This document shows, piece by piece, positions 1 through 64,000 of a DNA stretch of 64,000 nucleotides. The translations under genes and the position numbers were made by a program. The notes under the pieces were generated by a model. It saw only the letters and a list, made by a program, of their open reading frames with translations. It was not told the DNA's origin and did no database searches. The stretch spans positions 5,304,341 through 5,368,340 of the forward strand of contig NC_057759.1 of the NCBI RefSeq assembly GCF_004010195.1, read 5' to 3'. The stretch is from Chiloscyllium plagiosum. Its lineage: Eukaryota. Numbering within the stretch: the stretch's first letter is position 1; every line of letters starts with the position of its first letter.

Positions 1-394
1 CCTTTTTGAACAAGGGAACCACATTTGCTAGCATCCAGTCTTCTGGCACTATTCCTGTAGACAACGAGGACATAAAAATCAAGTCCAATGGCTCTGACAT
101 CTCCTCCCTTGCTTCCCAGAGAATCCTAGGATAAATGCCATCAGACCCAGGGGACTTATCTATTTTCACCCTTTCCAGAATTTCCAACACCTCTTCCCTA
201 CATACCTCAAAGCTATTGGGGGTATATATCCACAGATATATACACTTATCCACAGATAAGTGAAGGCGGCATAAAAGGGGGGAGAGCAGTTAATAAAACA
301 CACAGCATCCTCAGCGTTATTAATAGGGGCATAGAGTCCGAGAACAAGAAGGTGATGCTGAAGTTGTAAAAGACACTGGTGGACCTCAGCTGGA

Positions 395-585
395 GTGTCA
401 GAGAGGGAGAGTGATAACTGGTAGATGGTGGTTCAACCTGAGGGTTGCCATGCCTCACATAAGGGAAGGAGTGGAGGAGGACAGTCCTTCACGGTAACCT
501 CAGTCAGTGAGAGATTCAAACCCACGCTGTCGATATTACTCCACATTCCAAACCAGCCATCCAGCCAACTGAGCTAACCTAACAC
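395..585 (-). mobile_element. tRNA-derived SINE remnant; related copy at about 5345-5700
   Basis: Minus strand begins GGTTAGCTCAGTTGG (A box) ... GGGTTTGAATC (B-box-like); TTAACCTGAGGGT core shared with 5455. Confidence 0.5.
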
Positions 586-779
586 CCAACACAAAACAGA
601 GAGCAGAAAAGTGACAGCGTAAGTATTGAATGGAGAGTATTAGATCATATTGGAGATACATCTTTGATCTGTTGGATATTTCTTTGTATGTGTGTAACAA
701 CTTACCTTCACAGGCAACAGCAGCTGAATTTAGAAATACATTTGAGAAAGTGAGTTGGCCTTCTATTACCCAGGCTGGT

Positions 780-1295
780 TTTATTTTGTTCTGGACACCT
801 TACTTAAGGAAGGCTGTTCAAATCCTGGAGACAATGTGAAGGAGATTTACGAAAATGATCACAACGATGAGGGTTTTTGGATTCCGGGAAAGGTTCAGGA
901 GATTGAGCTTATTCTCTTTCGAGCAGAGAAGATGAAATGTTGACCTTCTTGAGATGTTGAAAGTTTGAAGAATTCTGACGGGAAAGCAAGTTATTGTTTC
1001 CCACTCATTGGTCTGTTAGTAACTGGCTGGTCAGAATTTCAAGATTGTCAGTGAGAGAGTGAGAGGAGGAGAAACTTATTTGAGTTGTTGAGTTTGGAAT
1101 GTGCTGCTTAGGAGAGTGGTGGAGGCGGATTCCATAGGAGGTTCGAAAAGAGAACTGGATATAAATTTGAAAGGGATGATCATTGAGGGCTACGGAGATA
1201 AGGCTGGAAGGTGGGACTAGCTGGGTAGATCGTTCAGGAGCTGGTACAGACACAAATGGCCTCTGTCCGTACAGTAAAATTTTATGATTCTATGA
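780..1295 (+). mobile_element. Old CR1 LINE 3' fragment
   Basis: Degenerate CR1 ORF2 C-terminus (FWTPYLRK) ending in a TATGATTC-type tail. Confidence 0.65.
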
Positions 1296-1659
1296 ACGTA
1301 CAAGTTCTGAGCCACATTCTGGACAATTCCAGGAGGTCATTCCTTGGGACCTTGGCTCAGTGACCTCATTGCCAGGGATTTTTGTACGCAAACAGCAGCA
1401 AATTGTTGTCATGAGCGGGATTGGAACTTGGTTGGGTAATGATCTGGAAACATTTCATTTCAAGGGAGGTGATGGAAGATCAAGCTGAGGGCGCAAGTGA
1501 GGACAGACCTACAAGAAATTTTGAATACACAGATCTGGTCAAGTCGATTGAACGGTGAGTATGATTCTGTGAGGTGCTGATCCTACACCGTCACGTATTG
1601 GTCAGCGTTCATGCTGGTATTTATCTGATTGGGAAGATCCGCAAAAACAAATCTCTTCC

Positions 1660-2125
1660 TGGAAGTGTTAGAGGGAAGTTTGGGTTGTTTCCTTTACAAC
1701 AGAGAAGGTTGTTGGGGGAGGAGGACATGACAGAGGTGTGTAAGATTGGTAGTGTTGTTGAGCAGAATGCCTGAGGGGTTCAGGTCCATAATTCTTTGGA
1801 GTTTGTGTCACAGGTAAACAGGGTGTTTGAGAAGGTGTTTAGAACACTTGCCTTCATTGCTCAGCCCATTGAGTGTTGGAGTTCGGACACCCTTTTGTGG
1901 TTGTACAGGACACTGGTGAAGCCTGCTCTGGTTTATTGTGTCCCGTTCTGGTTGCCCTGTTAGAGGAAGACATTATTAAGGAGGAGAGGGTTCAGGAAAG
2001 GTATATCAGAATGTTGTTTGCAATGGGGAGTTTGAGTTATAAGGAGAGGCTGGATGGACTGGAACTATTTTCACTGGATCGTAGAAGTTTGAGAGGTTTA
2101 TGAAATCTTGATGGGCATAGGTGAG
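1660..2125 (+). mobile_element. CR1 LINE fragments
   Basis: LSYKERLDGLELFSLDRRSLRG motif. Confidence 0.7.
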
Positions 2126-2773
2126 GTGAATGGCAGGTGGAAGAGCGTTCCAAACCTCTCCCTGCCAGTGTGCATATTAGTACTTCGTAAAATCTCTCCT
2201 GAACAGTCTGGTCCTAATTGTCCGTCTATGCCCTCCCTATTTCTAGGATCCACAAACAGTGGAACCGTGTAAATTCTGGAGAGAACAGGCTTAATTTGTG
2301 TAATCTCTCCACATAATTTAACCCCATGAAGACCAGGTATCAATCTTTTAAACTCAGCTGTACTCCCTCCTAGGCCAATCTATCCTTCCTCAGGTGTGTT
2401 GCCCAGATCTGCTCCAAGTGGCGTCTAACCAAGGTTTTGTATAACTGCAGCATCCCTTCTGCATCCTTGTACTCCAGTCCTCTCGATATAAAGGCCAGCA
2501 TTCCATTAGCTTTCTTCAGGCAATGAATGTCAGAAATAAAAAGAAACACAGAAATTGTTGGAAAAATTCAGCAGGGACAGATTGTTTGCCACCTGGGGAC
2601 TGTTGAAGACAACTGTCCATCCAATGCGTGTCTATCTACACCACATGGACTACAGCAGTTTAAGAAAGCAGCTCGTCTCTACCTTCTCAAGGGAACAACT
2701 AGGGATGAGTTAGGCAATAAACGCTGGGTGCAGTGGGTGATGTCCATGTGCCATGAGTGAATAATAAAAAAAA

Positions 2774-3245
2774 NNNNNNNNNNNNNNNNNNNNNNNNNNN
2801 NNNNNNNNNNNNNNNNNNNNNNNNNNNNNNNNNNNNNNNNNNNNNNNNNNNNNNNNNNNNNNNNNNNNNNNNNNNNNNNNNNNNNNNNNNNNNNNNNNNN
2901 NNNNNNNNNNNNNNNNNNNNNNNNNNNNNNNNNNNNNNNNNNNNNNNNNNNNNNNNNNNNNNNNNNNNNNNNNNNNNNNNNNNNNNNNNNNNNNNNNNNN
3001 NNNNNNNNNNNNNNNNNNNNNNNNNNNNNNNNNNNNNNNNNNNNNNNNNNNNNNNNNNNNNNNNNNNNNNNNNNNNNNNNNNNNNNNNNNNNNNNNNNNN
3101 NNNNNNNNNNNNNNNNNNNNNNNNNNNNNNNNNNNNNNNNNNNNNNNNNNNNNNNNNNNNNNNNNNNNNNNNNNNNNNNNNNNNNNNNNNNNNNNNNNNN
3201 NNNNNNNNNNNNNNNNNNNNNNNNNNNNNNNNNNNNNNNNNNNNN
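2774..3245. other. Assembly gap
   Basis: N run. Confidence 1.
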
Positions 3246-4082
3246 AAGGACAGGTAGTGTTGAGGAAGCAGGGATGCTGCAGAGGGATTTGGACAGGCGA
3301 AGAGAATGGGCAATGAAATGGCTGATGGAATACAATGTGGGAAAGTGGGAAGTTATGTACTTTAGTAGGAAGAACAGAGACAGAGACAGTTTCCTAAATG
3401 GGGAAAGGTTTCGGAAATCTGAAGCACAAAGGGACTTGGGAGTTCGAGTTCAGGATTCTCTTCAGGTTAACAGGCAGGTTCAGTTGGCAGTTAGGAAGGC
3501 AAATGTAATGTTAGCATTCATTTCGAGAGGGTCAGAATACAAGAGCAGGGATGTACTGCTGAGGCTGTATAAGGCTCTGGTCAGACCACATTTGGAATAT
3601 TGTGAGCAGCTTTGGGCCCTTATTTAAGGAAGGATGTGCTGGAGTGAGTCCAGAGGGGGTTTGCAAGAAAGATTCCAGGGATGAAGAACTTGTCATATGA
3701 GGAGAGGTTGAAGACTCTGAGTCTGGACTCAGTGGAGTTTAGAAGGGTGCGGGAAGTCCCGGATAGAGTGGACATGGAGAAGATGTTTCCATGAGCAGGA
3801 GAGACTAGGACCTGAAGGCACAGCCTCAGAGTGAAGGGACCTCCCTTTAGAACTGAGATGAGGAGGAATTTCTTCAGTCAGACAGTGGGGAATCTGTGGA
3901 AAACATTACTGCAGACAGTTGTCATTATGTCTTTAAGACAGAGATAGATAAGTTCTTGATCAGTAGGAGGATCAACCGTTACAGAGAGAAGGCAGGAGAA
4001 TGAGATTAACAAACATATTAGCCATGATGCAATGTCGGAGCAGACTTGATGGGTTGAATAGCTGCTATATCTTATGGTCTTT
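3246..4082 (+). mobile_element. CR1/HER1-type LINE 3' part
   Basis: LQRDLD...WLMEYNVGK...LYKALVRPHLEYC; tail TATCTTATGGTCT. Confidence 0.9.
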
Positions 4083-4184
4083 GCACTAAGTGCCTAATAG
4101 ATTGTGATGCATCACATAGTTCAGTCCCTGAGATTCAGAGCTTTCTGAGCATATGCTATGAGTCACCCACACTAAAAAGTGTTC

Positions 4185-5215
4185 AGGCAGCTGGACGACC
4201 AACACAACATACGGGCGAGGAGCCCTCTGGAGCCTGCTTCCCCCATTCTATACAGGTGTGACTCACTTCATCCCAGTCTCGGCCCCAATTTTCTCCCCTC
4301 ACTCCCTTTAACCCCTCACTGATTAACAATCTGTCAGTCCCCTCCTTCAATTTATTTAGTGTCCCGACGTTGACGGGGGGGGGGGGGGGGGGGGGAGGAA
4401 GAGTCCCAGAGATTCCCACCCCCTCTCCCTTGGAGAGAAGCCATTTCTCAGCATCACTGTTTTCAATCTGTCCCACCCTCTTCTCCTGAAACAATGACCC
4501 TTTCACTCTAAATTGTCCCACATGAGGAAACACCCTCCCTCTGTCTCCTTTGTCAATCCCACCCCCTTTAGCGTCCTATATCCCGCAGTTGGATCTCCTC
4601 TCATTCCTCTAAACTCCAGAGAGTATTGGCCTTAACTACTCAATCTCTGTTTTGAAGACAAACCTCTCTGAATATGAAATGTACAAAATCACATTGCAGT
4701 TGGATCTTGGATGTAGAATACACATCACAAAGTGCGTTAGTCATAACTTCTGAGAGATCTACAGCCCAAAAAAAGGCCCATCGGCCCATCGAATCTGTGC
4801 CGTTCAGAAATAACCACCTCACTATTCTCTAATCCCATTCCCTCAGCACTTGGCCCTTTTAGCCCTGGCGTCACGAATGCACATCTAAATCCTCCTTCAA
4901 TGTGATGAGTGTTTCATCTTCTCCCACCCTTACAGGCAGTGAGCTCCAGATTCCCACCACCCTCTGGGTGAACAAGATTTTCCTCACATCCCCTCGAAAC
5001 CTCCTGGCCCTTAGCTTCAATCTATGCCCCTCCTCCACCTCTGTCAAGGGGTGAAAGTTCCTTCCTATCTTCACCCCTCATTGATTTATACATCTCTCTC
5101 TTTCAATCCACTCTGCTGTAAGGTCAACAACCCCAGTCTGTCCGATCTCCCTCAATCACTGAAACTCTCCAGCCCCCAAGGCAACCTGCTGGTAAATCTC
5201 CTTGTGCATCCTCTC
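4185..5215 (-). mobile_element. Two CR1 LINE 3' fragments
   Basis: GHRLKLRARRFRGDVRKILFTQRVVGIWSSLP motif; second fragment at 4190-4640. Confidence 0.75.
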
Positions 5216-5577
5216 ACAGTTCATTTAGATATGTCCCGTTGGTAAAATGTCTTTTATTTATAGCTCACTCCACTGGTGCATCAGGAAAGAAACACATTGG
5301 TTATTTTGTAGTGAAAAGGGAGGCCATTAAGTTTTAATCAGCAAAGTTATGTTTTTTGCAAGCAGTTAATGTAAAGTCACCATTGTCTCATTAGAGAGAG
5401 GGAGAGAGAGGTGTGGGAGAGAAAGAGAGAGAAAAAGCAACAACTGTTTATGGTTTAACCTGAGGGTCGCCACATCTAAGGCACAGGGAATGATCATTCA
5501 CAGCAATCTCAACCAGATCAGCAATTGAAATACAAGCTGTCAACGTGACTATACATTGTAAGCCAACTATAGAATCA

Positions 5578-5670
5578 GAGCTGAAAATGTGTTGCTGGAA
5601 AAGCGCAGCAGGTCAGGCAGCATCCAGGGAACAGGAGAATCGGCGTTTCGGGCACAAGCCCTTCCTCAGG
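5578..5670 (-). mobile_element. Short Penelope-derived element with hammerhead core
   Basis: Minus strand CTGAGGA-A-GGGCTTGTGCCC-GAAACGCC; 13-bp TSD AACTATAGAATCA at 5565-5577 and 5671-5683. Confidence 0.8.
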
Positions 5671-5724
5671 AACTATAGAATCAACTGAGCAAACCAACCC
5701 CTACATGACAATGGCAAAAACATT

Positions 5725-6190
5725 GGGTGGCTCAGTGGCTGAGTGGTTAGCATTGCTGTCTCACAGCGCCAGGGACCCAGGAACAATTCCAGTCTCGGGG
5801 TGACTGTCTGTGTGGAGTTTGCACATTGTCCCCTTCTCTCCACGGGTTTTCTCCGGGTGCTCCGGTTTCCTCCCAAAGTCCAAAGATGTGCAGTTTAGAT
5901 TGGCCATGCTAAGTTGCCCATAGTGTGAAGGACATGTGGGTGAGGAGGATTAGCCAATGCAAATGCAGTTTTTCAGGGATAGGGTAGGGCAGTGTGTCTG
6001 GGTGGGATGCTAATCAGAGGGTCAGCGTGGACTCGATGGCCTGAAAGGCGACTTCTATAATATGCAGGTTAGGGGGATTGGACATGGTTAATGCAGGGTT
6101 ATGGGGATAGGGTCAGGGTTTGTTTGGAATGCTCTTCACTGGCTTGGGGTGGACTGGATGGGCTGAATCCACACTGTATGGATTCTGGCG
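5725..6190 (+). mobile_element. HE1-like V-SINE (diverged) with extra tail fragment
   Basis: V-domain GTGTGGAGTTTGCACATT...GGGTGCTCCGGTTTCCTCCC. Confidence 0.85.
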
Positions 6191-7164
6191 ACATCAATGT
6201 TTAGCACAAAGATGTGGTGAAATTTATTCTGAAATTAATTTTGATGAGTATTCATTTTCAGTTTCTGAAATAACGTGGAAGTAAAATCCTATGTTTTCAG
6301 CTCTCCAGGGTATGATCTGCTGATGTGAGTGTGAATCTTGCTGTGGCAGGTGGATTTGGAATGCGATCTTAAACAAAAACAGATCTGGAGTTAAGACTCT
6401 AATGATGACTGTTGTCAGGAACAAACAACCATACGGTTCAAAATTGAAGACTGAGTTGACGAGAAGTTTCTTCTCTCAGAGGATTGTGAGTGCTTGGCGC
6501 TCCTTGCCACAGAGAGCTGTGTGTGGGGACAGGGAACAGGTTTAAAGCTGAGATGGATAGAAACTTGATCAATTGGGGAATTGAGTGTTACATGTTAAGT
6601 GCAGGAAAGTGACCGTGAGGAATAGTGCATCAGCCATGATGCTTTTTTCTGGCTGAGCAGGCAATAGACAATAGGTGCAGGAGTAGGCCATTCAGCCCTT
6701 CGAGCCTGCACTGCCATTCAATATGATCATTGCTGATCATTCCTAATCAGTATCCTGTTCCTGCCTTATCTCCATAACCCTTGATTCCACTATCTCGAGG
6801 CTCGAGAGGCCAAATAGCTTTCTCCTGTTCCTGTCTGTGATGGTCCTTCAGGGAATGAAATCTGTCCTCCTCACCCAGTCTGCTCTGCACATGACTCCTA
6901 ATCCTTTCCAAACTCCTCACCTCCTTTTGGCTGAGCAAGTCGATTGGTTCAAGGACATTTCGGAATTGTATCCGCTTCCCACTTTGGCAGAGATGGCCAC
7001 ATCCTGTTCAGAGTACAGAGAAATAACATTTGTCAGAGTCAGTTTTAGGCTTATTCCAATCACATGCTTTGCCAAGAGAAATTGGTCTGGATAATGACCC
7101 CAGATATTCACAGCTCCTCCAGTACATTCTGATTGTCTTTCAGGCAAAGATTATTCTCATGCAT

Positions 7165-8290
7165 TTTCATAGTCATACAGCACGGAAACTGGCCCTTCAG
7201 CTCAACTTGCCCAAGCTGACCAGGTTTCCCAAACTCAACTGGGCCCCTTTGTCTGTATTTGGCGCATATTTCTCAGAACCTTTCTTATCCATGTACCTTT
7301 CCAAATGTCTTTGAAATGTTGTAATTGTACCTGCCTCCACCACTTCTTTTGGCAGCTCATTCTGTATACGCACTGCTCTCTGTGATAAATTTGCCTTTCA
7401 GATCCCTTTTGAATCTGTCCCCTCTCACATTGAACCTATGCCCACTTGTTTTGGACACCCCTACCCTGGAGAAAAGATCATAACTATTTACCTTATCTAT
7501 GCCCCTCATGATTTTATAACCTCTATAAGGTCACCCCCTCAGCCTCCAATGCTCCAGGGGAGAAAAGCTTCCCGCTTATGCAGCTTCTTGTTATAATTCA
7601 AACTCTGTATTTGTGGTCACATCTTTATAAATATTTTCTATACCGTTTCTAGCTTCAGAACATCCTTTATACGGCAGGTTGACCAGAAGTGTACACAGTA
7701 TTCTATAAGTGGCCTCACTAAATCCAGTACGGCACGGTGTCGCAATGGTTAGCACTGCTGCCTCACAGCGCCAGAGACCTGGGTTCAATTCCCGCCTCAG
7801 ATGACTTACTGTGTGGAGTTTGCACATTCTCCCCGTGTCTGCGTGGGTTTCCTCCAGGTGCTCCGGTTTCCCCTCTCAGTCCAAAAATGTGCAGGTTAGG
7901 TGAATTGGCTATGCTAAATTGCTGTAATGTTAGGTGAATGGGTTAATGTAGGGGTGGGGTGCGCTTCGGCAGGCCTGTGTGGACTTGTTGGGCCGAAGGG
8001 CCTGTTTCCACACTAAGTCATCTATAGCTGTAACATGATGCCCCAACTCCTGCTCTGACTATTGAAGGCAAGCATGCCAAACGTTGCCTTCACCACCGTG
8101 TCTCGCTGCAATGCCACATTCAAGGAACTATCCACCTGCACCCCGAGTTCTGTTTGTTCGCTTCCCAGACTTTGCCTTACCAAAATGTAATACCTTGCCT
8201 TTATTCTAATTAAACTTCATCTGCCATTCCCTGACCTACTGGCCCAGTTGATCAAATTTCCATTGTACTCTTAGATAACCTTCTCTGTCC
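7165..8290 (-). mobile_element. CR1 LINE 3' portion interrupted by a SINE
   Basis: CATAGT tail at the left end; homology to 12290-13200. Confidence 0.8.
7728..8022 (+). mobile_element. HE1 V-SINE
   Basis: tRNA head (B box GGGTTCAATTCCC), V-domain and CR1-derived tail GGGCCTGTTTCCACACT. Confidence 0.92.
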
Positions 8291-8944
8291 ACAATTACAC
8301 CAATGTTGGTCCTGCTTCTATCTACTACGTTTCTCTGTTGACCTGTTTTCAGGCTGACCAAGCAGTGCAGTAACCACCCTACATCACATACACCACCCTG
8401 AGGCACACAGATACAGGAGGGAACGAGGAACCAGGTCAAGAAGAAGAGGGAAACATTAATGCCAACCTTCCACGTTCATAAATCGATCAGTAGCAATCCT
8501 ACCTTCCAGCAAATAAGGAGGACAAGGAAGAGAAGGCAGAGCAATGTCACATTTCTGTGACTTGGCTAGGCTTTGTCTCAATTCACTCAGTAAGATGTTA
8601 GTTCCAAAGATCGACTTGGTTTGAGAAACCATCTGCATAATTGTCTCTCCCACACCCCTCAGGGTGTCAGTTTATCTCACTGTAGCACAATCTAACTGTT
8701 GATTTGAGATTTTATGCTGTTCCTTCCGAACTTGAGCATCCAGTAGGTCTCCTGGTGAATGGGTCCATGCAGATGTGCCAATGAATTGAATGTACTCTCC
8801 ATGTTTTGTTTAAATTGTAGTGAGCTGGAAATAATTCAAGGTGGGATTGTTTTCCAGCCCTATCTTCATTGCCCTCTTCATCACTGTCAATATATATCAG
8901 CTCTCTTTTCATACCTCATATGGAATCTGCCATCTGGCTCTAGG

Positions 8945-9635
8945 CTGGATCTATGATCCCAGGCTGCACAATCCAAAATCCTAATAATTCTGAGTAAAGA
9001 CATTTCTCCTCATCTCACTCCTCGCTCTCTTGCTGACAATTTTGAAATTGTGACCCCTAGTTACTGGCATACCAACTAGTGGTAACAAAATACTCCTCTT
9101 TCCCCTGAAACTTTTTCATAATTTCGATCACTTCCATAAGGTTCCCCTCTTAATCTTCTCTACTTCAAGGAAAAGGAGCCTGATGCCACTAATCCTTCCT
9201 TGTATGTAAAATTCTTCATTGCTGTTATCATTCTAGTAAATCTTCAATGAATGCTCTCCAGAGCTTGAAGTTCCTCCCTTAAATAAAGTGCCCAGAACTG
9301 AACACAGCTGTAATCTGACCAATGATTTCTTCACAAAGGTTTCAGCTTGCCTGGTCAACTTCAGAGAATGATAAACGTGAACCCCCCCAGGTCCTCTACT
9401 CCAGTGCTCCCTTCAAAGACACACCATTGACCCTGCATTGTTGCTCTGTGTTTCTGGTAGCAAAATGCACTACCTCACATTTCTCTGCTTGGAATTCATC
9501 TGCCAGACATCTGCTCATTTGGCCAACTTGTCAATCTCACTGTGAAGTCACTCAGCATCATCCTCCCAATCACTCATCTCCGTGGGTTAGTATCAACTGC
9601 AAATTTAGAAATTATATCCTCAACACCCAACTCCT
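8945..9635 (-). mobile_element. Old CR1 LINE fragment
   Basis: Degenerate antisense CR1 motifs (CCCAGAACTGAACACA, GCAAAATGCACTACCTCACA). Confidence 0.6.
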
Positions 9636-9649
9636 AATCATTTATATAA

Positions 9650-10265
9650 CCAATGTAGTTATCAATTTGTACTTGTCAGTTTCTTCTATGTGCATGTAAC
9701 TATCCATCTCTACATGTCCGTTTTCCCGATGTGAATGTGTGTGTGTTTACCAGTCTGTTCATGCTCTGTGAATTGAGACAGTCAACATTAATCTGTACTT
9801 GTCAATTTCTCCGATATCAATATGTGAATGCAGTTACCAATCTATGCCCCTCAATCTCTTGTCAATGTGAATTTAAATATTGATTTCTACCTGTCAGACC
9901 CCATTTGATGAATGTGAACACTGCAGGTACTAATGTACCTGCGAGACTCTGCTCTGTGAATATGAGTGTCGTCGTCATCAGAGTGTAGTTGTCAGATTAT
10001 GCTGTGTGAAACTGGGAGTGTAGTTATAATTCTGTTCCTGTCACTTTTAGCTTTGTGAATGTAGTTATTAATCTGTCCCTGACAGATACTGAAATGCGAA
10101 TGTGTGACTTGTTAACAGAAACTGACCGATGGACACTGATAGTCACACATTTGCACCACAGTAACTGTCGTCATTATTTGTTTGTCTGTTTCAGCAACAT
10201 GAATGAGTGTGTAGTTATCAGCCTGCACTTGTCAGGTTCTACTGTTGTGTATCAAAGTGGAAGCT
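9650..10265 (+). repeat. Decayed 45-50 bp minisatellite
   Basis: Recurrent TGTAGTTATCAATCTGTACCTGTCAGTTTCTGCTCTGTGAAT-like unit. Confidence 0.75.
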
Positions 10266-13200
10266 CGTAATATTCTCTGTGTCTATGTGATACAATCTAT
10301 GATATTTGTTATGAGGGTGTTGAGACTGGATCTTAATCTTTTCTGCATTTTGTGACTTTTTTTAGTTGACTGTCAGTTGGTTGTGGTGGGTGGGGGAGAG
10401 AGGAGAAAGGGCGATGGCAGAAGGGAAACTGCTTTATTCTGAGAACCATTCTGACTTATGGTCACACATTTCCTGTTTGGGTAGAGAGTCTGGGATCTGT
10501 GGTATCACTGAAACATTTAGTTTTAATTTGTACCCAGACATTGTTGGTATTTTTTTGTAAAAGAGTTTTATTCTGCATGTCAGTTCATTTCTGTATGATG
10601 TTTTTTAGACCAATATGCAACACAACAGCATGTCATCTCCTTTCTCATCAAAATCAGAATCGCTGGTATGGTACAGCTCGGAAGCAGACCATTCAGCCCA
10701 TTGTATCTGTACTAGGACATTCTCTTATGAATTAGATCTGCAGTAAACATTGGGGAATGTGAACTTCATCGACTCATTGTCAGCGTCTATATGAAAAGGA
10801 CAACTTGATATCAGTTCTGCTGTCATCTGACTTTTAATAACTATAATGCTAGTTTTGATGATTCCCACAGTCTCAGGTAGAGTATATTTATTTCATTCAT
10901 TTATCTCAGTTCATGTCGCCTGTAGTGGATGGGAAACAGCCAAAGTTATTTAATTGTTAGTGCCTGACGCAATCACGTGCAAGTGAAAACGTAACACACT
11001 GCAACAGAAAGGATTCTGGCTGCTCTTCAGAGTCAAGGTAGGAAACACAATGAACTTTTTGTATCTTGTATAGTGCAGAATGTAACAGGCAGTAATGAGA
11101 TATAAAATGTTCATATTCAGAATGCCATTAGTTTTTGTTTCAGTGCATATTGATGTACTTTTCTGAACACTGCTGATCTAACAATCAGTGTAAACTAATC
11201 CATTTGCAACTAAGTGAAAGGGTGACAAACCATTCAACTGCATTGGAGCTGACTGACCATAATGTTCCTGGTACAAAAAAGACAATTGGCTAATTCACTT
11301 CTATTTTCTGATGTAGACAGAGCATTACCCTGCTCTGTAGTGTGATGATGCACCATTAATAGTACTCTTGTGTTACTCTATACTAGGGAGGAGGAAAAGA
11401 AAAGGACTCTTGTCATGCAGTGCAGAGTATGTAAACTGTCAAATTCGATTTATGGAATAATCAACACTGTTCAACTCTGCTTGAAAATAAAACAAGCAGT
11501 TCTACAAACCGACCAATTTTGGCTTTTTTTTCCCCTTTCTCCACTGCTTTGAAGGGTGGTTATTAGATTCCATTGATGCATTGTGAAAATTGCAGCCAGA
11601 TTTCACGCTTTTTTGTGATACATCCGAGGGAGGGGGAGGAGGAATCCAGAGCTCGTTGTCGATAATTGCAACTAACTTTGAAAGAAGTACATAATTATCT
11701 TAAAAAAGGTTTCTGGTTGGACTGAAACAAACAAAACAAAGTCTTCTATTACAATATGAAGAAATGGAGAATGTGGTTGTGATAAAGATGGGGATGGCAG
11801 CTTCTCTGCTACCATGATACATTTATGCAAATGGATGCTGGCTGATCAGGATGAAAATTGTGAGCTGGTTGTTTCTGATCGGTGCAGACTCTAAAGTTTC
11901 AAAGGGCCTGATTCTGTGCTGTCAGCCTCTCACTCTCTGACAAAGGAGCTGTGGGTAGAAATCATTTTGAATGGAACATTTCTGTTACTTGCAATGGTAT
12001 TGGAACTGCAAGGTGCTTAGACTTTGTAATATGTGTCAGGATGGTGAAAGTCAGAAAGAGAGAGAGAGAGACAGACAGAGAGTCTGTGTATTGGGGAGGG
12101 GTGGGGGGCAATGTTTGGTTACGTACCTACACAGTAATCATTCTATGTCAGGCTTTGACAGAGAATGTGCATTTGGAATTCATATTATTTGATTGCTGTG
12201 TTCATATACATGACAAAAGATTAATTCTGTCACTCTCAATTCCTGAGAGCTGTAATGTTCCCTTCAATATAAATTTGAACTCCATATCGAGAGTTATAGA
12301 GATGTACAGCATGGAAACAGACCCTTCGGTCCAACCCATCCATGCCGATCAGATATCCCAACCCAGTCTAGTCCCACCTACCAGCACCCGGCCCATATCC
12401 CTCCATATACCCATCCAAATGCCTCTTAAATATTGCAATTGTACTAGCCTCCAGCACTTCCTCTGGCTGCTCATTCCATACCCGTATCATGCTCGGTGTG
12501 AAAAAGTTGCCCCTGAGGTCTCTTTTATATCTTTCCCCTCTCACCCTAAACCTATGACCTCCAGTTCTGGATTCCCCGACCTCAGAGAGAAGACTTTGCC
12601 TATTTACCCTATCCATGCCCATCAGAATTTTGTAAACCTCTGTAAGGTCACCCCTCAGCCTCCGATGCTCCAGGGAAAACAGCCCCAGCCTGTTCAGCCT
12701 CTCCCTATAGCTCAAATCCTCCAACTCTGGCAACATCCTTGTAGATCTATTCTGAACCCTTTCAAGTTTCACAACATCGTTCTGATAGGAAGGAGACCAG
12801 AATTGCATGCACTATTCCAACAATGGCCTAACCAATGTCCTGTACAGCAGCAAAATGACGCCCCAACTCCTGTACTCAATACTCTGACCAATAAAAGAAA
12901 GCATACCAAATGCTGCCTTCAATATTCTATCTACCTGCGACTCCACTTTCAAGGAGTTATGAACCTCCACTCCAGAGTCTCTTTGTTCAGCAACACTCCC
13001 TAGGACCTTACCATTAAGTGTATAAGTCCTGCTAAGGGTTGCTTTCCTAAAATGCAGTACCTCGCACTTATCTGAATTAAACTCCATCTGCCACTTCTCA
13101 GCCCATTGGCCTATCTGGTCAAGATCCTATTGTAATCTGACAGTGAAGATCCACTTCACTGTCCACTACATCTCAAATTTTGGTGTCAGCTGGAAACGTA

Positions 13201-14388
13201 CTAACTGTACCTCTTATGCTCGCATCCAAATCATTTATGTAAATGACAAAAAGTAGGGGACCCAGCACCGATCCTTGCGGCACTCCACTGGTCACAGGAC
13301 TCCAGTCTGAAAAACAACTCTCCACCACCACCCTCTGTCTTCTACCTTGGAGCCACAGTTCTGTATCCAAATGGCTAGTTATTCCTGAATTCCATGAGAT
13401 CTAACCTTGATAATCATTCTCCCATGGGGAACCTTGTCAATAGTTCTCTGGCTTGTCCTTACCACCCTTCTTAAACAGTGGCACCATGCTAGCCAACCTC
13501 CAGTCTTCCGGCACCTCACCTGTGACTATCACTTATACAAATATATCAGCAAAAGGCCCAGCAATCACTTCTCTAGCTTCTCATAGGGTTCTGGGTACAC
13601 CTGATCAGGTCCTGGGGATTTATCCACCTTCAAGCATTTCAAGACATCCAGCACTTCCTCCTCTGTAATCTGAACATTTTGCAAGATGTCATCATCTATT
13701 TCCCTACAGTCTATATCTTCCATATCCTTTTCCACATTAAATACTGATGCAAAATACTCATTTAGTATCTCCCCCATTTTCTGCAGCTCCACACAAAGGC
13801 CTCCTTGCTGATTTTTGAGGAGCCATATGCTCTCCCTAGTAACCCTTTTATCCTTAACGTATTTGTAAAAACCCTTTGGATTCTCCTTAATTCTATTTGC
13901 CAAAGCTATCTCATGTCCTCGTTTTGCCCTCCTGATTTCCCTCTAAAGTATATTCCTACTTCCTTAAGGATTCACTCGATTTATCCTGTCTATACCTTTA
14001 CATATGCTTCCTTCTTTTTCTTAACCAAACCCTCAATTTCTTTAGTCATCCAGCATTCCCTATACCTACCAGCCTTTCCTTTCACCCTAGTAGGAATATA
14101 CTTTTTCTGGATTCTCGTATTCTCATTTCTGAAGGCTTCCCATTTCCCAGCCATCCCTTCACCTGCGAATATCTGCCCCCAATCAGTTTTCGAAAGTTCT
14201 TGCCTAATACCATCAAAACTGGCCTTTCTCCAATTTAGAACTTCAACTTTTAGATCTGGTCGATCCTTTTCCATCACTATTTTAAATCAAATAGAATTAT
14301 GGTCGCTGGCCCCAATGTGCTCCTCCACTGACACTGCAGTCACCTGCCCAGTCTTATTTCCCAAGAGTAGGTCAAGTTTTGCACCTTC

Positions 14389-14607
14389 GAGGAGAAAGTG
14401 AGGACTGCAGATGCTAGAGATCAGAGCTGAAAATGTGTTGCTGGAAAAGCGCAGCAGGTCAGGCAGCATCCAAGGAGCAGGAGAATCGACGTTTCGGGCA
14501 TAAGCCCTTCTTCAGGATTCCTGAAGAAGGGCTTATGCCCGAAACGTCGATTCTCCTGCTCTTGGATGCTGCCTGACCTGCTGCACTTTTCAGCAACACG
14601 TTTTCAG
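14389..14607. mobile_element. Palindromic Penelope-derived insertion with hammerhead cores on both strands
   Basis: Arms 14426-14517 and 14519-14608; 16-bp TSD CAAGTTTTGYACCTTC at 14373-14388 and 14608-14623. Confidence 0.88.
14515..14554 (+). ncRNA. Minimal hammerhead ribozyme motif (mirror copy on minus strand at about 14482-14521)
   Basis: CTGAAGA 14521-14527, extra A, helix II GGGC-TTAT-GCCC, GAAA, palindromic ACGT; predicted cleavage after GTC at 14548. Confidence 0.72.
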
Positions 14608-15560
14608 CAAGTTTTGTACCTTCTCTAGTAGGTACATCCACATACTAAATCAGAAAATTGTCTTGTACACACTTCACAACTTCCTCCCCATTTAAACCCT
14701 TAACGCTATGGCAGTCCCAGTCTATGTTTGGAAAGTTAAAAACCCCTACCATAACCACCCTATCATTCTTACAGATAGCTGAGATCTCCTTTCAAGTTTG
14801 TTTCTCAATTTCCCTCTGACTATTTGCGGGTCTATAATACAATCCCAATACGGTAATCATCCCTTTCTTATTTCTCAGTTCCACCCAAATAAGTTCCCTG
14901 GGTGTATTTCCAGGAATATCCTCCCTCAGCACAGTTTATCAGAAATGCCACTCCCCCCTCCTCTCTTGCCTCCCTTTCTATCCTCTCTGTATCAGCATTT
15001 ATATCCTGAAACATTAAACTGCAAACCTGCCCATCCCTGAGCCATGTTTCTGTAATTGCTATGATATCCCAATCCCAGGTTCTTAACCATGCCCTGAGTT
15101 CATTTGCCTTCCCTGTTAGGACCTTTGCATTGAAATAAATGCAGTTTAATTTATTAGTCCTACCTTGTCCCTGCCTGCCCTGACTGTTTGACTCATTTCT
15201 GTTCTCAACTCTACCAGCCTCAGATTGAGCTCTTTCTTCACAATCTCCCTGTGTCCCATCTTACTAGTGTATATCCTCCCGAGAAGCTCCAGCAAATCTC
15301 CCTGCCTGTATATTAGTACCCTTCCAATTTAGGTGAAATCCGTCCTTCTTGTACAGGTCACTTCTACCCCAAAAGAGATTAAAATGATCCAAAAATGTGA
15401 ACCCTTCTCCCATACACCAGCTCCTCAGCCATGCATTCATCTGCTCTATCCTCCAATTCCTGCCCTCACTAGTTGATAGCACTGGGAGTAATCCAGATAT
15501 TATTACTCTCGAGGACCTCCTTTTTAAAATTCCTGCCTAACTCTCTGTAATCTCCCTTCA

Positions 15561-15677
15561 GCCTGCTGGACACACTTTCCTCATTCCTGAAGAAGGGCTT
15601 ATGCCTGAAACGTCGATTCTCCTGTTCCCTGGATGCTGCCTGACCTGCTGCGCTGTTCCAGCAACACATTTTCAGCT
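15561..15677 (+). mobile_element. Penelope-derived element with hammerhead core
   Basis: CTGAAGAAGGGCTTATGCCTGAAACGTCGA at 15587. Confidence 0.82.
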
Positions 15678-15919
15678 TTTGGTTGGAGCATTGAGTACAA
15701 AAGTCAGGATGTCATATTGCAGCTTTATAAGACTTTGTTTAGGTCATACTTAGAGTATTGTGACAAAAGATTAATTCTGTCCTTCTCAGTTAGTGATAGC
15801 TGAAATGTTTCCTTCAATATCTGTACTCACTATCTACTTCACATATGGTTGCTCAAACATAGTCTATTTGTTCACCTCTGTTGTAACATGAAAAGTATCC
15901 TTACTAAAGTTGAGAACCC

Positions 15920-16645
15920 ATGAGGACAGCCTCAAATTGGGTTCCTGTCACACTACACACACACTCACTCACTCAGACACATACGGACACACTCATGCAG
16001 ACCCTCTCTCATCCACACACTTCCCCTCATACGTGCACACACACGCACACCCCACACTACACCCATCACACTCATAACACACTTTATCAAACATGCACAC
16101 ACAAACACACACATTCACATATGTACTCTCACTCACATGCTCTCTCACTCACTCACTTGTCTCTGGGGTGGATTTGCATTTGCAGAATTATATTTGCAGA
16201 TACATTCTATTTTGCTCAAAAAGAGCACAATCTGCAGGCAGTCAGTCCATGTAATGTTTTATATATTCCTACTTTGGCAATAGAACCAGTCTGACTCAAG
16301 CCTGGGACACCGACAGACTCTAACCTTGCACCTTTAATAATTGTCTGAGCTGAGATGTCACCCTTTTTTAAATAAAACCTGAAGTCATCTTGAGAATGCG
16401 ACTTGAAAGAAGTTCTGGGATGTATATATTAATGGACTGAAACCTGCAACCCATTCTAAAAGATGAAGACTTAACAATCCCAAATCGTTCAATATATCAT
16501 TTCAGTTGCATGACATTGTAATCTTTTGCTATAAATTCTGTGTCTCATGATCCTGTTTCACAGCTACCTGATGAAGGAGCAGCGCTCTGAAAGCTAGTAC
16601 TTCCAAATTAACCTGCTGGACTATAATCTGGTGTTGCATGATTGT
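15920..16645 (+). mobile_element. Second Penelope-like family 3' region (CA-rich tract plus hammerhead)
   Basis: TAC-CTGATGA-A-GGAGCAGCGCTCT-GAAAGCTA-GTA at 16565-16599; terminus ACCTGCTGGACTATAATCTGGTGTTG recurs at 20810, 27030, 39050, 55250 and 61170. Confidence 0.7.
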
Positions 16646-16819
16646 CGCCACATTACAGGAAGAACATGGAGGATTTAGAGAGCGTGCAGAAGAGGTTTGC
16701 CAGAATGTTGTCTAGAGGGTACGAGCTATAAAGAGAAGCTAGAAAAACCCGGGTATATTACTTCTGAGCACCAGAGACTGAGGGCAGACTTAATAGAAGT
16801 CTATAAAATTTTGAGAAGA

Positions 16820-19368
16820 GTTGTAGCTCAGGTTGAGGTTTTGGACCTATTTTTTCTCACTGAGCTGGAAGTTCCATTTTCAGATTTCTTGTCACCATAT
16901 TAGGTAACATTATCAATGAGCCTCCGGATGAAGTACTGGTGGTATGGCCCGCTTTCAATTTATGTGTCCACACATTGGACAAACAGGCAGAAAACTAGCC
17001 ATAAAAAGACATAAGACATAGGAGTGGAAGTAAGGCCATTCGGCCCATCGGGTCCACTCCGCCATTCATTCATGGCTGATGGGCATTTCAACTCCACTTA
17101 CCCGCATTCTCCCCGTAGCCCTTAATTCTTTGTGACATCAAGAATTTATCAATCTCTGCCTTGAAGACATTTAGCGTCCCGGCCTCCACTGCACTCTGCG
17201 GCAATGAATTCCACACACGCTGGCTGAAGAAATGTCTCCGCATTTCTGTTCTGAATTTACTCCCTCTAATTCTAAGGCTGTGTCCACGGGTCCTAGTCTC
17301 CTCGCCTAACGGAAACAATTTCCTAGCGTCTACCCTTTCCAAGCCATGTATTATCTTGTAAGTTTCTATTAGATCTCCCCTTAAGGCTTTATGAATTTTC
17401 TCACTGTTTAGAAAGTAGTCCATGCTAGTATTATTTTTTCCAAAGTGCAAGACCTCGCATTTGCTCACATTGAATTCCATCAGCCATTTCCTGGACCACT
17501 CTCCCAAACTGTCTAGATCCTTCTGCAGCCTCCTCACTTCCTCAGTACTACTTGCCTGTCCACCTAACTTCGTATCATCAGCAAACTTCGCTAGAATGCC
17601 CCCAGTCCCTTCATCTAGATCATTAATATATAACGTGAACAGCTGCGGCCCCAACACTGAACCCTGCGGGACACCTCTTGTCACCGGCTGCCATTCCAAA
17701 AAGGAACCTTTTATCCCAACTCTCTGCCTTCTGTCAGACAGCCAATCCTCAATTCATATCAGTAGCTCACCTCGAACACCATGGGCCCTCACCTTGCTCA
17801 GCTGCCTCCCGTGTGACACCTTATCAAAGGCCTTTTGGAAGTGTAGATAGACCACATCCACTGGGTTTCCCTGGTCTAAACTACTTGTCACCTCTTCAAA
17901 GAATTCCAACAGGTTTGTCAGGCACGACCTCCCCTTACTAAATCCACGTTGACTTATTCTAATCCGACTCTGCTCTTCCAAGAATCTAGAAACCTCATCC
18001 TTAATGATGGATTCTAGAATTTTACCAACAACCGAGGTTAGGCTAATTGGCCTATAATTTTCCATCTTTTGTCTTGATCTTTTCTTAAACAAGGGGGTTA
18101 CAACAGCGATCTTCCAATCATCCGTGACTTTCCCTGACTCCAGTGACTTTTGAAAGATCTCAACCAACGCCTCCGCTATTTCCTCAGCCACCTCCCTCAA
18201 AACTCTAGGATGTAGCCCATCGGGGCCAGGAGATTTTTCAATTTTAAGATCTTTTAGCTTTTCTAGCACTTTCTTTTTTGTAATGGCAACCATACTCAAC
18301 TCAGCCCCCTGACTCCCTTTAATAGTTGGGATATTACTCATGTCTTTCACTGTGAAGACTGACACAAAGTACTTATTAAGTTCTCCAGCTATATCCTTAT
18401 CTCCCATCACTAGGCTTCCAGCATCAGTTTGAAGTGGCCCAATATCTACTTTTGCCTGTTGTTTGTTTCTTATATATTGAAAGAAACTTTTACTATCATT
18501 TCTAATATTACTGGCTAGCCTACCTTCATATTTGATCCTCTCCTCCCTTATTTCTCTCTTTGTTATCCCCTGTTTGTTTTTGTAGCCTTCCCAATCTTCT
18601 GATTTCCCAGTGCTCTTGGCCACTTTATAGGATCTCTCTTTTTCTTTAATACATTTCCAGACTTCCTTTGTCAGCCATGGCTGGTTAATCCCTCCCCGGA
18701 TAATCTTTCTTTTGGGGATGAACCTCTGTACAGTGTCCTCAATTATACCCACAAACTCCTGCCATTTTTGCTCTACTGTCTTCCCCGCTAGGCTCTGCTT
18801 CCAGTCTAGTTTCGTAGGTTCCTCTCTCGTGCCCTCATAATTACCTTTATTTAACTGTAACACCATTACATCCGATTTTGCCTTAGGTAACATTATCAAT
18901 AAGCCTCCAGATGAAGCACTGGTGGTATGGCCCGCTTTCTATTTATGTGTCCACACATTGGACAAACAGGCAGAAAACTAGCCATAAAAAGACATGACTC
19001 ACTCACACTAGTATCCTTACATACAGATGAGGAAGGACACCACTTCAACTGGGACAACACATCCATCCTAGGAAAGGCCAAACAGAGAGACACATGAGAA
19101 TTCCCTGAAGCATGGTATTCCAATCGGAACTCCTTCAAAAAGCACATTGGCTTCGATCCAATTTACCACCCCCAGAGAAAATGAACAGGAAGTGACATCA
19201 CCACAGGAAGTGCCATCACAAACCAAGGAAACCTAAACACATAAATAGGAAGCGAGCCATACCAGCAGTGCTTCATCTGGAGGCTCACTGATGATATTAC
19301 CTCTGTATGGCAATGAAACATCTGAAAACAACCTTCCAGTTCAGCCAGCAAACCTATATCCAGAAGTC
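16820..19368 (+). mobile_element. Penelope-like element remnant (GIY-YIG C-terminus, inverted pLTR-type ends), split by a CR1 insertion
   Basis: HIGQTGRKLA...KRHDSLTLVSLHTDEEGHHFNWDNTSILGKAKQR..EF.EAWYS...KHIGFDPIYHP at 18952-19175; 16830-16968 is the reverse complement of about 19236-19368; decayed hammerhead CTGATGA at 19288. Confidence 0.8.
17013..18882 (-). mobile_element. Young 5'-truncated CR1 LINE (RT) with an internal deletion
   Basis: KSPGPDGLHPRVL, YRPISLTS, FQKAFDKV, GVPQGSVLGP, FADD; TATGTCT tail; flanked by a 113-bp direct repeat. Confidence 0.95.
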
Positions 19369-20882
19369 TATAAAATTGAGATGCATGGTTAAGGTTGATG
19401 GTTCGAACCTTTTTCCAAGAGCTGAAGTGCCTAAAACTAAGAGGCATGCATATAAGGTGAAAGTTCAAGGGAGACCTAAGGTGCAGTTTCTTTTAACGTA
19501 AAGAGTGTTGGAGTGGAACGCACTGCCAGGGGTGGTGATGGAGGCAGATACAATAAAGGTATTGAAGGGACTTAAAAAATAAGCCAATTAACATGCAAGA
19601 AATGGTGGGATATGAACCAAGGACAGGCAGAAGGGATTAATTTCATTTGGCATCAAGTTCGGCACAAAACCGTGGGTTGAAGGACCCATTCCTGTGCTGT
19701 ACTGGTCCAGTTCAGATTTAATGCAATATATATTTCAGATGAGGATTCATTCAAATTGATTGGAACTGGGTCGCAAGCATTGATAATATAGATAAAAAAT
19801 ATAAACTTCTATTTGCTTGATGGTGTTTTACTCTTGTTTTGAACATATCTCTCTGGGACCGGAGCTCAATGTAAGTCTGACTCAATCCACTCTGTGACTG
19901 TGGAAAGGATGTTCTTCGCTCTGACAGCAGTAACATACCTGCTGTTTGTTCGAAGCAGCTGGTCACATTTGGCTCTGTACCGAGGGAATATTACATTATC
20001 TTGGTCCTTTGAGTACTTGCCTGGAGGAAGACAGAAGAGATACCTCCTGTAAATCAACATCAGCTATGATTGGCAACATCAATGTAACATTCAGTTAATG
20101 ATCATTAGGATATTTTGTTTAAAGCCAGCAATTTCAACAGAACCACAGGTCTGATTCCACTCCTGCTCTGAGCTGCTCCTTGTCCATTTTTTCTTAAAAT
20201 TCTAACACCAATTGAGTGAGATTCAGAAACTAAACAACACCCATACAGCTCCATGAATGGGGCCATCTGATACAAGTGAGTATGTGGATATGTGAGTTTA
20301 GTTATTGATCTATACCTGTCAGTTCCTGCTTGGTGAATGTGTGGGTGCAGCTATCAAACTGTAACTTTCGGTATATGGTAAATATATTTACGTATTCACA
20401 CAGCATTAACTGGTCTGGTCTCATTGATAACTAGAGAATCATAAAAATAATACAGCATCGGGGAGGGGGGGCCATTCAGGCCACCTTTTCCATGCCAACG
20501 CCAACACACCCAGGTGCCCTTTCTCATCCCACCATCCTGCCACAGCCCGTAACTTTGCTGTTTACAATACTTGAGGTGCAATTCCAGGGAATTTTTGTTT
20601 AAAAAAATATAAGATCTCTGCCTGCACCACCAAATCAGGCAGCAAATTCCAGATACCCACCACTCTCTACATTATAAAAAAACATTTTTCCTCATATCAT
20701 CTAAGCCTACATCCACTTAGCTTGAATTTGTGATCCCTGGTTTTTGAACTCTCTGTCAAAGTAAACAGGTTCCTCCTGTCTAATGTCTCCCTCTCACGAG
20801 CTAGTTAAAAGTCACACAACATCGTTATGATTCAACAGGTTTATATGGCAAGTTTTCAGAGCACTGCTCCTTCATATTTAGT

Positions 20883-21097
20883 ACTGTAGACCCACCCCAC
20901 CTGTACCCGTGTGGGACATGTTCCAGGACCTGCAGCGGAAACACAAAAACGCAGATAAGGTGCAAAACCATTAATTTAAATAGGAAATTTGCCTTCCCGG
21001 CAGCCTGCTGGTCCCTCGTTCTGGAATATTTCCTTTTATACACTTGGACCACGGTAAACCGCAATAACCGGACCTGTGAAACATGGGTCACCCTGTA
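20883..21097 (+). mobile_element. Tigger/pogo-like MITE; paralog at 60907-61123
   Basis: TA-flanked; MER2-like head ACCCGTGTGGGACATGTTCCAGGACC; absent from copy B at about 39130. Confidence 0.55.
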
Positions 21098-21746
21098 TTC
21101 CTTAATTGTGGCACCTTTGTTACAAGGAATACAACCACAACCTCTCCAATCTCTCCTGATAGCTACAATTCTGGCAACATTCTAGTAAATCTCCTCTGCA
21201 CTCTCTCCACAGCAATTACGTCCTTCCTGTAATGTGGTGACCCGACTGCACACAATACTCCTGTTGTAGCCACCAGTGCCTCATACAGTTTCATTGTTAT
21301 TTCCCTATTTTTGTATTCACCCCTCTGTCAATGAGGGAGAGCATTCCATGTGCCTTCTTTACAATCCCATCTATCTTTAGGGACCTGTTCATCTACACAC
21401 TCACTTCACCTGCCCCTCTCAGTATATTCCCATTTATTGTCGATTTCCATTTATTGTCTGACTTCCCAAAATGTGTTCCCTCATACTTATCAGAGCTGAA
21501 CTCCATCTGTCACTTTCCTGCCCACTCCACCAAACCATTTGTATAGTTTTGGAGCTTACAGCTATCCTCCACATAATCCACTACACGGCCAATTTTTGTG
21601 TTGTCTGCAAATTTCACAAATTTGCCCACCATATTCAACTCCAAATCATTAATGGATAAAACAAACAGCTCAGGTCCCAACACTGAGCCATGCAGAGCTC
21701 CACTTCAATTAGCTTTCCATTCACAATGGCCACCATTGACCATTAT

Positions 21747-22079
21747 AGAACATAGAAGATAGAAGAATACAGCACAGTACAGGCCCTTTGGCCCTCGATG
21801 TTGCGCCGATCCAAGCCCACCTAACCTATATTAACCCACTATCCTCCATATACCTATCCAATGCCCGCTTAAATGCCCATAAAGAGGGAGAGTCCACCAC
21901 TGCTACTGGCAGGGCATTCCATGAACTTACGACTCGCTGAGTGAAGAACCTACCCCTAACTTCAGTCCTATATCTACCCCCACTTAATTTAAAGCTATGC
22001 CCCCTTGTAATACCCGACTCCATACGTGGGAAAAGGTTCACACTGTCAACCCTATCTAACCCCCTAATCATCTTGTACA
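21747..22079 (-). mobile_element. Young CR1 3' fragment private to copy A
   Basis: YKMIRGLDRVD...FFTQRVVSSWNALP; empty site in copy C at about 60275. Confidence 0.88.
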
Positions 22080-22172
22080 CATCATCTTTCTTTCCTGTGA
22101 CTAGCCAATTTTGGATCCAATTCAACACATTACCCTGTAACCCATGGGCTTTTACTTCTTCAACTAGTCTGC

Positions 22173-24610
22173 TGTGATGCTGCTGCTCCTTTAACAAGCT
22201 TGTAAACGACACAGGCTCCGAAACGTCAAAGTTGATGGGTTTGAAGGCCATTTTGATTAGAACTAACATGTAATGCCTCAGACAAAAGGCTCCCACATTT
22301 TTAAAAATAACACTTGTTCAATGAAAGGAGAGTGTCCCAGTTTCCCAGCTCAGGTTATCTCTGGTTTGATTTGGTCTTTAGCCGACTGGCTATTGACTGA
22401 AAGCAGTCAGGCAATTGAAAAAGCTGCTGAACCGAAAGAAGCAGATCCATGATAGTACTCTCTCTCTGACATCTCTGCTGTAAAACCCTGTGTTTGATTT
22501 TACCTTTGTACCAAGGGGTATTTATGGGGATTGTATGAAATGTTGGGAACACCATCATTAAGTTGGTATCATCTGTTGGGTTTTCAGATTTTAAAATTAT
22601 TTAGTATTCTGTTCTCTTTTGTTTGTGTATCATTCGGTAAATTTGTAAATCAAACTGTTTTCTTTAAAACTACTAGTTTGACCAGCTGCATCCCTCCTGG
22701 AATATCTTTGTTACACCCACTTAAAACAACTAGCAAAGTTAGGGTCCTGGTTACTTTCGTGAAATATTTGGAGGGGGTCTGGCCTTTTCCAATATAGATT
22801 GGGAACTGTTTGCAGAACTTATTCTGTAGTTCTGATTTGGGATTCGGGTTGTTGGTCTCAAAGGCAGTGAAGGATAGGTATTAGCGTCTTTTGTTCCGAG
22901 TATTGAATTCAATTGGTTTAAACAGCACTTGGAGAAAGTGAGGACTGCAGATTCTGGAGATCAGAGATGCAAGTGTGGTACTGGAAAAGCACAGCAGGCC
23001 AGGCAGCATCTGAGAAGTAGGAGAATCAATGTTTTGGCCATCAGCCCTTCATCAGGAAACAGTGTTTGGGATAGCAACGGCTCTTTGAGTCATCAAGTAT
23101 TTTCTGGGGGTGGAAGAAGTAACTTCAGATTTTTGAAAAAAGTGCTTAATGCCAAGCTGCTGGAATTAGCAGACAAGCTGGAGCTTGACCTGCCTCCACC
23201 CACGAGGAAAAGAGCGATAATTACAGTAATTGCTCAACACTTAAATTTGCCGGAAATGCCATCATAATCTTTAGAGAAGGCTAACATTCAATTGATAATG
23301 AAACAACTTGAGCTAGATGCAAAAGTCAAGGAAAGGGCAACAGAAACAAAACGGTTTGAATTATGATTAAAAGCAGAAAAGGGAGAAGAGAGAGATAAGG
23401 AGCGAGAGGAAAGGAAGAAAGAAGGAGTTTGAACTTCGGAAATTGGCACTTAGACAGGAGTTCAAAAATTCACTTCCAGAAGTAATGAGAACTCACGTGT
23501 AAGAGCAGAGAGTTAAAACATCAAGACTGGCATCAGAAATGGCTGCTGATTGAGTTGATCAATAAATCAAAATTGGGCTGCCAAAATCAATTTCAATCCA
23601 CGAGGGATAATAATTGTGGATAAGAGAAATTCTCACATGGAAAGGAAAAAGTAGATCTCGGTGAAGATCATAAGGATAATTTACCACAGGGTGAAAAGGA
23701 AACCCTTGAAGGGGAAAGAGAAGTGAAAAAGCTCCGGTGTTTTCAATAAAGTAGGCCACATGGGATCAGTATTAGCAGGTTAGGAAAGGCACTGAGAAGC
23801 CAGATGTAGGAAAACAGGATAAGCCAGTGAATTTTGTTGGAGTGGTAACAGAGAGCACTGTGGAGACTAGAAAGCTGCACCAGAATGTACAAGCTGGTCG
23901 GAGGTTGTTTATGGAGGAAGTGCCAGATCTTCTTAAACCATACACCGTGAAGGTAAAGTTTACTCGTATAGGCCAGGAGCAACAGGTGAAGAGGTAACAA
24001 TATTAAGAGATACAACGATCCTCTCAATCTGTGATGCTAAAAGATGAGGATATATGTATCTCTGAAGGACTATTGCCAGAAAAGGTACGAGTAATGGGAA
24101 TTCACATTGAAATAAGAAATGCTGGAGTTGTAAGAAGTGAGGTTAGAGTGTCCCGTGAAGAGGGGAGAAGTCATAGTAGGAGTAATGGACAACTGAACAA
24201 TTGCTGGATACATATCTGTGTGGTAGCGAGGTCACAGAGTCACCAGTTGAAACAGGAAAGATCAAAGAGTACAGATAAGGAAGTTGAAGGGAAATGAGCA
24301 GCGACCCTGTTTGATCAGATAGTTGAGACAAACCAGGAATAGATAGATAACAAAACAGACATCTTTAGCTAAGGTAAATTAACTGAGTTCCAGCAAAAAG
24401 ATGAAAATTTAAAGCAATTCTATCAAAAGGCATACACAAAACAAATCCAAATGTGTCCGTGATTGTTATTATCTTAAAAATGATGTCTTAATGAGGAAAT
24501 GGAGAATATCACATTCAGGCAGATGAGAAATGGGCAGAATTTTATCAAGTCCTATTGCCAGTGGGTTATAGTAAGGACATGCTGCGAGTAGCGCATGAAC
24601 TACCTGCATA
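22173..24610 (+). mobile_element. Gmr1-like Ty3/Gypsy LTR retrotransposon remnant (5' LTR about 22173-22796, gag, protease, integrase start)
   Basis: LTR starts TGTGATG; gag coiled-coil; ILRDT protease motif at about 24000; YYLKNDVLMRKW...AHELP integrase zinc-binding start. Confidence 0.78.
22932..23057 (-). mobile_element. Penelope-derived element with decayed hammerhead; paralog at 59313-59440
   Basis: CTGATGAAGGGCTGATGGCCAAAAC; about 13-bp TSD AAACAGYRCTTGG; empty site in copy B at about 40680. Confidence 0.8.
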
Positions 24611-24899
24611 GATTGTCTGTTTGAAATTCACATTATTTAATTGTCATCTCTTTATGTGACTGTTCCTTGGATGCTGCCTGAACTGCTGTTCTTTTCCAGC
24701 ACCACTCTAATCTCGACAGATAAACTCCATGTAAATATACTTCATCCCGGTTGGAGAGTTTGAGCTGTTGGCAGAGGCTGAATAGGCTGGAACTGTTTTC
24801 CCTGGACAGTGACCTTATAAAAGTTTATAAAATCATAAGACACATGGAGAAGTGGTGGAGCCTGGTAAAACTACAACATTTAAAAGGCATCTGAATGGG

Positions 24900-26314
24900 T
24901 ATAATGAGAAAGCCTTAAAACTTGTCCTTAAATACTTAGACTAAATGTAATATTGAATTATAGAACACAAGAAAATAAACAGGACAAGCAGGGAGGCATC
25001 AAGCCACAAAAGGGGGAACCTAGGATGTCCAGAAGATTTAAAAAAAAATCTGTTCTCACCAAGTGATAACAGGATGCTCTAAAGCAATTAAGAACATATG
25101 CCTTAACATCAATGAATCTGTGTAAAAAGGACACAGACTGATAACATTGACAGATGTTAACTTGTGAAATTAATGACAGTGTTTGAACGTGATCTTGGAA
25201 ACTCGGTGTCATCTCAGAAGCATGTAATAAACGGTCAGGTCCTATCNNNNNNNNNNNNNNNNNNNNNNNNNNNNNNNNNNNNNNNNNNNNNNNNNNNNNN
25301 NNNNNNNNNNNNNNNNNNNNNNNNNNNNNNNNNNNNNNNNNNNNNNNNNNNNNNNNNNNNNNNNNNNNNNNNNNNNNNNNNNATTTGCATTTTGGGACTT
25401 TATGGTGATTTTGAGTAGCCATCGCTGATTTTGAAATGCAAACTCTGAAATGTAATATTGATGAAGCTTTAACTTACATGGTGTTCTTACACTCCATGAC
25501 TGCCCCACTGTCAATTCTAATTCGTCAGATCTTCTGTCTTCTTTGAATTTGAATTACAACCTTGAAATAAAAGCATGTTTAATTTGAAACTAATGAATTG
25601 TTTAAAATGTAACCTTTCAGCCTCAGGTACAGAATGACTTTGTGTTTAAGATAAAAAGCAGGAGTCTGCTCCGAGCTTAAAAATTATTCTAAACCGATCA
25701 TTGGAGAGATTCTGACACAATCTGTCAGGAAGTTATTTTATGGTCAAAGCTTGCCCTCCTCACTAAGATGCTATTTTGTAAAACAATGCAAGCTGTGCAA
25801 GGTTACGTTATGTTATGACCTCTCCCACATAGTTTGGACTGATACCTCTTTATGACAGTGACTTACCTCACCAACAGGCGCCTGACTCAGCTGGATCTGT
25901 TTTTTCCACCTGATGGATGGCTAAGGGCCTACAGGAGTGATCAGCTAAGTGCACACAGACCTGTTAATTAACTTCTCTTCCTTACAAATTATTGCCTTTC
26001 CACTGTCTGTCTAATTAAGGACATGCAGTTTTTTTGTAAAAAGGAAGCCTATTTGAGACAGAAGAGTGGAGTAGCCTGCAAGGGCTCTTAAAGGAAGAGC
26101 TGATATCCTACTTTTAAAGGTTTTAGGTGTCAATGTTACGTTCTAACAGTGCTATTGGTAGATAAAGGGGAAAGCTAACATTGAACTAAACTGTTTGTAA
26201 GAGGTTTTTATTCCAGACTGCCAAAGAGTACGATCTCAAGGACGAACCAAGAGAGGCTGATAGGTCTGAGTCCACAAGGGATTCCCTGGGCCATCTTAAA
26301 TCTATACTTTAACA
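24900..26314 (-). mobile_element. About 1.4-kb non-coding insertion, putative solo LTR; paralog at 55997-57369
   Basis: Splits a CR1 3' end that is intact in copy B (42830-42850); starts TGTTAAAG; contains AATAAA and a (CA)n tract. Confidence 0.5.
25247..25382. other. Assembly gap; paralog has (CA)n at about 56948-57015
   Basis: N run; flanks match copy C. Confidence 1.
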
Positions 26315-27211
26315 ATATGAATAGGAAGGGTTTCGAGAGAGATGGGCAAAGTGCTGGAAAATGGGACCAGATTAGGTTACGATATCTGATCGGCATGGAC
26401 AAGTTGGACCGAAGGGTCTGTTTGCATGCTCTCTGTCTCTATGACTCGACGACTCTTCAGTCACTCTTGCCCTGTCAGTGAGCACAGTTTCCTTCCATCT
26501 CTGTACTTCACTGATGGTTGTTGAAACGATGCAACAATGTGGCCTATTTGTCTATCTTCATTGTAACTTTGAAAATTCTGTTAATAACTGCAGATTTTAA
26601 TGGTATTCCTGAATGAGGATTCAGTTTACCGTCAACACTGGTGTGTAAACGTCAATGGGCTACATACCCTCTGTTTGTTAGAGGCAGCTGGTCACTCTTT
26701 GCTTTGAACTGAGGAAGTATTACAGTGTCTTAGTCCCTCAGGTGTTTTTCTGGAGGAAGACACAGGGACACTACTTGTAAATCAACATGAGGCTAGTCTG
26801 GCAATATTGAATTGTCGCATTAATTGCATATTAATTAGAATGCGTGTGTTTTTCTTATTTAAAGCCTACAACTTAACCAGAACCACTGATCTGATTCCAT
26901 TGTTACTCTGAGCTGCTCCTTGTCTGGGGATTGTGTTTGTTTTCCATGTGATTCGATACCAGTTGATTTGGAGATGTTGGTGTTGGAGTGGGGTGCAGAA
27001 AGTTACACATCAAGTGCTTCCAAAAAAAAAACTGTTGGACTAAAACCTGGTGTTGTGCGATTTTTAACTTGATATCAGTTGAGTGAGATCCAGAAACTGA
27101 GCAACAACTGCCTAGCACCATGAATGGGAATATTCAACCACCAGGATGCTTACAGAGCTCAATATCCAACTCCCCAACTAACTGTTGGAAAGAGGAAAAA
27201 CAGCGCTATTT

Positions 27212-27372
27212 GATTAGATTACTTACAGTGTGGAAACATGCCCTTCGGCCCAACAAGTCCACACCGACCCTCCGACGAGCAACCCACCCAGACCCATTAC
27301 CCCATCACCTAAAGCGGGAATTGAACCCGGGTCTTTGGCGCTGTGAGGCAGCAGTGCTAACCACTGTACCAT
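27212..27372 (-). mobile_element. Internally deleted HE1 SINE private to copy A
   Basis: tRNA head joined directly to tail; absent at about 55095. Confidence 0.85.
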
Positions 27373-27774
27373 CATTTTTTTTTTACCAGGACCCCCGTGT
27401 ATGTCCTTTTACAAGAGTATCACATTCCTACAGTTGGTCCACACAACATCAGAAAGAGCGGGAAACAGAATGAAATTAAAACTGGGTTCAGAGGATTGCA
27501 AACCACAAGAATGACCCACAGCAGCTTCTTCCCGCTCTGCCTCCCTCAGCAGGCCACACACAGCCCGAGAAAGGCCTCTCTCTTCCCCCCAGCCCGCTCA
27601 CTCCAAGTTCCGGGACCAGTTCCTGCTCCGCTCGGCCTCTTACAAACAGCCCCCGGTTCTCCCTGAACTCACCCCGAATCACTCCCGGTCTCGGAGCCCC
27701 CTCTGTGTCCCAGGCTCCCCAGCTTGATGATCAAAGCCATTTCCCTGCTCTGTCTGTCACTCAGTTTCCTCTCC

Positions 27775-27840
27775 GGACCCGCCCCTCACTCTCTGTCAGC
27801 CCTTTCTCAGTCAGGTCGGGTCGGACTGTATAAAAAGGGA
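27775..27840 (+). promoter_or_regulatory. H4 promoter: GC box, site II-like element, TATA
   Basis: CCCGCCCC at about 27778; TCAGGTCGGG at 27811; TATAAAAA at 27829-27836. Confidence 0.75.
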
Positions 27841-27882
27841 AGGGGCGGCAGCTCGGCTCTCATTCGGCAGCGATTGGAGTGA

Positions 27883-28203
<321 letters not shown>

Positions 28204-28235
28204 GAATAAAGCGACCCTTTTCCAGTGAACCCAAA

Positions 28236-28251
28236 GGCTCTTTTCAGAGCC
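28236..28251 (+). terminator. Histone 3' stem-loop (SLBP site) of H4 copy 1
   Basis: CCAAA-GGCTCTTTTCAGAGCC-ACCCA; purine-rich AATAGAGAGCGG (candidate U7 downstream element) at about 28265. Confidence 0.95.
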
Positions 28252-29617
28252 ACCCAAACCCTCCAATAGAGAGCGGAGACCTGAGGACGGGGAAGGCAGT
28301 ACACAATGATGGGATTATTACTGTAGCCGGTTATTTCGCGTTTATCGCGACTTTTAAAATTATTTCGCTTCCAAAAATGTACTAATACCGTGTTCTGAGG
28401 TACGGCAGAGAGCATCGTAACTTGTAATTGTAAATGTAGCAGCAGCATTTGGCCATTCTGTCCATCCAGCTTGTTCTGCCATTTCTGGCTGATATTTCTC
28501 AAACTTCCGCACCCTTCGATCCTCTTTTTTCGTGAATACCTGTCCATCAATGTGTACTTGGCTGTCCATGCCATGAATAATAATTTGATTTTATTTATTG
28601 TGGAACCCAGACATTAACGTTACATATTACAGTATTTATATTTCCCAAGCATAACACTGGGAGCCTGCGGATGTGTTATGGGGCGCGTTCAGGCAGCGAT
28701 TACAAATTTCAATCGGCGGTTTTTCGATTAATTCACGGCGGGTACAGGTTCGGTTGCTCATCCAGAGAGACCAGGAAGCGATGGGGGACATTAATACTGT
28801 ATTTCGATCGGAGGTTAGTTTAAAAACAAAAACGGAAGGCAGCAGTAGTGAATTTGCAACTAATGAGCTTTTCATTCAGGGATTGCAGAAATATAGTAAT
28901 TGGAAGGGTGATTTTCACATCAAATTTTGGTATTGGGTTAGATATTTCTGGAAAAAACCCATCTCCTCATTGACTCCCTTTGCGATAGCATGGCTTTTGG
29001 TGAGGTGGAGGCAGGAGGGAAAGGGAAAAAATGGCGCCAAGAGATCAACAGCTTATTTTCAAATTTGAAAATGCCAGCCATCACGTATAAAAGAGCAGGA
29101 GGTTATACAGAGGAGAATGCATGTACACATTGATTGGTTTTTCGATGACGAAACTAAACTTCACACAATCTCACTTTACCGCATTCCCTCCTTTTACGGC
29201 TGAAAAATGACTGACTGCTGTTGAACACGCTCTCTCCAGAGGTTAACGAAAATAAGAGTGGGTATGAACCGAGCAGACAATAAATTGCAGAGGTGCATGC
29301 TGCAGAAACAGTGGGAGGATTCAGTTTATTGATGCAGTTAAAGGAAATGTGAAGCCAAACTCGATCGGGAACATCCGTGACATTATTCTAAACTCATAGA
29401 ACATTGATCACGCAGGAAGTGACCGTGTACTGACAAATAATGTAGTTCCAAACACTCTTACAATCGTATTCAATGATATAATCTTCCTCTGCTCCCACAT
29501 ACAGTAAAATGGAAATAAAAATTTAGCGATGGCAGGTACAACAGCCAGGGCTCTACATAGTAAAAGTAAAGTAATTCACCCCGACAGAGTTCAACTCCTT
29601 TCGCAGATGCTGTGAGT

Positions 29618-29633
29618 GGCTCTTAAAAGAGCC
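29618..29633 (-). terminator. Histone 3' stem-loop of H2A copy 1
   Basis: GGCTCTTTTAAGAGCC on minus strand; AAAGGAGTTG downstream element at 29592-29601. Confidence 0.95.
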
Positions 29634-29663
29634 TTTGGCTTGTCAGATTCAAGAATACTTTCT

Positions 29664-30290
<627 letters not shown>

Positions 30291-31008
30291 AAACAAAGTA
30301 TGTTTTACCTCAAAAATGAAGTACAAAAAACTGAGGAAGTTCAAAAAAACATTAATATACATGATAATTTACTTTTAGTTTACAAATGTGTACTTCACAC
30401 GGTCTTACTCTCCCACATTTGCCACATTTCTGGTCTTGATAGTGGTTATTTTCTAAACGTTGAGAAGCTGAAACAAAACAGGCCGAACACTGCAATCGGC
30501 AACGTCTTTTATGAGATATGCTCATAAACCAGCACACAACATTCTTCCGGCTCAGCATCGAGCGCGAACGCGTTTTTAAGACGATATTTTAAAGCTGTCC
30601 TTCATCGCTTTCGATCAGATTCAGCAAAAGCTCCACGTTTCAGCCCGGTAGCTGTGTTGGTGTTCCTTCGGTTCGCTTTGAAAGTCTCTCAGGAAGTTTT
30701 ATTTTGCATTGCGAAAAATCGGATCAAACCCGCGTATTGGAAATGTAAAGTAAATCAGAAAGTAAAATGCATTAATCGTGGGACGGAAAGACGTGGGCAT
30801 TTGTCTGCCAGGGGTGAACAAGCAAGATGCAAAATGACTCACTGGCGCCTGATCTGCTCTCCACCACACTCCCGAATAATTTGCAAAGTACTTATTAACA
30901 CAAAAAAATGTAGCACAAGAAGTTAAAATGCCTTATCAAGAATCATATGTAAACTAAAACAAACAGCCCTTAAAGAAATGGTTCAGCTGTCTCAGGGAAA
31001 TTGTGGGT

Positions 31009-31024
31009 GGCTCTTAGAAGAGCC
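31009..31024 (-). terminator. Histone 3' stem-loop of H2B
   Basis: CCAAA-GGCTCTTCTAAGAGCC-ACCCA; GAGACAGCTG downstream element at about 30984-30993. Confidence 0.93.
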
Positions 31025-31065
31025 TTTGGGTTGTGGATGTGTATGTTTCAGTGCAATGCGGTCCT

Positions 31066-31446
31066 TCACTTGGAGCTGGTGTACTTGGTCACCGCCTTTG
31101 TACCCTCCGACACGGCGTGCTTGGCCAGCTCCCCGGGCAGCAGCAGCCGCACGGCGGTCTGGATCTCCCGGGAGCTGATGGTGCTGCGCTTGTTGTAATG
31201 GGCCAGGCGGGAAGCCTCCCCCGCGATGCGCTCGAAAATATCGCTGACGAACGAGTTCATGATGCTCATGGCCTTGGAGGAGATGCCGGTGTCGGGGTGA
31301 ACCTGCTTCATCACTTTGTAGATGTATATGGCGTAACTTTCTTTCCTGGACCGCCTTCTCTTCTTACCGCCCTTCGCTGGCGCCTTCTTGATGATTTTCT
31401 TCGCGCCCTTCTTGGAGGCTTGCTGTGCTTTCTTCTCATCAGCCAT
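31066..31446 (-). CDS. H2B: Histone H2B, replication-dependent
   Basis: 126 aa, [17 protein letters not shown]...[27 protein letters not shown]...[10 protein letters not shown]; ATG at 31446. Confidence 0.98.
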
Positions 31447-31494
31447 AGCGCCACTCACTCTCAGACACAGAATAAGGGAAAGCGGGCTCGGACC

Positions 31495-31612
31495 TCGCTC
31501 TTCATAGACTGACGACGTCATCAATGCTAATGAGGGATGGGGAAAGCCTGGTTTCTGATTGGGTAGTTTACACAGAATCATTCCCCAACATTGAGTCTCT
31601 CTGATTGGTTAG
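31495..31612 (-). promoter_or_regulatory. H2B promoter: variant TATA, CRE-like, octamer variant, two CCAAT
   Basis: TATGAA at 31501-31506; GACGTCA at 31514; ATGCTAAT at 31524-31531 (one mismatch to the Oct-1 octamer typical of H2B); ATTGG at 31558 and 31604. Confidence 0.7.
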
Positions 31613-32324
31613 TGTGGGATCCAATGTGGATCTGTCAGAATCTGCAACGAAATGTGAAGTGGTTGGTGATTCTGTTCCTGTCAGTCTGACTGAGGGAGAT
31701 TTGTTTTGTGTCTGTGACACAGAAAGTGACTGTAGTATTGGCTCGGTTTCCTTTTGCTCGTTGTTGTGATGATGTGTTTCTAGCTCCGAATGTCTGTTCT
31801 GTTCCTCTGTATAGGCTGGAATTAACACAGAACTTGTCACTGTGTGAAAAAAGCTCTCATCCATTCGAAATTGTGATTACATTTGTTGTCAAGTTACACA
31901 AACCACTGAAACCTGACTATGAGTGTTTTCTACACTTGGGGTTGATGCAATATATTTCTGATACCTTGACGGATAACTGTGGGCCCAGAGACCTATCGAT
32001 AACTGTGTGGTTTGCAAGTACCTGCAGTGTAACTGAACCACTTTGCTGCACTTTTCATTTGGACGTCTTGCAGTTTCATGTCGGGATTTATAACATTTCT
32101 CAGTCATATGCGAATAACTGTTAACCAGCAACTGTTAGCATGTTATATATATATGTGTCACTTTAACTTTGTATCTGTCCAGTCGAGGCTCTGGTCCTCT
32201 GTGTAATAGTCAATTAGTGTTACTTCAAGACAGCTTTTATTCTGTAACCATCAAATACTGATGTATGCGGTAAAACGTTACACTATTTGCCAGCCACTTA
32301 GAAATATTCCTCCAATCTGTGCCC

Positions 32325-32461
32325 CCAGGAGAAATTGAGGATTGCAGATGCTGGGCTTATGCCTAAAACGTCAAGATGAAGGGCTTATGCTTGAAACATC
32401 GATTCTCCTGCTCCTCGGATGCTGCCTGACATGCTGTGCTTTTCCAGCACCACACTCTCGA
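32325..32461 (+). mobile_element. Penelope-derived element with short inverted 5' piece
   Basis: 15-bp TSD CTCCAATCTGTGCCC at 32310-32324 and 32462-32476; partially duplicated hammerhead helix II. Confidence 0.82.
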
Positions 32462-32576
32462 CTCCAATCTGTGCCCTTCTGTTTCTGGGGTGTATTTTTG
32501 TAAACACTATTTCACAGTCTTAACATGTCAGTACATTACTGGACTGTAACTCAAACCTTCTGAAGTGTACCTTGTT

Positions 32577-32798
32577 GCTTTACTCTGTCGGTGTCAATTC
32601 TGAAAGTACCAGGTACCACTTTGGACAGACTCAGGTAGGGCTCACTATCCTCCACTCCCATACCCTATGAATATCAGCTTCTGCAAATTGAGCTTTACTC
32701 TGTCGGTGTCAATTCTGAAAGTACCAGGTACCACTTTGGACAGACTCAGGTAGGGCTCACTATCCTCCACCCTATGAATATCAGCTTCTGCAAATTGA
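32577..32798 (+). repeat. Recent tandem duplication, 115 bp + 107 bp
   Basis: Units identical apart from an 8-bp indel. Confidence 0.95.
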
Positions 32799-33664
32799 AG
32801 CTGAATTTGTATTTATAACTGCAGCATTTTGATAAAGGATAATACTTTGTACATTGCAGATATTGTCAGTAACAATGTCACTGCTGATATTACATTGTTT
32901 ATGCCAGTTTCGAGCTAATCAATAGTTGCATTATATCTTAACCATTTTTTTTGCTTTGCAAGTGACTCAGTATTTCATTCTGTAACTGCCAGTTTGTTGT
33001 TTCTAATCTTGTATTTACTCAGTTTCAGTCAATCACTGGCATGACAGAGAGCAAATATCTCAACATCTCAAAGTTTCTGATGAAATGGATGGTTCATTTT
33101 TTTTAACTCCATCCCTGATACGTCAGGGTAACCTATAACTGAATCAACCAGTATATGATCTGTGAGCACACAGTAAGTTACAGATAAAGTGCATGGTGAA
33201 TGATGCCTCCCAATCCTGACATGCAGATACAGTGTATATGCTGTAGTTATTGATTTCTTTCAATCTTGTGTCACTTTAAATATCTCAAAGCAGAAGACCA
33301 TAAGAAGCATGAGAATTCTGTGACATTTCTATCTGTCTGCATGTACTCTGTCATGAGAACAGATCACAAAGGCTTTAGTTATGGTCTTCATCTCATTTTG
33401 ATGTTTAGTGCCCATAACCAAAAACTCCCTTATGTATCAAAAAAAGATATATGGGTGCATTAGCATGAATTAAGCTGATAACCCAACCCTAACTTCTCTC
33501 TGTGGAACAGAAGGCTTCCTGTTCAAAACTGTGTCTTCTTTGGATTCTTTCATGAGCAGTGCCATCCTCCCAGCATCAACTCTGTCAACTCCCGTCAGAT
33601 TTCTTTTTGCTCTAAAGGTCATACAAAACTCCAATGAGAATATACCCAACCATTTCATACTTAC

Positions 33665-34725
33665 GATGAGAGCCTATGTATCAATCTGCAGCTCTAAGCT
33701 TCTGCTATGTGAATATGTGAGTACAAGTATCACCCTCTCCCAATAAGATTCTGCTATGTGCATACTTGAATGAAGTTACCACCCTATACCTGTTGGTTTC
33801 TACTGTGTGTATATGACAGTTTCTGGTCTGTAAATGTGATAGTTTAAGTAATCGTCCATGTCAGTTTTGGTATTGTTAAAATGTGAACATAGTTATCAAT
33901 GTCTACCTGCTATCTTCAGCTAAGTGAACATGTGGGGGTACATATTGAAACGTAGCTGTTGCTTTCAGTGACAGGAATGCATGAGTGTAGTTATCAATCT
34001 TTCCCTGTCAGTTTCTTCGATGTAAATGTATTGGTGTAGTTGTCCATCTGTACTGATGAAGGGCTTTTAACCAAAACGTCGATTCTCCTGCTCCTCGAAT
34101 GCTTCCTGACCTGCTGTGCTTTTCCAGCACCACACTCCCGACTCTAATCTCAAGCATCTGCAGTCCTCACCTTTGCCTATGCATTTGGACCTGTCAGTTT
34201 CTGATCTGTGAATATGGAAGTGTAGTTATTGATCTGTCCATCAGTTTCTGTAATTTGAATATGACTGTCCAGTTATCTATCTCTCCCGGTCAGTTTCTGT
34301 GATGTGAAGATGACGGTCCAATTATCTATTTGCCCCTGTCAGATTCTGCTCTGTGAATATGAGAGTGTCATTACCAGTCTCTACCTGTCAGTTTGCGCAA
34401 TGTCAATGTGATTTTAGTTATCAATCTGCCCCATTAGGGTCTAGTTGAATGTAAAACTGTAGTAATCAATATTTACCTGTGAGATTTTGCTCTGGGAATG
34501 TGGGTGTGTTATTGAAATGTACTTGTCAGTTTCTGCAATGTGAATGTTTGAGTGCAGATTTCAGTCTGTACCTGACAGTTTCTGCAATGCGAATGTGTTT
34601 GTGCAATCATCAGTCTATCCCTGACAGCTTCAACTATATGAATGGATGACTGCATCTGTACCTGAAAGTATCTGTACCTGTCAGTTTGTGCTCTGTGAAT
34701 AAGTGAGTGTACTTATATATTTGTC
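33665..34725 (+). repeat. Decayed 45-50 bp minisatellite
   Basis: Same unit as 9650-10265. Confidence 0.78.
34053..34178 (+). mobile_element. Penelope-derived element, decayed hammerhead
   Basis: CTGATGAAGGGCTTTTAACCAAAACGTCGATTCTCC...GCAGTCCTCAC. Confidence 0.8.
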
Positions 34726-34824
34726 TCTGTTTAACATGACACTTGCAGAAACTGCAGGAGCTCTATTTACTTCAAATCTCTGTTGCTCAACATGAATAAG
34801 GTTTCATCTATTGCCATCCATGTC

Positions 34825-35155
34825 AGGGTGGCATGGTGGCACAGTGGTGCCAAGGACACAGATTCAATTCCAGCCTTGGTTCATTATCTGTGTGCAGTTT
34901 GCATGTTCTGCCCGTGTCTGCATGGGTTTCCTCTGAGTGCTCTAGTTCCTTTCTATGGTCCAAACATGTGCAGGTTTGCTGGATTAGCCGTGGTACATTG
35001 TCTTGTAGTATTAAAGGATTGCGTCAATTATGGTAAACGTGGAGTTATGGGGATAGGGTGGGGTCTACATCTGGGTGGGATCCGCTTTGGAGAGTTGTTG
35101 CAGGGAGATGGGCCAAATGACCTCTCTCTGCACTGGAGAAATTCTATGTACTGTA
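34825..35155 (+). mobile_element. Old HE1-like V-SINE
   Basis: Diverged head and V-domain. Confidence 0.75.
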
Positions 35156-35360
35156 AATGAAAGTGAGACTTTTTCTATCATTGTCTGTCTCAACGGTGTA
35201 AAGCACATTGGATAATTTCCACAACTTTTATTCAATGGTATAGTTTATGACTGTAAGTTATGTTCTGCATCTGTATTTTGAATTTATTGTTCACATGATT
35301 ATAACTAGACCACTTTACGAGAGCTTTCTCATTCTGTGTCCAATAACCTCTGGGTACGGT

Positions 35361-35692
35361 GGGCGGCATGGTGGCACAGTGGGCGGCATGGTGGCACAGT
35401 GGTTAGCACTGCTGCCTCACAGCGCCAGAGACCCGGGTTCAATTCCCGCCTCAGGCGACTGACTGTGTGGAGTTTGCACGTTCTCCCCGTGTCTGCGTGG
35501 GTTTCCTCCGGGTGCTCCGGTTTCCTCCCACAGTCCAAAGATGTGCAGGGTCAGGTGAATTGGCCATACTAAATTGCCCATAGTGTTAGGTAAGGGGTAA
35601 ATGTAGGGGTATGGGTGGGTTTCGCTTCGGCGGGGTCGGTGTGGACTTGTTGGGCCGAAGGGCCTGTTTCCACACTGTAATTAAATCTAAAT
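35361..35692 (+). mobile_element. Young full-length HE1 V-SINE with a duplicated 20-bp head
   Basis: A box TGGCACAGTGG, B box GGGTTCAATTCCC, V-domain and TCTAAA tail; GGGCGGCATGGTGGCACAGT twice. Confidence 0.94.
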
Positions 35693-35741
35693 ACCTGTCT
35701 GAATGTGTATCTTTTCATGTCAATATTTGATTTTCCTCTGG

Positions 35742-37720
35742 ACAGGTATTGGAAAGCGTAGGGGGTGATGGCTGTTCATGCTATGTTCCCCTGAGAATCC
35801 AATTTTCTGGCTCTAATGCAACGAAGGGTACATCGGCTTCCAAGAGATCAATTGTGTGAGGGGATTCTGTAGTCCGAGGTACAGACAGACGTTTCTGTGG
35901 CCAGCAGCGATAAAGCAGAATGGTGTGTTAGTTCCCTGGTGCCAGGATCAAGAATGTCTTAGAGAGTGTGCAGAATGTTCTCACGAGGGAAAAGGGGACA
36001 GTAAGAGGTCATTGTCCACAATGGAACCAATGATATAGGAAGGGAAAATGTTGAGATTCTGAAGGGAGATTACAGAGAGTTAGGCAGAAATTTAAAAAGG
36101 AGTTTACTCCCTGTGCTACAAGCTAATGAGGGCAGGAAGAGGAGGATAGATAAGATGAATGCATGGCTGAGGAGCTGGTGTATGGCGAATGATTCACATT
36201 TTTGGATCACTGGAATGTCTTTTGGGGTAGAAGCGACCTGTACAAGAAGGACGGATTGCACCTAAATTGGAAGGGGACTAATATACTGGCAGGGAAATTT
36301 CCTCGAGCCACTCGGGAGGATTTAAACTAGTAAGGTGGAGGGGTGAGGCGGGGGGGGTGGAATGGGGGTGGGAACCACGGAAGTAATGAGGAAAGAGATC
36401 AGTCTGAGACTGGTACAGTTGAGAACAAAAGCGAGTCAAACAGTCAGGGCAAGCAGGGACAAGGTTGGACTAATGAATTAAAGTGTATTTACTTCAAAGC
36501 AAGGGGCCTAACAGGGAAGGCAGATGAACACAGGGCATGGTTAGGAACATGGGACTGGGATATCATAGCAATTACAGAAACATGGCTCAGGGATGGGCAG
36601 GACCAGCAGCTTAATGTTCCACGATACAAATGCTACAGGGAGGTAGAAAGGGAGGCAAGAGAGGAGGGGGAGTGGCATTTATGATAAGGGATAGCATTAC
36701 AGCTGTGCTGAGGGAGGATATTCCTGGAAATACATCCAGAGAACTTATTTGGGTGGAACTGAGAAATAAGAGAGGGATAATCACCTTATTGGGATTGTAT
36801 TATAGACCCCCTCACAGGCAGAGAGAAATGGAGAAAGAAACTTGTATGGAGATCTCAGCTATCTGTTAGAATAATAGGGTGGTTATGATAGGAGATTTTA
36901 ATTTTCCAAACATAGACTGGTCTGCCATAGTATTAAGGCTTTAGATGGATAGCAATTTGTTAAGTGCGTACAAGAAAATCTTCTGATTCAGTATGTGGAT
37001 GTACCTACTAGAGAAGGTGAAAAACTTGACCTACTCTTTGGAAATAAGGCAGGGCAGGTGACTGAGGTGAGTGGGGAGCACTTTGCGGCCAGCGACCATA
37101 ATTCTGTTAGATTTAAAATAATGATGGAAAAGGATCGACCAGATCTAAAAGTTGAAGTTCTAAATTGGAGAAAGGCCAATTTTGACAGTATTAGACAAGA
37201 ACTTTCGAAAGCTGATTGGAGGCAGGTAAAGGGATGGCTGGAAAATGGGAAGCCTTCAGAAATGAGACAACAAGAATCCAGAGAAAGTATATCCCTGTCA
37301 GGGTGAAAGGAAAGGCTGGAAGGTACAGTGAATGCTGGATGACTAAAGAAATTGAGGGTTTGGTTAAGAAAAAGAAGGAAGCATATGTCAGGAAGCAGAG
37401 GACAGATTAAGTGAATCCTGAGAAGAGTATAAAGGAAGTAAGAGTATACTTAAGAGGAAAAGGTTTAAAAGAGACATAAGGGACAACTTTTTCACACAGA
37501 GGGTGGTACAGGTATGGAATGAGCTGCCACAGGAAATGGAGGCTGGTACAATTGCAACATTTAAGAGGCGTTTGGAAGGGTATATGAATAGGAAGGGTTT
37601 GGAGGGATATGAGCCGGGTGCTGGCAGATGGGACTAGATTGGGTTGGGATATCTGGTCGGCATGGACAGGTTGGAGCAAAGGGTCTGTTTCCATGCTGTA
37701 CACCTCTATGATTCTATGAG
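35742..37720 (+). mobile_element. CR1 LINE (ORF1 SGNH esterase and APE) with RT deleted
   Basis: DS.VRGTDRRFCG, GTND, DGLHL; IAITETWL, GDFNF, SDHNSV; jumps to the 3' end at about 37455. Confidence 0.92.
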
Positions 37721-39903
37721 ACATAGGGGCAGTTTTATTCTTAAACAAAGAGAGTGGTAGCAGTGGAACGCACTGCCAGGGGTGGAGATGGAGGCAGATA
37801 CAATAAGGGTATTGAAAGGTATCAAATGAATATGTAAGAAATGGAGGGTTATGGACCAAGGCCAGGCAGAAGAGATTACTTGCATTTTGGCGGCATGTTC
37901 GGCACAACATCGTGGGTTGAAGGACCCTTTCCTGTCCTGCACTGTTCGATGTTCAGATTATAATGCAGTGTATATTTTGGATGAGGATTAATTCAAGTTG
38001 ATTGAAACTGGGTAGGATGCATTTAGAATATAGATTAAAAAATATAAACTTCTATTTCCTTGTTGGTGTTTGACTCTTGTTTTGAACATATCTCTCTGGG
38101 AATGGAGCTCAATGTAAGTCTGACTCAATCCACTCTGTGACTGTGGAAAGGATGTTCTTCGCTCTGACAGCAGTAACATACTGCTGTTTGTTCGAAGCAG
38201 CTGGTCACACCTGGCTCTGTACCATGGGAATATTACATTATCTTGCTCCTTTGAGTACTTGCCTGGAGGAAGACAGAAGAGATACCTCCTGTAAATCAAC
38301 ATCAGCTGTGATTTGCAACATCAATGTAACATTCAGTTCCTCATCATTAAGGTTTTTTTATTTAAAGCCAGCAATTTAAACAGAACCATGGGTCTGATTC
38401 CACTCCTGTCCTGAGCTCTTACTTGTCCATTTTTTCTTAAAATTCTAAGCCCAAAGGAATGAGAACCAGAAACTAAACAACACCCATACAGCTCCACAAA
38501 TGGGGCCTACCCGATGCAAATGGGTATGTGGATATGTGAGTTTAGTTATTGATCTATACCTGTCAGTTCCTGCTTGGAGAATATGTGGGTATAGTTATCA
38601 AACCGTAAGATTCATTATATGGTCAATATATTTGCATATTCACACTGCAAAGACTTGCAGGGTCCAATTGATAACTATTGAATCATAAGAATAATACAGC
38701 ACAGAGGGGGCTATTCAGCCCATCTTGTCTATGCCAACCCAAAGACCCCCAGAGGTCCTTTCTCATCCCATCATCTTGCCGCAGCCCCTAGCCTTGCAGT
38801 TAACGGAACTTGAGGTGCAGTTCCAGGGATTTTTGTTTCAAAGAATTTAGGGTCTCTGCCTGCATCACCAAATCAGGCAGCGAATTCCAGATACCCACCA
38901 CTCTATGCATAAAAAACATTTTCCTCACATATCATGTAATCCTACACCAACTTCTTTGAATCAATGATCCCTGGTGTTTGAACTCTCTGCCAAAAGAAAC
39001 AGGTTCCTCCTGTGTACTCGAATCACTCCCTCTCACTATTTTGTGAAAAATCACACAACACCAGGTTATAGTTCAACAGGTTTATTTGGAAGCATGAGCA
39101 TTCGGAGTTCTACTCATTCTTTAGTAGCTCACTGTTTAACATCTACAATTTAATATTCCTTAATCATGGAACCTCTGTTCCAAAGAATATAACCCCAATC
39201 TCTCCCGATAGCGACAATTCACCAGCCCTGGCAACATTCCAGTAAATCTCCTCTGCATTCTCTCCAGAGCAATGATGTCTTTCCTGTGATGTGGTGACCC
39301 GACCGCACGCAATACTCCAGCTATAGCCTCACCAGTGCCTTATATGGTTTCATTGTTATACCCCTACTTTTGTATTTCATCCCTCTGCCCGTGAAGGAGA
39401 GCATTCCATGTGCCTTCTTTACAACCCCATCTACCTTTAGGGAGCCATGCACTTGCACACCAAGATCTCTCACTTACCCTGCCCCCTCAGTATATTCCCA
39501 TTTATTGTCTATTCCCATTTGCTGTTTGATTTCGCAAAATGCATTCCCTCACACTTATCAGAGCTGAACTCCATCTACCACCTTCCTGCCCACTCCACCA
39601 AACCATCTGTAATAATTTTAGAGCTTACAGCTATCCTCCACACTATCCACTAAATGGCCAATCTTTGTGTCATCTGCAAATTTCACAAATCTGCCCACCA
39701 CATTCAAGACCAAATCCTTAATGTATAAAACAAACAGCAGAGATCCCAACACTGAGCCATGCAGAGCACCACTTGAAACAACTTTCCATTCACAAGAACA
39801 GCCATCAACCATTACCATTTGTTTCCTGTTACTAAGCCAACTTTGCATCCAATTCAACACATTACCATGTATCCCACAGCTTTTACTTTTTGAACCAGTC
39901 TGC

Positions 39904-42320
39904 TGTGATGATGCTGCTCCTTTAACAAGCCTGTAAAAGACACCAGCTCCGAAAAGTATGACTTAATGGGTTTTAGGAACATTTCAATTATAGCTAACAG
40001 GTAATGCCTGAGGCAAAAGGCTTCCACATTTTTAAAAAGAACACTCGTACAATGAAAGGGGAATGTCCCAGTTTTCCCAGCTCAGCTTTTCTCTGGTTTG
40101 ATGTGGTTTTTGGCTGTCTGGCTATTGACTGAAAGCAGTCAGGCAGTTGAAAAAGCTGCTGAACCCAAAGAAGCAGATCCATGCTTGTATTCTCTCTCTC
40201 TCTGACATCTCTCCTGTAAGACCCTGTGTTTGATTTTATCTTTTTGTGCCAAAGGGTGTTTGTGGGGATTATTGCAAGTATTGGGAACAGCATCATTAAG
40301 TTGGTATAATCTGTAGGGTTTTCAGATAGGTAAAGTTATTTAATATCCTGTTCTCTTTTAAGGCATAGGAGCATTTGTTTGTGTTTCATTTGATAATCTT
40401 GTAAATCAGTTCTGTTTTGTTTAAAAGTATGTGGTTTGACCAGTTACATCACTCCTGGAATAACTTGAGTTATACCTGTTTAAAACAACTTGCAAAGTTA
40501 GGGTCCGGGCTACTTGAAATGTTTTGAAGGGGTCTAGCCTGGTCCATACCAGTTAGGGGGCTCTTTGCAGGATTTGTTCTGTAGTTCTGATTTGGGATTC
40601 GGGTTGTTGGACTTGAAGGAAGTGAGTGGTAGACGTTACGGTCCTTTGTTCCGGGTTTTGAATTCAGTTGGTTTAAACTATGCTTAGGAGAGCAATGGCT
40701 CTTTCAGTCATCAAGAGTTTTCTGCAGGTGGACGAAGTGATTTTGGGCCATTTACAAAAGGTAAGCTGCTGGAAATAACAGACAATCTGGGATTGGGTCT
40801 GTGTCCTTCCATGAGGAAAGGAGAGATAATTACAGCAGTAGCTCAGCATTTACATTTGTTGGAAACACCATCAGAATCTTTAGAGATGGCTAACATTCAA
40901 TGAAAAATGCAGCAACTTGAGTTAGAGGCAAAAGACAAGAAAAGGGCAACAGAAATGAAATCTTTTGAATTATGATTAAATGCAGAAGAGAGCGCGAAGA
41001 GAGAGAGAAAAAAGGAGAGAAAGGAAAGGAAGTAAGAGAGGGAGTTTGAACTTTGGAAATTGGCATTTCAACAGGAGTTCAAAAAGTCACTTCCTGAAGT
41101 AATGAGAACTCATGTGGAAGAACAGAGAGTTAAAACAGCAAGATCGGCAGCTGAAATGGCTGATGGTTATGAGTTGATCAAAGTTTGGCTTCTCAAACCA
41201 ATTTCAATCCATGAGAGGTAGAAGTTGAGGATAAGAGAAATCCTCACATGGAAAGGAAATGCTGGATCACAGTGAAGGTCGGAAGGATGACTTATCACAG
41301 GGTAAAAAAGGAAACCCTTGAAGGGGAAAGGGAAATTAAAAAGCTCTGGTGTTTTCCCTGCAATAAAGTAGGCTACGCGAAATCACAGTGTTGGTGGGTT
41401 AGGAAAAACACTGGGAAACCAGATGTAGGAAACAGGATAAGCCAGTGAATTTTGTTGTGGCAGTAACTGAAAGTACAATGGAGGCTCGAAAGCTGCACCA
41501 GAATGTACAAGCTGGTTGGAGGTGCCAGATCTTCTTAAACCATCCACCTCTGAAGGTAAAGTTTACTCACATAGGCCAGGACGATCAGGTACAGTGGTTA
41601 CAATATTAGGAGATTCAAATATCCTCTCAATCTGTGATGCTGAAAGATGAGGAGATATGTACCTCTGAAGGACTACTGCCAGAAAAGGTACTAGTAACGG
41701 GAATTCATGTTGACACAAGAAATGCTTAATTGTGAGAAGTGAGGTTAGAGTGTCCAGTGAAGAGTGGAGAAGTTGTGGTAGGAGTATTGGATAAACTGTC
41801 AGCTCCGGGAATACAATTTGTCCTTGCTAATGATATTGTTGATTCACTGGTAGGAATGCTGCCTACTGTTGTTGAAAAGCCAATGGAAACTCAGGCAACT
41901 GAATTATTGCTGGACATATATCCTGGGATTTTTCCTGATTGTGTCACCAGTTGAAACAAAGTCACCAGTTGAAACAGGAGAGATCAAAGAGTACAGATAA
42001 GAAAGTTGAAGTGAAATTAGCAGAGACCGTGTTTGATCAGATAGTTGAAACAAACTGGGAAGACATAGCTGAGATAAATTAAGCAAGTTACAGCAGAAAG
42101 ATGAAAATTTAAAGCAATTGTACCAAAAGGCCAACACAGAAAAAGAATCTGAATATATCCCTGTGTATTATATCTTAAAAATGATGTCGTAATGAGGAAA
42201 TGGAGACCATCACATATTCAGGCTGATGAGAAATGGGCAGAAGTATATGAAGTTGTATGGCCAGTGGATTATAGAGGGAGGTGATCTACCACTAGGAGGT
42301 CATTTAGGAGTGAGACTTTG
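39904..42320 (+). mobile_element. Gmr1-like Gypsy remnant, copy B
   Basis: LTR about 39904-40551; degenerate tRNA-Pro PBS TAGGGGGCTC..GCAGGAT; knuckle CFPCNKVGYAKSQC; ends at GGHLGV. Confidence 0.82.
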
Positions 42321-42457
42321 TGTGGAAATCACATTATTTAATTGTCATCTCTGTCAGTGATGACTATTCAGTAAAAGATTGATGCTGTCCTCAGTCACAG
42401 ATAAACTCCATGTAAATGTGCTTCATCTGGGTTGGAGGATTTGAGTTAGCGGTAGAA

Positions 42458-42717
42458 TGGGCTGCCTCACAGTGCCAGAGACCTGGGTTCAATTCCTGCC
42501 TCAGGCGACTGACTGTGTGGAGTTTGCACATTCTCCCTGTGCCTGCGTGGGTTTCCTCCCACAGTCCAAAAATGTGCAGGTTAGGTGAATTGGCCAAGCT
42601 AAAATTGCCCGTAGTGTTAGAAGGGATAAAATGTAGGAGAATGGGTCTGGGTGGGTTGCGCTTTGGCGGGTCAGTGTGGACTTGTTGGGCTGAAGGACCT
42701 GTTTCCACACTGTAATT
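42458..42717 (+). mobile_element. HE1 V-SINE private to copy B
   Basis: B box, V-domain and tail; absent at about 24770. Confidence 0.9.
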
Positions 42718-43236
42718 AAGCTGAATAGGCTGGAGCTGTTTTCCCTGGAGAAGGACCTTTATAGAGGTTCATAAAATCATGAGCAGCATGGATAAGTGGT
42801 GGAGGCTGGTACAATATTTAAAAGGCACCTGAATGGGTATGTGAACAGGAAGGGTTTAGAGGGATATGGGCCATGTGCTGGGAAATGGGACTAGATTGGT
42901 TAGGATATCTGATCGACATGGACGAAGCGTCTGTTTCCATGCTGTACATCTCAATGACGCGAAGACTGTGATTAATAACACTTATTGGAAATGGGGTGAT
43001 GTGCACTGAGAATGGAGAGAGAGAAACTGTTGATGAGCACAGTTTCCCTCCATCTCTGTACTTAGCAGCTACCTCACGGATGGTTGTTCAAACTATGTAA
43101 CAGTATGATCTATTTGTTTATCTTCATTGTAACTTTGAAAATGTTCTTATTAAATGCAGATTTTAATGCTGTTCCTGAGTGTCTATTTTGGATGAGGATT
43201 CAGTTTATCTATCTTCAAAACTGGTGTGTAAATGTC

Positions 43237-43353
43237 TGCTGGACACACTTTCCTCATTCCTGAAGAAGGGCTTATGCCCGAAACATCGATTTTCCTGTTT
43301 CTTGGAATCCTGCTGCCTGACCTGCTGCGCTTTTCCAGCAACACATTTTCAGC
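43237..43353 (+). mobile_element. Penelope-derived element with hammerhead core, private to copy B
   Basis: CTGAAGAAGGGCTTATGCCCGAAACATCGA; TSD TGTAAAYGTC at 43227-43236 and 43354-43363; empty site at about 26645. Confidence 0.88.
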
Positions 43354-44711
43354 TGTAAACGTCAATGGGCTACATCCTGCTGTTTGCTCGAGGCAGCTGG
43401 TCACACTTCCCTTTGAACCGAGGAAGTATTACAGTGTCTTAGTCCCTCAGGTATTTGTCTGGAGGGAGATAGAGAGACACCACCTATTAATCAACGTGAA
43501 GCGAGTCTGGCAATATTGATCAATGTCACATTCATTGCATATTCGTTAGGATAAGCCAGCAACTTAAAACAGAACCACGGATCGGATTCCATTGCTGCAC
43601 TGAGCTGCTCTTTGTCTGGAGATTGTGTTTGTTTTTCATATGATTCGATACCAATTGAGTGAGATGGAGAAACTGAGCAAAAACTACACAGCTCCATGAA
43701 TGGGACGACTCACCACCGGAAAGCTGAAACAGTTGAATATCCAACTCCCAATACACTACCTGTTGGAGAGAGAAAGCAAGATGCTATGTCTTTTTTTTCC
43801 AAGACACACTCCTTTTACAGGAGTATCCCATTCCTACAGTCGGTCTGCGATTCCGCTATTGACTGCACAATCTCAACAAACAGTGGGAAACAATGACATC
43901 TCAACAAGTTTAGAGGATTGTAAACCACAAGAATGCCCCAGAGCAGCTTCTTCCCGCTCTGCCTCCCTCAGCAGGCCCACACACAGCCCGAGAAAGGCCT
44001 CTCTCTTCCCCCCAGCCCGCTCACTCCAAGTTCCGGGACCAGTTCCTGCTCCGCTCTGCCTCTTACAAACAGCCCCCGGTTCTCCCTGAACTCACCCCGA
44101 ATCAATCCCGGTCTCGGAGCCCCCTCTGTGTCCCAGGCTTCCATCCCGATGTGCTGCTGGAAGGAGCCAGCTGTTCCTCGCTTCCCTGGGCGCTGATCTG
44201 TTTCAAACAAACCTCTTGCACTCACTGAGTAAATGCCCCTCAATGGCAGCTCTGGGGGAGGGCCTCTCGTTAGGAACAGTCAGCTTTGGGGAGAAAAGGT
44301 TCAGTCCCAGATACAGCTGGGGCGGGAGTGAGCTGGAGAAGGAGCTGGATGATCAAAGCCATTTCCCCGCTCTGTCTGTCACTCAGTTTCCTTTGAATTC
44401 TGAATTAACACAGAATTTATCACTGTGTGAAAAAAACTCATCCATTTGAAATTGTGATTACATTTGTTGTCAAGTTACACAATCCACTGGAACCTGACCG
44501 TGAGTGTTTTCTCTGCTTGGGGTTGATGCAACTCATTCTCAATTGCACGGAGTTGAAGAGAAATGAAAATAAAAAGTTTCTGTGTCATACTTTTCTTGAG
44601 TCAAGAGTTGAGTCACAACTTGACTGTGAGATGAATATATTTCTGAGAACTTGTTTGATAACTATGGGCCCAGAGAATTCCCTTAGCCATCTGAGGAAAT
44701 CTGCTTGGTGA

Positions 44712-45305
44712 ATGTCATCGAGATGTACAGCACTGAAACAGACCCTTCGGTCCAACTTGTCCATGCCGACCAGATATCCCAACCAAATCTAGTCCCACTT
44801 GGCAGTACCCAGCGCATATCCCTCCAAATACTTCCTATTCATATCCCCATTTTGATGCCTTTTAAATGCTGCAATTGTACTAGCCTCCACCACTTCCTCC
44901 TGGCAGGTCATTCCATACAAGTACCACACTCTGTATAGGTCTCTTCTATATTTTTCCCTCCCACCCTAAACCTATGCCCTCTAGTTCTGGACTCACCCAC
45001 CCCAGGGAAAAGACTTTGTCTATTTATCCTATCCATGCTCCTCATGATTTTATAAACCTCTATAGTGTCACCCCTCAGCCTCCGATGCTCCAGGGAAAAT
45101 AGCCCTAGCCTATTCAACCTCTCCCGATAGCTCAAACCCTCCAAACCTGGCAACATCCTTATAAATCTTTTCTGAACCCTTTCAAGATTCACAATATCAT
45201 TCATCTAGAAGGAGACCAGAATTGCATGCAATATTCCAACAGTGGCCTAACCAACGTCATGTACAGCTACAAGGTGACTTCCCAACAACTGTACTCAATA
45301 CTGAA
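44712..45305 (-). mobile_element. CR1/HER1 3' fragment
   Basis: LERVQKRFIRMLPGLEGLSYRERLNRLGLFSLE. Confidence 0.92.
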
Positions 45306-45309
45306 TGTG

Positions 45310-46850
45310 TTTTGGTAATTGTCAATCTAAGTCTGCCAGGTTCTGCTATGTGAGTATGAGAATTTACTTTTTAACAGTCCCTGTTAGTTTTTGCTCCATT
45401 AATGTTTTGTTTAGTTGAGAACCCTTCCCGGTCAGGCTCTGTAATGTAAACATGAGTGCATTTATCAATGCTTGCATGACAGATTTTCTTTTGTGAACAT
45501 GTGAATGTGATTATCAATTTTCCCTGGTAGTTTCTGCTCTGTGAATATGAAAATGTAGTTATTAATCTCTAAATGAAAACCAAAAGAACTGCAAATGCTG
45601 GAAATCAGAAACTAAAACAAATTGCTGGAAAATCTCAGCAGGTCGGACAGAGTCTGTGGACAGAAATCAGCGTTAAAATTTCCAGTCTAGTAACCCTTCC
45701 TGTGAAGAGATGGTAGCCAGGAAAATATTAGATTTTCTGCAGAAGATAGGGTGTGTTGAAGGGTAAGGGAGTGAATGGTGAATGGATATAGAACCAAAGA
45801 GAGAGAAGAACAGTTGAACAGAAAAACTAGTGGATCACAGTCAGATGAGGATAATAATAGCTATTAATAGAGACTGTTAGTGAGTTTTGGTGTACAATAG
45901 AAGACCATATGATAACACTGCATGGTGAGAGAGGTTTTGGGTAATGATACGGGAGAGCTCTCGCTCTAAAGTTGTAGACTTCAATAATGCGTCCAGAAGG
46001 CTGTTGAGTTCCCAAGCAGAAAATGAAGTGATGTTCTTCCAGCTTGCACTGAACTTTGCTGGAGCACTGCAGCAAGCCTGAGACAGAGATGTTGGCCAGG
46101 GAACTGGGTGGTGTGTTGAAGTGGCATGCAACTAGAAGCTCAGGGACATTTTTTTCTGGACAGAATGTAGGTGCTCTGCACAGTGGACACCCAATCTACA
46201 CTCAGTTTTGCCAACATAGAGAAGACCAAATGGTAGCTAGGAAAATGCACACAATCAGTTCTGAGGAGGGGTCAGTAGACCTCAAATGTTAAGTCTGATT
46301 TCCCAGCACCAATGCTGCCAAATCTGTGGATTTTCCAGCAATTTTTGTTATTAATTTCTACCTGTCAGTTTCTGTGCTGTAAACATGAGTGTCATTTATC
46401 AAACTGTACATGTCAATGTATGCGATTTGAAACAGGGAGTGTTATTACTCTGTTCCAATAAGTTTTGATGATGAGAATGTTGTTATCAGTCTTCCTCTGA
46501 GATGTCCTGCCATGTGCATGATTGACCAATATGTCCCTGTTATATTCTGCTCTGGGTATCTCAGGATGGAGTTATGAATCTGTATCTGTCAGCATCTTAT
46601 TTATAAATGTGTAAATGTATTAACCAGACTGTAGCTGCCAATGTTTGCTCAGTGAATGTGTTAGTTTAGTTGTGTATGTGAGTGTGTGTATGTATGTGTT
46701 TATGTATCATTCACTCCCTTTCAGTTTCTGCAGAGTGAATATGTAAGAGCAGCTATCAATCTACACCGGTCAGTTTCTGTTGTGTCCACATGGGTGTTTT
46801 GGAATTGATCTATACTTGTCAGTTTCTGCTGTGTGCCTGTGAGTGTCAAG
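45310..46850 (+). repeat. Decayed minisatellite, interrupted by a Penelope-like element
   Basis: Same unit as 9650 and 33665. Confidence 0.7.
45575..46348 (-). mobile_element. Penelope-like element 3' portion with inverted terminal copy
   Basis: LQCSSKVQCKLEEHHFIFCLGTQQPSGRIIEVYNFR resembles the PLE endonuclease C-terminus; 46258-46348 is an inverted copy of 45610-45705 with a decayed CTGAGGA hammerhead. Confidence 0.75.
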
Positions 46851-46939
46851 TACTCAATCAGTGCCAACTACTTTCAACTCTTTTATGTATGAAAGTTGCT
46901 TAATTCTCTGGCAGCCAATAACATTCTAAGAGTCCAATC

Positions 46940-47130
46940 ATCACCAGGAATCTATGGTTGATTGTCAGGAAAACCCACCTGGTTCACTAATGTCCTGTAA
47001 GGAAACTGCCATCCTTGTGTCTCCAGACCCGCAGCAATGTGGTTGACTCATAACTACCCCTGAGCAGTTAGGGATGGGCAATAAATACTGGCCGAGCCAG
47101 TGATGCCCTCATCCCATGAACGAATTTAGG
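46940..47130 (+). mobile_element. Deu-domain (SacSINE1-like) SINE remnant
   Basis: AAAACCCACCTGGTTCACTAATGTCC...GCAATGTGGTTGACTC...GGGATGGGCAATAAAT; similar tail at 2620-2765. Confidence 0.65.
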
Positions 47131-48323
47131 AAACAAAGAATCCTCTGTGACTGAGATTCATTCTGTGATAGTAGTTTTTAAGGGTGTTGTGATTGGGCCT
47201 TAAACTCTTCTGCATTTTGTGATTTATGACAGAGTCACAGAATTGATACAGCCATTCGGCCCATTGTGTCCGCACTGGGACATTCTGTTGTTCATCTGTT
47301 CTCCATACTAATTTCCACTAACTGTTGGGTGTCTGAACTTCATCAACTCACTGCCAGTATCTCTAGGTAAATGCTAATGTGAGATTAGTTCTGCAGTATT
47401 CTGCCATTGAATAACTGTAGTGCCAGTTTGGTTTTGTGGAGTGTGTGAATCTCATTCTTTTTACACGTTGAGTTGTATTTGTTTGGTCTGAGTGTTGGAT
47501 AAACTCAACCATTCTCTGTGCTTTCCCATTCGATAACCACGTCTGATCTTATGTTAACTGTGGTATTTAATTCTGCTGACCCTCATCCACAAATATTAAT
47601 TCCCTTAAGAAAGGAGCATAAGTGGAAAATAGTAACACAAATGAAATAAGTGGAACACTCTTACAAAGGCAGAATGTAACTGTTGGAGAGAGTCTTGCAT
47701 CACAGTGTTAGTCCCTGTTTCTGGTTCAGGAAGCGTGTGCAAAAATCAAGCCTGGAGCAGGAGTGTGCAATAACGTCTCTAGGCCTCGATTTAGTGTATA
47801 GTGGACAACAGATGTTAGTGTCAGGTATGCTGAAGACAGAAACCTTGTGATGTATTGTATGCCACAGCGAGAGACCCCAGGTGTTTTTGGTTATTCACTC
47901 TGAGGACGTGGACGTCGCTACCTGAGCATCGCCTTTATTCCTCTTTGAGCAGGCCATGGTGAGCCACCTTCTGAAACATTTGTTGTCCATGTGCTGCCCA
48001 CAATGCCATGAGCAGGGAATTCCAGGGTCTTGATCAAGTGACAGTGAAGGAAATGGGATATATTTTCAAATGATTATGGTGTGTGGCTTGGAGAGAAACT
48101 TGCCCTCTATCAAGGTGATGTCTCCCTACATCAACTGCATTTAACATTTCTGATGGAGGTTACCATGAGTTTGGAAAGTTTTACAATTTACAAATTATTA
48201 CTTGTGTAAACTTAACAAATCTTTAGGGGTCTGTGAGATAATATTTCATCCCAAGAATAGGCATGCAAATTGGGAAGAAAATAAACTGACAAACATAAAG
48301 CCTGTGAACAATTTAGAATTCAG

Positions 48324-48827
48324 GGCAGAGGAGATGACCTGGGGGTTGCAGTGAGAGAGAAACTCACTGAGATCTTTGTAGAGAGAGGGGGAGAACTTCT
48401 TCAAGGTAGCATCCTTACAAGAGGATTCACAGTAAGCTTAGAATTAATTTCATGGACTTCAGCAGTTTCCACATTTCCCCTCCCCCCAGCTTACACCAGT
48501 TCCAACCTGCCAGCTCAGCAGCATCCTCATGACCTGTCCTACCTGCCAATCTCCCTTCACATCTATCCGCTCCACCCTCCTCTCTGACCCATCACCTTCA
48601 TCCCCAAATCCATCCATCTATTAAACTCTTAACTACCTTCTCCCCAGCTGCACCCCGCTCCAATTTATCTCTTCACCCTGGAGGGTCCCAGCCTCATTCC
48701 TGATGAAAGGATTTTGCCCGAAACGTCGATCTTCCTGCTCCTCGGATGCTGCCTGACCTGCTGCGCTTTTCCAGCACCACTCTAATCTTGACTTTGATCT
48801 CCAACATCTGCAGTCCTCACTTTCGCC
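48324..48827 (+). mobile_element. Longer Penelope-derived element with hammerhead core
   Basis: Perfect 16-bp TSD ACAATTTAGAATTCAG at 48308-48323 and 48828-48843; CTGATGA at 48700, GAAACGTC at 48720. Confidence 0.88.
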
Positions 48828-50220
48828 ACAATTTAGAATTCAGCAAACGATGAGATAAAAGGCATTAACTAAGAAAGAGAAAATGAGGATTGGAGTAAGC
48901 TTGCAAATGTTTTGAAAAAGAAACTAACTGTTAAAGTACTGATAAATGTGTAAAGGGGAAATGGAAGAAAACATGGGTTGGTGACCACAAAGCTAGGTCT
49001 CTTACGATCAAAAAGAGGCAGTCCATATTAGGGAGCAAAAATGGCTACTATTCAAATATGTAACTGTTGTTCGCTGATCACAAAGAATGACACAAATGAT
49101 GCACCAGGAATGTTGGGGAACACAGAGTTCAGTGAGAGGGAAAAACTGAAACAAATCAGTATTGTTTGGAAAATTGTGTTGGGACAATGGATAAGATTGA
49201 AGCTGGGAAACAGCAGGGCCTGGTCATCCACATCCCAGAGTACTTAACATAGTGGTCACAGAAATAGAGAATGGTCATATTCCAAGATTCCATAGACATT
49301 GCAATATTTTAATATTTTCCACAGATTGTGAGTTAGCTAATGTGACCAATCTATTTGAAAAGTAAGTTAGACATAATCTGGGAATTATAGGCCACTCAGC
49401 CTGCAGGAAATAAATACTTGCAGAGTGTCTGTGGGAAAAAAAGATTGGGACCAAACAAAGTCAGCATGGATTCGAAATGCCTGTTCCTGTGTCATAATGT
49501 TCTATGTTCTCAGCTTGGCAAATCTGCTGGAGTAGAGGTGATAGGCAGATGGCATCATTCGGATGTTTCTTTTGACAAAATCTCACATAAAACAAAATAA
49601 AGAACATGGTGTTGAGATGGATTTTAAAAACTGCTTGGCTGAAAGAAAACATGTAGAGGGATCATTTTTTCGATGGCAGGCAATGACTAGGAGTCGTGGC
49701 AAGAATCATGATTAGAATCCGACTCTTCACAATATAGTCACAATGATTTAGAAGAGGAAACTAAATGTAATATTTCCAGATTGACAGATGACATAAAACT
49801 AGGTCGGATGGTGAGCTGTGAACGAAAATGCATTGTGACTGTGCTGAGGAGAAGTCATTGAGCAAAAGCAATGTAATGTGGATAAATGTAAGGCTTTTAG
49901 TAAGGACAGTCAGAGTTGATAAAAATGAAACTGGAAAAGCACAACATTAGAGGAGCAGCAAAGTCAATGTTTTAGTTGCAAGTACAAATAAATCATAAAT
50001 TAGACATAGACAACTGGGGTGAAAAGCATCTCTTGACATTATGCAAATAGAAAGGGCATTTTTGAAAGGGAGATTAGGAAATCAAAGAGGGGGATACAAG
50101 ATAGTCTTGGCAGATAAGGTTAAGCATAATTCAATGAGATTCTACAAGATCATTCAAAGCAAGTTAACAATGAGGGAGAGAAAGAGAGTAGGGTACCTTA
50201 AAGATCAAAGAGGTAGTTGT

Positions 50221-51024
50221 TGTTGTCGGAGCCTTTTCCCCCGAAAGGGAATGCAAACTCAGCAGGCAGGCAGAACTCAGGCAAGTGGAATTTTATTCAT
50301 GCAAAACCCAGTTAAAGCAGGGACAAAGGATCCCCTCCAGAGACCAGCCCTGATTGGGAGATCATGACACACTCTGAATTTTTAACGTAAAGCAGTATTT
50401 TATAAATTTGCTGATAACAATCGCATACAACCTGATCACTTTGATCCTCCCTCATAATTCGTAAACCCAATCCACTAAGACATCGAATCAATGACAGGCA
50501 TTTCTTTAACAGGCCTCAGCTCCCCATGACCTCATGGTATTGAACAGACACTACAATCACTCATCCTTGCCATTTTTCTATGCATCCTCCTCATTCACAT
50601 TCCAAAGTTAATTGCTTCAGGCCTCTTAGGCTGGCTTTATCTGTGAGTCAGTTTGAATTCTGTTATTCATTGTATCTCATGTGCTTTCTTTATGAAATTC
50701 TGTTTTTCCTCTTATATTTCCCATTGTCCTAATTATGTGTGTTAAAAATACCAAAGGCATTTAGTTTTAACTAGTTGGTATAAGATTTGTAAGAATGCTT
50801 TCTGTTCTGGTTCGTTAGTCTTAGATCTGTTTTCAAAGACTTCCAGCAGAGATACATGGAACCAAAACATTTATGCCTGTGCGTGAAAGTTAGTAAGTTT
50901 TCAGAAGTATCCTGATTTGCCCTGGTCAAAATAGATTACTCACAGCTATTAATGACAATGTACTAAGGGTAGACATTTGTCAGCCATTTTGTGGGAGCAG
51001 ACACGGGCCATTTTGTTACCAGCA
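50221..51024 (-). mobile_element. About 0.8-kb insertion in CR1, putative solo LTR
   Basis: TG...CA ends; minus-strand TATAAA (about 50400) then AATAAA (about 50295); no clear TSD. Confidence 0.4.
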
Positions 51025-52284
51025 GATCCAGTTCACCTCTGCAGTTCTGTTTGAATTTCAGAAGATGCGAGAGGCAGAAAATGAAATTTCACATCAGGTT
51101 TTACTGGGAAGCAGGCAAACTCAGGAAAATGAATATTGATGTTTTGAAAAGAGTTCACCTTACAGAAGAGGAAATGCTGGAGGTCTTTGAAAACAAAGTT
51201 GGATAATCTCAGAGACCTAATCTAGCGTATCCCAGGACATTGTGTGAATTAAGGAGGATATTGTGGTGCCCCTTGCAGAAATATTTGTATCATATGTAAC
51301 TATGGTGATGTGCTGGATGATCGGATATTGGGTAATATTTTGCCATTATTTTAAGATGGGATGCAAGGAGAAGCCTGGGAAATATAGACCTGTGAGTATG
51401 ACTTGTGTGATGGGTACATTGTTGGAGGTGATTCTGAAAGATAGGATTCAAATGGACGGTTTGGGGAGGACAATAGACAATAGGTGCAGGAGTAGGCCAT
51501 TCTGCCCTTCGAGCCTGCACCACCAGGATGCAAGTTACCAATGATGTTCCACCCCAATCAGTGCTGGGTCCGCTTTTGTTTGTTTTTTTCTGTAAATGAT
51601 TTAGATGAAAATACAAAAGGCATGGTTAGTAATTTTGCAGATGTCATCAAAATTGGTGGTATAGTGAAGGCTATCTCAGATTAGAAATAAATCTTGATTA
51701 AATCAGTCAATGGTGTGAGGAATGGCAGATGGAGTTACGGAGACATTGCATATTTACAAAACAACAAGGGTAGGCCTTATACAATTACAAGCAGGGCCTT
51801 GGGTAGTGCTGCTGAACAGAGAGACCTAGTTGGCCAGCTGCATATTTTTGAAGTTTGCTTCACATGTCGACAATGTGGTGAAGAACACATCTAATGTGCT
51901 TGCCTTCATTGCTCAGACCTTTGAGTACAAGGAGTTGAAAGGTCATATTGAGATTGCATAGGATGTTGATGAGTCCTCTTCTGGATTACCGTATCAAGTT
52001 CTGATCACCCTGATATCAAAAGTATACTATTGAGCTGGAAAGGGTTCAGAAAAGGTTTACTAGAATGTTGATGTCCATCATATTAGGCTGGGACTTCTGT
52101 GTTCTCTGGAACCTAAGATCTTGATGGGTGATAGAGTTTTGACAACCCCGAGGGCTAAAGGGAAGGGGAATTGTATCTATCTTTTTCTATGGTAAGTGAC
52201 TGCAAGGCTATGAGATGCATTTTTAAGGTAAAAGGAAAAAGATTTTAAAAGTAAGTTTTTTTAAAAACAGCATAGATTGTGTGG

Positions 52285-52367
52285 AATTAACTTCGAAAGG
52301 AGTTGATGCTATGGACACAGTCACAATTAACTTCGAAAGGAGGTGATGCTATGGACACAGTCACAAT
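52285..52367 (+). repeat. 40-bp tandem duplication
   Basis: AATTAACTTCGAAAGGAGKTGATGCTATGGACACAGTCAC twice. Confidence 0.92.
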
Positions 52368-52624
52368 GTTGAAAAGACATTTAGATAAGTATATCATTGT
52401 TAAGATTTTGGAGGATCTGTTTCTGTGCTATTTGCTATTTCTCCTTGCAGTGAGACAGATGTTCTGGTTTGATCTCGGTTCATTTTGAAACCTTCGAAAC
52501 GACAGCAGAAAGTCTCATTCAGAGCACTGTGCAATCAAACAACATCCTCAGTATATGGAAATTTAACTGTAAAATGAATCTATCCGTGGAATGCAAAGAT
52601 AGGGGCAATTCTGTTTGGCAGTGG

Positions 52625-52905
52625 TGGGTATTGCAGATGCTGGAGATTAGAGGGGAGCTTGAAAAGTACAGCAGTTCAGGCAACATCCAAGAAGCAGGAA
52701 AGTCGATGTTTCAGGCAAAATCCTTTGAAATCCTGTAGTCTAGGACACTTAGAATTTATCATAAAATGCGATTATTTCTCTGCTCCCATAGACATTCAGA
52801 TGAAGGGATTTTGCACGAAACATCGATGTTCCTGCTGCTCGGATGCTGCCTGAACTGCTGTGCTTTTCCAGCACTGCACTCATCTAGACTCTGGTTTCCA
52901 ACATG
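52625..52905. mobile_element. Older inverted pair of Penelope-derived elements with a spacer
   Basis: 52627-52726 (-) and 52793-52905 (+); decayed hammerhead CAGATGAAGGGATTTTGCACGAAACATCG. Confidence 0.72.
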
Positions 52906-53053
52906 TGCCCTTGTTTTTCCCATAGACCGTAACAATATCCAATTAAATGGAGCGTGGAATTCATTGATATCCGATACAAAGGCGAGAGCTCTCCCCATTA
53001 AAAGTAAACTAATCAATCCAGAGAGTTTAGCTCCTTTCACAGATGCTGTGAGT

Positions 53054-53069
53054 GGCTCTTAAAAGAGCC
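53054..53069 (-). terminator. Histone 3' stem-loop of H2A copy 2
   Basis: GGCTCTTTTAAGAGCC; AAAGGAGCT downstream element. Confidence 0.95.
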
Positions 53070-53099
53070 TTTTGGCAGTCAGATCCAAGAATGTCCGCT

Positions 53100-53504
<405 letters not shown>

Positions 53505-53547
53505 TCAAACACTTTCAGAGAGAATGGTGCACTCCGCCCACATTACG

Positions 53548-53712
53548 GTCTCTTATACCTTCGGGAGGAATGGTGGGGGGGCCGTTTCTGATTGGTCCCA
53601 TTGTCCAGCCCCTCCTAATGTTGTTCCAATTCCCCAATCCGGAGGGGGCCCGGGGAGGAGGGCGGAAAGTCCAGGCGCTAAATAATCAACCGTTTTTTAA
53701 AACTTGAAAAGC
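53548..53712 (-). promoter_or_regulatory. H2A copy 2 promoter
   Basis: TATAA and CCAAT boxes homologous to 30110-30290; truncated by an N gap. Confidence 0.7.
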
Positions 53713-54212
53713 NNNNNNNNNNNNNNNNNNNNNNNNNNNNNNNNNNNNNNNNNNNNNNNNNNNNNNNNNNNNNNNNNNNNNNNNNNNNNNNNNNNNNNNN
53801 NNNNNNNNNNNNNNNNNNNNNNNNNNNNNNNNNNNNNNNNNNNNNNNNNNNNNNNNNNNNNNNNNNNNNNNNNNNNNNNNNNNNNNNNNNNNNNNNNNNN
53901 NNNNNNNNNNNNNNNNNNNNNNNNNNNNNNNNNNNNNNNNNNNNNNNNNNNNNNNNNNNNNNNNNNNNNNNNNNNNNNNNNNNNNNNNNNNNNNNNNNNN
54001 NNNNNNNNNNNNNNNNNNNNNNNNNNNNNNNNNNNNNNNNNNNNNNNNNNNNNNNNNNNNNNNNNNNNNNNNNNNNNNNNNNNNNNNNNNNNNNNNNNNN
54101 NNNNNNNNNNNNNNNNNNNNNNNNNNNNNNNNNNNNNNNNNNNNNNNNNNNNNNNNNNNNNNNNNNNNNNNNNNNNNNNNNNNNNNNNNNNNNNNNNNNN
54201 NNNNNNNNNNNN
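53713..54212. other. Assembly gap (500 N) between H2A copy 2 and H4 copy 2
   Basis: N run; another 12-N gap at 54847-54858. Confidence 1.
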
Positions 54213-54228
54213 GTCGGAGGGTTTGGGT

Positions 54229-54244
54229 GGCTCTGAAAAGAGCC
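54229..54244 (-). terminator. Histone 3' stem-loop of H4 copy 2
   Basis: GGCTCTTTTCAGAGCC-ACCCA on minus strand; downstream element falls in the N gap. Confidence 0.95.
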
Positions 54245-54276
54245 TTTGGGTTCGTTCGAAAAGGGTCGTTTTATGC

Positions 54277-54597
<321 letters not shown>

Positions 54598-54639
54598 TCA
54601 CTCCAATCGCTGCCGAATGAGAGCCGAGCTTCCTCCCCT

Positions 54640-54710
54640 TCCTTTTTTATACAGCCCGGCCGGACCTGACTGAGAAAGGGCTGACAGAGAGTGGGGGGCG
54701 GGTCCGGAGA
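54640..54710 (-). promoter_or_regulatory. H4 copy 2 promoter: TATA, GGTCCG site II (HiNF-P-type) element, GC box
   Basis: Minus strand reads TCAGTCAGGTCCGGCCGGGCTGTATAAAAAA. Confidence 0.78.
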
Positions 54711-56963
54711 GGAAACTGAGTGACAGACAGAGCAGGGAAATGGCTTTGATCATCAAGCTCCGCCTCCAGCTCACTCCCGCCCCAACTGTGTCTGGGACCG
54801 AACCTTTTCCCCCCAAAGCTGACTATTCCTGAGCAGAGGAGCGCATNNNNNNNNNNNNCCCGGAACTTGGAGTGAGCGGGCTGGGGGGAAGAGAGAGGCC
54901 TTTCTCGGGCTGTGTGTGGGCCTGCTGAGGGAGGCAGAGCGGGAGGAAGCTGCTGTGGGACATTCTTGTGGTTTGCAATCTCTGAACCCAGTTTTAATTT
55001 CAATCTGTTTCCTGGTCTTTCTTGAGGTTGGGTGGACCAACTGTAGGAATATGATACTCTTGTAAAAGGACATACAACAAGGGTCTTGGTAAAAACATTA
55101 GAAATAGCGCCGTTTTTCCTTTTTCCAGCAGTAGTTGGGGAGTTGGATATTGAACTGTGTAAGCATCCTGCTGGTTGAGTACACCTATTCATGGTGCTGG
55201 GCAGTTGTTGCTCAGTTTCTGGATATCACGCAACTGATATCAAGTTAAAAATCGCACAACACCAGGTTTTAGTCCAACAGTTTTTTTTTGGAAGCACTTT
55301 TTTTTTTCTGCATCTCAGTCCCACACCAGCATCTCCAAATCAACTGGTATCGAATCACATGAAAAACAAACACAATCCCCAGACAAGGAGCAGCTCAGAG
55401 TAATAATGGAATCAGATCAGTGGTTCTGGTTAAGTTGTTGGCTTTAAATTAAAAAAAACACACACGTTCTAATTAATATGTAACAAATGTGACAGACTAG
55501 CCTCATGTTGATTTACAAGTGGTGTCCCTGTGTCTTCCTCCAGAAAACACCTGAGGGACTAAGACACTGTAATACTTCCTCAGTTCAAAGTAAAGAGTGA
55601 CCAGCTGTCTCGAATAAATGGAAGGCATGTAGCCCATTGACGTTTACACATCAGTATTGAAGATAAACTGAATCCTCATTCAGGAACTGCATTAAAATCT
55701 GCAGTTAGATTAGATTACTTACAGAATTTACAGAATTTTCAAAGTTACAATGAAGATAAACAAATAGGCTACATCGTTGAAATGATGCAACTATCAGTGA
55801 TGTAAGGGTTAAGTACAGAGATGGAAGGAAACTCTGCTCACTGAGAGGGCATGAGTGACTGAAGAGTCATCGAGACAGAAAGCATAGAAACAGACCCTTT
55901 GGTCCAACTTGTCCATGCCGATCAGATATTGTAACCTAATCTGGTCCCATTTGCCAGCACTTAGCTCATCTCTCTCTAAACCTTTCCTGTTCATATTGTT
56001 AAAGTATAGATTTAAGATGGCCCAGGGAATCCCTTGTGGACTCGGACCTATCAGCCTCTCTTGGTTCGTCCTGGAGATCGTACTCTTTGGTAGTCTGGAA
56101 TAAAAACCTCTTGCAAACAGTTTAGTTCATTGTTAGCCTTCCCCTATATTTACCAATAGCACTGTTGCAACGTAACATTGACATCTAAAACCTTTAAAAA
56201 GTAGGATACCAGCTCTTCCTTTCAGAGCCCTCGCAGGCTACTCCACTCTTCTGTCCCCAATAGGCTTCCTTTTTACAAAACTTTACAAAAAACACTGCAT
56301 GTTCTTAATTAGACAGACAGTGGAAAGGCAATAATTTGTAAGGAAGAGAAGTTAATGAACAGGTCTGTGTGCGCTTAGCTGATCACTCCTGTAGGCCCTT
56401 AGCCATCCATCCGGTGGGAAAAAGATCCAGCCGAGTCAGGCGCCTGTTGGTGAGGTAAGTCCCTATCATAAAGAGGTATCAGTCCAAACTATGTGGGAGA
56501 GGTCATAACGTAACCTTGCACAGCTTGCATGTCAGATATCATTGTTTTACAAAATAGCATCTTAGTGAAGAGGGCAAGCTTTGACCATAAAATACAATCT
56601 GTCAGGAAGCTGTCAGAATCTCTCCAATGATCGGTTTAGAATAATTTTTAAGCTAGGAGGAGACTCCTGCTTTTTATCTTAAACACAAAATCATTCTGTA
56701 CCTGAGGCTGAAAGGTTACATTTTAAATGATTCATTAGTTTCAAATTAAACATGCTTTCTTTTCAAGGTTGTAATTCAAATTCAAAGAAGACAGAAGATC
56801 TGACGAGTTAGAATTGACAGTGGGGCAGTCATGGAGTGTAAGAACACCAAGTAAGTTAAAGCTGCATCAATATTACATTTTAGAGTTTGTATTTCATAAA
56901 TCAGTGAACGGCTACTCAAAATTATCATAAAGTCCCAAAATGCAAATACATTCAACTCTCGGT

Positions 56964-56994
<31 letters not shown>

Positions 56995-57659
56995 CAATAA
57001 GAATCAATTATAATTGATAGGACCTGACCGTTTATTACAAGGCTTTTGACATGCTTCTGAGATGACACCGAGTTTCCGAGATCACGATCAAACATTAATT
57101 TCATAAGTTAACATCTGTGAATGTTATCAGTCTGTGTCCCTTTTACACAGATTCATTGATGTTAAGGAAAATGTTCTTAATTGCTTTAGAGCATCCTGTT
57201 ATCACTTGGTGAGAACAGATTTTTTTTTTAAATCTTCTGTACATCCTAGGTTCCCCCTTTTGTGGCCTGATGCCTCCCTGCCTGTCCTGTTTATTTTCTT
57301 CTGTTCTACAATTCAATATTACATTTAGTCTAAGTATTTAAGGACAAGTTTGAAGGCTTTCTCATTAGACCCACTCAGAGGCCTTTTAAATGTTGTAATT
57401 TTACCAGGCTCCACCACATCTCCATGCGCCTTATGATTTTATAAACTTTTGTAAGGTCACTGTCCAGGGAAAACAGTTCCAGCCTATTCAGCCTCTGCCT
57501 ACAGCTCAAACTCTCCAACATGGATGAATTATATTACATGGAGTTTATCTATCTAAATTAGAGTGGTACTGGAAAAGCACAGCAGTTCAGGCAGCATCTG
57601 AGGAGCAGTCACATACAGAGATGACAATTAAATAATGTGAATTTCAAACAGACAATCTA

Positions 57660-60192
57660 AGCAGGTAGCTCATGCGCTACTCGCAGCATGTCCTTACTAT
57701 AACCCACTGGCAATGGGACTTCATAAACATCTGCCCATTTCTCATCTGCCTGAATGTGATATTCTCCATTTCCTCATTAAGACATCATTTTTAAGATAAT
57801 AACAATCAGGGATACATTTGGATTCGTTTTGTATATGCCTTTTGATAGAATTGCTTTAAATTTTCATCTTTTTGCTGTAACTCAGTTAATTTACCTGAGC
57901 TAAAGATGTCTGCTTTGTTATCTTCTGTTCCTGGTTTGTCTCAACTATCTGATCAAACAGGGTCTCTGCTAATTTCCCTGTAACTTCCTTATCTGTACTC
58001 TTTGATCTTTCCTGTTTCAACTGGTGACTTTGTGACCTCGTTACCACACAGTCAGGAAAAATCCCAGGATAAGTATCCAGCAATAGTTCAGTTGCCTGAA
58101 TTTCCATTGGATTTTCAGCCACAGTCAGCAGCACCAGTGAATCAGCAACATCATTAGCAAGGACAAATTGTATTCCGAGAGCTGAAAGTTTGTCCATTAA
58201 TCCTACGATGACTTCTCCCCTCTTCACGAGACACTCTAACCTCACTTCTTACAACTGAGCATTTCTTCTTTCAATGTGAATTCCCATTACTCGTACCTTT
58301 TCTGGCAATAGTCCTTCAGAGATACATATATCCTCTCACAGATTGAGAGGATCCTTGTATCTCTGAATATTGTTACCTCTTTACCTGTTGCTCCTGGCCT
58401 ATGCGAGTAAACTTTACCTTCACGGTGTATGGTTTAAGAAGATCTGGCACTTCCTCCATAAACAACCTCAGACCAGCTTGTACATTCTGGTGCAGTTTTC
58501 TTGTCTCCACAGTGCTCTCTGTTACCACTCCAACAAAATTCACTGGCTTATCCTGTTTTCCTACATCTGGCTTCTCAGTGCTTTTCCTAACCCGCTAATA
58601 CTGATTCCATGTGGCCTACTTTATTGAAAACACCGGAGCTTTTTCACTTCTCTTTCCCCTTCAAGGGTTTCCTTTTCACCCTGTGGTAAATTATCCTTAT
58701 GATCTTCACTGAGATCTACTTTTTACTTTCCATGTGAGAATTTCTCTTATCCACAATTATTACCCCTCGTGGATTGAAATTGATTTTGGCAGCCCAATTT
58801 TGATTTATTGATCAACTCAATCATCAGCCATTTCTGATGCCAGTCTCTCTGCGTTTTAACTCTCTGCTCTTCCACATGAGTTCTCATTATTTCTGGAAGT
58901 GAATTTTGGTACTCCTGTCTAAGTGCTAATTTCCAAAGTTCAACTCCCTCTTTCTTCCTTTCCTCTCTCTCCTTATCTCTCTCTTCTCCCTTTTCTGCTT
59001 TTAATCGTAATTCAAACCGTTTTGTTTCTGTTGCCCTTTCCTTGACTTTTGCTTCTAAGTCAAGTTGTTTCATTATCAATTGAATGTTCGCCTTCTCTAA
59101 AGATTATGATGGCATTTCCGGCAAATTTAAGTGTTGAGCTATTACTGTAATTATCGCTCTTTTCCTCGTGGGTGGAGGCAGGTTAAGCTCCAGCTTGTCT
59201 GCTAATTCCAGCAGCTTGGCATTAATCACTTTTTGCAAAAATCTGAAGTTACTTCTTCCACCCCCAGAAAACACTTGATGACTCAAAGAGCCATTGCTAT
59301 CCCAAGTACTGTTTCCTGATGAAGGGCTGATGGCCAAAACATTGATTCTCCTACTCTTCAGATGCTGCCTGACGTGCTGTGCTTTTCCAGTACCACACTT
59401 TCATCTCTGATCTCCAGCATCTGTAGTCTTCACTTTCTCCAAGCGCTGTTTAAACCAATTGAATTCAACACTCGGAACAAAAGACGCTAATACTTACCAC
59501 TCACTGCCTTGAGTCCAACAACCCGAATCCCAAATCAGAACTACAGAATACAGAACTGCAAACAGTTCCCAACCTGTTATGGAAAAGGCCAGACCCCCTC
59601 CAAATATTTCAAGAAAGTAACCCGGACCCTAACTTTGCTAGTTGTTTTAAGTGGGTGTAACAAAGATATTCCAGGAGGGATGCAGCTGGTCAAACTCGTA
59701 GTTTTAAAGGAAACAGTTTGATTTACAAATTTACCAAATGATACACAAACAAAAGAGAACAGAATACTAAATAATTTTAAAATCTGAAAACCCAACAGAT
59801 TATACCAACTTAATGATGGTGTTCCCAACATTTACAACAATCCCCATAAATACCCCTTGGTACAAAAGGTAAAATCAAACACAGGGTCTTACAGCAGAGA
59901 TGTCAGAGAGAGAGTACTATCATGGATCTGCTTCTTTGGGTTCAGCAGCTTTTTCAACTGCCTGACGGCTTTCAGTCAATAGCCAGACAGCAAATCTAAC
60001 CAGAGATAACCTGAGCTGGGAAAACTGGGACACTCCCCTTTCATAGTACTAGTGTTCTTTTTAAAAATGTGGGAGCCTTTTGCCTGAGGCATTACCTGTT
60101 AGCTCTAATCAAAATGGCCCTCAAACCCATCAACTTCGACTTTTTGGAGCCTGTGCCATTTACAAGCTTGTTAAAGGAGCAGCAGCATCACA
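57660..60192 (-). mobile_element. Gmr1-like Gypsy remnant, copy C
   Basis: LTR 59575-60192 with intact TGT...ACA ends. Confidence 0.82.
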
Positions 60193-62017
60193 GCAGACTG
60201 GTTGAAGAAGTAAAAGCCCATGGGTAATGTGCTGAATTGGATCCAAAGTTGGCTAGTCACAGGAAAGAAAAGGATAATGGTCAATGGTGGCCATTGTGAA
60301 TGGAAAGCTAATTGAAGTGGAGCTCTGCATGGCTCACTGTTGGGACCTGAACTGTTTGTTTTATCCATTAATGATTGATGAAGGTGGGCAAATTTGCAGA
60401 CGACACAAAAAATTGGCCGTGTAGTGGATAGTGTGGATGGTAGCTGTAAGCTCCAAAACTATACAGATGGTTTGGTGGAGTGGGCAGGAAAGTGGCAGAT
60501 GGAGTTCAGCTCTGGTAAGTGTCAGGGAATGCATTTTGGGAAGTCAGACAATAAATGGAAATAGACAATAAATGGGAATATACTGAGAGGGGCAGGTGAA
60601 GTGAGTGTGTAAATGAACAGATCCCTAAAGATAGATGGGATTGTAAAGAAGGCACATGGAATGCTCTCCCTCATTGGCAGAGGGGTGAATACAAAAATAG
60701 GGAAATAACAATCAAACTGTATGAGGCACTGGTGGCTACAACAGGAGTATTGTGTGCAGTCGGGTCACCACATTACAGGAAGGACGTCATTGCTGTGGAG
60801 AGAGTGCAGAGGAGATTTACTGGAATGTTGCCAGAATTGTAGCTATCAGGAGAGATTGGAGAGGTTGTGGTTGTATTCCTTGTAACAAAGGTGCCACGAT
60901 TAAGGAATACAGGTTGACCCATGTTTCACAGGTCCGGTTATTGCGGTTTACCGTGGTCCAAGTGTATAAAAGGAAATATTCCAGAACCAGGGACCAGCAG
61001 GCTGCCAGGAAGGCAAATTTCCTATTTAAATTAATGGTTTTGCACCTTTCTGTGGATTTGTGTTTCCGCTGCAGGTCCTGGAACATGTCCCACACGGGTA
61101 CAGGTGGGGTGGGTCTACAGTACTAAATAGTGAGCTTCCTGATGAAGGAGCAGCGCTCTGAAAACTTGCATTTCCATATAAACCTATTGAATCATAACGT
61201 GATGTTGTGTGACTTTTAACTAGCTCGTGAGAGGGAGACATTAGACAGGAGGAACCTGTTTACTTTGACAGAGAGTTCAAAAACCAGGGATCACAAATTC
61301 AAGCTAAGTGGATGTAGGCTTAGATGATATGAGGAAAAATGTTTTTTTATAATGTAGAGAGTGGTGGGAATCTGGAATTTGCTGCCTGATTTGGTGGTGC
61401 AGACAAAGACCTTACTTTTTTTAAAACAAAAATTCCCTGGAACTGCACCTCAAGTGTTGTAAACAGCAAGGTTATGGGCTGTGGCAGGATGGTGGGATGA
61501 GAACGGGCATCTGGGTGTGTTGGCATTGGCATGGACAAGGTGGCCTGAATGGCCCCCCTCCCCAATGCTGTATTATTTTTATGATTCTCTAGTTATCAAT
61601 GAGACCAGACCAGTTATTGCTGTGTGAATATGTAAATGTATTTACCATATAGCAAAAGTTACGGTTTGATAATTACACCCACACATTCATCAAGCAGGAA
61701 CGGACAGGTATAGATCAATAACTAAACTCACATATCCACATACTCACTTGCATCAGATGGCCACATTCAAGGAGCTGTATGGCTGTTGTTTAGTTTCTGA
61801 ATCTCACTCAATTGGTGTTAGAATTTTAAGAAAAAGTGGACAAGGAGCAGCTCAGAGCAGGAGTGGAATCAGACCTGTGGTTTTGTTTAAATTGTTGGCT
61901 TTAAACAAAAAATCTTAATGATCATTAACTGAATGTTACATTGATGTTGCCAATCATAGCTGATGTTGATTTACAGGAGGTATCTCTTCTGTCTTCCTCC
62001 AGGCAAGTACTCAAAGG

Positions 62018-62630
62018 ACAACAGAGAATAGTTGCAGGAGTAGGCCATTCTGCCCTTAGAGCCTGCACCACCATTCAATATGATCATGGCTGATCATACT
62101 TAATCAGTATCCTGTTCCTGCCTTATCTCCATAACCCTTGATTCCACTTTCCTTGAAAGCTCTATCCAACTCTTTCTTAAATGAATCCAGAGACTGGGCC
62201 TCCACTGCCCTCTGGGGCAGAGCATTCCACACAGCCACCACTCTCTGGGTGAAGAAGTTTCTCCTCATCTCTGTCTTAAATGGTCTACCTCGTATTTATA
62301 AGCTGTGTCCTCTGGTTTGGTGCACACCCATCAGCGGAAACATGTTTCCTGCTGCCAGAGTGTCCAATCCTTTAATAATCTTATATGTCTCAATCCGATC
62401 CCCTCTCAGTCTTCGAAACTCAAGGGTATACAAGCCCAGTCGCTCTAGTCTTTCAATGTAAGGTAATCCCGCCATTCCAGGAATTGACCTCGTGAAACTA
62501 CGCTGCACACCCTCAATAGCTAGAATGTCTTTCCTCAAATCTGGAGACCAGAACTGCACACAGTACTCCAGGTGTGGTCTCACCAGGGCTCTGTACAGCT
62601 GCAGAAGAACCTCTTTGCTTCTATACTCAA
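62018..62630 (-). mobile_element. CR1 3' fragment private to copy C
   Basis: RPHLEYCVQFWSPDLRKDILAIEGVQR; interrupts sequence that is contiguous at about 19995-20010. Confidence 0.92.
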
Positions 62631-64000
62631 TGTAATATTCCCTCGGTACAGAGCCAGGTGTGACCAGCTGCTTCGAACAAACAGCAGGTATGTTACTGCG
62701 ACCAGAGCGAAGAACATCCTTTCCAGAGTCAGAGTGGATTGAGTCAGACTTACATTGAGCTCCATTCCCAGAGAAATATGTTCAAAACAAGAGTCAAATA
62801 CCATTAAGGAAATAGAAGTTTATATTTTTTTATCTATATTATCAATGCTTGCGACCCAGTTCCAATCAATTTGAATGAATCCTCATCCGAAATATACACT
62901 GCATTAAATCTGAATTGGACCAGTACAGCACAGGAATGGGTCCTACAGCCTACAATGTTGTGCTGAACCTGACGCCAAATGAAATTAATCCCTTCTGCCT
63001 GTCCTTGGTTCATATCCCACCATTTCTTGCATGTTAATTGGCTTATTTTTAAGTCCCTTCAATACCTTTATTGTATCTGCCTCCATCACCCACCCCTGGC
63101 AGTGCGTTCCACTCCTAACACTCTTTACGTTAATAGAAACTGCACCTTAGGTCTCCCTTGAACTTTCACCTTATATGCATGCCCCTTAGTTTTAGGCATT
63201 TCAACTCTTGGAAAAAGATTCGAACCATCAACCTTAACCATGCATCTCAATTTTATAGACTTCTGGATATAGGTTTGCTGGCTGAACTGGAAGGTTTGTT
63301 TTCAGATGTTTCATTGCCATACAGAGGTAATATCATCAGTGAGCCTCCAGATGAAGCACTAGCTTTCAGAGCGCTGCTCGTTCACCAGGCGGTTGTGGAG
63401 CATAAGATCATGAGGCACAGAATTTATAGCAAAAGATTACAATGTCATGCAACTGAAATGATATATTGAATGATTTGGGATTGTTAAGTCTTCATCTTTT
63501 AGATGAAGGTTTCAGTCCATTAATATATACATCCCAGAACATCTTTTAAGTCACATTCTCAAGATGACTTTAGGTTTTATTTAAAAAAGGGTGACATCTC
63601 AGCTAAGCTCAGACAATGTATTAAAGATGTGAGGTTAGAGTCTGTCTGTGTCCCAGTCTTGAGTCAGACTGGTTCTATTGCCAAAGTAGGAATATATAAA
63701 ACATCACATGGACTGACTGCCTGCAGGTTGTGCTCTTTTTGAGCAAAGTAGAATGTATCTGCAAATATAATTCTGCAAATGCAAATTCACCCCAGAGACA
63801 AGTGAGTGAGTGAGAGTACATATGCGAATGTGTGTGTTTGTGTGTGCATGCCTGATAAAGCGTGTTATGAGTGTGATTGTGTCAGCCTGAGGATGGGTGT
63901 AGTGTGGGCTAAGTGTGTGGATGAGAGAGGGTCTGCATGAGTGTGTGCGTGTGTGTCTGAGTGAGAATGTGTGTAGTGTGACAGGATCCCAATCTGAGGC

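Follow-up and report, generated by a model that had tools for sequence, protein, structure and literature searches.

Minimal hammerhead motifs accompany decayed Penelope-like elements of three lineages in the shark Chiloscyllium plagiosum

Introduction

Minimal hammerhead motifs were described in 2014 in the pLTRs of Penelope-like elements (PLEs) by Cervera and De la Pena (PMC4209133), whose account includes several consensus families per genome, with compensatory changes, and cleavage as dimers with low activity (reviewed in PMC6765202). The metazoan motifs of that account have a type I core, an extra base between positions 9 and 10.1, a G10.1-C11.1 pair and a palindrome at 15.2-16.2. They occur mostly as solo truncated copies and as opposite-strand pairs, and are known in fish Poseidon and Neptune elements; the account is not known to name a shark. 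In the Poseidon element of Anolis carolinensis (PAc), reverse transcription starts internally on uncut RNA, and the hammerhead cuts only when protein is present and is dispensable for insertion in vitro (Frangieh et al. 2024, PMC11167929). Within the PLEs, absence of the CX2-5CxxC linker marks the Penelope/Poseidon clade (Craig et al. 2021, PMC8557442). Non-LTR retrozymes, which have been reported in one cartilaginous fish, carry type I hammerheads from PLE pLTRs in animals (Li et al. 2026, bioRxiv 10.64898/2026.07.22.740005).

The motifs reported here share these metazoan features, and the arrangement is of the kind published in 2014; the fresh detail is a poly(A) site about 30 bases after the family-2 motif. 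The shark examples are thus additions to a published kind, and two details bear on the role of PLE hammerheads. The in-hammerhead start codon of the Anolis Poseidon element is also found in shark Poseidon-type elements, and the family-2 poly(A) site, which is used in animal RNA, provides a concrete arrangement in which a cut would remove the poly(A) tail.

Results

Ends of several PLE copies lie in the window

The window analysed is a stretch of 64,000 nucleotides of contig NC_057759.1 (positions 5,304,341 to 5,368,340, forward strand) from the 3.56-Gb genome of C. plagiosum, in a region with many segmental duplicates. It contains five histone stem-loop matches by Rfam scan, and open reading frames that we take to be histone genes are present in the region. 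The features considered here are as follows.

15907..15956, + strand: frameshifted end (the final ~17 codons) of the GIY-YIG endonuclease of family 2 (Neptune-type), matching the C-termini of P0022, L114, L119 and L120
15957..16564, + strand: 3' untranslated region of family 2, which forms the upstream portion of the pLTR and includes a CA-rich stretch; dispersed family-2 copies are homologous
16565..16599, + strand: minimal hammerhead of family 2, with a complete core and G-U at 10.1/11.1; cut predicted at 16596/16597
16606..16626, + strand: location of the poly(A) signal of family 2 (AATTAA by mutation in the window copy) and of the addition site (16623-16626) used by other copies
16627..16643, + strand: GU-rich continuation of the family-2 tail and end of the element copy
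16839..16967, - strand: decayed family-3 pLTR in inverted orientation, marking the 5' end of the family-3 insertion
16900..17012, + strand: first copy of a 113-bp direct duplication that flanks the LINE; 96.5% identical to 18883-18995
17013..18882, - strand: 5'-truncated LINE, presumably CR1-like, with reverse-transcriptase frames (ORFs 17088-17753 and 17754-18938)
18883..18995, + strand: second copy of the 113-bp duplication
18954..19178, + strand: Poseidon-type GIY-YIG endonuclease remnant; starts at the second half of the motif, with a 9-residue deletion and one stop
19285..19325, + strand: minimal hammerhead of family 3 in decayed form, without its palindrome and in-hammerhead ATG; cut predicted at 19322/19323
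19326..19365, + strand: family-3 tail, corresponding to the first ORF codons in full elements
45607..45714, - strand: pLTR of family 4 with a decayed hammerhead; its endonuclease remnant lies ~250 bases upstream
45965..46141, - strand: C-terminal remnant of the Neptune-type endonuclease of family 4; the GIY-YIG motif is seen in longer copies
46251..46359, + strand: family-4 pLTR in inverted orientation, carrying the fourth hammerhead type (core near 46261)
63302..63342, - strand: paralogous family-3 hammerhead, in a region 97% identical to 19267-19625
63353..63395, - strand: paralogous hammerhead of family 2; its core is mutated, and an 8-base shared word links it to family 3

The block at 15.9-19.4 kb consists of a family-2 end, a short stretch of other repeat and a family-3 insertion made up of inverted repeat, endonuclease remnant and 3' repeat. 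The last endonuclease codons of family 2, about 610 bases upstream of the hammerhead, were recognised by eye, and 15907..15956 was missing from the tblastn hits of P0022 in the window. Paralogues carry the same family-2/family-3 block uninterrupted: the LINE insertion into the family-3 element is unique to the window copy (it is absent in L002, L004, L009 and others), and the 113-bp sequence is single in the paralogues lacking it. As in the endonuclease-bearing (EN+) PLEs of PMC8557442, 5' truncation is combined with an inverted upstream copy, seen here at 16839-16967 (-) and 46251-46359 (+), and with an optional tail of 30-40 bases. At 63.3 kb, two hammerheads are fused through the 8-base word common to both families, and the intervening sequence is lost. 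We rejected a working double ribozyme at this place: comparison with paralogues shows that the pair arose by deletion or recombination, one of its cores is broken, and arms do not match between the two families.

The family-2 motif retains a complete core and the family-3 motif is decayed

The two motifs that the earlier note had placed in this block were found letter for letter. The family-2 motif comprises TAC (16565-67), CTGATGA (16568-74), an extra A (16575), GGAGC/AGC/GCTCT (16576-88), GAA, AGCT (16592-95), A17 (16596) and GTA (16597-99), and its AGCT palindrome, the tetramer of dimer helix III, is intact. The family-3 motif comprises TCA (19285-87), the core (19288-94), an extra T, helix II (19296-19314), GAA, ACAT, C17 (19322) and TGA (19323-25), and follows the C-terminal part of a GIY-YIG endonuclease, as claimed. 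The core CUGANGA ... GAAA ... UH is present at both 16568 and 19288. In the family-3 copy, ACAT (19318-21) stands in place of the palindrome, helix II has an A-C mismatch, an A-U pair replaces G10.1-C11.1, and the place of the start codon reads ATA and has a one-base insertion.

The other copies named in the earlier note have changed core letters. The family-2 paralogue at 63358-63392 has the CGC/GTG letters reported for helix I; its core is broken (CTGGTGA, A6 changed), as is one helix II pair. The CGC represents one-sided decay of the CAC usual in family 2. TAC/GTA versus CAC/GTG is a genuine subfamily difference. The motif at 46258 has CAAA for GAAA and an inverted partner at 45714-45607; it is the inverted upstream copy of a family-4 element.

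Descriptor counts and helix pairing exceed chance

The bare core pattern alone was not clearly enriched over chance in the window (14 matches versus 9.2 expected; 6 of 100 shuffles reached 14). A full descriptor, defined after these motifs had been seen, combined the core and a single extra base with the NUH triplet, three pairs in helix I and four of five in helix II; it detected 4 motifs in the window versus 0.01 expected. A genome sample was drawn at round coordinates from contigs C1-C33 (100 stretches of 10 kb; 964 kb excluding N). In this sample, the descriptor detected 31 motifs versus 0 in 20 shuffles. A descriptor lacking the extra base missed most motifs. Among the 31 sampled motifs, the 10.1/11.1 pair was G-C in 19 and G-T in 10, and the 15.1-16.1 tetramer was palindromic in 27.

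To avoid selecting on pairing, we chose 99 motifs by core letters alone, where 10 were expected. In this set, 81% of helix cells were paired, compared to 61% when the 3' arms were shuffled (maximum 65.5% in 1000 shuffles). Leaving out the extra base made the register fail, with pairing at helix II positions 1 and 4 dropping to 21% and 11%. The unpaired base between A9 and 10.1 was A in 86 and T in 10 of the 99 motifs.

Thermodynamic predictions gave no such signal. The folding of the four window copies was no better than that of shuffles (z of +0.14, -0.35, -0.73 and -0.49), the best predicted fold of the family-2 monomer was not a hammerhead, and cofolding of two copies yielded the double hammerhead for 0/5 copies with a nested-fold program that may represent this structure poorly. 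An Rfam scan of the window returned no hammerhead model among 10 matches at E up to 1. The structural evidence is therefore comparative rather than thermodynamic.

A profile search of the genome sample recovered 320 copies, 236 of which span the whole motif, and 26 copies in the window. Rough extrapolation gives about 870,000 remnants in the genome (from 236 in 964 kb) and about 114,000 descriptor-complete motifs (from 31 in 964 kb), compared with the about 4,000 in coelacanth and 9,000 in Xenopus obtained with a different descriptor (PMC4209133).

Three lineages share the architecture

Clustering of the 99 core-only hits by downstream sequence produced three clusters (67, 17 and 6 members) and 9 singletons, 2 of which could be assigned by eye to these families. 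Families 1 and 4 have a homologous tail and fall in a common cluster; therefore, the families represent three independent lineages, not four. The fourth decayed type that had been proposed at 46258 is accordingly present as a motif and does not stand as a separate lineage.

The core, a single additional base behind A9, a short helix I, a helix II of 4-6 pairs and a four-base palindrome are common to all lineages. The catalytic letters and the NUH triplet are kept in all three lineages, and the helices vary. Helices I (3-4 pairs) and II (4-6) are shorter than those of the Schistosoma minimal hammerhead (4-5 and 7-8; PMC4209133). Across the majority sequences of 11 subfamilies, some of which have only 1-3 members, 79 of 88 cells paired when each sequence was matched with its own arms, compared to 37% when arms were mixed across lineages. 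In helix I of these majorities, the first pair is C-G, A-T or T-A, the second T-A, C-G or A-T, and the third T-A, C-G or G-C. Within family 3, the third pair was T-A in 33, C-G in 8 and G-C in 6 of the 51 copies parsed from 92 collected; within family 2, it was C-G in 42, T-G in 19, T-A in 8 and C-A in 1 of 73. Copies within these families are related and do not count as independent events, and the family-2 Fisher p of 0.0015 therefore overstates the support.

Together, the core-only test (81% versus 61%) and the comparison of own with cross-lineage arms support the claim of the earlier note that the motifs reflect real RNA structure rather than chance. This pairing reflects selection on progenitor elements, not on these decayed copies.

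The motifs occupy fixed places relative to PLE coding sequence

The claimed tie of the motif to Penelope coding sequence holds for families 2, 3 and 4, whose hammerheads have a fixed place relative to a Penelope-like frame. The window itself carries only endonuclease remnants of the arrangement, typical of EN+ PLEs (PMC8557442), in which a reverse transcriptase (RT) precedes a GIY-YIG domain. RT with C-terminal GIY-YIG is found in relatives P0002 (89%) and P0022 (65%), and likewise in P0009 and P0020. The nearest protein relatives of the window's elements come from carpet sharks, with 89% identity to a Stegostoma protein.

For family 3, the remnant at 18954-19178 is 52% identical to the P0009 endonuclease over 84 columns (E 2e-22), as expected from the earlier note for peptides adjacent to the motif, and had 54,093 first-look candidates in the genome. 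The family-3 hammerhead lies 67-133 bases downstream of 27 of the 35 full endonuclease hits in L061-L090; the window copy and its duplicates account for three of those hits. Pfam did not recognise the short remnants of the window or the L119 pieces, for which longer homologous frames were required; one such frame, in L088, matched PF01541 (GIY-YIG) above the curated cut-off. A search with the short family-3 peptide retrieved a single shark protein, which is mis-annotated.

Family 2 has at least 3,403 candidates in the genome, and its longer copies, such as L119, extend into the GIY-YIG motif and the CX4CX2C linker; full RT-endonuclease relatives exist in other sharks. The CX4CX2C linker is present in 3 of 3 parsable family-2 relatives (P0020, P0022 and P0023) and in 0 of 6 family-3 relatives, and there was no significant BLASTP match between family-2 and family-3 proteins over the stretch compared. 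Of six longer family-4 copies, four have the GIY-YIG motif, and in three the hammerhead lies 232-267 bases downstream, as in the window. A CX2-5CxxC linker is also found in L119 (family 2) and, clearly, in L305 (family 4). Families 2 and 4 thus carry this linker, as Neptune does, and family 3 has none (PMC8557442). These data show that, by linker motif, family 2 at 16565 is the end of a Neptune-type element, family 3 at 19285 the end of a Poseidon-type element, and the 46258 type another Neptune-type lineage, related to family 1; the assignment is by this motif and not by a tree with reference elements, and Nematis elements likewise have the linker (PMC8557442).

The hammerhead also occurs upstream of the reading frame, in L257, L263 and L265 (family 3) and in L269, L271 and L272 (family 2). 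In family 2, a search with the N-terminal part of P0022 gave 20 loci, in three of which the hammerhead lies 92 bases before a start codon. In family 3, an ATG is formed inside the hammerhead by A9, the extra T and G10.1, and in L257, L263 and L265 (3 of 20 loci in a search with the P0009 N-terminus) its frame reaches that of the RT with no intervening stop; a fourth locus has the same frame with stops, and most others are truncated before the ATG point. Among 63 parsed family-3 copies, ATG is found at that place in 49, and the frame is open in 44, compared to 4 and 9 for the other frames; the open ATG frames belong to subfamily 3c, and the window copy to subfamily 3a. The in-hammerhead start codon explains why the extra base is U in Poseidon types and A in Neptune types. 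PAc resembles the shark elements in its ORF start at the foot of stem II inside the hammerhead, in two downstream genomic end sites and in reads that do not end at the cut site; shark family 3 differs from PAc (PMC11167929) in its 18-base stem II region and in its sequence.

Family-2 transcripts are polyadenylated behind the hammerhead

RNA evidence comes from one single-cell poly(A) run of one sample, of which 2% was used. The reads derive from other copies, since only 33 of the 2,263 on 16500-16679 are at least 95% alike to the window and none reach 99%; the hammerhead-sense strand was assumed from the library type and is supported by A-runs on the + strand. Family-2 transcripts in this sample run uncut through the hammerhead: sense-strand depth is about 1,000-1,300 over the motif, 851 at 16614-19, 110 at 16626-31 and 40 beyond. 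No pile of read ends was listed at the predicted cut in this poly(A)-primed library, which selects uncut RNA.

Reads leave the reference into an A-run at 16623 (247 reads) and 16626 (334 reads), placing polyadenylation 27-30 bases past the predicted cut, after AATAAA or ATTAAA. Position 16609 is A in 1,034 of 1,050 reads, giving one of these hexamers at 16606-11. In the genomic sample, the hexamer is present in 36 of 40 family-2 copies and an A-run at the addition site in 0 of 40; therefore, the poly(A) tail is added to the RNA. A GU-rich stretch after the site, as found here, is the usual arrangement of ordinary poly(A) sites. The site at +27-30 lies short of both the ends of genomic copies (+50 to +110) and the start codon (+92). 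A used poly(A) site of this kind is not known to be mentioned in PMC8557442, and no published description of a poly(A) signal in PLE repeats was found in a search that left out most subscription papers, including the original Penelope description.

Discussion

The motifs are very probably minimal hammerheads in the end repeats of truncated, broken PLE copies of three lineages, and these copies are likely inert. The evidence for this reading is in keeping with PMC4209133, PMC8557442 and PMC11167929. Insertions ending at the cut site were rejected, as only 6/310, 1/62 and 0/25 copies have genomic 3' ends within 5 bases of it; instead, each family has two groups of ends, 30-40 bases apart, downstream of the cut. 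This placement agrees with the internal start of reverse transcription in Anolis Poseidon. We propose that the progenitor motif would cut its own RNA slowly, as a palindrome-paired dimer of two repeats or with help from the element's protein, and that new copies would arise by reverse transcription starting 40-110 bases downstream on uncut RNA. Such a downstream start on uncut RNA would explain why genomic copies keep the whole hammerhead and a tail of two lengths, often with an inverted copy before them. Helix I and the palindrome differ between lineages, and dimers would therefore form only within a family.

In family 3, a cut would sever the start of the reading frame. On this account, the cut is more likely a brake or a processing step than a requirement for copying. 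The predicted slow, conditional self-cut may process or disable the element RNA, and would have been selected in progenitors and be decaying in copies.

A doubtful alternative is that the motif is a conserved structure of the element RNA, such as a protein-binding or start-site signal, that is shaped like a hammerhead and rarely or never cuts in the cell. The family-2 sense reads that pass the site at depths of about 1,000-1,300, with no end pile listed, fit this reading, as do the dispensability of cleavage for PAc insertion in vitro, the absence of PAc reads ending at the site (PMC11167929) and the low activity reported in PMC4209133. However, poly(A)-primed reads favour uncut RNA, and the catalytic letters and NUH triplet persist in three lineages with varying helices. 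Moreover, the Anolis Poseidon hammerhead does cut with protein present, and core mutants abolish the cut (PMC11167929).

The family-2 end repeat could act as a hammerhead-plus-poly(A) switch that throttles copy-competent RNA, with the cut stripping the poly(A) tail. We consider this reading unlikely. If it were true, most entering transcripts would be polyadenylated before the tail, limiting full-length copy-competent RNA. With roughly 170,000 family-2 copies genome-wide (from 47 in 964 kb), the shark would hold a genome-wide stock of ready poly(A) sites, each with a conditional self-destruct element just upstream, and some of these sites might end host transcripts.

It is very improbable that the histone gene cluster has co-opted these copies as functional ribozymes or poly(A) signals. 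Numerous segmental duplicates on this contig do repeat the family-2/family-3 block, and most retain an intact family-2 core. However, the duplicates are 80-95% alike and show ordinary decay that includes core changes, the family-3 palindrome is lost, the poly(A) hexamer of the window is mutated, and hardly any reads (the 33 of 2,263 noted above, none at 99%) resemble the window copy. Chance resemblance of unrelated repeats, for which the mild enrichment of the bare core (14 versus 9.2) and the lack of an Rfam match speak, has a negligible probability, since the descriptor counts (4 versus 0.01 and 31 versus 0), pairing above shuffles and the fixed place of each lineage's motif relative to a Penelope-like frame oppose it, and the core-only pairing test and cross-lineage comparison rule it out.

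The window copies were also considered as non-LTR retrozymes, which are tandem units of the same family with complete hammerheads, and were rejected as such. Retrozymes repeat a single non-coding unit in tandem (Li et al. 2026, bioRxiv 10.64898/2026.07.22.740005), whereas the shark copies are dispersed or inverted ends of coding elements. The sole head-to-tail pair, at 63.3 kb, joins two different families, and one of its cores is broken.

Poly(A) site and 5' untranslated region of family-2 repeats

Neptune-type (family-2) repeats generally have a poly(A) signal together with a poly(A) site that is in use, at positions corresponding to 16606-16626 of the window copy. The site lies 27-30 bases past the predicted hammerhead cut, and its use was seen in RNA of other family-2 copies. 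It is positioned upstream of the element start codon and also upstream of the genomic 3' ends. In the 5' untranslated region of three genomic loci with a family-2 hammerhead upstream of an ORF (L269, L271, and L272), a T-rich stretch ending in CAG occurs ≈40-75 bases past the predicted cut. This stretch looks like a candidate splice acceptor. If an intron spanned the hammerhead and the poly(A) site, expression of the family-2 ORF would be explained.

Family-3 elements: fusion, LINE insertion, and similar liver-fluke proteins

A hammerhead of family 2 is fused to one of the Poseidon-type family 3 at an 8-base word common to both; the word begins with the base at the cut site of family 2.

63353-63360, minus strand: word at the family-2/family-3 hammerhead fusion

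Compared to the 16-19 kb copy, the left and right arms of this fusion show 87% and 97% identity, respectively. These identities are suggestive of recombination between paralogues.

The family-3 element of the 16-19 kb copy is interrupted by a LINE (17013-18882), which is flanked by a direct duplication.

16900-17012 and 18883-18995: 113-base direct duplication

This length is unusually long for a target-site duplication. Several bases are common to the LINE tail and its target. A short LINE 3' stretch (17078-17117) is shared by ≈35,000 reads, all from one other locus; therefore, a related LINE piece is carried by a highly expressed transcript.

Three Opisthorchis (liver-fluke) proteins (P0004, P0011, and P0012) show 50-56% identity to the protein fragment of shark family 3. 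This likeness could indicate that Poseidon-type elements were transferred horizontally.

Family-1 hammerheads and histone genes

14425-14608: head-to-head palindrome of two family-1 hammerheads
27883-31608 and 53029-54597: genes for histones H4, H2A, and H2B, with stem-loops on the 3' side

The window belongs to a duplicated histone cluster. An Rfam mir-680 match was spurious, produced by the family-1 palindrome. In the sampled genome, family 1 showed a small excess of 5' starts just past the predicted cut, and 7 of 211 family-1 copies with a tail started at +2 from it.
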